The notes under the pieces were generated by a model that saw nothing but the letters and a program-made list of their open reading frames with translations, had not been told where the DNA came from and ran no database searches. A stretch of DNA of 64,000 bases from Paramecium tetraurelia (taxonomy: Eukaryota), in assembly GCA_000165425.1 (NCBI GenBank), contig CT868141.1, positions 248,001 through 312,000 of the forward strand. Direction: 5' to 3'. Made by a program: the position numbers and the translations under genes. Below, one piece after another: positions 1 through 64,000 of the stretch (position 1 is the stretch's first letter; each line of letters opens with the position of its first letter).

Positions 1-102
1 AGTTTATTTTTGAAGGGCTTCCAATTACTCAGACATAGTAGCACATTTTTCATAGAGGGCGGCCACAGTTTCAAAATGTTATGTTAAAGGAATGTATTTC
101 AT
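1..102 (-). CDS. 5' end of a hypothetical protein running off the window edge
   Basis: ATG at 102 on the minus strand gives MKYIPLTQHFETVAALYEKCATMSEQLEALQKQT, open to the edge in the ciliate code. An AT-rich intergenic tract lies upstream. Confidence 0.4.
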
Positions 103-973
103 ATATATATTTTTAAAATTTTTATCTTTTTATAATATTTATATCATTTTTTCCTTTAAATTTTTTTCTCATTATAAATCCTTTATTTATTTTACTTTAA
201 ATATATTGTTTAAACTTCATATTTTGAATAATTTTGATTTATTAAAAATAGTATGAAATTATAAACTAAAAAATTAATTTTTTTTGATTTTTTTTTAATT
301 TTTAAATTACTTACTTAACTCTTATATATAACTATTACTAATCGATGATAGTAATTGTTTAACAAGTAATTCATATACTATACTTACCTAATAAAAATTG
401 ATTTTGATTGAAAGTCTAACCTATAAGATTAATTTAATTAGATAGGATTACATTTATACACTCCATTTGAATTTTATTAATTTAAATTCTTAGATAATAT
501 TACTTAATTGGAGTTTTGATCATTGAATAAATAATGTTATTCAAATTTATAATATTATTATATGTGGAGACTTTGAATAATAAATTGTCAACATTATTAA
601 AAGATTTGTTTACAAAAAAACTCACTTTAAAATAATAGCTTAGGAACTAAAAATGATACATAAATATTTCCCAAAGTAGATCTCTAATCATCAATTTGAT
701 AACATTGATATGGTATGATTTAATAAAAATACTAAAATATATAGATATTGTATTTATTTTTTCTATGATCAAACTTAAAGGATTATAAACATTAAGTTAG
801 TTAGCAGAAATAATCAAGATAAATTATGGATAAATATCATGTATTATCTTTAAATTATTCTTCAATATCAGTTATACAAATGCAAAATGCTTAAATATAG
901 GTCATCAATATAATTAAAAATAAACATAATTGTGTGGTTATTTGAAATTAAATAAAATCTTTTTTTATTATTC

Positions 974-1623
974 ATGGGTATTTCAAGAGATAGCAGACAC
1001 AAGAGAAGACTTACAGGAGGACGTATGCCAATCCATAAGAAGAAGAGAGCATTCGAGAAAGGAAGACAAGCTGCTATGACTAAATTAGTATCTGGTGAAA
1101 AGAGAGTGAGAAGATTAAGAGTTAGAGGAGGAAACTTCAAATTCAGAGCACTTAGATTATCAGAAGGCAATTTTTCATGGGCTAGTGAAGGTGTTGCAAA
1201 AAAAGCAAAGATTGTAGAAGTTGTTTATCATCCTTCAAATAATGAATTAGTCAGAACTAAGACACTTACAAGAGGTGCTATTGTGTAAGTTGATGCTACA
1301 CCATTCAAATAATGGTATTTGAAGAAATACAATATTGATTTGGGTGCTAAAAAGGGTTAAAAGAAAGTAAGAATTTTGAAAATAACAATAAGGATCAACC
1401 AGCTTAAGCAGAAGTCAAGAAATCTAGATCATTATAAAAGAAATTAGACTAAAGAATAAAAGAGAGAGTTATTGATAATTTAGTAGCAGAACAATTCTAA
1501 AATCAAAGACTTTTAGTGAGAGTCACATCTAGACCAGGATAATCAGGTAGAGCTGATGGATACATTCTTGAAGGAAAAGAGTTAGAATTCTATGTCAAAA
1601 AAATTGAATCAAAGAAGAAATGA
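974..1623 (+). CDS. RPS8: 40S ribosomal protein S8 (eS8), about 207 aa, one 26-nt intron (1367-1392)
   Basis: Starts [16 protein letters not shown], contains RALRL and [16 protein letters not shown], and ends [22 protein letters not shown]. The conserved Q in SRPGQ is encoded by TAA. The stop is TGA at 1621-1623. Confidence 0.98.
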
Positions 1624-1668
1624 CATTTTTATTATCAATACAAGTACATTAGCATTTAAATCAATAAT

Positions 1669-4223
1669 TCATTTTTTATAATCCATCATCTTTTATTTGG
1701 CTTCTTCTTTTGTATTGTGTACTTATTGTGTCATCAAAGAAATAAATATTGGTACCATAATCATAGAAAGTACCATGACAATGACATATTGAATCTAAAT
1801 TTAATAATATCAATACATATCTTGTATCGAAAGAATAACTTATATCCTTAACATAATTATTATCAAATCCTTATTCTGCTATATCATTATGCATTCCATA
1901 CTTAAGAGTGCATCTCAATAAACCAAGAAATGAATAAAAGAAATTATCATGATTTACTAGCTTCCCTTATAATGTAATGCTCCATGACATAGCACAAATG
2001 CTAATAATAAATATCAACACTAAAAGTAGGAACCAAGATTCCTTATTAAACTAAAACAATCAACTCTACATTTACCCTAATTATAACTAATCCATAACAC
2101 TTTAGATAAGGACTCCAATTACCTAGGAATCTATTAATAGCTATCATTAAGAACAACATTTAAATCCCATCATAAATTCTTGTCGTATATAGAGGAACTA
2201 TTAACTTTGAGATATCTTAATATGAATTAGATCCAACATCAATTAAATCTAACTAATCTTAATATGCCTTCGATATTGTGCTTCTTATTAATATGCTAAC
2301 ATTGCTGAGCATATCTATATAGATATAAATTCACTTACAAATGATATCGAATATCAGTGGAATTTTAATAACTACATAAAGGACTTTTAGATTGAAGATG
2401 AAAAAATCACTTACAATTAATTGTTTTTATTGGAACTCCCTCTCTTCTTATGGCGCTAATTCTCTTTTTTTAGATTGCATCTTTTTTCTTCTGTTTAACA
2501 GCTCTATATATTTTTAATATATTAAGACTAAACTATTCTGTGTTCCAATGAAATAAAACCCAAAAAAGTCTGAAAATTATAATTAAGCTCAATACCAAAA
2601 AACGAAGGAATAAGTAAAAGAATAGCTATATAGAACATCAAAGTATGAGCAAGCACTTCTTGATCTGTTTTAGAATTTAAATCAAATGCTTGTGTTTACA
2701 TAGTATTATAATTGAGTAATTCCTAAATTAAGTATTTATAGTACATCATTAAATAAGTATAGCGTTGTAATTGTTGCTTATATTAATCTCTAACTTGGAC
2801 TATTAAAATAATTTAAAATAAATTAAGATTATTTAATATTGTACTTCAACCAATCTTAAGATTTGATCTATTCAATACTGTTTTAGAAACTATTCTAATT
2901 TGTGAGATTAAGCTCCCAAACATATCCTCCATAATAACTATCATATTTAGATGGATTAAATTCAGTTTGAGTATAATCACCTTCTAAATCTTCAACAAAT
3001 AATTAATTAAAATTTAGGCAGCTTTAATTTTTTGTTAAAAAGATTTATTTTTGATTTGAATTCAAAATATGGCAATCATCTAAATTGTCTTCCTATATTA
3101 ATTTTTAAATTAGCAATCCCGATTTTAAAGGATAATTGTAAAAATTGTGAATATCATTATCTTCTGCTAGAGTTAGGTTTATTAGAGTTGACAAATTATA
3201 TACAGGTTATTGGTAAGATCTTTGGATAGGATATGAATTTTAAAATGAAGCTAGTATTTGAGTATTAGTAACGAATTTGATTTGGTTGATTTCTGTAAAT
3301 ATAAATAAAAACAGTAATAGTATAAAAAGACAAGATTCAAAAAAGTATTTAACTTTGTTTAAATACCCTAGATACACTGACCAATCGATTTTATTTTCCG
3401 ATCTTCTAGTTTATCTGAAGCCCTTTGTTAATCCATCAGGGTATGCTTCTGTGAATAAGATTTCCTCTATTTGAGACATATTGTTTTTCTCTTCCTTGTT
3501 CTTTTTTTGTTTGATAATGAGAATCCCAACAGTAGGTTCGTAGTTCCTGAGTAATTCATAAATTGGAGGATATAATTCGTTTAGTACATTCATTTCAAAT
3601 TGCAATAAATTGCCCATCTAATCTGTATAAAATATTTCATTGTCTTGTGCCATGAAGCAGGATTTTACAATTTACTTCAATTCTCTGAATGTCTTTATTG
3701 TACCTGGCACTTTGACTTAAACAGAGTTGAATTAGTGTCGTAATGTGACATAATATCCATTATCTAGCTCTTCTTCATCAACTTTTGTATTATCATCCTC
3801 TTGTTTTGGATTGAGAGTAATTTGTAGTGTTTGAATCCTGCATAATCTTTTTGCTATTTCTTTTTCTTGGATCTCCTCCAATTTTTCTTTTTTGCTAATG
3901 TTTAAAAGAAATAATTTTAGCGTTTATGTTACTTCATTCTCTAATTTAGCATCTATGCCCTAAGATTCTTATGTCAAAGGACCTGATGTTTTATCCTAAT
4001 TTTATTTCCGAAAATGCTCAAGTTATTTCAAAAGAGCATCATATTCCTAAATAAATTTGAAAAAAAATACTTTTTCTGCTTTTCCAATCTCATCAAAATA
4101 TTGATCATTTAACTTTTCTTCTTCTTGGTATTCCTGTATTTATTTTTTAAGATCATTGAGCAAAGCATCTCTTTAAGTTTTGAATGGTCTTAGTTTTTTT
4201 GCATTATATGAAATACTTGTCAT
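1669..4223 (-). CDS. Polycystin-2 (TRPP)-like cation channel with an N-terminal extension, several tiny introns
   Basis: S1 helix YFFESCLFILLLFLFIF, then a TOP-domain-like segment YYGGYVWELNLTNQNSF..IKSQDWLKYNIKQSQFILNYFN. S5/pore/S6-like segments follow: ESWFLLLVLIFIISICAMSWS..NFFYSFLGLLRC..IQYVIVMVLSMIMVPIFISLMTQQV. The stop is at 1669. Confidence 0.72.
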
Positions 4224-4259
4224 TATCACTTAAATTTTAATAAACAATCAGCAAAATAA

Positions 4260-4945
4260 TCAATTCAATCTTTAGGATTTTTTTCACAACTTCATTGAGA
4301 TCCCCTTCTAACGCAATATACAACCTTTTATCGTCCCAGTATTTTAGAGCATTTTCACATATATATTCTACATCTTTTATTAATTGTATCTATTTTTTCC
4401 TCTCTAACTATTACAATTTTATGTTAACAGTTTAAAAATCATTGTTATCATATTAAGATTATTTCAGTTTTAATTTAAATTAGATGGAACCATTTAATCA
4501 TCTTTCTGATCTTAATACACTGTTGTTTTTCTTAGCAACTAATTTTTACTTTCTAGCAAAATCAAATTCCAATTCTAGGGATCCCACATCATATGAACTT
4601 TTGTATTTAGGAACCTAAATTAACCTTTCAGAAACTGTATGTACATTTTACCCATTCAGTAGTCTTTCTTCAAATTGTTCCTCAGAATTCATTTTCTACA
4701 AGTCCACATTATAAACATAACCATTTATGCTTGTACATATGGGGTCATAAGCGAATTAAATGTTTCATCGCAAATTTGGAAACGTTGCTTAAATTGTTTT
4801 ATTGTAGTTTTGAACTTTTAAGTTCTTAATTGAATTATGGCATAAGGATGTAAGGATCCTAATAAGGCTTTCCTTTTAATTCATCGCGATCTCGAAGTAG
4901 GTTTGCACCCTATACAGTTATGATCAAGTTGGATTTAGTTTACAT
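4260..4945 (-). pseudogene. Degenerate C2-domain gene (probable pseudogene)
   Basis: C2-like motifs are spread over three frames: LIITVQGANLLRDRD..DPY, then PYAIIQLRTQKFKTTIKQ..CDETF, then FAYDPICTSINGYVYNVD. There is an in-frame TGA at 4498-4500 before LNGSIQFKLKL. Confidence 0.5.
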
Positions 4946-4955
4946 AATTTTAATA

Positions 4956-7900
4956 ATGTTTGAAAAAATTCTTTAGAGAGTTTTATTGACGTATTTCGGT
5001 AAGTTTATCACAGGGTTCGACTAGACCAATTTGCAATTAGGAATTTGGAGTGGGAACATTGTGATAGAAAATGTAGCATTGAAGCAAGAAATCTTGACAG
5101 ATTTGGAGTTACCATTAGAATTGAAATTCAGCTCTATAGGAAGGTTAATATTGAAAATACCATGGAATAAACTATCCTCTGCCCCTGTAGAGGTAGTATT
5201 AGAAAATATTTTAATTGTCTTTAATCCCTTGCCTTAATAAAGATGGAATATTGATGATTCCATATAAATAAAAAGGAAATTTAGTAAATTATTGGAGAAG
5301 GCTAAGTCAAGCATTTCCCTTAAAAAGAAGGAGCCGGGGGAGAATTCTAGTTATTTCGAGAAATTAACACTCAAAGTGATTGACAATCTTTAGGTTTCGT
5401 TAAAAAATATACATTTTCGTTTTGAAGATCCGAACTATTCATTCGGGATAAAAATGGATTCTCTGACAGCCTTGACGACTAATGAATAGTTTGTGGTTGC
5501 TTTTGTTGATAGAGGTGATAAGGATACAAAGTTCGTGCCCAGAAATAAATTAATAGATCTATAATAGTTATAACTATATTGGAATGGCAACGAGACAATT
5601 TTCATATCTTAGTATGTTCCATAAGAATAACTTAAAATATTTGATTAGGTTATTTAAATAAGTGCTTAATGCAAAATGGTAATAAATCACAAGGAAAGAT
5701 TTGAGAAAGCTCACTATTTATTAGATATGTCATTGGAGGAGATTAATTTAAATTTGAAGCATTCTCAGTTGATTCAGATGATTTCATTTTTGGAATTAAT
5801 TTCTAATTACAATAGTAGAGTATGGTCTTAGAAACAGGAATTAATGTAATTGGATGTAAATATTCATTAACAAACATTTTGTGATCTCTTCTTTTAGTTT
5901 TTGAAAAATGATATGAAAGAGGTTGAACAATTGGGCGAGGAGGATCAAATCTTACAATTTAAAAATATCATTAGAGTAGTACCATTTAAAACCTTAGAGT
6001 CTTGGAGTGCAATAGCATAAAAAAAATATTTATTAGACTTAAAGGTGTAAGAATATCAAAGATAAAAATCTAAGAAGGGTTGGTTTAGTTTTTTGGGAGG
6101 ATAAACATAGGAGGAGGTGACTGATTCTGAATTAAAATAGTTGGAAGATTTTATAGACAATGAAGAAACAAGTTTAGTTTGTAGACCTTCTGAATCATTG
6201 AAATTTAAATTCATTGCTAAATTGAAAAAGGCTCATATTTAATTAGTTAAAGACAACAATACACTACAGGATGAAGGAATTATTAAATAATTAGAATAGA
6301 TTGAAATAGATTGGGCTTAATTTGAGAACAAAGACTTCTCCTTTTCAATGATCATTAAAAAAGTCAGTCTGCAATTGGTAAAAAATAGGCAAATTGAAGA
6401 AATTTGTTAGCCTACTTAAGAAACTAATGAGTTTATCAAAGTGTCCTTAACGAAGACAACTACTAGCAAAGTATGTAGGCTTGATTTTCGATTTCTAATG
6501 TAAAGTTTAACAGTAAATTACAATCCTTGTATAATTAGGATTATTAGGGAAATTACAGAAGTAAAGAAAGGAGACTATGTAGAATAGAGATTGAAAACTG
6601 CAACATGGAATCAAATAGAGAAAATACAAGACTCAACAGAGTCGTCTTTGTAAAATATTTTATAATCCAATATACAATTGAAAATTGATGCTAAGATTTT
6701 GGAACCCATTCTGGAACTATCTATTAATAGCAATGAGTTTTGGTTAGTAAAGATGGATAGCTTTCACATTCGTACTAAGCCCTCTAATCAATAAGATTTA
6801 TATGAAAATTTTGAGATTTCTATAAGCAAATTCAAATTCTTCTATTATCCAGAAAGATTCGGAAATCAAATCTTTTAGATCTTGAATGACTATAATCTAG
6901 TAGTTTTAGTGTAAAGATTGAAGAGCATCCACAATGAACTAATGATAAAGGAAAATAAACCATTAATAACAATTATAGGGAAACTTGAGCCCATTAACAT
7001 TATGATAAATGAAAAAGTATATAAACATTTAATCTATTTACCTGAAACTATATATCCTACATTATCTGAAGATTAGAGATTATAATAATTGCAATTAGAG
7101 AAATAGCTGATATTAAAATATAAAGTCAAGGATGGGTACTTGAAGAGATAAGGACAACTCATCAAGACATGGAGTTCTTAGTATGTAGTATTAAGTAACT
7201 TTGATTTATACTTTTATGACTAAGAGAAAATTTTAATGGCAAACTCATAATTAAGTTTATTTAATTCCACTTTAGAATAGTTACAAGTAGATGATTAGTT
7301 GCATTCATTCAAAATAATAAATAAATAAGGAGAACATATCTTTGCTTGTGAGAATCATGTTGAATTAAGTGATTGGATTAATAAAATAAAACTATAAATA
7401 GAATAATATTAATCATACGAGGGAATTAAATAGAAATAAGAGGAATAAATAAAGGCTAAATAAAATGAAAAGATGTAAATCGATATATAAATCAAGAAAA
7501 TATAAGTGAAATTATATAAGGAGAATAATTATCCAAGTGTTTATCAAGAACATCTTTTATTTTTATTCAAATTGAACAACTTAAGTTTTTAAACTCTTAA
7601 ATAGCAGCAAATCCAGCAAATAATTTAAGTTGACAATTTATCCATTTAGGATTGGATATTTGATTATTAGAATCCTTAGTTCTAGGATTTGATCATTTTG
7701 AGTAATAAGATTGAAAATCAACCTTCTTTGAGGATAGATATTGCTGGAAAGAAATAACTAATAAATGTAGATTAATTATAAATAAACTGGAAACCTGATA
7801 CATTTTTAAAGCTTAGATAATTATCATAAATAATATCGGATAGGAAATCTAGAAAATGGTATTTTGCAGGAGTTAGAGATTTCGAGGCAGATCAACTGAA

Positions 7901-10900
7901 ACGGGGAAAGAATTGTGATCATGAGGAAGTTAAACGAAACAAGCTAATAGATGGATTAAAAAGGGCATTTAACAAGTGTTAAAGATATGGTTAATCAAAA
8001 TTGAAAGTGAAGCATAAGTTTAATACTTTGATTGATCATTAGAATTTCTTGGATGACTATCAATGGGTTGAGGATGAGATCTTGTCATCATATCAAATAA
8101 AAAGCAGCAAGGATACGCTTATGGAATTGGAAACTTCTATCAATTTCATTTCTATTAATTTCTTTCATAGAACGAGTCATTGCTTACTCTTTAAGTGTGA
8201 TTTAGACGAGGTTAAGTTTACTTTTAAAAAGCTATAATTTAGTAATTATTTGGACACTCAACTGAAGGACATAAGTTTATATGATATGACAAATTATCCT
8301 TTCACAATAGATAGTAATCAAGAGTTTCATTTGATACAGCCATAGAAATTAGTGGGGAAGAGAGATGTATATGATGAATGGGCAGTAAGATTTCGATTCA
8401 GTGGATATGATGAAATCATCATAGCAAATCAAGAAAGAATCAATGCATTTTTATTAATTGAAATTAATCCTGTGTTTGCAATCTATCAGCATCAACCATT
8501 AATGAGATAGATTGATTATATAATCAACCAAATAGTTTCTTTGATTAGAGAGCCTGATGCATTAACAATGAATACTGAGTTTATCGAATAAAAAAGAAAG
8601 AACAATACGAGGTTAAAAGCCAAAAGAGTTTGGGGTGACATTGAGTTAATTTAATCAAAATTCATTTGTCCAACCTTCATTGATTTAAGAATTGTAATTA
8701 ATAAACCATTGGCAATTATCAAGGGATGGCCCCATTTCTCTGAATATTTTTAACTGGATTGTGAGGTGGTGGAGGTGTATAATAAATAGTATATTGACAT
8801 GAGTAGATTATTGTAACCAGGGGGTATTTCATTAATACAATCACTTGAATAATGGATGCCTGATGGCAGAATCCTTAAGGCTTGGAGTGAGGCGTATTGT
8901 ATTGAAGGACATAATATGTAACTTCAATATTATGAGAATGGGATCAATCAAGTCAGCACTCTGTTTGAATTTAATTTATCATTCGAAAGAGCTTTGCATT
9001 ACTTTGAAATAAATGAATTATACGATAATGTGAAGATGGATAGGAGTATAAGAATTAGATCATGTATGTCCCCTACTATTTTGAAATTATACAGAAAAGA
9101 ATACTTGGAAATATGCAAAATGATTTTTCATAACTTTACAAATGATGATTTGAAGGATAAACTGTACATTCATGATTTTGAGGTGAGTCGTTCTTTTGAG
9201 CCAGCTCCAATATCGTTTTGGTTAGATTTTGATGACATCTCAATTTTTGCACTTAGTAAAAAGTCTGAATAGCCATTGGTGTAGGTGAATATGAAGTAAA
9301 TGAGATTAGAGTGGTTAAAAGAAAAACATATTGATTTGAATCTATTCAGTCAATTGATCAGTATGTATAACTATGATGATTAGAACAATGAATTCATGTT
9401 TGTTGGAGAATTGAATTTAATTCCAGATCAATAGAAACTATTCCAAGTTAATCAATTGATCAAAGGGTTTCAACCCACAAAATAGAGATAAGAATTCAAT
9501 AAGTACGTATTCGATTAAGAATTCATTAAAGAGTAATCTTAGTTTCAAATGCTATTCCATATTCAGAAGCCTAGTTCCGATAAGGAATGTCAAATAGTAT
9601 TAAGAAATGTGAGGATGATAGTGGAACCAACAGTGTTTGTAAATGTGGGGTTGTGGAGTAGATTGGAGCAGCAATGTTGGCCCATTCAGACGGAATTCGG
9701 AGAAATGCCAAGTATTAAAATGATAGTTGAAATCCTAAATTCAAGTCTGTGTTTGTAAGGGTTGGATAATAATTACATACTTGGAACAAAGGGTGATATT
9801 TCATACGTTTGGAATAGGAGTAGATTCTTGCATCCAGAACAAATAATTATAAATCTGAAAAATGACTAATTAGATAAAAAGTTGGTAGAGGTTATTGGGG
9901 ATGCATTTGAGCATAAGGTGAATCTTAAGAATTTGGAATTGTTTAAATGTAAATTTGTGGATTATATCAATTATGACTTGAAACAAGTGAGAAAGAGACA
10001 TATCATTTTGCCATTCTCATTGTTCTTCTGTCTAAAAAATGAGTTATAAGTTGAATACAGTAAGCAATTCATCTATTATCACAATAAGTTCTCATTTCAC
10101 ATTGACAAAACAATATGCAAATTCTCATATTAGGATTTGCTATTAATAATGAGTATCTCAGATAAATTGAAGTCCAGCAAATAGGAAGTTATCCGTGAAC
10201 CTATTTATTAACAGGAGGAAGTTGTGAATTAAGAATAGCCAATCAATAACCTATACGATGCAATAATTAGTGGATTACAAATTGTTGTGATAAATGATGC
10301 AGGAGAAGCATATGTCCCAGTATTTGATTTGACATTGTCAGAGACTCAGTTACAATTTTAAAAGGTCAATACTAAGTCAATATTCTCTACTGTAATCAAA
10401 TTAAGTAGTTCATTTTACAAATCCTAAAATTGCAGTTTGGGAACCTATTTTGGAGAGTTGTAATTTTTCAGTTGATGTCTCTTTAAATCCCAAAGGAGAA
10501 CCTCAGAGTATCATCTTTTTAGAAATGACTCAGGAATAACAGACTATGAACATCAATTTATCTGCTTAGATGATCAGTGTGTTTCACAAGACTTTTATAT
10601 CTTTGGAAATAGGAGATGGAAGAAAATAAAAAGATGAAATAGTTACCTTTAGAGTAATTTGATAAACAATTGGAGAAATCTTTCCAGTATTCAATTAGAT
10701 AAGTCATTGCAAAGTCTGCAATAACCGAAATAAAAATTGTAGGAATCAATATTTCAAGATGAAAGAGTGGATAATGTCGATTATGTTTCTCCTTATACCA
10801 TTAGAAATGAAACTGGATTCATACTTGAAATTAGTGATACTACTAATATCAATAAGAAATACATTTTGTAATCTAATTCATCCATCAATTACGAAATCGA

Positions 10901-13900
10901 TGCTGATTTTGATTAAATGTTTGGAAGAGAAAGAGATGATTTGCAATAATAATAACAAAGATTAGTGACCATCAAGGTAATCCATAATAAATACTAATTC
11001 GAACCTATGAAATCCATTGATTTAGACTGCATCAAGGTAACTAGATGTCCAATCAAACCATTTAATAGGAATACTGATAAGATATTCATGTTGTTTGTGG
11101 AAGTAGTGCCCAAAGACACTAGAAAGTTGCTCTTGATATCTTCTGAAACCATTATCTTCAATTAAACTGATATGATTATAGATTTGCAATTATTTGATTT
11201 GGAAGGAGTATAAGAACAAAATATTTACCAAGCACAAATTGAACCTTACAGAGCCTTTAGTGTGCCTATTGATAGAACCAGATAATATTTCAACTTTAAA
11301 TTCTCACGCCATCCAAAATATAGCAATTATATCAATTTGAGATACTTATCAGATAATATTGAAAAGAGATACGAGCAATAGCATAATGACTATTATACTA
11401 TTATTAGATGTTCTAAAAGAAATGTGAATTAAACTCTGGTGTATTTGGAATCCCCATTTTAAATTAAGAATTGTCTACCTATGCCCATTTTATATGAATT
11501 GTACGGGGATTCTGAACAAGACTTACTAACCGATTCTATCATAATACAATAACAGCCCATTGATAATGAGCAATCTAATCTGACCAATGTCACACTCAAA
11601 CATCTAGACAAATATCAATATGAACATCTGCACTAGAAAGAAAAGGGAAAGATTATGAAATAAGAGTAAAAGTTAATACATACAATTTCATCAAAAGGGA
11701 GATTGGCAATCACAGTAAAACTGCCATTTTTTTAGATTTCAGGAATTCATATGTTGTATCATGCTAAATTTGGTCCCTTCCAAGTTGACAACATTCAACT
11801 ATGTGACTATTTTGGAAATACAAATGGATATGTGTTGATTGATCAAATCAAGAATGTGTTTTATATTTATTGCCAATAAATGATAGTGAATGAATTACCC
11901 TTCAAAGTTTACAGCTATGGAGTGACAGACATAAAGAAGGGTAATCCAACTATAATAGCTGGTTAGCCTATGAAAGATTTGGAAGAGAATGATACTCATA
12001 ACATTACTCTATTTAACGATTAATAATAACTAGCATTCTCAAGCAGTGAGAACTATACTCAGCTTTCTGAAACTCTAAATTTGAATTACACAGGAAATCA
12101 AACAGTGCGCATATAAAATGAATCAAATTAAATTATAGAAGTAGGCTATAACATATCTTTAATGTGTGTAGACAAATAGAAACCCTTAGTAACCAAGGTA
12201 TTAACTATTTCTCCAAGATTTATCATAGTTAATCAAACTCAAAACACTATTCATGTATTGTAAGAATCAAGCAATTAATATTTGGAGATCAAGTCAATGG
12301 ATAGACAACCTCTAGTTTGGTATAATCTACGTTATTAATACATTTCTATTCATTATTAAGATGGATTTATCGAATGGCAACCTACTAATCCTATTGATCC
12401 AAATGGCAATGGGTTCTAGTGCTTTACCATTAGAGCTGCAAACAATTTACAAACTATCAAACACTTCAATTGTATAACGAAAAGAGACAATTAGATAGTA
12501 TATCTAATTATTTTAGAATGCAAATCGATTGTCACATAGAATTCAATCTATGATTAGTCGCAAAGGAACTCTATGATTTAATAAACATAATCATAAATTG
12601 TAAACATCAACTAGGTGGATCCTCCTTATGTAATAGTTAATAATTTGGAATTAGTGACATTGATTTGTTATCAGTATTGTTGTTCAGATGAGAAGTATAG
12701 TCATCGCTATTAATTCAATGAATACAAGTTGTATATAAATAACAACTAACAATGTGCATTCTCTTGGGAATATCCCTGTGAAAGAAGAGATCTGGTCATA
12801 CAACTCAAATTTGAAGGAGAACTAAGTACACATTATAGAGTGAATCCCATTTTTATCAATCTTGAAGAAGCAGAGGCTGTTTAAGAGTATGTCATTTCAA
12901 GTGTATTGAATGAATCAGAACAATACAAATTTTATATTATTTCTCTTTGGGAAGGTGCTAGTAGGAAATTAAAGTTCTAATAGGAAGTACAGAACTAATA
13001 AAATTAACATGACACAAATATTCTGAAATTGGATATCAATTTAAATTAGGTAGGTATATCATTGATAGACTAATTTTATAAGAAGAGAGTGGAATTAATA
13101 TACGTTTATTTCAAAGGATTGGAATTTAACTTATTATAGACAACACAGAGCAGGAGATCTGAATTCAAAGTTAAGTACATCAATATCGATAATAACACAT
13201 CCAGTAAGACTATGTTCCCTGTGATTTTTACTCCTACAAAATTTCAAAGAAATCTTTGAGTTTAATAGATCTCATTTATCACTTATACTCGAATAATCTA
13301 CTTAAGTCAAATCGATTTCGTTAATCAAAAATATAAGAGCTTGTCTTCAACCAACGACAATTAGATTGACTTCTGAAATGTTAGAATAACTCTATTCTGT
13401 CTATAAATAGATCACTTTGTCATTCATATCCAATATGCGAGTGGATGATTAATTGAAGCAGTTTGACTTTGAATATGCAATCAGTTAAGAGGAACAGTAG
13501 AACTTACAATAAGCAAATAGTTTGACTCTATCGAACAAGGTGTAGCATAAATCCCGGAGTAGGCTCTTACGGAATATTAAACAGAGTAGAATGGCAGGAG
13601 TTAAAGATTGAGTTAAATGATTAATAAGCAACCTATATCAACAAGATAGAGATCTACCCACTCAATTTTAATTTGACATTTTACAGCAGTGCTAAGACCA
13701 ATCTACAATATAATATGTTGATGCAAATATTGAAGACAATTGGTATTGTCATCGGAAATATCGATGAGGCTCCATTAATTTTGGGAGGCATATTTTTAGA
13801 AAATTCATTTGATACTTCACATGCCATTCTAACAAAATTGGCTACTCATTATAAAGATATGCTTTTTAATCTCATTCTAAAATTGATAGGCTCCATTGAA

Positions 13901-14847
13901 ATCTTTGGTAATCCTGTTGGATTAGTCAAACATGTTGCAAAGGGAGTTTATGATCTATTTGATAAACCAATTGAAGGGTTCATTAAGGGACCGATAGAAG
14001 GTGGGATTGGCATAGCAAAAGGAGCTGGAAGTTTGGTGTAGAACACAGTAAGTGGGATATCGAATTCAATGAGCAAGATCGCTGGTAGTATAAGTGGTGG
14101 GTTGGCTTACATCAGTTTGGATAAACAATACAAATAGGAGAGAGAACAATTTAGAGTTGTGAAACCTAATTAGATAATATCTGGAATCTATTTGGGAGGG
14201 AAATTACTATACGTATCTGTGACCAGAGCTGTCGTTGGAGTGTTTGATTTACCTGTGAATTAGGCGAAGAGAAAAGGGATGAAAGGATTAACTATTGGAG
14301 TTCTCGAGGGTACGGCTGGATTCTTTATCAAACCGTTTGCTGGGGTGTTTGATTTTGTGAGTAAGACAACTGATGGCATCAAGGCGACTGCTCAATATTG
14401 GGATGATAAGGCAAATGATAAGAGGACCAGAGATATCAGGGTAATATATTAATAGGAATAATTATATAAAAATTATAATGCTAAGGATGCCAAAATTATG
14501 CAATTTTTAATTAACATGAATAATAAATTTGAAGATTATTATTATTATGATAGTTTCGAATATGAGTCAGGAGGTACAGAATTAGTTTTTGTTTTGATGT
14601 ATTAACAATTCTTCAATTGCGACAGGAAGAAAAAAAGTATCATTTGGCAGATTGATCCAAACAGTGTTTAGGATATTCAAATGATCAACGATGGTGTTTT
14701 ATTCTTGTTAAAAGACTACAACGAAAAGTATAAGGTAATGTATTCCAACTTATTCGGTAGGCCAAACAGGTGCAATTGCATATGACACAGGAGAGACAAA
14801 TGGAATAAGTGATATTAAAATCTTAATGGCTCTTGAGTAATATTTGA
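4956..14847 (+). CDS. VPS13: VPS13-family lipid-transfer protein (about 3,280 aa) with an internal PH domain; five apparent +1 frameshifts; 26-nt intron at 14735-14760
   Basis: Chorein N-terminus MFEKILQRVLLTYFGKFITGFDQTNLQLGIWSGNIVIENVAL..LKIPW and IDNLQVSLKNIHFRFED. Internal motifs FYNPKIAVWEP and PYTIRNETG. C-terminal LIGSIEIFGNPVGL..GVYDLFDKP..GIAKGAGSLV. Confidence 0.95.
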
Positions 14848-14871
14848 TATTAATTATTTTAACTCACTTTC

Positions 14872-16714
14872 ATGTCGACTCTATAATCTCTGAACAATGC
14901 CTTCAAAAAGTTCAATGTCTACACCAGACCTGTGAGTTTATTGCTTCTCAAAGAACAAGGCCATAGAACATATTTAGGAGTCTTTCTCACAACTGTCCTA
15001 GTGAGCCTTGTAATTCTGGTTTATTACAGTGGACTTGAATCGCTTATTGTCAGAAATAACCCAAGCGTTATCACATATACACAATACTAAGAGCATTAAA
15101 GTGCGTTTTATTTGACACCTTAAAATTTCAGCATCGCCATCGCTCAGAAGGGATATGATCTCTTGGATTCCTATATCCTGGAGGGAGCCCTGGGAGGTAT
15201 AGACAGGTATTGTCAGTATTAATTATTTATAGTCCGATTTACCAGGAAATCCCTTTGACCAGATGCATCGATTTCCAATTCAATGATCCCACTTTGAATG
15301 CGTATTTTGATAAGGCAGATCAAATCTGGTACTGCATAGATTGGAGTTCCATTAGTTAACTCGTTATTGAGGGAGGTTTAGAATCCTCCAAAGACAAATC
15401 ATTATAAATCATAGTTAAATAATGCACTTCAATGTATATTTGTTAATTAACCTTAGTACCTAATGTACATATCCAAACGTATTGGATAGTGATCAATTCA
15501 TATTTAAAATGACATCAGCCAACACCGACATATCCAATTTCAAAACACCTGCATCCCTCATCGGCAAAACATTCAGTCTTACATCCCTCTCAAACTTTGC
15601 CAAAAAGTTGAACATCATCCTCCAACCACAACAAACACAAACCGATAACGGATACATCACTCAAGACTAGTATTAGGAAACGATGCTCTCAATTTCTAAC
15701 TATTATGAAACCATCCTGGATAAAGATTCGGATAAGCATGTCTTCGAAATCAATATTTCACTTGATCAAAAAACCCTAGTTACTTAACGCTCCTATCCCA
15801 GAGTCTATCAATTCTTAGGAGATATTGGAGGCTTCTGGGAAATCATCTTTCTGTGTTCCTTATTGTTCATCATGCCCTTCAATAATCTATCTTACAGAGT
15901 GGCTTTATTGAATGAATTGTTCAATTTTGAACTAGACTTTGACCACAAAATACATCCTGAACATAGGGGTAGTTCAAAAGTCAAGGAAATCTTAAATAAA
16001 TCGGTTCAACTTGAAAAATTCAATAGAATGTCCAAGGTTGCAGAACATGAAGAATAATAAAAATCTAAACTATTGGATTAAATTTCGAGTGACATCACTC
16101 AATTTTTCAAAGAATAAGAAAGTAAATTAGATCTTCAATTTTTTGATTATTTCGGTTGTTGCCAATGCAAAAAGGGAGGCAAGAGGGATCTTATTAATTT
16201 CTCTATGGGTAAAATCACTCACACTCTAGATATTACTTATATCATTAAAAAACTTTAAGAAATCGATAAATTAAAATTGATTTTATTAAATTCTGATTAA
16301 ATCAAACTCTTTGATTATTTACCTAAACCCAAACTTGGATTACACATGAAACCAGGTGAAAATGAATACTGCTCTATTCTAAAACCAGAACTATCCGATC
16401 TTGACAAAGCATTAGAAGCCCAAAAGGCCTTTTAATCCCTTCAAGACTAGGATGATGAAATTACACCCAAACTTGTAAAGCTTTTAGACGACGATCTAGT
16501 TTCCTTATTTAAACTATAATTAAATAAGGGCGTTAATCGCTTTGTTAAAAAGCCAGGTCAATTAGCTGATGCAGTCTAATAATTGATGCTCATGAATGCA
16601 AAAGAAAAAGAAAATCAAAAGTCTAAGGATAAGAAGAAAGATAAAAAGAAAAAGAAAAAAGATGATTCTAGTAATTCAGATGACTCTGCCTCTTCTGGTT
16701 CTGAAAAAGATTGA
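14872..16714 (+). CDS. Ciliate-type two-transmembrane protein with a large extracellular/luminal loop, two introns (near 15208 and 15434)
   Basis: FKKFNVYTRPVSL..GHRTYLGVFLTTVLVSLVILVYY forms TM1, and QRSYPRVYQFLGDIGGFWEIIFLCSLLFIMPF forms TM2. The tail contains LDITYIIKKLQEIDKLKLILLNSDQIKLFDYLPKP and ends in a Lys/Ser-rich stretch. Confidence 0.75.
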
Positions 16715-16955
16715 TTTAGTCATAGAAAAGTATATCATTATGAGTTTTATCTTATAAATTTATTTTTTTAACTAAATTCCAATAATTTTATAAATAGAAT
16801 TGAATTTTCAACTTTTTAGATTGTGTTCTTCTTTTGTATTATTACTTAGATACACACTTTTACACTTTTATACTATCAATAAATCAAATATAATGAAATA
16901 TATCTTCTAATAAATCTGACAATTATCATCTATAATTTAAATTTATCTTTAGGAA

Positions 16956-17543
16956 TCAAATAATTAAGCATAATAATTTTAAATAATCAATAGTATTTAT
17001 TCTTATCTAATGTAGACTCTTTTTAGGGAAACTTTCAAAAATTAAAATATTAATCAGGTTTTTTAACTTTATGTTTAGATCTGAATTAACTGAATAAATA
17101 TCATACGTTAGTTAATTAAAGAATTCTTTTAATTGATCTGAAGTGTAGGGCAAATCATCATACAATTTAGGAGTGTATTCTTTTACTTGAAAATGGCATG
17201 GTTTGATGTTTTCTTATACATGTTATTAGTTTATAGTTGGAAGCCTGATATTAGCAGGACTATGACAAGACTTTGAAATTTCTGTTACTGATCTTTGAGT
17301 TCTTTCGTTTTTGGAAATCAGCACATTTCTTGTATTAGGTAGGACTGATAAATAATTTATTTAATAATCCAACAGCTAAGGTGATTACCTATTTTTCTAT
17401 CTCTCTTGTGAGGATCCAAATGCAATTTTGGAGAGCGGTCTTTTTTTCTTTTTCTTCTTATATTACCATCTATTATCAATTTGATTTTTGAGAACGAATG
17501 AATTAAATTTCATCTAATCATTGACTTTTTATGAATTTTACAT
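16956..17543 (-). CDS. Hypothetical protein (about 195 aa)
   Basis: Continuous ciliate-code ORF beginning MQNSQKVNDQMKFNSFVLKNQIDNRWQYKKKRKKRPLSK and ending at TGA 16956. No recognisable domain. Confidence 0.5.
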
Positions 17544-18013
17544 TATTATTTAAATATAATAACTATTGATTTTGTTAGAATGTATTATTCTGGTTTAGAG
17601 CAATATACTTTAGTTTTAAATAACTCAATTTCGTCTATTAGAATTTTGTATTTCTTAAATATTTCCTTCTGCTATAAATTGTAATAAAAAATAATAGATG
17701 GATGAAATTCATAATTCAAATAAGCATGATTATTAATTTTATATCTATTGTAGAATTTTAAATATTATAAATTTAAGACCTTCATGTTATATTTTTCATA
17801 ATTTCATTGAAAAATATGGAGAATTTCATCAAATTCCTAGTAATCACTATTTGAATAATCAAATTTAGACAATATATCTTTTTTCATCTCATATCATACC
17901 TATGTTTTCAATGAAAATTTGAGAAATTAGAAATGTTTATTTGTTTATGAAATTTCTTTATAATAAAAATTTTGAGTACTTTTTTCAAAATTTAATTCTA
18001 AAAATAATAATAT

Positions 18014-18737
18014 ATGCAATCAGAAACAAGATAAAAATAAAAGCTAGTATTTTTAGGAAATTCATATGTTGGCAAAACCAGTATAATTGAAAGGTTTGTT
18101 TCAAATACATTCGATCCAAAATCTCAACCTACTGTTGGAATAGATTTTATTGGTAAAAATATCACAATAGATGGAAAAAATATGCGTCTTCTTTTATGGG
18201 ACACTGCAGGACAAGAAAGATTTCATTCATTGATTCCTGGCTATGTAAGAGATGCATAATGCGCTATAATTGTATTTGATGTAACATGTAATACATTTCT
18301 TATATGATTAGCTAGACATTCTTTTGAGAGTTTGGATAGATGGTTTAATGAGGTTAAATAAACAAGGGGCAATGAAGCTGCGATTGTCATTTTAGGAAAT
18401 AAGATAGATGCAGAAAGAGTTATCAGTTCATAGGAAGCCAGAGATTATGCGATGAAAAAGGATATTCTCTATTATGAAGTAAGCGCAAAAACAGGTAAGG
18501 GAATTGAAGAAGCAATGGAATAAATCTGCTTAGCATTACCCGCTGATCATTCTTTTCTTATAACTCAATCATAAGGTAATCTCATTCCAATAAAATTTTA
18601 TAGTAAATCAATCACAATTTGAACAATAAACAGTGGTTTCGAATAGAAAATCTGTTCAGCAAGATCATAATGTATTTAAATAGTTGTAATAACAGCCTAC
18701 AACTAAAAATAATCAATGTTGTGCTAAATCTTAATGA
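18014..18737 (+). CDS. RAB6: Rab6-like small GTPase, two introns (18288-18311 and about 18576-18603)
   Basis: KLVFLGNSYVGKTSII, PTVGIDF, WDTAGQERFHSLIPGYVRD (Rab6-type), GNKID and EVSAKTG motifs. The C-terminus is NQCCAKSQ. Confidence 0.88.
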
Positions 18738-18987
18738 AATATTTTTGCTATTTTTTAATTTATAAACATATTAATTTATTGTATTCTATTATCATTTCAC
18801 CTCTTTTTGATAACATAATAAAACAAAGATTAGCATAAATAAATGGGACTATAATTAATGGATAATCAATATATGAGTTTCTTAGTGTCTTTTTAATAGA
18901 TAGTCTTTTGTGCAAGATTTAATAATGAATTTACGATTACAATTGTTATATTGAATTTATAAAACAGAAACCATAAAATAGATTTTA

Positions 18988-20741
18988 TCATAAGATTCTT
19001 AGTTCATTATATTGATTCCAAATGTAAGTCTTAATATTATCATATATATCTCCTATTTTTCTCAGTTTCATGTAGTAAAATTCTTAGATTAATACAAGCT
19101 CGTATAGATATTTGTATTACTCAGAATTCATTAACTCATGTTCAGTCAAATTGGAAAAGATACACACAACCTAAATATTTAAAAAAGAAACTACCTAAAC
19201 TATTAAATTAATTGATGTGTGATATATTCCAAAAATCATTCCATAGTAGGCTATTAATTCAATTATACTATTATTGGAAAATACAGGGATGAAAAAGAAC
19301 AAAGTAATGCTTACTTGATCATTCGATATTGTGTAAAAAGAAGAGTAAACATTAATTATAAAAGTGATAAAGTATGTTAGCAACAAGACCACATAAAAAA
19401 AATGATTAGTGTTATTAATGCATTTATTCAAGTATATAGAGTGAAACTGAAATCCTTTGACCTAAATAAATCATACAATTATATTACACAGATATTGCAA
19501 TGTTCACAGTGATAAACTTATGGTTTTTAGATGATTTTGCATTTAGGACAAGTCCTAGATATATCAAAATTAATAAATTGTTCATCTTTCTCAAAATGCA
19601 ACTTAACTGCTCTCAATAATTCTGATAGATTTGATTAATCCCTATTTTCCAAATCATCTTACATTTCATCCTCTTCCAAAATATGATGTCTGTGTTCCCT
19701 AGTATCATTGCTATGGCATTCATAATTTATTTTAGGATGTGCTAAATTTTTAGATATCTATTTGCCTTCATCTTGTCTGTTGGTAGTCTTAGATAAAAAG
19801 ATGAGGCAATAAAATAAGCTGTAGAGTGTAAAAATTAAGGAGATTAAGGATATGCTATAACCATAACTATCATCGCTTTTTAACCTCAAAAAATTGCATG
19901 CAATAAGAAACCCAATCATCAAATAGGATACACCCACAATTATATATTGAACTAATTTTGTGTTATGCTTTTTTATGAATACTTCAAATTGAATAGTTTC
20001 TACTATTTTTTTTATAGCCTAAGTCTTCAAATCTGTTTCTTAATTTGGCATAAGATCTGGATATGCTCTAAGCAGATATTCAACAGCATCATTAGAGTAA
20101 TTTGAGATCGCTCTGATTAAAGGAGTTTTGCCCTTCGAATCCTATTGATTGTATGACATCTCCCCTTCAAAATATTTGAGCATATACACATCATTTGTAT
20201 AGGCAGCCCAATGCATAATGGTGCAGCCAGCATTATCCTTCACATCTGTATTAGCTTATAGAGCAATTAAATAGAGGGCGATCAATTATTAATTACATTT
20301 AATAGCATAAAGTAGAGGTGTAAATATTAAGTTATCTTGCTCATTGATTTTATTTCCTAAATCAATAAAGAGTCTAACTAATTCCTAGTTTCCAAAATGA
20401 CATGACATCATCAAGCAACTTTATTCAATTTGAGACTTGTTTAACGGATTTGCACCCTTTAAAAGCAAATATTTAACAATATCTAATCTTTCAAATGAAA
20501 TGGCATGATGAATCAATGCGTATCCTGATGAATCTAATTCATCTAAATTTTCTGGAGTGTGTAATATTAATACATTGAAATTTCCTGATTGAATTTCTTA
20601 TTCAAAAAATATAGGTTATTATTAGATTATATCTTCCAATTTCTCTTCAACATATTATTATGGTTGAGGCAACAATTAGGAGTCATGGGATTCACTACCC
20701 AGTTCAAGTTGTTCATCTTCCCCTAAAACAATATCATTCAT
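18988..20741 (-). CDS. Ankyrin-repeat DHHC-family (Akr1/ZDHHC17-like) protein with a degenerate catalytic motif
   Basis: Ankyrin repeats (GYALIHHAISFERLDIVKYLLLKGANP, TPLLYAI, GCTIMHWAAY, GKTPLIRAI) followed by TM helices. The Cys-rich domain reads CPKCKIIQKPQVYHCEHCNIC|VKGFQFHSIYLNKCINNTNHFFY, and there is a TTxE-like NLTEHE. Confidence 0.85.
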
Positions 20742-20798
20742 TTTAATTAATATGCTCTTATAAAACTCAAATAATATATAAAAATATTAAAATTTAAT

Positions 20799-22430
20799 AT
20801 GCGGGGATTTTTGAGCCTTGCCAAGACTATAGTCTATTCCTCATCAATCGTTAAACCTACCTAATAAATAAAAATGCAGTTTCGATTGTATAGAAATATC
20901 TATATTTTAGGGCAAATCAACAATTGGCTTCATAATTCAGGTTATGTTCAACTATTCAAATTTTGAGATTAATCAATTTGTAAGGAGTGAGTTCCAATTC
21001 CTAATTAGAAGATGCGGATGGTATTTAATAAATCTCGATTATTAGAATAAGATTTGGAATCAACCATTTCTAAAATACTTTCAGTAACCCTAAAAAGCAA
21101 TACTGAGAAGCATCCATTGAAATTAATAACTGAATGATTTCATATTTGGTTTATATCTAAAGTTAAATCAAAAATATAAATTTAACTACTTTTTACACCT
21201 CCCAGATTTATATTCAATTCCAAGTTAATCATATCAGTTTTATAAAATTGAAACTTAACTAATTAGAATGTTGAAACAGTTATCAACCTATTTCTATAAT
21301 TCAGCTCCATTATTTTTTATTCATTCTTAAGATAACGACTAAATTAATTGATAAAATTCATTTCTATATTTAATTTCTTCAAATTCTTATATCACTTAAA
21401 CTATATATCGTAAAAATGATCTAAGAAATGTTATATTAATTAGATTCCTATAAATTAGATCTATAAAAGTAACTTCATCTTTCTTAGAATGTATTTTCAA
21501 AAAATAACTGGCAAATTAATTGATTCCTCCACATTTCAAATTCTTTATGATCTACAGTAGTAGCATAACTTATCAAACCAATAGAATTTATAATGTCTAT
21601 TTTAATTATTTTATATATCTAAATTTACTAATCCCAAAATCCAAGATATATATCTGTTTAGAATTTAGTATATTTTTAGTTTGATAATCATTTATACTCT
21701 AGATATTTAGGAAATAGATTCTATAAATATTTATGATATTCTCTCTTATTTATATCCAAGAGTGAATTCCTAAAATTTTTGGATTCAAAATATGATTGAT
21801 CTATTTTAGTTAGTCTAATATTCTGATTATCAATATTCTTCAATTAATTTTAAATTGATCTAAATTTAGATTCTCATTTCAATATATGAACAGAATTGAT
21901 GAATAATCAAATATTAAGAAATTATATTTCATTTAACAGATTTAATTAGTATATTGTGTAACTAGATCAAATAATTTGTGAAGTTTATAGATTAAATATA
22001 AGTCTAACTTAACTCTCATAAAATGGATGAGCATGTCAAAAATTATTCAGAAGAACTCTCACACATAAATAGTCCTCTTATTTTTTACAGTTCACCTTTT
22101 TTCAGAGGGATTATTTAAAGTTTTAAATGGCAGGTAATTGTTAACTTAAAATTCTTTAACGAGTACTCTTAAATCCATTATTTCTGTTATCAAAGTTATG
22201 ATTTGCTTAGGGGAAAGGGAGGACAAGTGTAAATCTAATTCTTCAATCAACTCAAAGTACCAATATAATAGCATCAATTATAATGCGAAGAAAAGCATTA
22301 AATTTACGGTGAATGCGTATTATAATAATTTACTAATATATATATTTAACTCAGAGTGCAAAGATTAATCATGCTTGACTTTATATGTGTAAGCTTATTT
22401 ATTGAGATTCAAACATGCTTTAAGTCATGA
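20799..22430 (+). CDS. Hypothetical protein, possibly organelle-targeted; 3' end uncertain
   Basis: The N-terminus MRGFLSLAKTIVYSSSIVKPTQQIKMQFR is basic and lacks acidic residues. A long Q/L/F-rich ciliate-code frame follows, with tiny intron candidates. Confidence 0.45.
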
Positions 22431-22551
22431 AAAAGCTTTTGCTCATAGGATTTTGAGCATTTAATCTACACCTTTCTAATTGCTTATTCCATTCACTCTA
22501 TTTTATAGTTATTTGAGGTTTTGGTATTCTAAGCAAATTGGAACTATTCAT
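22369..22551 (-). CDS. Possible small protein (60 aa)
   Basis: ATG at 22551 to TGA at 22369: MNSSNLLRIPKPQITIKQSEWNKQLERCRLNAQNPMSKSFFMTQSMFESQQISLHIQSQA. Confidence 0.3.
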
Positions 22552-22636
22552 TTAGTAAGTTTTTATTTTTATTTTATTTTTTGAAATTAATCATAATATT
22601 TGTATACTTTTATATTAAATTCATCTGGTGAAAAAA

Positions 22637-23209
22637 TCATTTTATTTATGCTTGTATCTATTATTTTATAAATGCCTTTTTTTCATCAATGCATTTTTTG
22701 ATTTATTCCTCAGTATAAATTTGAGCACTTAATGTTCTTAAGGTTTCCCCTTTTTTATTGATAGCTTTTAACAAATTCATCTATTGCTCTGGTATTTCAT
22801 TGAGTTTAACCTAAGTTATTAATTGCCAAAAAGGATTAACTGTATCCTCTAGGTTATGATCAGTGTACTTATACAGCAAACTTCTCACTTAATCATTATC
22901 TAATTAGTCCATCAAGATATCGAATAATTCTCTTATCTCCTTTCTTAGGGTCAATACTTTTAATTTAAAATTATCGGCCTTTTGCTAATATTCGGATTAT
23001 AATTCCAAATGAATTTTATTAGAATTATTGATTTGATTGATCAATTTATTTAAAGCCAATTGTTGTAGTGTTTTATCATTTTGGAAATGTTCGAGGATGA
23101 TTTCAGTTTCAGCAGCCACTTCTAAAGTGATTTTGACATCTCTCAAAAATAGGAATTTATAGCTTTGAACTTCTGAGTACTCCGAAAAAGAGTTTTAAGG
23201 TTATTGCAT
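22637..23209 (-). CDS. Hypothetical helical protein (190 aa, intronless)
   Basis: Complete 573-nt ciliate-code ORF, MQQPQNSFSEYSEVQSYKFLFLRDV..KQQIQAQIK. Confidence 0.65.
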
Positions 23210-23237
23210 ATTAAATATATATTTAATAATTTGTTGA

Positions 23238-26200
23238 TCAAACTCTACTACCAAAAATAGAGCTTAAAGGTCTTCCAAATTAGCTTTATTCTTGTTCGGC
23301 ATCTGCATAAGGATCTTCAATTCCTTTTTCCTTAAGAATCTTTCTGAAGTTTTTAATCATTGCTTCATTGGCTTGTAATTGATTGATGGCGATTTGCAAC
23401 TAATTCTATAATTCGACATTCTTTTGGAATTCAAATGGTTGTAACTTCTATTTATCAAAATTGGGACCTCTCAAGATCTTACCAACTTTATTACTCTTTT
23501 GAGGCAATGATTATAGTCTAGCCTAGGCACTGCCTTATTTATTAATATTCAAAGCTGAAGGTAGTATGGGTTACTAAGATTATTGCATTACATCTTCGTT
23601 CATCATTTCCACATTTTACTAAGGATATTAAGAATATGAATACTTCTCCAATGTTTCTGCCAAGCTTAGTTTGTAATACTTTAATTTCCTATTTGAACTT
23701 TTCATTTTCTTTTTTATATTTGTCATTTTCAATCTTTAAATTCGATTTTTCGGTTTCATAATCCTTACATTATTTTCTAATTTCATTTAACTCATGGATT
23801 AATTATTAATTCTCGCTAGTTCTTTTATAGATTTCTTTTTCTCTTCTAACCATCATTTTTTCTGTACTCGAATTTATTTATATAGCACTCTTTTCAAGAT
23901 GATTGATGTGTCTATTCATTTCCTCAATAGAACGAGGATCATTGGAACTTTACTTAATTTCTTGTTGAAGCACATATCTTTAATACAACTTGGTCATCTC
24001 TTTTTTCCATTCCTAAATTAATGAATTTAAGTTACTTTATCATCAATATAATGAACACAATTGTGAATGTCTCTAGTAATATTTTAAATGATATTTTCCT
24101 TCTTTTTTGTAGTTTAAATTTATAAATTTAAATCATGAGTGAGAGCATTAGTTTTACTGCTTTCTTCATTGATTTTAGAGTTCAATTCACTATTAATTTT
24201 TAATTACTTTGCAAATTCACTTTCCAATCTAAATAATTCTTCCTTTAATTTCTCAATTTAAGCTTCCTTGGGTTCTAGTGATTTCTTCATTTCTGTAGTT
24301 CTAAATGATAGAACATGTTTAGATTTTTGTAAAACATTAATTTTATCTTTGTATTCTGAAATCTTTTTATCCTTTTTCTTCAATTAATCATCCTTATCTT
24401 CTAAATCCTTGCATTAAACATCAATTTTTGTTTCAGCTTCCTTAAGATTCTTTTCTAATAACTAATAAGCCTACTCTTTCTCTTACAATCTTTTGTCTAA
24501 CTTTTCATTTTCTAATCTTAATTCTTATACTAATTTTTGTTCTTATTTAAACTTCGAGTCTTTTTCAGCAAGTAAACATTTAAGCCTATCAATCTCTTTT
24601 TTCTATCTATCGTTTAAGTCTTTAATTTCAAATTCATGATCTTCTTCTTATTACGCTAAAATCTCTTCATATGTAGCCTTCAATTAATCTGCTTGATTTT
24701 AATTATTCTCCAAAGCTTTAGCTGTGATTTAGAAATTCTTATAAAACTTTTCTTTCAATTCATCAATATATGATGTATGTTTCTATTCAAATTCTTTGGC
24801 TTAAGCTTGATTTCTTCTTCTTTCCTCCATCAAATCCTATTCCAATTAGAGATATTTCTCATTTTCAAATGCTAACTTTCTTTCATATAAATTTTCTAAT
24901 TCTTCAACTGCTTTTAAATGGTTATTTTCTACATTTTTAAATAAATTGGCAGATTCCTTTTCTGCAGATGACTTTTAAGCCTTTAACTAATCATAACGAG
25001 CAGCCCAAGCAGCAATTTCGTTATTCATTTACTTTTCAATTTCTAATTTCTCCTTCTCAACTTTTCTTTTTTCTTCCTATACTTTGAAATCAGTCTTCTA
25101 ATCAAGATCTTACAAATCATTATGGAGTTTCTTCATTTCAGCAATATATGTTTCGATCTCATTTCTTGAAACTAATAGAACATCAGCTAAATTTTCATCT
25201 ACAACACCAGCCTTAGGATTAATTTTATCAATATCATCCATCTACTCTTTGGCTTCAGCCCCAGTCTTAGAAGCGTATATTTAACCATCATTTGAAATTT
25301 CAGAGACTTAATATATGAATAGGGCACCATCAGATCCAGTTGAGAACACATATCTTCCATCTGGACTGCATTTAATTCTAGTGATCTCACCTTAATGGAC
25401 AGGCATTGTTTCAAAAGCCATTTGATTGAATATATAGGAGTATATTTTGATTTAGCCATTTTCTGTTCCTCCAATAATTCCAAATTAATTATATAAGGAT
25501 TAAATGTAAGCTAATTAGGTCAATTTTTATTGACCAAGATCATGGAAGTGATGATCCTTGCCAGTACTTATTCCATTCTAAACAATTCTCTATTCTCTAA
25601 CTATATATTTGGTATCAATCTTATCTTGCTCTGTTTTATCTTTAATACTCTCAGTTCCTGCAGCTATCAACATTCCAATTGGTGGATCATAAATCAAAGA
25701 TGTATATTTATTAGTATTATAAACATAATCCTTCCTGGACCAATCATTGGGAGTCCATTCGAATATACTACCATCTAAGCCACAACTGGCCAAAAAGGTA
25801 TCTTTGATTCCCCAGATCAAATCAGTTATTTGATTACTGTGTCCTTTTAAAGTGTGCATGAATTCCATCGTGTAAGCATCATAAATATTAATATAATAAT
25901 GATTGCTTTTAGCTCTTGGATATGCAACTGCCAACATATGACCTCCTTGACTAAATTTCACCTAAGTGCAACACTTCACTGCCATTTCTTTATAAGCACG
26001 TAATTCACTATGCAAAACATGGAAGATACGTAACTTATCTTAAAATCCTGCTGCCAAATAATAGCCTGTGGGATGAAAACCTACTGAACATAAAGGCGAA
26101 ATGTCTTAGGTTGTACTTTAATTCTCCTTTGTTCCCAAACCTTATTAATTACCATCATCTCCTAAATAAAATTTACGAGCTAATTCACATCTGGGATAAG

Positions 26201-27521
26201 CATAATTCCAAATTCTAATTGTACTATCATATTTGCTTGCTGTTACTATTAAGGGTCTTTATAAGCAGACATCTAAATGAGTAATTGGGGCATTATGAAA
26301 CCCATTAAATAAAAAATCAAATTTAACCTCTCTCTTTAAAAATTTCTCATTATTCTTATATGATTCCAATACTTCAGTTGAGTTTGGCAATACTTGACCC
26401 ATTTCAATTGTGCAGATATCATTGTTTGAGAATGCTACCGCAACTAGATCTTCTTATTTCGTTATGTCCATACTGACAACTTAACTTTTTCTTTCGCATC
26501 TCCATTTCTTTAAGAATTGTAAATCCATTACAACCTCAATACCATCTTCTGTCTTCTATTTATCGTGATCATCTCCTCTAATCCATAGTGCAAAATGACC
26601 ACTATCTGATCCAACCAAAAATCCTTTCGAAAATGTTATCAAAGAAGAAACTCCAGGGCCCCTGATATCATTAAAAGCATTGTTTATATATTGTCTAACA
26701 TCATTATCGTGAATAATGAAAATTTCAGCTTTGTCATTTGCCAAAATCACTTTATTCTCTTCGAACCATGCATGATCTGTAAATGTCTAAATAGGAGCCA
26801 ATCTTTTAATTTAATCAGTTAAGGAAATAAAGGAGTTTTCTTGAACTCTTAGTATTTTAAAGTAGTTTTTTCCACTTACAGCCACCATATGATTATCTTT
26901 TGGAGATATTGAAACTCTAGTCAATTCTTATCCTATTGCAGATAATGCTAAATGTTTCATTCTAATCAAATCTACAAAAATCAATAAATAATCTGGAGGA
27001 CCTGTTAAACAAAGTAAAAATCTAATTGGGATTCAATTTTAAATATTACCTTGAATCTGTATGTGAAAATGCCATACTAATGAATGTTGATGATTTAGTA
27101 TCTAAATATTTATATGGTTTCTTCTCAGCTTCCATTTTACTGGGATGGGCTTTCAAATTATATATTACTAACTAAGGAACTGTTTCATTTTTCATTTTTT
27201 CTGCAACTGCTAATGTCCTATTAAAATTAAAACCTGTTTCATTACCTCTTGTTTGGAGCAACAGTCATGCAGGAAACAATATCTAGATTGTCAGATAATC
27301 GAATAAATTGAGTATCTGGCTTATCAATAAATTTCTAAGCTATAAATTTACCAACTGGATAGAGTAATCTCCTTTATTCATCTAAAAACTTAATATATTG
27401 ACTTTCTACCCTCTATAATACTTATGCTATCTTTAAATTTTGCAGAACATAAACTACCATATGATTATATCACATCTAATTTAAGTCTTCTATCTTCATT
27501 TCTTCTTTTCTTGTCATCCAT
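23238..27521 (-). CDS. CFAP57: Cilia- and flagella-associated protein 57 (WD40 repeats plus a long coiled coil)
   Basis: SVGFHPTGYYLAAGFQDKLRIFHVLHSELRAYKEMAVKCCTQVKFSQGGHMLAVA and LKGHSNQITDLIW..LASCGLDGSIFEW match the CFAP57/WDR65 pattern. The C-terminal coiled coil contains QKSKHVLSFRTTEMKKSLEP. Confidence 0.88.
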
Positions 27522-28290
27522 TTTTAAAATTATTATATATATAATAATAATTGTGAAATCACAGATTATTATTTATCTCAATTCTATTTATTGTTGGAAG
27601 AGGCTCAAATCACCAACGAGAGGAAGGAATATGGTCTATTTTAATCCAAAAAAAGAACTGTCTGCAATTTCATAATGGGGAACTGACTAAGATTATAGCA
27701 ATGGTTTTTAATCTAGTATGGTTATAATTATAAACTGAGATATAATTAATAAATTCAGCTTAAAATGATATCAGAACAAGTAGAAACCTTTTTCTTAATT
27801 ATATGCGATTAATTAAAGTAGCAGGTAGTGATGAAATAATTAATAGGACTATGAATAAACTGGAAGAATGAATTATTATAAAGAATTCTAATAGACATAT
27901 AGCAATGATCACAATTATCAAATTAAATAACATTTTCTTTGATAAATTAAAATCAATCAAACATTTAAACTAAATTTTAATCAAATAAACAATTTTTCAT
28001 TTTCATTATATTTCAGAATTTAAATCATATAGGTTAGATAAGAGATTAATAAATTTACACTTCCCTAAGAATAATCAAAATGCTTTCGAATTGATAATCT
28101 TTTTTATATAAATTTTTTTAAACCTAAACAAGTAGGAAATAATTTTAAAATCAACATCTTATTGTTAACAAATTATTTTTTTTTTAATTAGATGGAAATG
28201 ATTCTGATATATTTTGAAAGAATAATAAAATTGGTTTAAATGAAACTATGTAGAAAATAAATATATAATTAGGTGCATAAATATTAAGAT

Positions 28291-31200
28291 TCATTATTTT
28301 TCTGTTTAGTCTTAATCTCCTTCCTATGATTCTATTTAAAGGGCTCTACCAAAAGGGAAAAATTTAGTCTCTTTTTCTTGAATACATTTATTAACATATT
28401 TTTCTAAAGCGTTGCAATCATTCGGATCTTTATTTTTAATATAAATTATGTAATATAACATATGGTAAACGCTATGTTCTAGATATATGTGGTAGTGCCA
28501 TCCTTTTGTACCTCTAATATGAATATAAATGAAGATATTACTTAGTATCAATGTCATTTTTATCTTAGCTACAAATAAAGCATTTGCCTTCAATTTCTTT
28601 AACCAAAGCCTATCTTTCATCTCTCAATTCACCAAAAGTATCCAAAATGATACCAAATATGATTTGGATAAAAAGGATGTTAAAGATGATGAAAAATGTA
28701 AAATCAAAGAAGTATCTGCCCCAATATAAAGTGGGGTCATCATAAGCATCAGGATATTTCGTCAAAGATTCTCCTATGCCTCCACCATTTCTCAATCCGA
28801 AATTGATTGTTGAAGTGACAGCAAGAATGAATGTTTAGCCATAAACACCACTTTCATCATCAAACATTTAATCAAAATTAGAAAATGCGATAATTGCATA
28901 GATTAACAAACCAATCAACCCTAGGAATGAAAAGATTGCTAGATTTCGGCCATTGGATGTAATGGATCTTATGATATTTTAGAGATCCTCTGATCTTTTG
29001 ACAATGTCCAACAGGAGTATAGCATAAATGTAAGGATTAAAGAATGCATATACTGTTAATCCAAAAATGCAAATCTAATTTATATAAATAAGTCTTACAT
29101 TATAGAAATTATCGAAGTCGAAAAATATCACCAAAATTAATTTCTTTATCGAACTTTGATTTACTTTTTCTTCTTAGAATTCAGATTCAAAATAACCTAT
29201 CAAACTGTAATATTTCATTGTCAACCATGAAATCTAAAAGCCTGCTTCCTTCTTTAAGATTTGTACTCTCTTAGCATTTGTCTGTCCTCTATTATATGTA
29301 ATAGAAATAGGGTATCTTTCAATGGCACAAAAGAAAACAATAATTAGATTTAAAACCAACTACACTATCGTAATTATCTAATATAGAATAAGAAATCTAT
29401 ACATTATTTAAATAACTAACGAAGCTTTCTCCAGATGTAACATTTTAATCTTCAGGTGCTTCAGTATTAGATCCTATTTTACTGTTGATTACCGTATCAT
29501 GCATGAATATAAGTAGAACTACAATAATTAAACACAACAAGAAGGAGACATCCTTTAATAATCTCCAATATACAGCACCAAAGTGCATAACCTTTCTATT
29601 ATTAATGTATTAAGAATGTCTCATTTGAACTTGATAGAACTCAGAATACTCGATCAATCCCAACATTCTATCCTCGTCTGTTTCTCTATTGATTTCATAG
29701 ATCAAATGTTGTTTGATATTCGGAGTAATAAAGTTACAAACAAATGGTTTTTAGAAAAAGACTTTTTCTAATTGATTGAATTCATTTTGTATTTCTATTC
29801 TTCCTGTGAATTGTCTATAAAATTTAAAGAATCTTTAGGTTCTATCAAATTAATAGCTTTTATCATTTTGAACGTCCAGGAAAATTTTCTTTAAGCTTGA
29901 ATTTTCTAATTTGGGATCTCCACCAGGCAACAACCCATCACCTTCATCCTAATTATAATCATATTTGCTTCCTGGATTTATAGGTAAAATCTTTTGGTTT
30001 GACAAAGTCTTCTTCTTTTATAATTCTTCTTCTTGAAAATCATCCAAATCTAAAAGGTCTTCCTATTCTTCTTATTCCTCATCAAATTTGAATAATTCCA
30101 ATTAAGAGTCTTATGTGAAATGTTCTGATAATTTTAGACAAATTATAAATATATTAAACCCAGTCTATATTAACATATTGTCTTCATCTGTTCTTAATCC
30201 AAAGTGGCATAAACTATTAGTACAATGCCTATGATTTCCTGTTTCTGATTCATCGCAAATGTTATCTAAAATGATGTTCCTTTATTTGGGTTTTATTCTT
30301 TCCTCATAAATAGACTTGGATATCCTTATCAAAATAGTAATATCAACTGTTTTTAAAATGAACTCTAATGATTGAATATCTGATCTTCCTTAGGTCAATA
30401 ATAACAGCAATTTGATAAAGGATTATAGAGTTTAATAGGAAGAGTATTTCTTTTTACCTTCATTAGTTGCAATGCCTTCTCCATCTAAAACTATGTCTTC
30501 ATCCAAAGTCTAATTCATTTATTACTTCTCCTTCAATATCATTCTATTTTCTTTATAGAGCGAACTAAAATTCTATAGGTCTTATTTTTGAAGAATTGAA
30601 TTCAATAAAGTGAATAATCTTGCATTTTTGCATAATTCTTTCTTATTTTCTACATACCCTGTAGAAAATTCAACTAAACTCTCCAATGCTTGTCTATAAA
30701 TTTCTTGTAACTTATAAAAAACTCTCTATCCTTTTTCTAAAAGGTCAGCTAGTAATCCTGCTACTTCATTTACTATATTGATATTAGCTTAATATGAATC
30801 GTCATCATATTAAAATACAAGGAATCTCTAAAACTCCATATTTACATTCTCACATAAGGCTTAAAGTAATTATAGAACCTTAAGACAAAGCAATTTATAT
30901 TCAGTATTGTCCCCATTAGTTAATTCTAGTTCTTTTATTCTAACATCTAGATCTATCAAGAAGAATCCTCTCAAAAACACTAGAAACTTCTATTTCACAT
31001 GTTCTTCCTTCAACAATTTATAAAACTTCTTTTACACATATTCATTTCCATAATCTAATAAATGAATAAGAAAAGACAAAGCTTCAATTTTTTATTGATC
31101 ATCGTCTGTTTAATTTAACATCTCCAATGCCAAAATATCTAGCTATCCATCAGCCATAGCCCTTTAAAATTTTACATATGTTTCCTTCTTATCCCTAACA

Positions 31201-34200
31201 AATTATTTAGAATCTTCATCCTTTGCTTCTGTCAAAGAGTCTATTTCATCTTGAGTTGGCCTTTTGAGTTATAAAAATATTCTGCAAAGTTTGATTAGAT
31301 AAATTTCTTTATTTAAAAAGATTTCTTAGCATTTTTTCAAAAAATCTTTAAGATTATCTAAATTAAAAACATTAGTTTGTTATTTCTCTAATGTTTTTAT
31401 TAAGAGTTCTATTTAAACATCCTCAGATATCAAATTCCCATTTAACTCAAGTTATCCTCCTAATTTTTTATAATATTTTGCTATTAATCGAATTGTAGAT
31501 AATGAAAAGTCTTTTTTCAAGCTATCCAAGCTATCTTATTAACGCTAATAAGCTTAAATTTATTATTAAGCAATATTTGCATTAAACTTTCTTTCAAAAG
31601 ACTCTCTCATAGCCTATTTAAATAATTCCCAATCTACAAATTATTTGTTTCTGTTATTCACAGATTCTTGATTTTTAATACGAGCAACATCAGTTTAATA
31701 TATATTTTCAATATCTTTTAATAAAATGTATTATTTATAAACGTTGCAAGTCTTAACAATTTTTCTTGACTTTTCTTAATCGGTTAATTCTGATGAACTT
31801 TTTTCGATATAATAACAAAACTACAAAATGTTTACTTTATATCTTATCAAATATATTTTAAAGTTTCTCTTAAATGGATTTTCAATCCTTTAAACATTAT
31901 CTTATTCTTAAAGTTTTTTCTCTCCATTCTAATCTTCTTTTAAAGTATCATATTTATCAAATAATAATTTATCAGTATTTTTATCTTATATAAATCCAAT
32001 TCTAAAATTCTAACCAAATTTAGTAATTTTCCTTTGAGGTATAATTTCCTCAATTGAAATTATTAATTCTCTATAATCATCCAAATCTAAATCTTCTTTC
32101 TTTACTCTAAAATCTCTTTCTAATACATTAAATATCTCTTTTATTTTCTACACGTTTTATTTGATAATTGCAAATTCATCTGACAAATTGGAATTCTCAG
32201 GGTTTTCAATATCAATTCTATCTTTCATTTCATCATAGGTATAGACTAAAAAGTGAATAATACCATTTTTTCTCAAATATGTCCAAAATTCACTACAATC
32301 TCTAAGTATTCCAATCTCTTTTTCAGATGTAGAATCTATAGATAATCTTTTTTCAAAATAATTTCTTTTTTATCTTGCGATTTGTTCTCTCAAATCCTTC
32401 TGAGTAACTTTCTTATTCTTATCTTAATTTATTAATTTAGCCAGCCCTTCCAAAAATTTACATATTTGTTTCTAATCTAACTCAGGTATAATTATTCTTG
32501 ATAATATGTCTCTTACTTCATCACTCTCCACTGTGTCATTCATAAACTCTCCCTCCTTTGCTTAATTTATATATAATTCAAATAAGCACTATAGATATGC
32601 TCTCTTAACAATGTACTCAGAATTTGAATTCAACAGAATTGATTTCAGTTATTCGTATAATATTATTCTTTACATCTCTTAAATACCTAATCTATAATAT
32701 TAGCAACAATCTGTAATTAAAATGATTAATTATGCATGCAATTTAATTCTATGATAATATAAACTATCGGTTCCATTCTACTCTTCTTATTCTTACCCAG
32801 GAACTAATAGCTTTTTATAGTAATTTACAGGTTCTAATACAATTCTCAAAAAATCATTTTTTAAAATAGAACTTAAAATCAAATGCTTATTTAGAGGAGA
32901 TTGTTCAGCTGGAGTCTCAAAGGTTTTAGTTAAGGATCGTAAAATTCTCAAGTATTAAATTAAACTAAAATAAGCAACTGCATCTAAATGCTTCTTTCTT
33001 GGAGTGACCTTCCTTTCAAAATATACATCTCTCAAACTGAATGCATTCACAAAAAATTCTTCACTTTGCATTAATTCAGCTCCTAATTTCTCAATTCTTT
33101 CAAAAACATTTATAATGAAATTATCATGCTCAGATACTGGTATTGTGGATAATAATTATACAACAAGCTTAGTGATTTTAATTGGTACATAATACCAATC
33201 CTCTGCGTCTTATTAATCAACTTAGATTATATCAAGTAGTTTATATAAGTACTCATTCTAAGCTAGAATCGCTATGTTAGTTTCATTATCTTTTGTGAAA
33301 TATTCAAAAAACAAAATTAATTTCTTATAAAATTAAACAATATCTGGAGTACTACAAATATTTTAGGGTTTCACTAAAAATTATAGAAATACCAAATGAA
33401 CACCTGCATTTCTTACAATATTTTAAAAGGATTTTAAATATTAAACCTCTTAAGAATTTGGTTTAAAGAATTACTCAAATTATTCAATTATTTTTGATTG
33501 ATAGTTTTTTAAGGAATCAAATGATGTTACTCTTTTTTGAGCATTTTTTCTCCTCTTGCTATTTTGAATGTATTTTGTTGCTCTTTTTGTTAAAATTTAT
33601 GCTTCTTTGGGACTGATGATCTAAACAGTATTTGAATTTCCATTTATAATTGAAAAATATTTTAATTCCATTAAGTTATCAATAATTTCTACTTCCTTAA
33701 TTTCATTTGTTGAATTTTTGGGTGCATGAAAGTTATCTATAAGAATTTGAAGTAACTCTTCGTTCAATTTATTTCTTTTTTCTGATGAAAGTAAACAAGA
33801 AAACAATAATGCACTAAACCTATTTCCATCAGGCTCCTTAAAAACATTAAATATAGCTTTTTATGCTGGAGTCTTTTATTTTTTAATCTATTCCTCCTAA
33901 ATATTATTGTCGATTTCATTATTATTGAACTCAAACTAATCAAGATCTCTAGAACTGGGCGAGCTTAAATTTGACTCATTTAATTATTATTTACTGAATA
34001 GAAATTCAAGAATTTAGAGATTCAATTTTAAGAATCCAAAAATCTTTAAAATTTAAAGACCTTCTAAGTATATTTTCATTTTTAATAAATCATCAGTACA
34101 ATATTGGAATGTCCATATCAAAAATTAAAGAATCCAATTTCTTTAAAATTAAATATCTTATCTGATTATTTATTCAGATTATTTTGAAGATTTATCTTAT

Positions 34201-37200
34201 TTTTTATGCTTAGATTTTCTTTACTCCTATAATTGTTAAGCAGTGGGTAAATAAGTTGTAACCCAAACATTCTTTTCAATAGATTAACTAAGTTTATATA
34301 GATTTGATTCAAAATTCTCATTCTCTTTAAATTTATGTATTTTATTATCGGGTCTTTATTGTAAAATCAATGCCACAAAAATATTGGGCAATATTGAAAA
34401 GATCCTTTAATTTTCATCTAATTAATTATATCCCAAGTCAATACTATTTTTTACTATTTATAAAATTCCCAAGAAGTACTGTAACTAGTAATAGGCTAAT
34501 CTTTTATAATCGATATTGATTTGATTAATAGTGGACTTTTAAGTTTATAATAGATTGCCACTGAATTCTTGAACTCTAAAATGATCTGGATAATCTATTT
34601 AAGTAAAAATTTCTAAATAGTAGATTCTAACATCATTTATTTATTTTCTGGATAACATTTTGGAAGCATATAATTTCATATACTGATGTTCTGCTTTTGC
34701 CTCTTTTTAATTAAGGAATTTCTGATATTCTTCATTTCTTTTCAATTATTTTGTGGCATTGTTTTCATAGAAATACACTCCTGATTGATTCTAAATATCA
34801 AATTGATCCAAATCATCGTTTAAATAACATTTATTATCAAATTATGACACTTTGATCAATGGATCAATATCTAAATATAAATTACAGAATAATTCAATCA
34901 AAGTCCTTTCGAATCTCAATTCTGTTTTGATGTTTTATTGTCTTTTCAAACAGATCTCCAAAAACTTTTCATTCAAAAAACAATTTTTCATTAAACATTT
35001 GATACTTTTTTAATTTCTTCCCTTACATAATGATGAATATAAATCCATAACATTCATCAAATAATTTTCATATTTTAAAAATATTGGCATCACTGTCTTA
35101 AGATCCTCTTGTTTTACTAACTGATTTTCTTTTAATGCCTCAGTAGTAAAGAAATCTATGGTTACATCAACTAAAGGAGGTCTTCTGGTAATAAATCGCT
35201 ATGCGACTTTGATCTGTCTCTCAACAAATCTCAAATACAATTAGCAAAATGTTGGATTGTTCTATCCGAATTAGTGTGACAATTATAATAACATACCTTT
35301 TTCTCTCTTTGGTGAAAATTGGACAACTGGATAATAGTTTTGGTTCTCCTCATAAATGTCTAAAGCAATTAAGGCTTTTTGAAAAGGTAGAGATGAATCA
35401 GGTTTCCTTCTTGTTCCAAATAGCAATCTTCTACAAGAATCTTAACACAATGAATTAGGATTTTCGTAAGGGTCGATCATCATTAAACTAAGAATTTCAA
35501 TATATAGTGCTTGATCCTCTATGTTATCTTCAGTCAAAGGCTATAATTCGTTAACCCATTTCTTAATACTGGCTTTTGTATCACTCATATCTGTATAACG
35601 TACACTTTCTTTAATTAACTTGGATACATGTTCTCTTTGATGTTTCAATTATTAAAGCAAGAAATCTAGGATGCTTTCTTTATTCATCTCCAAACTTAGA
35701 ACATAATTGCTTGTTTCTGGATTACTTTAAACACAGAGACTCAATAAAGAGTAGATTTCTTAAATACAATTGATTTTTTGAGTTTAAGTTACTATTGGAT
35801 CTAATTTCATCTTGGCTATTTTTGAAGGACTTTTTTCTTAGATGGTTTTATTATTTTCTCTGAGATTTCCGTAAATCATACAATTGCACAATCTTTAAAT
35901 TGCAAAGAGCAGATTAATAATATCATTATCCATTAATGCCTTTTATTTTTGTTGTAATTGCTCATTAGATTAAGGTTTTCCTTCATTTGTTAAATACATT
36001 TTGAGATTATCCAAAGTTTGAAACAGTTGTAAAATTTCATCAAATAATGACTTTTGATTATTGAAAGCTTCATAATATTCATACTTTCGTTTTTCTTCTT
36101 AATTTTGTTAATTTTGCTCAATAGATTTAACTACACCCCAATCCTATAAAAATATATAAAACTTAATTAAATATTCTTGAAGTGAATTAAGTCTAAATGA
36201 TATTTTAGAAAGATCTTGAGATGTTTACTTGAACAGAAAAGTTGCTCTCTCTATATTTTACTTTTAACTTTTCCTTTACACAGCCACTTTGGTTTCTTCT
36301 AAACAAACAACAACCACACTTTCTTAAGCAACATAATTATCAACTTAAAAGTTCATTGCAGATTATATTTTACAAGCTTCACTATAAGAAATAGTATCAT
36401 TCGATGTTTTTTTGGATTTCAGATTAATTTGACATTCCATTTTCAACCCATCATATGTCAATCCAACTCCATAATTTGTAATTTGTAAGAACAATCCAGT
36501 ACAAACATGTCTTATTAAAAATACACTTTCATAGGTGGGTCTTGAATATATTAAACTATCTACATGCTGCACTTACCAAAGAGAATTTAACTCTTCATCT
36601 GCTTTAGGTGAAGTATCAACATATAATTAATACATTTAATTAATTTTTTCATTTCTTATTTTATCCACATCAAAATAAAATTGATTGATTGCATAATTGA
36701 TATTAGTCTCATAATCCTTAATAATTAATGGTTTCTTATCTAATCCATCAGTTATTCTTTGTATTCTCTTGATACACAGGTAGCCTCCCAAATATCTATT
36801 TTTTATAGACACAACATCCCCACTCTACAAATATTTTCCTTTGATTTATTATTTGTTGATTTCTTCTTCTGTTTTATTATCAATATAACTTGAAATTTTC
36901 AATGGGTACGCTTATTCAGAGGCATTAACTTCAAGTCCATCCTTTTTTTCAAATTTTGCAGATGGCTTTTATATTCCTAAGTTCCATTGTGATTAATTAG
37001 AATTTTAAACAATAATCTAATCTCCATATAAAATTGGTTCACCTGGATTTTTTACAGAATTCATAGATAAAATTCTAAAGTTTGAATTTAAATTCGGTAT
37101 TTCTTCCAAGGATAGTTCTCTACAACAATTTTCCTTTGCTAATATGTCACTATTCAGAGACAGTGTGCATCCTGAATATATGTGTAAGAGTTGGATTTCT

Positions 37201-37792
37201 TATCCATAAACTATATTAGATCCATAGAGATGATTATATAATCTCTCATTTTCATTTATTTCTTCTTCGCACTTTTTTTGAAATTCCTCCAATCTTTTAT
37301 CATAATCAGATGTCAATTTATCCAATTCCATCTAGTATGTCTCATCTGCAGCTATTTCCCTTATGGTATCGATCGGTTTCTCTTTTTCTTCCTTGTATTA
37401 ATTTTAGTATAAGTATTTTTTGCCTGTAATGATTTAAAATAAACTTTTCTAGAATGATAGGCTGCCAACCTTGCATTACAGGCTTTTTTGAGATTAGACG
37501 TCTTATAATTTATTTTTACCTAAAACCTGAATACATTCTAATTTATTGCTTGCAATTCCATCGCCAGATATCACTCCTTTAAAATCATCACTCAAATAGG
37601 ATTTGAAATAGATTATGTCACCCACTTTTAGATTGAAGTTTCGCCTTTTATATAAATAACTATTTACTTTTAAGGCTTAACATTCTCCACAATTTACGGT
37701 AGAGGTATAATATTATGAGTTTGAGGTATGTAATTTTCAGCTCCAAGTAACGATTGCTTTCTTAAATTTGGAATAGGTGGTAAGTCAGTCAT
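28291..37792 (-). CDS. IP3 receptor/ryanodine receptor-like Ca2+ release channel (about 3,100 aa); the introns seen are near the 3' end
   Basis: N-terminal IP3R/MIR motifs (FRKSLFQI, IVYGQEIQLLHIYSG, FLIRHVCTGLFL), then LQALCENVNMEFQRFL and FTGRIEI..VFFQKP. The pore reads GLRNGGGIGE..GRYFFDFTFFIIFNILFIQIIFGIILDTFGELRDE, followed by the zinc site CFIC..HIYLEH. Confidence 0.95.
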
Positions 37793-38204
37793 TACTAATA
37801 ATTAATTTATAATATATATAATGCTAAATTATATTCGATTTAATCACAAAACTCTTTTAAATTATCAATTGATATTGATAGAAAGATAAGACTATCACAA
37901 AAAAGACATTAACTAATTTAGGACAGATCTATTATGCTCCTAACTTACAACTTTTATACTTATATAATTATTAATTATTCATAAATTACAACAATTGCTT
38001 ATAAACTTATTCATAAATGTATCTCTCTTGTTAATTGATAAAACATATTTCTTCATTACAAATCAGAAGTTGGAAGATACTTCCTATTCAATATATAGAT
38101 AAAGGTTCCCTGTAGATCCCAGTATTCCACTCATATGTTAATATTAAATGAGATTCCCTATTGTTTTCATGAAATCTTAATGAATTCAATAAAAAACTCA
38201 TTAT

Positions 38205-39166
38205 ATGATAAATAATTTATAAATTGCACCTCTAACTGCTCTTCATAAATTACTATCATTTAATAAGACAATCAAATTTAACGATAAACATCAAGAATCA
38301 TAAAAATAAAAGAGTCTTCAAAAATCTATTTAACATTTAAGTTCCAGCTAATGCGAGATGTTCAATTTTAGAATTAAGAATAAATTACCGACTCCAAAAA
38401 ATACCATAGATTCCTCTCTAAGATAAAGCATCGGCAAAATTAGTAACAATAACGATAGTGGAACCAAAAAGAATACAAAGATAAAAGATGAACTTATATC
38501 AGTATTAAGAAAAGCTTAGAGCTAATCCAAAAAAACTACTAACTTAGATAATTTATTAGCCACTTCCAAGACTCCTAAATAATTCAGCGATTTAGAAGGC
38601 TTTAAAATAAAAAGGCCCCCTCTATTGCAATATTTAGGCGAAGAAAATGAGAAACTCAATATTCAGAGTGCAAAAAGTGCTTCAGAAAAAAATTAAAGTC
38701 TTGAAAATAGATATTCTTCTGGTACTCATTCACAGTATTTTAGGGTTTTTTACAAGCACTAATTAAAGATAGCAAAAATTTGGATCTTTGAATGAGGTCT
38801 TGAAATAATATATCTAATACAAAAGCTAACAGAAATGTAACTAAATACTTTAATTTAGAGGCTGGAACTGGAGAAGGTATCAAGGTATGTAAATCTGCCA
38901 GAAATGCACAGTAGTAATTATTAATGAAGGAGTCAGAAAATCAAGAGAAATACTTTCCAAAGCAAAAGTCTGATTATGCTAAAGGTTAATCAAAGCTAAT
39001 TAATGATAATTTACACAATTTGTTCTTAAAAACTCAGAATGTTTTAGAAAAATACAAAGCTAAAGAACTTTAATGGAAAAAATAAAAAAAGTAATTAAGA
39101 GATGAAATTAGGATTCTTAAGCAACAATTGAAATAACAACAATTATAAAATTAAATATATCACTGA
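38205..39166 (+). CDS. Hypothetical protein with a C-terminal coiled coil, two 22-nt introns
   Basis: MINNLQIAPLTALHKLLSFNK.. is open across gtactc..tttag and gtaact..tttag introns, ending ..KELQWKKQKKQLRDEIRILKQQLKQ..YH then TGA. Confidence 0.6.
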
Positions 39167-40081
39167 TAATATTAATGATTTTCAATTAATAATCACCCCT
39201 CTTAACTAATTTTCTTATTATATACTTACTCCTTTTAGCATGCCATTAGTATTAGTAAGAAATATAATCTAAAATTAGATCATTAATAAGAATATTAAAA
39301 TTTATTTGTTTTTCATATAGGAAATAGTTAATCTTTTTTATTAAACGGTTTTAGCTGGGATTTGAACCATAATTAGTTCAAGTTTGAGTAAAGATGGCTC
39401 TTTTAAAGTAGTATAATTTAAAATAAATATAATTATTAGAATTGAAGCCATTTTATTGAATGAATTATAATAAAAAAACTGATTCTATAAATTGATAAAT
39501 TATTGGAATTTCTTTTGTATGGTTTTAACTCAGAGAGAGAGGATGAGCTTTACAGGTTATTAGAATTGAAATTCGAATCAAAAGTCAAATGTAATGAAAA
39601 ACTTTAATATTTTAGGAATTCCATTAGCCTTTTAACTAAAATTATCAAAATCAATATGTCTTATTATAATTAATGGGAGGAGTTTAATTGATTAACAAAT
39701 ATCACGATTATAACTAATAGTAATCTTATAATTATTTAAGAGTTAAATAATTAAAATTTTAATGATTGGCAGTTTTCCCAGTTAATTATTAAAAGAAAAT
39801 GATGAATATGAATTCTTATCGGCATTTTTGAAAAATTGACGTCGGCTTTGATTTATATTATTATTAAATTACTTTATAAGAAAAAATTTTAATACATTAC
39901 ATAATTCTAATTTGATGTAATTCATTCAATTTTGAATTATATTGATTATTCTTTAAAGTAACATTGAATATTTTTAAAACTCATTAACCAATACAGAATA
40001 TTGTGAGGTTGGGAAAGACTTTAAGAGAAACTTTATTCTTAGCAACATTTAGTATTACTGAATCAAATAATTATTAATTTA

Positions 40082-41379
40082 ATGAATAATTATCAAATTA
40101 CAACATCTTAGTGCTCCCCTAACAATATTTTAGCAGTTTGTGTTGTAATTAGAAAGCACTTTTTTAAAGACAGATAATATTATTTATCTTTAACTCAACA
40201 TTCTTTAACTTTGAGTGATGTAAATTTTGTCACGATTATTTAAATAGGGTCCTAATTAAAAGTCCCCTAAATATACCCAACTTTTGGGATTGGATACTGT
40301 GTTCACTTGGTTATTAGACTAGCAAAATATAATTGGATTCACTTTATTTTATAGGGGAAAAGTTAAGGAATTTTATGGAAAAGCAAGCGACATGCAATAT
40401 TTAAGAGAAAAAATGGGATAATTAGTTATATATGATAATATAAAAAAATTTTATTTTCTGAATGAGAAGAATGAAAAAGGATCTTTTGGAAAAGTAAATT
40501 AAAAATATTTCTAGGTTATGTTAGGTATTTGTAAGCTTTCACAAAAGTAAGTAGCCATAAAATAACTTGAAATTCAGAAAAATTCATAACCAGTTATAAA
40601 AAATGAAATTAACATTTTGAGAACCATCTATAACTATTATTCCCAGAACATCTTGGAGTTAAAAGAAGTATTTAAAGATAAATAATCTTATTTTATTGTC
40701 ACAGAGTTTATAGAGGGATACAATTTACAATAATTATTATCAACAAGAAAAACTCCATATTCTTCATAAGAGTCATTATACATTGTTGAAGTATATTTGA
40801 TAAAAATAAATATAGTAAGTATTAAAAGGCTTAACTCAAATACATCAATCTCGTGTAATACACAGAGATCTTAAACCATCAAATATCATGTACAATTATA
40901 ATAAAATTAAAATCATTGATTTTGGACTTTCATGTTTTGGTGGTAAGTAATTGGATGAGTTTCCTAATTGTGGTACAACAGGTTATTGTGCACCAGAAGT
41001 CTTAAATGCACAAAAAACAATTTAAACTTATAACTATAAAGTTGATATTTTTAGTCTTGGATGCATTTTCTATGAAATATTAACTTTGAAAAAGGTGTTC
41101 CCCTACAATAAAGAATAATCGACTTATTATTAAAACCAGAATTGTTTAATAAATATAGAAGAATAAGGATAAATTTACGATTTAATTAAATTATTTCTTA
41201 AAGAAGATCCTAAATAACGATTGGATACCTTTTAAGCATTAAAATTAGTTTAAAATTTTATAGAAATGAAGAATTTTGATGTAAATACTTGGTATAAAGT
41301 GTAATTTGAGAAAGACTCATTAAGAAATAATTCTGATGAAAATTTTATTTAAAATTTGTCAGGTATATTTAAATTTTGA
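40082..41379 (+). CDS. Ser/Thr protein kinase (CAMK-like) with an N-terminal PH-like region
   Basis: N-terminal [23 protein letters not shown]. Kinase motifs [31 protein letters not shown] and DIFSLG. At least three tiny introns; the 3' end is approximate. Confidence 0.88.
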
Positions 41380-41688
41380 TTAAATACTGGATATATATTA
41401 TTAATTTAATTATATAAATTTGATTTTTATTTAAATATGCACTTGATCCTTATCTTCCATATAATATTTTAATAAATGTCTAATTAAATCCAAATTTCTG
41501 GGTTCTCCAAAAATTCAATTTATTTTGACTTAATACTCAGGAATTACTGTAAAGATTAAATAATTTGTAGCTTTTATATTAGGATTACAATTATCCAAAC
41601 TGAACTCTAATTTAATGTGTCTTATATATAAGATGCTCATAAAATATAGATATAGTTTAATGTGGATATAAATATACTTTATTTTTAC

Positions 41689-42883
41689 TCAATCAATCTC
41701 TTTAAACTTTTTGTTTTTAATACATTAGAAGCATATTCTTAATTCGCATTAAGCACAGTAAAAAGCAATTGGTTAAATCATGTCTTCCCCTTTTTTGTCG
41801 CACGCAGAACATCTAAAATCATCAGAGATTTGATTCATTTAATGCTTAGAAGAGCATGAAGGTTTCATTGATTATTTTTCAAATTTTAATTCAGGAAACA
41901 AACATTTAAAGCAAATAAAGGTTGTACATTATTGACAAAAATATCTACAAGTAGTATTTGGTTTTAAACATTTTGAACAATTCTTTCTCTTTTCTTCACC
42001 TGAAGGTTTTTTCCAAAAACTTAATTTGTGATTTTTAGAGCAAAACTATTAATTGCTATCAATCAATTCTCCATTCTATATCATTTTAGCTTATTACTAT
42101 TATTCTTAATTTTCCATTTAATGTTTTCTTTATTAATCATATTTTTCTATATTCTCTTTAAACTTCAATAATTTAGTTTGTAGTTCAATTTTTAATTGAC
42201 TATTTTCATCTTGCAGATACTACAATTATTATTTAGCTTAAGCCAATTAATTATCTCTATCGTTCTATTAATTTTTAATTTCAATTATAGCATAATTAGA
42301 CTCTTCTTTATAATCTTAAAATTTCTCTTATAATTATTTTATCATTTGTGTAAGTTCTTATAAGCATTTATGACTCTTTAGATCCTACAAAGTCACATTT
42401 TATTAGCACACAGGGCAATTTTAGGTTTTATGATAATGGCATATATTTTTCTAGATAATATATATACAATATACATGTGATTCGAGGTTAGTTCTCAATA
42501 TGTTTTATCCACATTTGCATGAAATTTATTGATATGGACACTCTGCCATATGTTTAATTACATTTTCTTGGGCCATTACAATTTTACATCCTTCATTATG
42601 ATTGAAACATCGAAATGATATTTTAGAAAGCTAATCCCTAACAATGCGATGAGGTTATTTAGTTGTAAAGGGTCCAGCACAATTTTAGTCTGGGCATCTC
42701 AAAATTAGAATTAGAATACTTATCATATGATGATTTAGAAATTTGATAACATTCTTTGCAATAGAGATTTTCACATTGAGTACATTCAACTGGATCGATG
42801 GTGAGATTATTGCAAATTTTGCACAATAGTGTTGAACAAAATGCTTCTATGGGTTGATAAAATATTCTTTAACTAGATTACAT
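41689..42883 (-). CDS. RING plus TRAF-type zinc-finger protein with a coiled coil and a C-terminal Cys-rich region
   Basis: LLCKICNNLTIDPVECTQCENLYCKEC..CP forms the RING, and FRCFNHNEGC..HMAECPYQQISCKCG the TRAF zinc finger. The C-terminus has CSKC..CQQCTTFICFKC and CSAC..YCAQCELRICFQC. Confidence 0.78.
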
Positions 42884-42925
42884 CTTAATAAATAAATAAA
42901 TAATTTATCATAGAAAAACTAGGGT

Positions 42926-44238
42926 TCACCTATAATATAAATATGCCTCAGCTTCCAAGCACTTAAATCTTGACTAATTACTTATTTTTTGAAATTTGCC
43001 TAACTTTCTTTCACAATCATTAATCTTAGCGAGCAAACTTGATGGCTATTCGAAATCCAATGATAGATTACTCTACTCAATAATACTTCCATTTAATAGC
43101 AATTTATTTTAGATTGCCTTAACTTACTTCTATTTAATTTAGTCTTACAAGTTGATATTGAAATAATTCAATTTGTTCAAGTAGTCATAATCGAATTTCA
43201 AAGTCTCTAGTGCTTTTTATAATAGTTCTTCAGGTGATAATACTATGGATTGTAAATCAGGCGATAAGGCTTCTCGGTTCAATAACTTGTCTATAGTTGA
43301 ATCTAATTCAGGATCGACTCCTAGAATAAACTTAGAGATAATTAATGATTTAGAGATGTTTCTTCTTAGTTTAAAATGATATTCAAATTACGAAATGTCA
43401 TTAGGACAATTAGGTTTAATTTCCTTAAAGAAGGTGTGTATGATTTTTCTTGTTTTAAAATAAAACTTACTTGCTTAAACCCTGGGTCTTTAAAATAATT
43501 TTTGTGATGGTTTTTTCTATACGAAATATTTGTTTAAGAATCTCGTAGTTCATAACTACTTATTCAATCATGTATTTTGGATCTTGGACTTAGCGATTGT
43601 TATCTAGGATTAAATCATTAAAGGCTATTTTATCATCTAAAACATATTCACATAATAGATTTCTCAATGTTTTTTCAGTTTGAAGCTATTAGATTCAAAT
43701 AAATAATTACATTAGGTCTTCTTTTCGGACTTTCAGTTCTACTCAATTTCAACAGAGTACTTGAATTAAGATTTAAAGATCTGCCATCATTCAATTAATC
43801 TTAGAGTGCTCTTTTAATCTCTTAAATTCTTGGGGATTATCCATTAATAGATCTATTTTAGTAGAATGCTTAATTCCATTAATCTAAATCACATTGTCTT
43901 TTTGAGATGTTATGAAATACTTTAATCCTCTTTTTTGTTTTATTCAATTATTCTGTTTAAGTTTTTTGTAAATTAATTTTAGGAAGTGCTTGAATAGATT
44001 AAGACATCTCAATGGGTTTTATTGGTGATGAAATTCTTTCTTAATATGATTCTTCTTTTTATTTTTTTCTTGCTGATGATTTTTATAACGTAATGAGTTC
44101 ATCATGTAAAATTTAAGAAACAGATCGACTCTTAATTAGCTATTACATTGGCATATTCATACAAAACACTTTTTTCTATCTTTGCACTGGTAATGTTTCA
44201 AAGGTTCCAAAATCTTGATCTTAAATATATTTTAACAT
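42926..44238 (-). CDS. Hypothetical protein
   Basis: Long ciliate-code frame from MLKYIQDQDFGTFETLPVQ to ..RFKCLEAEAYLYYR then TGA. No recognisable domain. Confidence 0.55.
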
Positions 44239-44990
44239 TAGCAATGCAATTAATTTATTATTAAATAAACTAAACCTATAAATTATACTGTAATCATTTC
44301 AATTAATATCTCTAAATAGTCTTATATCAACAATATATTTTCTAAACTTTGGAATTTTTATACAAATTCCACGAAATTTCATTTTATTCTGAAAGAATAC
44401 AGACTTACATTTGAACTAGGTTTGCAACATAATCATAATTGATTACAACTATAAACTTTTAATACTAAACTATAAAGGAAGATTATTGTTAAACTCAAAT
44501 TTATTAATGAAAAAAAATGAAGTAATTAGAATTTAGGAGTCTATATATATAAAGTACAATATCAATCAAATTATATTAGGTATATTTATTTGATAATCCT
44601 AATTATTCATGATCATTCCAATAAAATGTTATGGATTAACATATATTAATTAATTCATAATTATTTTATAATAAATTCTCACTCTATTAATAAAAGAAAT
44701 TATAAAACTGATATTGAAATTTTATAATAAAAAATAAATTTTAGAGATTTATACTACACATTCAACTATCCTTTCTAAAATATACATATTTTTAAATTCT
44801 TCACCCAAATAGAATACTAAATAGAAAGATAGTTAATCTCAAAACTATCTTTATTACATGTCAATATCAAAAGATATTGTTGAGATTGTATTTTAAACAT
44901 AAGTAGAAATAATTTATGTTTAGTCATGAGTGTCTGAATATGGTTAAGAGTTTTCAATAAAATAATATTTTTATTGACATAAAATTTATT

Positions 44991-46230
44991 ATGAAAAATT
45001 ATAATTCTTATCACTAATATAGATAAACAACTGTTCCATCTGAGGCTTCATCAGTTAAATCCCAAATCACAATTCAATCTTATTTAACTGCATCACCTGT
45101 AATTATATTAGAAATCTATTAATGATTAGAAATAGAGAAACTAACTAATTCGTTCGTCTTTCAAAGTTTACTAGGAAATGAAGTAAGAAATCATTTAGAA
45201 TCAATAATGTAAGTTATCCTTAAGATTTGAACAAATACACTTATTGATGGCATCACAGAAACTATTCTTACATTTATAAAAAATGCAAGCCTTTTATAAT
45301 AAGCAATAAAAATAGGAAGCATTTCAATTGATATTACGATTAGGAGCAATAGATTATAGCAATAGCAGCAGTATATTTAAAACACCATAGAGAAGTCATT
45401 CCCCTGGGATAGTATCGAAAGATATAGGGTATTAATAATAATTAAATAGTATTAGAATGGAAAAGAATATCCAGAATTAATAACTTATAAAGATTATATA
45501 AGAATTGTAATCTCAAATTGCTGGTAAGGAACTTTGTAAAATTATTTATTTAATTTAAACCAAGGTCATGAGAGATAGTTTATACTAAATAAAATAACAA
45601 ATAAAATTATCATAAAAATTCGAGAAAATCAAAAGTATTTTGGAGGTCTCCTCAAAAAGATTTGCATTAAATGAATTGAGAGAAAAGAAAAATAAAAGCA
45701 AAAAAATTGAAGCTGCAACCTTGTTATTGGCTTTCAAATTGGAGAAATTCAAATTGAACTTGGAATTCACTTTTTTTTATCAACTAAAGCTATCATAGAT
45801 GAAATAATAACTGATTACAAAATAACAAATCTAATTAAAGCTAAATGGATATAGAATGGGAGATAAAAACGAAAACATTAGATTGCTAAGACTTCATTAG
45901 GTTATAATAAAGATTTGTTACAGGTTTCCATTTAATTAGTTTAAAAAAAACTAATACTCATTCTAATAAATAGAATTAAATTAAAGGAATAGTGCTTCTA
46001 TCTAAAGATTTTCATTGGGGCAATTATCTCAAACAATGTCATAATAGGTATCATAAGTGTTGGAAGCGACACCAAAAAATGATGAACTAATAATAGAAGA
46101 ATAAGAAGTGTGTTAATAACCAGTTGTCGTTTAAAAACCAAAATCTATTTAGAAAGTGAATGGAAAATTAGCAAAATAGATAAAATTATATAGTAATATC
46201 CTATAAATAATTGATAGTCAGCAAATGTGA
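44991..46230 (+). CDS. Hypothetical Q/K-rich protein, several tiny introns
   Basis: MKNYNSYHQYRQTTVPSEASSVKSQ.. with GTA..AG intron candidates near 45098, 45182 and 45538. Ends ..IDSQQM then TGA. Confidence 0.5.
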
Positions 46231-46517
46231 GGAGTAGAAACAATAAGCATAATAGTCGAAACTCGAATAGATGGCAAAACTATCAAAAAAGAGTATTTAG
46301 GATGAAATAGACTAGAAGAAATAAAAGTCCAAGTCTTAAGTTTAAAGTAGGTTATTCTTGGTGGCAATATTTGTATTTGTTTTAATTTTTTTAATTCGTA
46401 TTATTAATTGAAAAATTTAGAGTAATAAAATGAAAAAATATAATTTATTAGTCCAATATTGGATGGATATTGAATTTTAGGAGTCAAAATGCAATATCTT
46501 AATAAATATGGGGGGGA

Positions 46518-48412
46518 TCATTTCAAATAATCGACATCTCCGCAACACATCATAATTAACACCTAAGCTTCATGAGTTTTACTTTCTATCAGTTTTCGTA
46601 TCATCTCAATCGGAATTTCTTGATCATAATTCATCTTTACTGCCTACATAATTACTTTTAGAATATAACATCAAATATTGATCTTGTAACATATTCAACC
46701 ATATTTGGCACACTTAACTCCCCCTTAGAATCTTTCAGCATCTCTTCCATCATAAATATACATCTTTTCTTAATTTCATCATAAGATAAAGATCCATTCT
46801 CGTTTTCATCTATTAACTAAATATTTTGCTATTACTATACTTTTAGTATCAATTCAATTTTATTGTCATTTCTTTTTGCCTTGATTAAATTAATAGCCTT
46901 CAAAAACCCTTCAAAAGTAAGGGTATTTTGTTTTGCAAAAAACTTGAAAATCTGATCAACGACTCCAGGAGGTGCCATTGATAGTTCTTCTAAACCAGCA
47001 TTGAAGGCTTCCCTTGAAATTCCATTTGGTATCACTTCATAAAAACAATAAAGTTACTCTATTTGGTTAATCCTGGGATTTAAGAGCATTCATAACTCAG
47101 CAATGCTTTATATCTGCTGTAAACCTCATAAATTTCTTATCTATCAAATCCTGTTTCTTACATTAATTAAGGGATATTATAATTGGTCATATGAGGAAGC
47201 TTTCTAGCAATATGATCAGGGATATTTGTGTACTAATTTCTGTTATCAATAAATAATTATACTGATTCTTTTATTTGATGGATTATTATTTTAATATCTC
47301 ACTATATTAAGTTTTAAAATTTGGCAATTTAAGATCTAATAGAGTATTAATGACTTACATCTACTAGAGGTTCTCTTTTGACTGGGATTGTAATACCCCT
47401 CTTTTTCCAAAATTTATTAGAATTCAGAAGGTTTTGGATAGGTAGTAGCAATTGTAAAATCTCTGACGGTTTCTTTTTCTATTTCTGGTTAAACAATGTT
47501 TCTTTCTGAATATAATTAATGTGCTGGTTCTTCAATCAATTTTTGTTTTTGATGGTCATAAACATGAATGCTCTTGTAGTACTCCTTCATGGCCTCGCTA
47601 TTTCGCTTCATTGTTAACAGCGTTTCATCGGGGACAATCTCTTTGATTTCCATATAGGTATAAAAAATGTCCTTATCCAAGATAAACTTTTAAAGATCAT
47701 TGATGTCATTAATATTGCTAACGATTGTCAAGAGTTTAACAAATTTATCCTGGGTGAATTACAAGTTGTGATAATTTAAGATTACAGTCCAGAAGTCCTT
47801 ATTTACAGTATTGCTTAAAATTAAGGTATTGCAATTTTATGGAATCTCTTCTGTGAACTAAATGATTTCATAGTTGCCCAAAGACAATTGGTTGTAGAAC
47901 TTAGGAACATTCAATCCCATCTACATCTTTAATAATAGATTTTATCTTGTTAGATAAATATCTTATTATTTAGCTTGCAATTCCGATCTTTGCATTTGGA
48001 TCACCTTGAATTAACTCATATCTTGAATTGATCCTTTGAAAACAAAAATGGATTGGAGATTTGTTTACAGATTGATTTCATATGAACTCATTCCCAAACG
48101 GGTTGTTGAATGTTTCTTTAGAAAACACTTTGATTTAATTCTGAGGGTTGGTATCTTAAATGAGTAAGCAATTCTTTCTGACGATGAAATGTTGATCAGA
48201 GAAGACAACTTCTCTTTGGGAGGTGACCCTATTTGAGATAATTGGCTTGGAATATATGATTAAGAACAGTTTGGACTTTTTCCTTTTAATTTTGGACTTT
48301 AACCGTTGTATGTTAATTATTGCTTAACCGCATTTCTCGAGATCCTTAAATTCTAGTAGGTTGGTTAGGTGAGAGCATTCAGTTTCAGCTAATTTATATT
48401 TTTAGTTGTCAT
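46518..48412 (-). CDS. EF-hand (calcineurin-B/NCS-like C-terminus) protein with a long N-terminal extension
   Basis: C-terminal GISREAFNAGLEEL..VVDQIFKFF..LTFEGFLKAI..KIELILK|LIDENENGSLSYDEI (an EF loop). The N-terminal frame is open from ATG 48412. Confidence 0.72.
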
Positions 48413-48430
48413 ATAAATTAAAAAAATTAA

Positions 48431-48721
48431 ATGTCTCATGAAAAAAGAACGTCGGCTGACTTTTTTAAATAAGTGTTTGGAAGAACAGTGAATGTGAAAT
48501 TGCATAATCGAACAGAGTACATTGGTGTTTTGGCTGCTTTGGATGGAAACATGAATCTGGTCTTGGAATAGTGGTAATTAGTGGGATGATTAAATAATAG
48601 TGAAGAATATCTGGAATAGAAACTCATCAACAAATATGGCTAAATATTATTGAGAGGAAATAATGTGCTTTACATTAGTGCCAAATTTAATCAAAAGTAA
48701 TAATAGGAGGAAGAAATTTGA
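48431..48721 (+). CDS. LSM6: U6 snRNA-associated Sm-like protein LSm6, one 27-nt intron (48574-48600)
   Basis: TSADFFKQVFGRTVNVKLHNRTEYIGVLAALDGNMNLVLEQCEEY..NKYGQILLRGNNVLYIS matches the LSm6 Sm1/Sm2 motifs. Confidence 0.9.
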
Positions 48722-48749
48722 TTAATTATGTATATTATATTTATTTTAT

Positions 48750-50629
48750 ATGGATTAAGAAATAAACCATTTCAATCTGCCTGATATAAGAGATAATGAT
48801 GATTCCGATGATCAAGAAGATTATAATCCATTTATCTATCATCACTAATAAGAAGGCTATCATTCATTTGAAAAAATATTTTAGAATCATTTTGATGTTG
48901 TAAATAATAGATGGATTACAATTCCAAGAACTAAAATCTATTTGCTGAGATCAGCTATGCACAAAATGAAAAAATGGTTGCTTTACTTAAGACAAGAGCA
49001 TCACATGATTTAATCTATTGTTAAATAAAATGATGATCTAAGGACTCAATTAAAGAAGAACCAAGAACAATATTCTAGTCATTATCTTGTTGAATAACAG
49101 AGAACAAATCAAGTATTCTAAATAAATTATTACTAAGTTGTATGAGGAAATTAGGAAGGCGAGATAAGACTTAAAAGATAAAGTTATGTAAATGAATGAT
49201 CAAATCTAATAACTTAAAGATACGATTGCAGAAAAGGATAAAAAGATTTAAAGACAGGAATTAACTATACAAAGATTAAATGAAGTGAGCAATGGGTATG
49301 AAAATCAAAACAAAGGTTTGCAACAACAAATAAACAATCTCTAGAAGGATTTTACATATTTTAACAATATTAAAAAGTAAGGCTTCATTGATGAGAAGGC
49401 ATTAATTGGAGGGAGTTTGACAACTTTTGAGTTGGTTTTGGCATCAAAAGTGAAAAGTAAGATTTTATAGTTCCTGTCCCTAAAGGATTATCAAAGTCTA
49501 ATGATTTGTAATCGCAAACTCTATCTTTCCTTAATATCGCATAATACAATTATTCCACATGCAGTAAATTCCCTCAGTAACAAATTTAATCATTAGTACA
49601 AACTATTGCAAAGTGTAAATGAGGAATTCAAAGTATTCAAATTAAAAACATCATATAATAGAGTGTTATCAAATAGAGTGATGATCCAAAACTAAGAGAA
49701 ATCATGATAAAGTAGTATGAATTAAAGGTTAATTTCTCTGAATATATCATCCCTACTTTACGTGAATGCCAATCTTTAATAGATGGTGACAACTTTATAG
49801 GGTTGAAGAATAATTAGCACAATAGAGATTGTAAAATATGCATATCATTTAATTTAGTGATGGATCTATTGGAGGGCTATTTAACTCAATAAGCATCAAG
49901 TTATTAGGCAGCATTATAGAGTTTGGTCTAGGAGAAATTCCCTTGGAATCAATTCTTTCCCAAACCCTAAACTACTATCTAATAGGTTCAATTATAGAGA
50001 AAATAATTTCCAACTTCTTCGCAGATGTTTGCCCAATAAATCATCACTAGATTGTATGATCTCAGTACAGTGTGTGCTCAAGATTCTTCGATATTTGGGA
50101 TGTTTCTATCATAATTATAGCGTTGTTTAGCCTCATTATTTGTTTATGGATAACACTTGTCTCAGGAAGTCAATGATTTATAGTCACTCAATTACTATAT
50201 AATGACCAAATTCTTCTTTTTGTTGAAGGAAAAGAAATAAATTGAGGATCAATATGAAGATTTTAAGACTTAATTGGGACTCTACTAAGATGCGAAAAGA
50301 TTCTTAAAGTATTTTATATAGTAATTTATTAATATAGTGAGAAGGTGAAAGATTTAGAAAAGATTATCTCAGATAAAAATGAAAAAATCAGCGGGTTAAA
50401 TCAATAACTCTATATGAAGGAGAGTTAATTGAAATAGAACCAAATTATGGTCTAAAAAAACAATGAATCACTTCGTTTGTATTAGGATAAACTTAAAATT
50501 CTGGCCAGAGAAATTATGGAAGTCAGAAGGAAATATAAAAATACATGTGTGGAATACAATGAAATAGTGTCGAGGTTTAATTTGTTAAAAATTTAATTAG
50601 AGAAAATGGAGAAGCAGTAAAAAAATTGA
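48750..50629 (+). CDS. Coiled-coil hypothetical protein with a possible F-box-like segment
   Basis: MDQEINHFNLPDIRDNDDSDDQE.. is followed by long heptad-rich stretches. LASKVKSKILQFLSLKDYQSLMICNRKLY (about 49435-49530) resembles an F-box. Several tiny introns. Confidence 0.6.
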
Positions 50630-50673
50630 GTATAAAAATTATATTAAAAAAAGTATCCTTTATTTAAAATAAA

Positions 50674-51465
50674 ATGTCTTCTTCAAGTTCGTCGAGGTCA
50701 CGATCACCAAAGAAGAATAAGAAAAGAGTATATGTTACAGGATATTCTCTTAAAGAGGATTAACATGACATTAAAAAACTATTCAAAAAATTTGGAAAAA
50801 TCGAAGAATTTGCTTGGAAAGGGAAATATTGTTTCATTGTACATATGATGACTTAATTGTAGGAATTCAAAGACTCTGAAGATGCAGAAAAAGCTGTTAA
50901 AAAAATGAATAAGGAAGAAGTAAAAGGATCAGTGTTATAGGTCGAGATGGCTCGTGGTAATAAGCCGAGCAAAAATAACGGCCTATGCTATTCATGCGGT
51001 CGCTCTGGACATTTGTAAGTTTCACTATAGCATCCATTTCTTTATATATAGAATACGATTTATTTATATTTTAGTCATTTACCATTTTATTAGCGCTAAA
51101 AACTGTAGACATAGATCATCATCTTCCAGTTCATCTAGCTCTAGTAGGTAACGAATTAGACATAAAAATTTAGTGAGTCTAGAAAAAAACACAAGAAGAA
51201 ACATAAAAAAAAGAAGAGCTCATCCAGTTCGGATTCCTCATCAAGTAGTTCATCAAGCAGAAAGAAAAAGAATAAGAAGAAGAGTACAAAAAGGAAATCA
51301 AAGTCCTCTTCAAGAGGCTCTTCAAAAGACTCATAACATTCAGAGTCTTCTGCCGGCTCGTACTTTTAAAGTTGAATTCTGTTTAGCATTAATGACGAAA
51401 AAAAAGAAGAAAAAAACCCTATTGAAGAAGAGAATCAAGGGAATCAAGGAGATGGTAAGTAATGA
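50674..51465 (+). CDS. SR-type splicing factor (RRM + CCHC zinc knuckle + Ser/Arg/Lys-rich tail; SRSF7/RSZ-like); introns 50839-50862, 51015-51093, 51148-51173, 51360-51386
   Basis: RRM RVYVTG..LFKKFGKIEEF..KYCFI|EFKDSEDAEKAVKKMN..LQVEMARG. The knuckle CYSCGRSGHF|AKNC is restored only by removing 51015-51093. An S/R/K-rich tail follows. Confidence 0.87.
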
Positions 51466-52215
51466 AGTACCCGTGATGTTATAAATAAATTTGGTGTCCA
51501 ATAATATTCTTATTATTAATAAATATTATCAATAATTATTTTAATTCATTAATTTACTTAATTAAGTTGAATTTATTTCATAAAACTATTTCATAATATT
51601 CCAATACTGAGTAATAAAAGACTAAACACATTATCAAGTCAATTATTGAGAATTCAGTATTAAGTGAAAATAAGCTCAAGTTAATGCTTAGGACTTCTCA
51701 AATTTATACTTTTTGTTTCATATAGGAATAAAACATTAAAAGCGAATTTCGATACATATGCACTTTGGATATGATAGTTCTTGAAAACAATATCTAATTT
51801 AAAGTAAGAAGATGGTATATTTAAATTAAAGTCTCACTTATCGAATAATAAGATCCAAAAAAATTGTCTATTGGAAATACTATACTCCATATTCTTATGC
51901 TCTTTAATTAACTCCTACATTTTTGAAAGATATCTATCAATTAAAGTATGTTCCAATATGCTGACTGAAGATTATTCTAAAATTTTTAATTACTTTTTTG
52001 TAAATCTCTAAAAGTAAATAGAATAATTTTAACAAGAGAATTCTAATTTTGAAACGAAACTTCAGCCAAAATTGTTAGGAATTAAATAGTTATTCATAAT
52101 TCATTTATTTCATATCTTATTAGTTGATATGAATTGTTCCATTATTGAAATTTAATATATTAATTTATTGTTTATAAAATGCCTAATACATACAATATAT
52201 GATAATAATGTATAA

Positions 52216-53950
52216 TGATTAAATATTATCCTCAACCTCCGCAAGCAAATATGTTCACTATACAAAGAGCATTATCACTTTCTTGTTTTACTGAAACAGA
52301 TCCATCTGTATTATTATCCCAATAACAAGATGCTGAGAGACTGACCCCACAATCAGCTTTTTAAAGAATGAGACAACTAACTATAAATTTATAGTGCTTA
52401 TGATTTAGATCTTTCAATTTAATTAAGATTGTGTCACAGATTGAATTACTTTTTTTCTATGATTCCTCGGGATTATTGTAATTATATGTTTTTATTTCTT
52501 AATCAAGTATTCCTTGAGCTATCTTTGTTACATCTGGTTTTAATAGATTACTAAAATTATCATCTTTTTCAAAATTGGACATTATATTTATATTTTTCTA
52601 TTATTATTAATTTTACTTCTTATTCGGATTAATTATAAATACAATTCAATGAGACAACCTAAGAGATGTATTAATTTCTCCTTTATATATTTTCAAAAGA
52701 AAGAATCTGTTTCAAATTTTAAGATAAATATATAGGAAGAAAGTATTTTAAATTTAAATTAAAAATTATATCATCTTTTATAATCTAAGAATCAGAAGGA
52801 GCAATGATTTGATGCTGAACCATTATTTTATATATAAATTATATTATATCTATTATATCTCATTTTAGACTGATTAATTCGGAGTTAATATAAATATCAA
52901 ACCCATAATTTTAAACTTTTGCTTTTTATATATAAAGTAAAAATTGGTTATTTAAAATCAATAGAAGTATACGCACCTTACTAAGAAGAATTTTAGGATA
53001 GCAAGAAGTGCACTTTGGAAAAAGATTTGATATTAATTATATGGATGCATTTATAAACGCTATCTATATACCTATAAAATTAAAATTGAAATATTCATTC
53101 GGATTCTAAGTTCATTTGTAGATGGATTTCTCAAAATAAATACAAGAATATATATATTTTAAAGAAAAAGTGTTTAGTATCAAAGTTTTTGAAGATTGGC
53201 ATTTTAGAGTTTAGAAGAAATCTTTTGGATGCGTGAAACTGAAAAAAGAATTTTAACACTCTATATGTCAGAGAGATCTTTTGTGTTGTGCCTAGTTTGT
53301 TAATTTAATTCTCCAATTATTCGTTTAGAAGATTATTAATACCTTTATACTATTAGAATTCAAAAATTATTAATTATTGTTTACCGTATTATTTATATGT
53401 TTATGAAAATGCTTTTCATTGAAAAAATGGAACATTTACTAATGACTATAATAATTTAGAAATTTAGCCGGATCCCAATTAGATTGATAATCTAGAAAGT
53501 TTTAGTTGTTTTCTCATTTTAGTATAGAATTGTTTTAATTCAAATGTCACATTTGTTATGAAAAATTAAGATTTGAATAACAATTGAAATTTCTTTAGAG
53601 TTTTCAAGATTTTCTTAACTGTCCTTATATAGGAGTGTTTTTCTTTTAGGAACTTAAGAATATGTATAATAAATTAATAGAAATTGTGAAGTCATATTGG
53701 AATTACAAATCTTTTTATCTCTGTTCTTTTATTGGATGTATCTACTTTTTTGGAAATGCCTATTGTTTTTGGAAAAGGATTCTTTAAAGAGAGAGTAATT
53801 AAAATCAATAATGTATTAATTATTTAGAATTCAAAAATATTTAGGAACTAAAAATTACTATCATTAAGATTTTAACTAACTAACTATTAAGATTATTAAT
53901 AATTAGAATTAGAAACTTATGATATGAATTGCTTTTTAGGAAATACTCTT
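52216..53950 (+). pseudogene. Degenerate multi-pass membrane protein gene, weakly membralin-like
   Basis: MIKYYPQPPQANMF..AFQRMRQLTIN is followed by repeated TGA stops and frame switches among hydrophobic segments. The late segment SFIGCIYFLEMPIV weakly recalls the membralin C-terminus. Confidence 0.3.
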
Positions 53951-54187
53951 TATATTTGGATCTTTTACATTTACTTTATTATTTGGAATATTATATTTTT
54001 GGAACTTACTACCTTATTATATTATTGTTTTTTTAGCCTACTATTATTATTTTGATGATTTTAACTGAAATAAAATTATGCTTTATTTTAAGTATTAAGT
54101 GATTATGTTTAAAATATTGAAAAAAGTGTTTTCTTTTTGATATTTTAATATGTAATAAATTAGTATTTATTATAATTCATAAATTTT

Positions 54188-57040
54188 ATGATGTTAGTCA
54201 TTGCCTTTTATTTACCCTGCAATTGTTGTTAGTTGTTTTATGTATGAATTTTTAAACAATTGAAGTTTTCATATGAAGTTTAAGTACGACTGATGTCCAG
54301 CAGAAACTAAGAGTGAGTTTGTTGAATTCCTGAATTGTTCAATTGAAATAATTTCAAGTAGATTACTTTATAATAGGATTCCAAACTTGGTTTCTGTTTC
54401 AACCTTATTTTACCAACATCTAGTGCTAGTGCGCTATTGAATCAACTTACTATAACACCATGGAAGAATAGAAAACTATGAAGGAAATTAAGAGCAAATT
54501 GAAAAAGAATGTAGTTAACTTAATTTTAGGATAAACTCAATTGAATTTGGATGAAGAGAATCAAAAGAGAAAAAGAGACAATAAACTCTATTGAAAGAAA
54601 CACTAATTTTGCTTACCGCTGAAATCTGATTATTGGAACTTTTGAGATGGAAGAGAAGTTAAAGATTAGAGAGACAAAACTATCATAAACCAATAAACAA
54701 TCAATTCCCTTTAGATATTTGACGTAGATAGATTATTATTAGGCTACGTCCCTAGAGTGGAGTGCTTTATCAAGACCCCTGAATTATATCTAACAATAAA
54801 GATAGATCTGAAACTAAGATATCATAATTATTTGAAGTAGATAAATTAATTTTAGGTTCAAATCATAATGTTTGGTTCTCTAGTTGAACTCTTAAAATCT
54901 AAAGAAATAAACCCTATCAAAGATTTCAAAACTATTGTTTCTTTCAATGAAGAATTTATTAATTGAAGTAACTAACCTTATTTTAGATTCCTCACCTGAT
55001 GTATGTTTAGCAGAATTGAATAATAAAGTCATTTAGATATCTAATAATTCAAAATAAACGAAAAATGAAGAATTTTTTAAATTGGAAATGGATGATAATC
55101 AAAATTCAAATTAAAAGAAACAGATTCAGAAAGAATAGATCATAACTTTCAAGAAGATTTAACCTCTATTTATTAAGTAATGGATTCTATAATAGATTCA
55201 CTGAGACTAGTAGTTAATAGAAGAATTAAATAGAAGAATTAGAAGATTAAGACTTAAGTTTTTAAGTATTTATCATAACAAAATCAGAAAATACATGTTG
55301 TAATTGAAGATAAGCTACCCTACAGTACCCGAAGCCTTTTCCCTGATCAGATTTAACTTCTTTTCTTTCGATTCCGGAACCTTAAGAAACTATGGACTAA
55401 GACCTAGAATCTAAAGACCTGAGCCAGCAAATCAAGAGACAGACAATCAGAAGATTTAGCCATTAGACAGGTTCTAGTGCCACTTTGAGATGCCAAAAAT
55501 TACCAAAGAGACAGACAACAGAGAGAAACAGAAGTTTTCTACCTTGTTCTTTTCCAGTTGAGCCAAATAATCAATAATTCTTGAGAACCAAATGGTCTAC
55601 CCAATGAGACAAGACTTATGACAGCGAAGAAACGAAATTCTACATTGCCAGTAGCCAGAGAGAAACCACTATTTTAGAGTCCCCAAGATTCTTTTCTAAG
55701 AAATAAGTTTCTAAGATTCCCATTTCAGAATGATTCCCCAACTTCCTGTTTGACAAGATGCCCAAAAATTAATAATTCAGACTAAAGACTAATCTTTCTA
55801 AGAGCCCCTTTCCTGATATTAGACCGATCACGAAGATGAAAGAATCTACTGAAGACCAATCTCAGATCTACCCTTTGCATTTATATCTTATTGACCGAAC
55901 TTTGTTGAGCCCCAAGATTTTTCTAATTTACTTAATGAAAAGACAATTTCCTTTTAATTTTAAAAGAGAGTTCCCTCATACTTTAAGAGCCAATTCAAAC
56001 AAGATTATTTCTTAATATATACAAGTTTTTTGATGTCATAACGAAAGATCAACAAGAATTCCTTTTAAGAACCTAAAGAAAACTTCGAAAGATTTATGTT
56101 AATAATGCAGATGCTTATTTGTTATTTTAGTGCTTTTTTGACTACTCGAAAATCCCTTATTTTTCTAGAATACTAATTGAAGTGCCACCATCCTCTAATT
56201 TCTTGAAGACCCCAATAGACCAAATAAGACCCTTAATTCTAAATATAAGATTCTGAACTATCCTTAGACGAAAGACCCTTGTTAACTCTGTTTTAAGATT
56301 ACTTTTGTTAATTTGATGATACCGAATAATGAATTCCCTTATGTCCCTCCTTGAAATTAAATGAAAATTTGAGTTTGAAAGTGCGCTACCCCATTAAAGA
56401 GAAGCCAATCAATCAAGAGTTGTGCCTCCCCCCTTTAATGAGTTGTGACTTGAGCCACCAAACCAAATTGGAACAGTGCTGTTTTTTGTGATAAATGCCC
56501 GTTGCCCCTCCGAAGACCCAATTTGTGTCCAATGAATATTAATTCATGGAAAATTGGTCCCTTCCCATAAATTTTATGTTTGCCTAAGAATTGTGTGTGT
56601 GTGAAATTACGTCCCTTCAACACAATGATGTGTTTGATATAAAATCCCTTGAACGTTGTTAAGAGAGATCAGAAATGGACAATAGACATGCCGATTAGAG
56701 AGAAGCCTAAAAGGAGAAGATGGAGAGTAATAAAAAGGGCCATTATTGGAAGTTGAACATGCTTAAAAGAGAGAATAGGAAAATTTGGATCAGAGAATTG
56801 AATTGGAATTAGGAATCAAAAATTGGAAATGGAATCAGAATTCAGATTTGGAAATGGAAGAAAAAAAAAGAAGAATAAGCAAGAAAAGAGAAAAAAGGGC
56901 ATGAGATCACAAATTATGCTTACAGGTAAATATTTATTAATAGGTAAATGTATGATAATGGAATGAAATTGGCACAACAGAATTGATTCAGAGAACTTAG
57001 ACCATAGTGGAAAGAGCAATTTGGATCAAGTTTGGATGTG
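54188..57040 (+). pseudogene. Heavily degenerate gene: signal-peptide-like start, Pro/Glu/Asp-rich low-complexity middle, Cys-containing C-terminal region
   Basis: Coding-like composition with higher GC and many GAA/GAC/CCA runs, but TGA stops occur in all frames checked at the 5' and 3' ends. The hydrophobic N-terminus is split across frames. Confidence 0.4.
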
Positions 57041-57088
57041 AAGTTTATTCATTTGTACATAATTTAAATACAAAACAAATAAAAAATA

Positions 57089-58597
57089 TCAAATTTCTTA
57101 ATCATCTTTGAATTAACCCTTTTTCTTATTACTATTATTTTTGGCTGGAGTTGCCACTTGCCATTCAGGATATGAGGAATCTCTATCATGATGTAAATAA
57201 CTAAATTCTTATAATATATTACATCCAGATCTTTTTTTCTTAATCGTATTTAACACATGGATCACTTGATTAATGCAATCTGTCTAAGGCTCCTGAAATT
57301 ATAGAACTCATTTTCTCTTCTGGCAGATTCTCATTTATGTATTAAGAGTCTCTAACTAAATTTACAATGTCTGCTCTTGTACCAAATCCCTTTGGTAACC
57401 TAGCTGAGGCATCTCTGACAAGGGATAATATTGTAACATAAGTGGGTCTTTCGTTTTTAAGCAATTCATGTTATCTTGGCTTTTAACTTGATCCTGATAT
57501 TAATTTCTTAGCCACAGGAGCCACTGTTACTTTAGAACTATCGATGCACGTAAAGGTGTAAGGTTGAAGGGGATTTTAATATCTTTCTCTTTCTTATTTC
57601 CAATAGAACTCTAGCCATTCTTTATTGGTTTATCCGTTGGGAATGTTGGACTCTTGAAAATTTTATGTTTGATTTTTATTCTGCTGCTTTATTGATTTTT
57701 TGGCTTGCATTAAAGCCAGAGTCATAGCTGTAGTAGCAATTGAAGTTGAAGTTAAAGGTGGCAATGGGGTTATTGGGGTTATGATAAATAAGGATTGGGC
57801 TGATGGAATGAACTACTATTGGATTTAGGGTTGAGGTTATAAGGAATATTGTTAGACATTGGCTGAGGATTATGATTGAGATGTTTATGTTGAGAATCCA
57901 TCATCTTCCAATTCATCATTTTCATCTAATTTCACCTATTTACTGATCTCGTAATCCTCGGAAATCGATGATGGAGATCGCTAAAATATGATTCTTTTCT
58001 TTCTTTAAAGTGCATTCTAAATTCTATTTTGATCTTTATGAAAGCAATCATAGAGATTTGAATAGTATTCATTTAAATGGTTTCTTGAGATTTTCTACTC
58101 CAATTTTTCACAAATTTCTTTATTTCTGGTAAAATATCCACTTTTCATTTTCGTCAAGAAAATATTTAATGGGTTCCCGAAATGAAAATTTTTAGTGCCT
58201 TCAATCACATCTTAGAATAGTTGTAAATCAGCTTCAGGCAATAGACAACATAAAGAATCAATCTCCTGTTTTGTGAAATTCTCTACAGAAAAGACCTACG
58301 ATAAATATTTCAATACATTTTCTAAAGAAGCCAATGCCATAATGCTTAATGGGAAGGTATATTATTGGCCTTTGTAATACAGAATGACTTTGTCTCCCTA
58401 AAATACTAGAAAATATTAACACAAGATTTACTCACTTTATTCTTCGTCTTCACCTTCATCGCTTGAGAATTACTTAAAATTGTCATACAACATTTCTAAA
58501 CTATTTTATCCATACAATTACATTATTCCACAAACTATTCCAAGTTCTTTTTATTTGTTTAATAAGTCTTTTGATAATGGTCAACACGCGAATTCAT
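57089..58597 (-). CDS. NFRKB: NFRKB-like INO80-complex subunit (DEUBAD-like region plus conserved winged-helix-like region)
   Basis: HELLKNERPTYVTILSLVRDASARLPKGFGTRADIVNLVRDSQY..IISGALDRLHQSSDPCVKYD..IW.YLHHDR is the NFRKB signature. The upstream LCCLLP..NFHFGNPL is DEUBAD-like. Confidence 0.85.
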
Positions 58598-58627
58598 TAA
58601 AAATTTAGAATATAAGTTATTATAAAA

Positions 58628-61273
58628 TCAAATTTATGGTTCCTTTGAATTTTTGACTTCATTAATTACAGAGATTATATCGATAATCTTGATTGGCTTT
58701 GATACGAAAGCATCAAACCCTTTCTATTAGCATTTCTCTTTTTCTTTTAAATCGTCGTATCCAGTCAATGCAATAATATAGCTTTTAGGAAGGAGATTGT
58801 TGCTTTCCTATACTTGATTATATAATATGAATACCAATAATCGAATCTGCTCTGTTGCTTCATATCCATTCATGATAGGCATGGTCAAATCCATAAATAT
58901 ATATTGATATCTTTGTTCATTCATCATACGCAATTTTATCTTTTGAATCGCTTATTCTCCATTATAAGCTTCTTCAACCGTGATAAAATCATATTTTGTT
59001 AGAATCAATCTAAATGCGATCACATTCACAGGGGAATCATCAACAACTAAAATAGTACAAGGCTCTGGAAATAGCATTCTCATCATTTCATCAATAGATT
59101 CTTTTATCTGTAAGGGCTTTCGTTGTCTATTTTAGATTGCTGGTGACTCCGTACTATCAATATTATATCCTGGTGTATTCAGAGGACTATTATTATCTAC
59201 TTATTTATGTGTTCTTTAAATTTATTTAGCATTTGTTATTTCACTACTTAATTCAAGATACTATTCTATATTCTTTGACTTAGAATGATCAGAGTCTTCG
59301 ACACTGCATAAGTTACATAAATTATATAAGCCACCCTGATTTTCCCGTTTTATCAATGACTTTTTTGAAGTTTTCTTTCTCTAAACTTTTCTCAATTAGT
59401 AAATGGAATTGGATAGTTTTTTATCTTGAATTTCTTAAAGTGTTGAAATGCTTTTTTTATTTAATTTTTTTTAGTTTTGCAAAGGAGGTGCTAAAAGAGA
59501 TTGATTGAAAATAGTAAATTGTGATGTTAATAACTAATTTTCTGAGTTTTGATCATAGGATATCTATTTAGTATCTTATTTATAAAAGGTTGTCATTTCT
59601 TTTGAATTGGTAATGGTGGTCAGATTTCTTTAATCATTATTAATATAAACATCAAAACTAAATTTAGAACCAATTCCAACTTGACTGATCAAATCGATGT
59701 TATCTGTGGGTCCCAATAAGCCAACCAATTTTTTACATATAACTAGTCCCAAACCTATGCCATGCTTGTTTGAACCATTATTAGTGAAATCAAATGTTCC
59801 ATACATTTAAAATAACTTAGGCTTAATATTATCAGGTATACCGACTCCAGTGTCTGAAACACTTATTGTGATGAGTCTGACTTACTAATTCTCAATCTCA
59901 CTATTCTTATAATCAACAACAATATCGATTTTACCCTTTTGTGTAAATTTTAGAGAATTACTTAAGAGATTCAATAAAATTTATTTGATCCGATTGGGAT
60001 CAGAATACATCAATCTGTCTCCAAAAGTGATGTTCTTTTAGACAATGATTCCCTTCTGATTGGCTTACAAAGAAACCAAATCGATAATTTCTTAGACGAT
60101 GGCTTGGATGTAGAAGGTTGTATTAGTTAATCTTAGAGTGTTCTTTTGAATTCTGGAGAAGTCCAAGATATCACTGATCATGTACAACAACAATTGAGCC
60201 CACTTTTTTAATATGATTAAATAATTAATTTCGATTTGATCAACAACTATTCTAAGAAATTATTAAATATATAATTACTATTCCAAATATTGGACAATAG
60301 CAACAATTCCATTGATGGGAGTCTTGAAGTCATGTGACACACTTACTAAGAGATCGTCTTTGTATTGGTCTCTCAATTTTAATTCTTCAATTTATTATTG
60401 CTATTGTTTTTCAGATTGGGACTAGAAAATGAGCATAATGGCCGGTTATTGTTCCCAAATTACTTCGAGGACATCGATGTCTGCAGGAAAGTAATTCTTA
60501 ATTTACTCTTTTTCCTATAAGGTTGGAGTGAAGGATTCAAGAGTGCAATGCTCGAATCGCTTTTTACTGTGATATTAATATTATCTCTTTTTTAAAAACT
60601 TCTTTTTGTTTAAGTAAGTCCCCAGACACTCCTTATTGGATTTGGATGTGATGTTTTTGATAATCTAAGGAGTAAGTCCATAATAATCAATTTTAAATTA
60701 ATTGGTCATGAACTTGTATTCTAGTATTAAATTCATATCATACGCTCGTCTTGTATAACGCAAACAGATATAGGGAGGGATTCTTAAAAGAAATCAAAAA
60801 TTTGATCAATCTGCTGTTTTTCAATGTTGGGTGTTTTGTGTTTTATATACAGAGCTATTTATAAATTCAAATTCTTACTTCGAATGATCAAGATCAAATA
60901 TCCGAATATGGTTAGATATGCCAACGGTTATGAGTAAAAATGAGTCCTAAAAAGGAAGTAGAAGAGGCAAAACACAAAATAGATTACTTTCGATGTGTCG
61001 AGTAAGATGAAAGCACTCAATAAGAGTCTCACACTTAGATAGAAGCCTAAGGTCTAATTTAGAAATGGTTTTTACATCTTATTCCAAGTTTAACAATTCA
61101 TATGATAGACATACACTTCCTATAAGCAAAACCAATAATATTTTCTATCCGAAACATCCAAATATCAATAGTAAATCCATTAACAAATAGTAATTATCTG
61201 TTTATTCAGTAACTCCATTATAAATTGCTAGTATAATGGATTATAAAATCAATGTGGCAATAATAATTATCAT
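58628..61273 (-). CDS. Membrane-bound hybrid histidine kinase (TM helices, HisKA, HATPase_c, receiver)
   Basis: H-box LLASVSHDFKTPINGI, N-box RIKQILLNLLSNSLKFT, G1 VSDTGVGI and G2 GIGLGLVICKKLV. Receiver ILVVDD..IFMDLTMPIMNGYEA..IIALTG..FVSKP. Confidence 0.93.
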
Positions 61274-61382
61274 TTATTTTATTAAATATATATATACTAT
61301 TCTTTATTCTCAATTGCAGACATTCTCACAAAGTCACTCTCCTTTGACTTAAATTAATAATATATATAGAAATAAATATCGA

Positions 61383-63572
61383 TCAAAAATAATATTTGCT
61401 GAGTATTTTTTTAAGTTGTTGTGTATCTATGGGTTTAGGCAAGACATCATTCATTCCCGATTTATACGCTATGTCAATATTCTCTTTGCTATCGAAAGCA
61501 CTACACATAATAATGAATGACAAAATGTTCTTCTATTATAAAAACTATGAAATTTCTTTGCTGCATTGATAACCATCAATCCCAGGCATATCAATATCCA
61601 TGAAAATTAATTTATATCCACATTAACAAGTATCATACTTCTTCTTAACCATTTCGATGGCCATCACTCCATCATAAGCACTATCGCATTTTATATTAAA
61701 ATATTTTAAGACTGTAATGAATGCTAAATGATTGAAGGGAATATCATCTACAATCAATACATGACTGCAATGACATTACTTTTTAGTTTTACTTTAATAA
61801 GGGATCTAAATGAATTCATCAGTTGGTATTGTAAGAATCTCTTCCTGTGTACTTAGATCTTAAACGTAAAACCTTCCCTTTGTAAATTAATTTAATGAAC
61901 TCGTTATAGATAACTCGCCTTTATGGCATAATTTTAATGCGATTTAACTTGAAACCTTTAATCCAAGACCAACATATTAGATGTAATCTTCATCTCCTCT
62001 TTTTAGGATGTCAGTTTCTTGATTTTAGAGGATTTTGTTAATCAGATAGAGTTTTTCAACAGAGATCCCACAACCAGTGTCAAACACTTCAAATGAATAA
62101 ATTGAACCCATTCTGTTTATATTGAATTATATTAGGCCATTTTGTTTAGTAAATTTGACTGAATTATTTAATAAGTTTACTAAAATTTAGACTATTCTAT
62201 CATAGTCATTATTTATTGTGCTGTCATCACAAGTTTGAACAACAAAGTTAATTTATTTTTATCGGCATTCATCCTTAAAATAATAATCTATTGTTTGGAT
62301 TAATGTTGATATTTTAAATGAACTTGGTCTTAATTAGAATGTTGATGCTTCAAAATTAGCATAATCAAGAATATCGTTGATCTAATGTAACAGTTTTCTG
62401 TTTGAAATGATTGCAGGTTTTAAATAAGTCTATTCAATTTGTTAGTGTTATTATAGTTTTTCAGATTTTAATTCTTATTCTAATATTTATAAAAGGGCCA
62501 ATGAGCAATTTAATGGGGTTTTCAATTCATGAGAAAAAGAGTTTATCAGCATTGATTAAAACCGAAATCTTTCTCGAATTTCAAATTGTCTTTCTTTTTT
62601 TGATATATTCTGTATACAAATCATACTTCCTTAAGTAATCTCGTATATTTTAATTTCATATGTCTTGGTCGTAGTAGGATCTCTATATTTGAGAGCATTT
62701 TGATTAAAACTATCTGAGACTCCTCTATTTGTCTTGTGTTTGTTGATTATTTAAGAAATATCAATAAAATTACTAAATTATCTCTGTTAAGATATGGCTT
62801 TTTTTCTAGTCTGACTGAAAGATTATAATCTTTTCATCTAAAACTCAGACATTTAATCCTCAGAAGAATTGAATATGGATTTCTTGTCCAATTACTGTAG
62901 GCAAGCCCTTGAGTATTAAGACAAATTTACTTTTAAATCATCATAAACAATTGGGACTAAAAATTTTCTTCTTTGATATTTGAACAATATTTTTTCGCTT
63001 TGTAATTAGAATTTGTAATGTTTTATTTATCATCCAAAATGCAAATTCCAAATGGTAGAAAATTAAAGAGATCAAATACATCTTACTAATCTGTCTAGGA
63101 GTTTATGTTAAGATATGACAATTTTCTTTCAGATGATATCTAATTCTTACTGTTTAGTTATTTACTATCCTAAAAATAAATAATTTGATACATAGGAGTA
63201 GATGTAGAATATGAATGATACAAATAGAATTCCTAAGTAAACCCAATCTATGATTTGGAAAACTTTGAAATAAATAAAGCTTACACGACAGCAATAAAGG
63301 ACCAGTATTACGATCTTAAACTTGATGTTAAAATTTATAGACACAATAATTGGAGGCGTAAATTAGTGATCAAAGAAACATAACTCTAGGAGGAGTAATA
63401 TTCTTATGTATTTCCAAATCGAATGTAGATTCTTCTTGAGCAAAATGACTTACACCATTAAATTGGCTGCTGATATTATTATGAGATAGATATCCTAAGA
63501 GAAACTTGCAGTAATGAGATGTTTAAGAGCAAATAAAATTTGTATTCCTCTTCTACTTTTATATTTAATCAT
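61383..63572 (-). CDS. Second membrane-bound hybrid histidine kinase
   Basis: H-box SFSHELKTPLNC, N-box RIVQILVNLLNNSVKFT, VFDTGCGI and VGLGLKVS. Receiver VLIVDD..IFMDIDMPGIDGY..MCSAF..LPKP. Confidence 0.92.
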
Positions 63573-63659
63573 CTAATTTAAATAATTAATGTGAAATATA
63601 AATTTCTTAATAAATTAGCAATGTTTAGGATGAAAACTTAAATAATAACAGAAATCATG

Positions 63660-64000
63660 ATATCAAATGAAAATTAATCTTATTAAGATAAAAATACTGA
63701 AAATGTGTGAATGTTAAATCATTCTGGCGATTGTTAGAATTAGAATTATTCATCAGACATCTGTCTCCGCTTAAATTATTGGGCTGCTTAAATAAAGATA
63801 TGTCATTACATGAAAGCATTCTTCCTGTCGATCTACTTTCAAGTGATTTCCTGGCTAAATCATTAAAATCTTGATTGAGTTCTAAAATAATAAATAAATA
63901 TAACTTGTCCTCTTTAATATAATTTATTTGTAAATTTATTTCTTTTCATTGTCAGGTTACCAATAATTTTTGTTGTAAATTGACGAAGCAGATTGCAGTC
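63660..64000 (-). CDS. 3' end of an unidentified gene entering from the window edge
   Basis: Coding-like composition with intron-like GT..AG segments (near 63940-63960 and 63885-63905). No motif recognised and the stop position is uncertain. Confidence 0.3.

What the first reader, a model, noticed from the sequence alone, without database searches (positions are those of the whole stretch)
51015..51093. Oversized 79-nt intron with competing splice sites inside an SR protein's zinc knuckle: candidate splicing/NMD autoregulatory switch
Seen: the other introns I could resolve in the window are about 22-31 nt, but the knuckle CYSCGRSGHF|AKNC is intact only if 79 nt (gtaagt..ttattag) are removed. 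The intron holds internal TAG acceptors ending at 51030, 51051 and 51074, and an internal 20-nt GT..AG unit (51074-51093). Acceptors 51030 or 51051 keep the frame but insert 21 or 14 aa between the knuckle's His and last Cys. Full retention, acceptor 51074, or a 22-nt micro-exon (51052-51073) all shift into one frame that meets TGA at 51174, upstream of the last intron. Established: animal SRSF3/SRSF7 and plant RSZ-type genes autoregulate through unproductive splicing coupled to NMD, and Paramecium has NMD but little regulated alternative splicing. Inference: this is a ciliate tiny-intron version of that feedback loop.
Basis: partly seen in the sequence, partly recalled or inferred. Interest (0 to 1): 0.75.

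Follow-up and report, generated by a model that had tools for sequence, protein, structure and literature searches.

The report
Oversized intron in Paramecium SR-like gene
A real 79-base intron, three times the usual Paramecium size, splits the zinc knuckle of a splicing-factor gene that has already been published as controlled by unproductive splicing and mRNA decay, so the idea is largely known.

Summary
The gene at 50674-51465 (+) encodes a 211-aa protein with an RRM, a CCHC knuckle and a Ser/Lys tail. The knuckle exists only if 51015-51093 (79 nt, GT..AG) is removed. Stranded poly(A) RNA reads show exactly that junction: 11 and 7 joint reads plus 7 and 6 matching loose ends. No internal acceptor was seen. 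Sense-strand reads inside the intron reach about 4-10% of exon depth.

The window is Paramecium tetraurelia GSPATT00009396001. This is gene "B4" of the 11 SRSF-like genes that Saudemont et al. 2017 report as each carrying one very weak, NMD-sensitive intron conserved within its clade. The feedback idea is therefore already in print for this gene. I could not read which intron they flagged, and one remark of theirs argues against intron 2.

New here: the oversize is conserved. Paralogues read as 57 nt and at least 65 nt at this site. A distant metagenomic orthologue has 103 nt at the same codon and phase. No snoRNA signal was found. Autoregulation by the protein itself remains untested.

The parts
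50674..51465 (+). Coding region of the SR-like gene (P. tetraurelia GSPATT00009396001, 'B4'): five exons, 211 codons plus TGA
   Evidence: Model and translation. The old model rebuilt from the window equals P0001 in 279 of 279 residues. Identifiers. Stranded RNA depth covers about 50650-51500.
50674..50838 (+). Exon 1: Ser-rich N-terminus and first half of the RRM
   Evidence: Pfam RRM_1, E 1.8e-08, on window:50674-51014.
50839..50862 (+). Intron 1, 24 nt, a multiple of three with no TGA (translatable if retained)
   Evidence: Loose ends at 50839 in the RNA reads.
50863..51014 (+). Exon 2: rest of the RRM and the knuckle up to Cys-X2-Cys-X4-His-(Ph
51015..51093 (+). Intron 2, 79 nt, phase 2, GTAAGT..TTATTAG, 21.5% G+C: the oversized intron
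   Evidence: Joint 51014->51094 'skips 79 GT..AG' in X21 (11 reads), X22 (7 reads) and one X4 contig. Present uninterrupted in a DNA-like contig of X2.
51028..51030 (+). Internal TAG (would make a 16-nt intron, +21 aa in frame); no use seen
51049..51051 (+). Internal TAG (37-nt intron, +14 aa in frame); no use seen. The old model of paralogue B3 ends its predicted small intron immediately before the counterpart of 51052
51074..51093 (+). Internal 20-nt GT..AG unit. The 2006 gene model removed only this piece, which gave the frame-shifted 279-aa database protein
   Evidence: No read support listed.
51094..51147 (+). Exon 3, 54 nt: last Cys of the knuckle and a Ser run
51148..51173 (+). Intron 3, 26 nt
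   Evidence: Loose ends at 51171.
51174..51176 (+). TGA reached by every frame-shifted intron-2 variant (premature stop at codon 131-151)
51174..51359 (+). Exon 4: Ser/Lys-rich tail
51360..51386 (+). Intron 4, 27 nt, with an in-frame TGA at 51373-51375 if retained: a rival candidate for the published NMD-sensitive intron
   Evidence: Spliced loose ends at 51359 and 51387.
51387..51465 (+). Exon 5 and stop codon

Best explanation
Intron 2 is a genuine spliceosomal intron about three times the length that the Paramecium tiny-intron machinery normally handles. It has been kept oversized at one codon of the zinc knuckle over long evolutionary time. The productive mRNA needs its exact removal. Because of its length it is removed less efficiently than ordinary introns. 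Transcripts that keep it are frame-shifted (79 = 3n+1), stop at 51174, lack the last knuckle cysteine and the Ser/Lys tail, and are predicted substrates of nonsense-mediated decay. This is most likely the physical basis, or one basis, of the unproductive-splicing control already published for this gene (B4) and its paralogues. Shown: the intron, its junction, sense-strand retention reads, the premature stop, conservation of the oversize, and the gene's presence in the published set. Inferred: that intron 2 is the published weak intron, that length causes the weakness, and that the encoded protein feeds back on it.
For: Junction 51014->51094 is the only joint listed in two stranded poly(A) RNA runs (11 and 7 reads, plus 7 and 6 loose ends reading into exon 3) and in one contig of a third run. 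The wholly intronic bin 51034-51064 has depth 3.06 and 5.81 on the mRNA strand and 0 on the other, against 56-95 in exon 2. These are therefore RNA and not DNA, at roughly 4-10% of exon depth, with paralogue reads inflating the denominator. Saudemont 2017 give a mean splice-variation rate of 3% and a median of 1% in wild type, and state that rates fall with expression (supplement Text S1 and abstract). The gene is B4 in their Fig. S4 legend, and every one of the 11 genes has an intron with 23-76% IR/ASSV in NMD-deficient cells, conserved within the clade. Oversize conserved: the paralogue B2 model reads 57 intron bases in frame; the B3 model translates 47 intron bases and removes a further intron-sized piece; the distant orthologue L001 (67 of 115 residues identical) has 103 nt at the same codon and phase beside a 31-nt intron 1. 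In P. bursaria, introns outside 23-26 nt are spliced less efficiently (passage).
Against: Saudemont et al. used the 2006 reference annotation, which excluded introns over 45 nt and mis-models intron 2 in B2, B3 and B4. [quoted passage not shown] Taken literally, the flagged intron of B4 is not intron 2. The 57-nt intron inferred for B2 is a multiple of three without a stop, so its retention would be invisible to NMD. Intron 4 also gives a premature TGA on retention. I could not measure retention of introns 1, 3 and 4 for comparison. Only 31 spliced reads were available, no NMD-deficient sample was compared, and no test of feedback by the protein was possible.
Confidence: 0.55

Rival explanations
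1. Intron 2 is simply a long, constitutively spliced intron with somewhat noisy removal and no regulatory role. The published NMD-sensitive intron of this gene is another one, most plausibly intron 4 (27 nt, in-frame TGA on retention).
For: The authors remark that annotation errors did not touch the 12 AS-NMD introns, together with the mis-annotation of intron 2 in the reference models. B2's inferred 3n stopless intron 2. Intron 4 retention gives TGA at 51373. The intron-2 splice sites themselves look strong, GTAAGT and TTATTAG. Only the canonical junction is seen.
Against: An oversized intron (57-103 nt) persists at the same codon in three paralogues and a distant orthologue although interior sequence similarity is gone. 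Only 0.76% of the species' introns exceed 40 nt. Retention of about 4-10% of exon depth in a highly expressed gene is above the reported median of 1%.
Confidence: 0.33
2. One reading: internal acceptors (51030, 51051, 51074) and the 20-nt unit compete with the outer sites, and the choice among them is the switch.
For: The sites exist. Old gene predictors chose the 20-nt unit in B4 and a small internal intron ending immediately before the counterpart of 51052 in B3. L001 also has an internal TAG 20 nt before its acceptor, against 19 nt in the window. Internal TAGs number 3 against 0.62 in shuffles.
Against: 0 of 31 spliced reads at the donor use an internal acceptor, and no other joint or deletion is listed at a 1% share setting. 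TAG enrichment vanishes against the window-wide density, and the 20-nt unit is expected in 44% of shuffles. Exon skipping and cassette exons are reported absent in Paramecium (passages). The aligner did not report short skips as joints, so rare use is not excluded.
Confidence: 0.07
3. The intron is long because it hosts a small RNA, as do the handful of ~80-nt snoRNA-bearing introns described in P. tetraurelia.
For: The size matches the ~80-nt class mentioned by Arnaiz 2017 (passage).
Against: No Rfam match lies in the intron at E<=1 (0 of 3 weak hits lie in 51015-51093), and there are 0 hits in L001. Fold z-scores are -0.82 and -0.69. By reading the two introns I saw no C box or D box motifs. 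There is no conserved interior sequence between the window and L001.
Confidence: 0.03
4. The 79 bases are an unexcised germline segment (IES) or an assembly artefact rather than an intron.
For: Nothing specific. IES retention variants exist in Paramecium (passage).
Against: RNA reads remove exactly a GT..AG segment. By my reading of the sequence, no TA-bounded deletion restores the knuckle frame. The segment is present in contigs of an independent DNA-like run with no differences over 50993-51104.
Confidence: 0.01

Closest known systems
NMD-sensitive weak introns of P. tetraurelia SRSF-like genes, clade B (Saudemont et al. 2017, Genome Biol 18:208, Suppl. Text S2 and Fig. S4)
   Same: It is the same gene: B4 = GSPATG00009396001, with paralogues B3 and B2 = P0005 and P0007. 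Same logic: a poorly spliced intron in a highly expressed splicing-factor gene, with variants removed by NMD.
   Different: The text and legend I could read do not say which intron, give no intron lengths, and do not mention the zinc knuckle. A remark on annotation errors suggests it may not be intron 2. They infer regulation from NMD sensitivity and do not show feedback by the protein.
Animal SR genes (SRSF3, SRSF7 and others) with poison exons and ultraconserved elements (Lareau 2007 and Ni 2007, as cited)
   Same: A splicing-factor gene, an unproductive isoform with a premature stop, and a conserved non-coding element inside the gene. The best solved-structure sequence match is SRSF3, and SRSF7 is also matched.
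   Different: Here there is no cassette exon and no conserved intron sequence; only length and position are conserved. The unproductive form is plain intron retention. The tail is Ser/Lys-rich, not Arg/Ser-rich. Details of the animal poison exons are recalled, not checked here.
Plant SR subfamilies with a long alternatively spliced intron (Kalyna et al. 2006, NAR 34:4395; start of abstract only)
   Same: SR genes marked by one unusually long intron that is the site of alternative splicing.
   Different: Per the abstract fragment, the plant intron lies in the first RRM, not in a knuckle. The plant events use alternative sites, whereas only retention is seen here.
~80-nt snoRNA-hosting introns of P. 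tetraurelia (mentioned in Arnaiz et al. 2017)
   Same: Same unusual size class in the same genome.
   Different: No snoRNA boxes, no Rfam match and no stable fold.

Membership tests
SR protein of the RRM + zinc-knuckle type (animal SRSF7/9G8, plant RSZ) | N-terminal RNA recognition motif | tested here: met
   Pfam RRM_1, E 1.8e-08, on the window's own exon 1-2 read-through, and 1.2e-12 to 3.1e-12 on the five P. aurelia-complex proteins scanned (P0001, P0002, P0003, P0006, P0007).
SR protein of the RRM + zinc-knuckle type (animal SRSF7/9G8, plant RSZ) | One CCHC knuckle (C-X2-C-X4-H-X4-C) after the RRM | tested here: met
   The pattern is present in the spliced model. Pfam zf-CCHC scores 24.7 and 24.6 bits (cut-off 20.8) in P0002 and P0003 at residues 96-112, 19.6 bits (below cut-off) in P0006, and is absent from the mis-spliced models P0001 and P0007. 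The window's spliced protein itself could not be submitted to Pfam.
SR protein of the RRM + zinc-knuckle type (animal SRSF7/9G8, plant RSZ) | C-terminal RS domain of at least 50 residues with over 40% Arg-Ser content (criterion recalled from the SR nomenclature, not checked in a paper here) | tested here: not met
   The 101-residue tail has 37 Ser, 23 Lys and only 6 Arg, with 1 RS and 3 SR dipeptides. It is an SR-like, Ser/Lys-rich protein.
SR protein of the RRM + zinc-knuckle type (animal SRSF7/9G8, plant RSZ) | Closest characterised relatives are SR proteins | tested here: met
   Of 49 solved-structure sequences at E<=0.001, the best are SRSF3 (2.4e-09), SRSF6 (2.5e-08) and SRSF1 (7.4e-07), and SRSF7 scores 3.1e-04. 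Other RRM proteins score in between. One source names a fragment homologue 'arginine/serine-rich splicing factor 7'.
Splicing-factor gene under unproductive splicing coupled to NMD (AS-NMD) | A non-productive isoform exists in RNA | tested here: met
   Sense-strand-only reads across the intron interior in two poly(A) runs.
Splicing-factor gene under unproductive splicing coupled to NMD (AS-NMD) | That isoform carries a premature stop | tested here: met
   TGA at 51174-51176, codon 151 of the retained form against 212 in the productive one.
Splicing-factor gene under unproductive splicing coupled to NMD (AS-NMD) | The isoform accumulates when NMD is disabled | not tested
   This is published for one intron of this gene, but the figure that says which intron is not readable. 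I had no identified NMD-deficient run to lay.
Splicing-factor gene under unproductive splicing coupled to NMD (AS-NMD) | Isoform ratio responds to the level of the encoded protein (autoregulation) | not testable with these tools
   This needs over-expression or silencing experiments.
Splicing-factor gene under unproductive splicing coupled to NMD (AS-NMD) | The regulatory element is conserved | tested here: met
   Position, phase and oversize are conserved in B2 and B3 (inferred from mis-annotated proteins) and in L001 (direct DNA, 103 nt). Interior sequence is not conserved.
snoRNA-hosting intron | C/D or H/ACA boxes, family match, stable fold | tested here: not met
   and reading of the sequence.

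The most novel reading that the evidence does not exclude
The oversize itself is the selected feature. In a lineage whose spliceosome is tuned to ~25-nt introns, an intron kept at 57-103 nt at one codon of the zinc knuckle, from the P. aurelia complex to a distant ciliate, would serve as a length-handicapped sensor. Its excision would depend on the dose of the SR-like protein it interrupts. That would be a tiny-intron counterpart of poison exons, needing no conserved sequence and no alternative splice site.
Probability: 0.35. Interest if true: 0.5.

Novelty: already known. Interest (0 to 1): 0.3.

Why it matters
Homeostatic control of SR proteins by unproductive splicing is ancient, and it was already extended to Paramecium for this very gene. 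What is left is modest but testable. If the regulated step is the excision of a deliberately over-long intron, Paramecium would show how such feedback can be built with intron length alone, in a genome without exon skipping and with 25-nt introns. It is also a practical warning: the GenBank and UniProt models of three paralogues (279, 268 and 238 aa) are mis-spliced because the 2006 annotation forbade introns over 45 nt.

Tried and rejected
1. No whole genome is held for the window, so paralogue DNA could not be read. Paralogue introns were inferred only from mis-annotated database proteins.
2. The run index listed no holder on record as RNA. I laid two raw RNA runs found by species label instead.
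3. X4 contigs also show unspliced pieces over intron 2 (depths 18-45 beside the spliced contig at 70.7) and over intron 4. The run's nature and condition are unknown and large parts of the gene have no laid contig, so I use X4 only as a third sighting of the junction.
4. Retention at introns 1, 3 and 4 could not be measured.
5. The numbers in Fig. S4 of Saudemont 2017 are not in the held text. The bioRxiv version adds nothing. A full-text search for five gene identifiers found 0 papers.
6. The first metagenome scan gave 0 relatives from 240 stretches. Genome contigs gave 0 from 19 and viral contigs 0 from 223. Earlier-findings look-ups returned nothing.
7. The fourth paralogue B1 was found in neither length class.
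8. The window/L001 intron alignment shows no trustworthy interior similarity.
9. and one search were one base out of frame and were redone.
10. Supplementary tables of the P. bursaria paper, which may list splicing-factor introns, were not opened.

Full report
**What is there.** The + strand between 50674 and 51465 carries a five-exon gene read with the ciliate code.
- Exons: 50674-50838, 50863-51014, 51094-51147, 51174-51359 and 51387-51465.
- Introns: 24, 79, 26 and 27 nt.
- Product: 211 residues, with a Ser-rich start, an RRM (Pfam RRM_1, E 1.8e-08 on the window's own exon 1-2 read-through), one CCHC knuckle and a 101-residue tail.
- The tail has 37 Ser and 23 Lys but only 6 Arg and four RS/SR dipeptides.
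- The knuckle is split after the second base of the Phe codon that follows the His. It exists only when 51015-51093 is removed.
- In correctly spliced orthologues with the same residues 96-112, Pfam zf-CCHC passes its cut-off (24.7 and 24.6 bits against 20.8). It is absent from the two mis-spliced database models scanned.

**The observation.**
- The intron is 79 nt and runs GTAAGT..TTATTAG.
- Internal TAGs end at 51030, 51051 and 51074, and a 20-nt GT..AG unit spans 51074-51093.
- There are two in-frame insertion variants (+21 aa and +14 aa). Three frame-shifted variants all stop at TGA 51174-51176.

What is unusual is the length.
- Arnaiz et al. 2017 (passages) state that about 98% of P. tetraurelia introns are 20-30 nt, with a mean of 25.
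- Only 720 of 94,711 introns in the v2 annotation exceed 40 nt.
- The 2006 annotation deliberately excluded introns over 45 nt.

The internal sites are not clearly more than chance.
- There are three internal TAGs against 0.62 in 20,000 composition-preserving shuffles (P=0.013), but 1.25 are expected from the window-wide TAG density.
- An internal GT 18-35 nt before the acceptor occurs in 44% of shuffles.

**RNA evidence.** I laid two stranded poly(A) RNA runs of raw 58-nt reads (X21, X22) and two contig sets (X2, X4) on 50600-51520.
- The only joint listed, at a 1% share setting, is 51014->51094, 'skips 79, GT..AG'.
- It is seen in 11 reads (X21), 7 reads (X22) and one X4 contig.
- Loose ends behind 51014 (7 and 6 reads) read into exon 3 with agreement 1.0.
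- So 31 of 31 spliced reads at this donor use the outer acceptor. Internal acceptors, if used, are below roughly a tenth.
- Caveat: the aligner did not report the 24-27-nt introns as joints (they appear as loose ends), so short internal skips could be under-reported.
- The wholly intronic bin 51034-51064 has mean depth 3.06 and 5.81 in the orientation of the mRNA and 0 in the other. Exon 2 has 56-95. These reads are sense RNA and not DNA, at about 4-10% of exon depth.
- Reads of a close paralogue cross-map on the exons. Evidence: mixed letters at 14 places, and a loose end at 50839 that spells the paralogue's Pro-Gln version of exon 2. The share for this gene alone is therefore probably higher.
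- X2 looks like DNA (contigs up to 33.8 kb, introns uninterrupted). It holds the 79 bases with no difference over 50993-51104, so the segment is not an assembly artefact.

**Identity, and what is already published.**
- Rebuilding the old gene model from the window (introns 1, 3 and 4, plus only the 20-nt unit 51074-51093) gives a protein identical in 279 of 279 residues to P0001.
- P0001 is CAK73048 / XP_001440445, GSPATT00009396001 of Paramecium tetraurelia.
- Two paralogues, P0005 and P0007, are GSPATT00019872001 and GSPATT00001514001.

Saudemont et al. 2017 searched P. tetraurelia for SRSF homologues. I read passages of the main text, Supplementary Text S1-S3 and the Fig. S4 legend.
- They found 11 genes in four clades.
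- These variants are strongly NMD-sensitive and conserved among paralogues of a clade.
- Their legend lists B2 = ...1514001, B3 = ...19872001 and B4 = ...9396001.

The window's gene is therefore B4.

**What remains open is which intron.** The figure's numbers are not in the held text.

Against intron 2:
- The authors used the 2006 reference annotation (39,642 genes, 90,287 introns). Its models of B2, B3 and B4 are wrong exactly at intron 2.
- Intron 4 would also give a premature TGA (51373) if retained.

For intron 2:
- Retention of about 4-10% or more, in apparently NMD-competent cells and in a highly expressed gene, is well above their reported median of 1%.
- That is the kind of value that would rise into their 23-76% range without NMD.

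**Conservation, which is new here.** The mis-spliced database proteins translate parts of their own introns.
- B2 reads 20 residues between the knuckle's His and the Ala that follows its Phe where the spliced protein has one. These are colinear with three frames of the window's intron, which implies a 57-nt intron (3n, no stop).
- B3 translates 4 + 43 intron bases and removes a further predicted small intron, which implies at least about 65 nt.
- A second metagenome scan, seeded with more divergent homologues, returned one locus from 405 pattern matches.
- L001 encodes an orthologue with 67 of 115 residues identical over the RRM and knuckle. Its intron 1 (31 nt) lies at the same site as the window's.
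- Its knuckle intron is 103 nt, at the same codon and phase (CAT TT | C GCN).
- A neighbouring open frame on the contig has two in-frame TAA codons and ends at TGA, which fits a ciliate.
- Retention in L001 also shifts the frame to a downstream TGA.
- Interior sequence is not alignable between the two introns. Position, phase and oversize are what is kept.
- One further species' gene call (P0014, on 21 contigs) stops right after Gly-His-Leu, which implies a TGA at the start of its intron.

**Rivals.**
- *snoRNA host.* This is suggested by the '~80 nt introns contain snoRNAs' remark. It is not supported. There is no Rfam match in the intron or anywhere in L001. Fold z-scores are -0.82 and -0.69. 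I saw no box motifs on reading the sequences.
- *IES or artefact.* This is excluded by the RNA junction and the DNA contigs.
- *Competing internal sites.* This has no read support.
- *Neutral long intron, switch elsewhere.* This is the serious rival, for the reasons given above. B2's NMD-invisible 57-nt intron adds to it.

**Most likely mechanism.** Intron 2 is a conserved, length-handicapped intron. Efficient removal gives the functional knuckle protein. Failure gives a frame-shifted, prematurely terminated mRNA that NMD removes. This contributes to the published AS-NMD control of clade-B genes (confidence 0.55).
- Feedback by the protein itself is inferred from other eukaryotes (Lareau 2007 and Ni 2007, as cited). 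It has not been shown in Paramecium, by me or in the text I read.
A Tetrahymena study is titled as showing EJC-independent NMD (listing only), so the rule should not be relied on here.

**Family placement.** The protein works like, and is built like, an SRSF7/RSZ-type factor (RRM plus one knuckle). Its best solved relatives by sequence are SRSF3, SRSF6 and SRSF1, with SRSF7 also matched. It fails the formal RS-domain criterion, which I recall rather than checked here, because the tail is Ser/Lys-rich. 'SR-like' is the accurate label.

**Verdict.** The residual novelty is the conserved oversize of the knuckle intron.

Noticed in passing
window 50674-51700; database proteins P0001, P0005, P0007: The GenBank/UniProt models of three paralogues (279, 268 and 238 aa) are mis-spliced at the knuckle intron. 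Two are frame-shifted through the true stop and one carries a 19-aa insertion. The 2006 annotation excluded introns over 45 nt. Newer annotations of sister species give 211-219 aa with an intact knuckle.
   Followed up: yes
window 50839-50862: Intron 1 is 24 nt, a multiple of three with no TGA. It is a 'translatable' intron of the class reported to be counter-selected in Paramecium; retention would add 8 residues inside the RRM.
   Followed up: partly
window 51015-51173: Introns 2 and 3 together are 105 nt. A transcript keeping both returns to frame and reaches the normal stop (246 aa), so double retention would escape NMD. Retaining intron 3 alone meets no TGA before 51608, beyond where RNA depth ends.
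   Followed up: partly
window 50802-51490 (table 3): Fourteen positions show mixed letters in the RNA runs. Eight of them are fixed differences in the DNA-like run X2, which suggests strain differences. Others, together with loose ends at 50839 and 51254, look like cross-mapping reads of paralogue B3, including one inside intron 2 (51023 C>A).
   Followed up: partly
L001 991-1012: The 103-nt intron of the distant orthologue holds a near-tandem duplicate of a 10-nt pyrimidine-rich word just before an internal TAG at 1016, 20 nt upstream of the acceptor used in my model. The window has an internal TAG 19 nt upstream of its acceptor.
   Followed up: no
P0014: A gene call from another Paramecium-like assembly (21 contigs) ends right after Gly-His-Leu. 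This implies a TGA as the first full codon of its knuckle intron, so retention there would stop immediately.
   Followed up: no
L001 1-171 and 238-555: The metagenome contig also carries the end of an acidic ORF with two in-frame TAA codons ending at TGA (+ strand), and a 105-aa ORF on the minus strand. This fits a gene-dense ciliate macronuclear fragment.
   Followed up: partly
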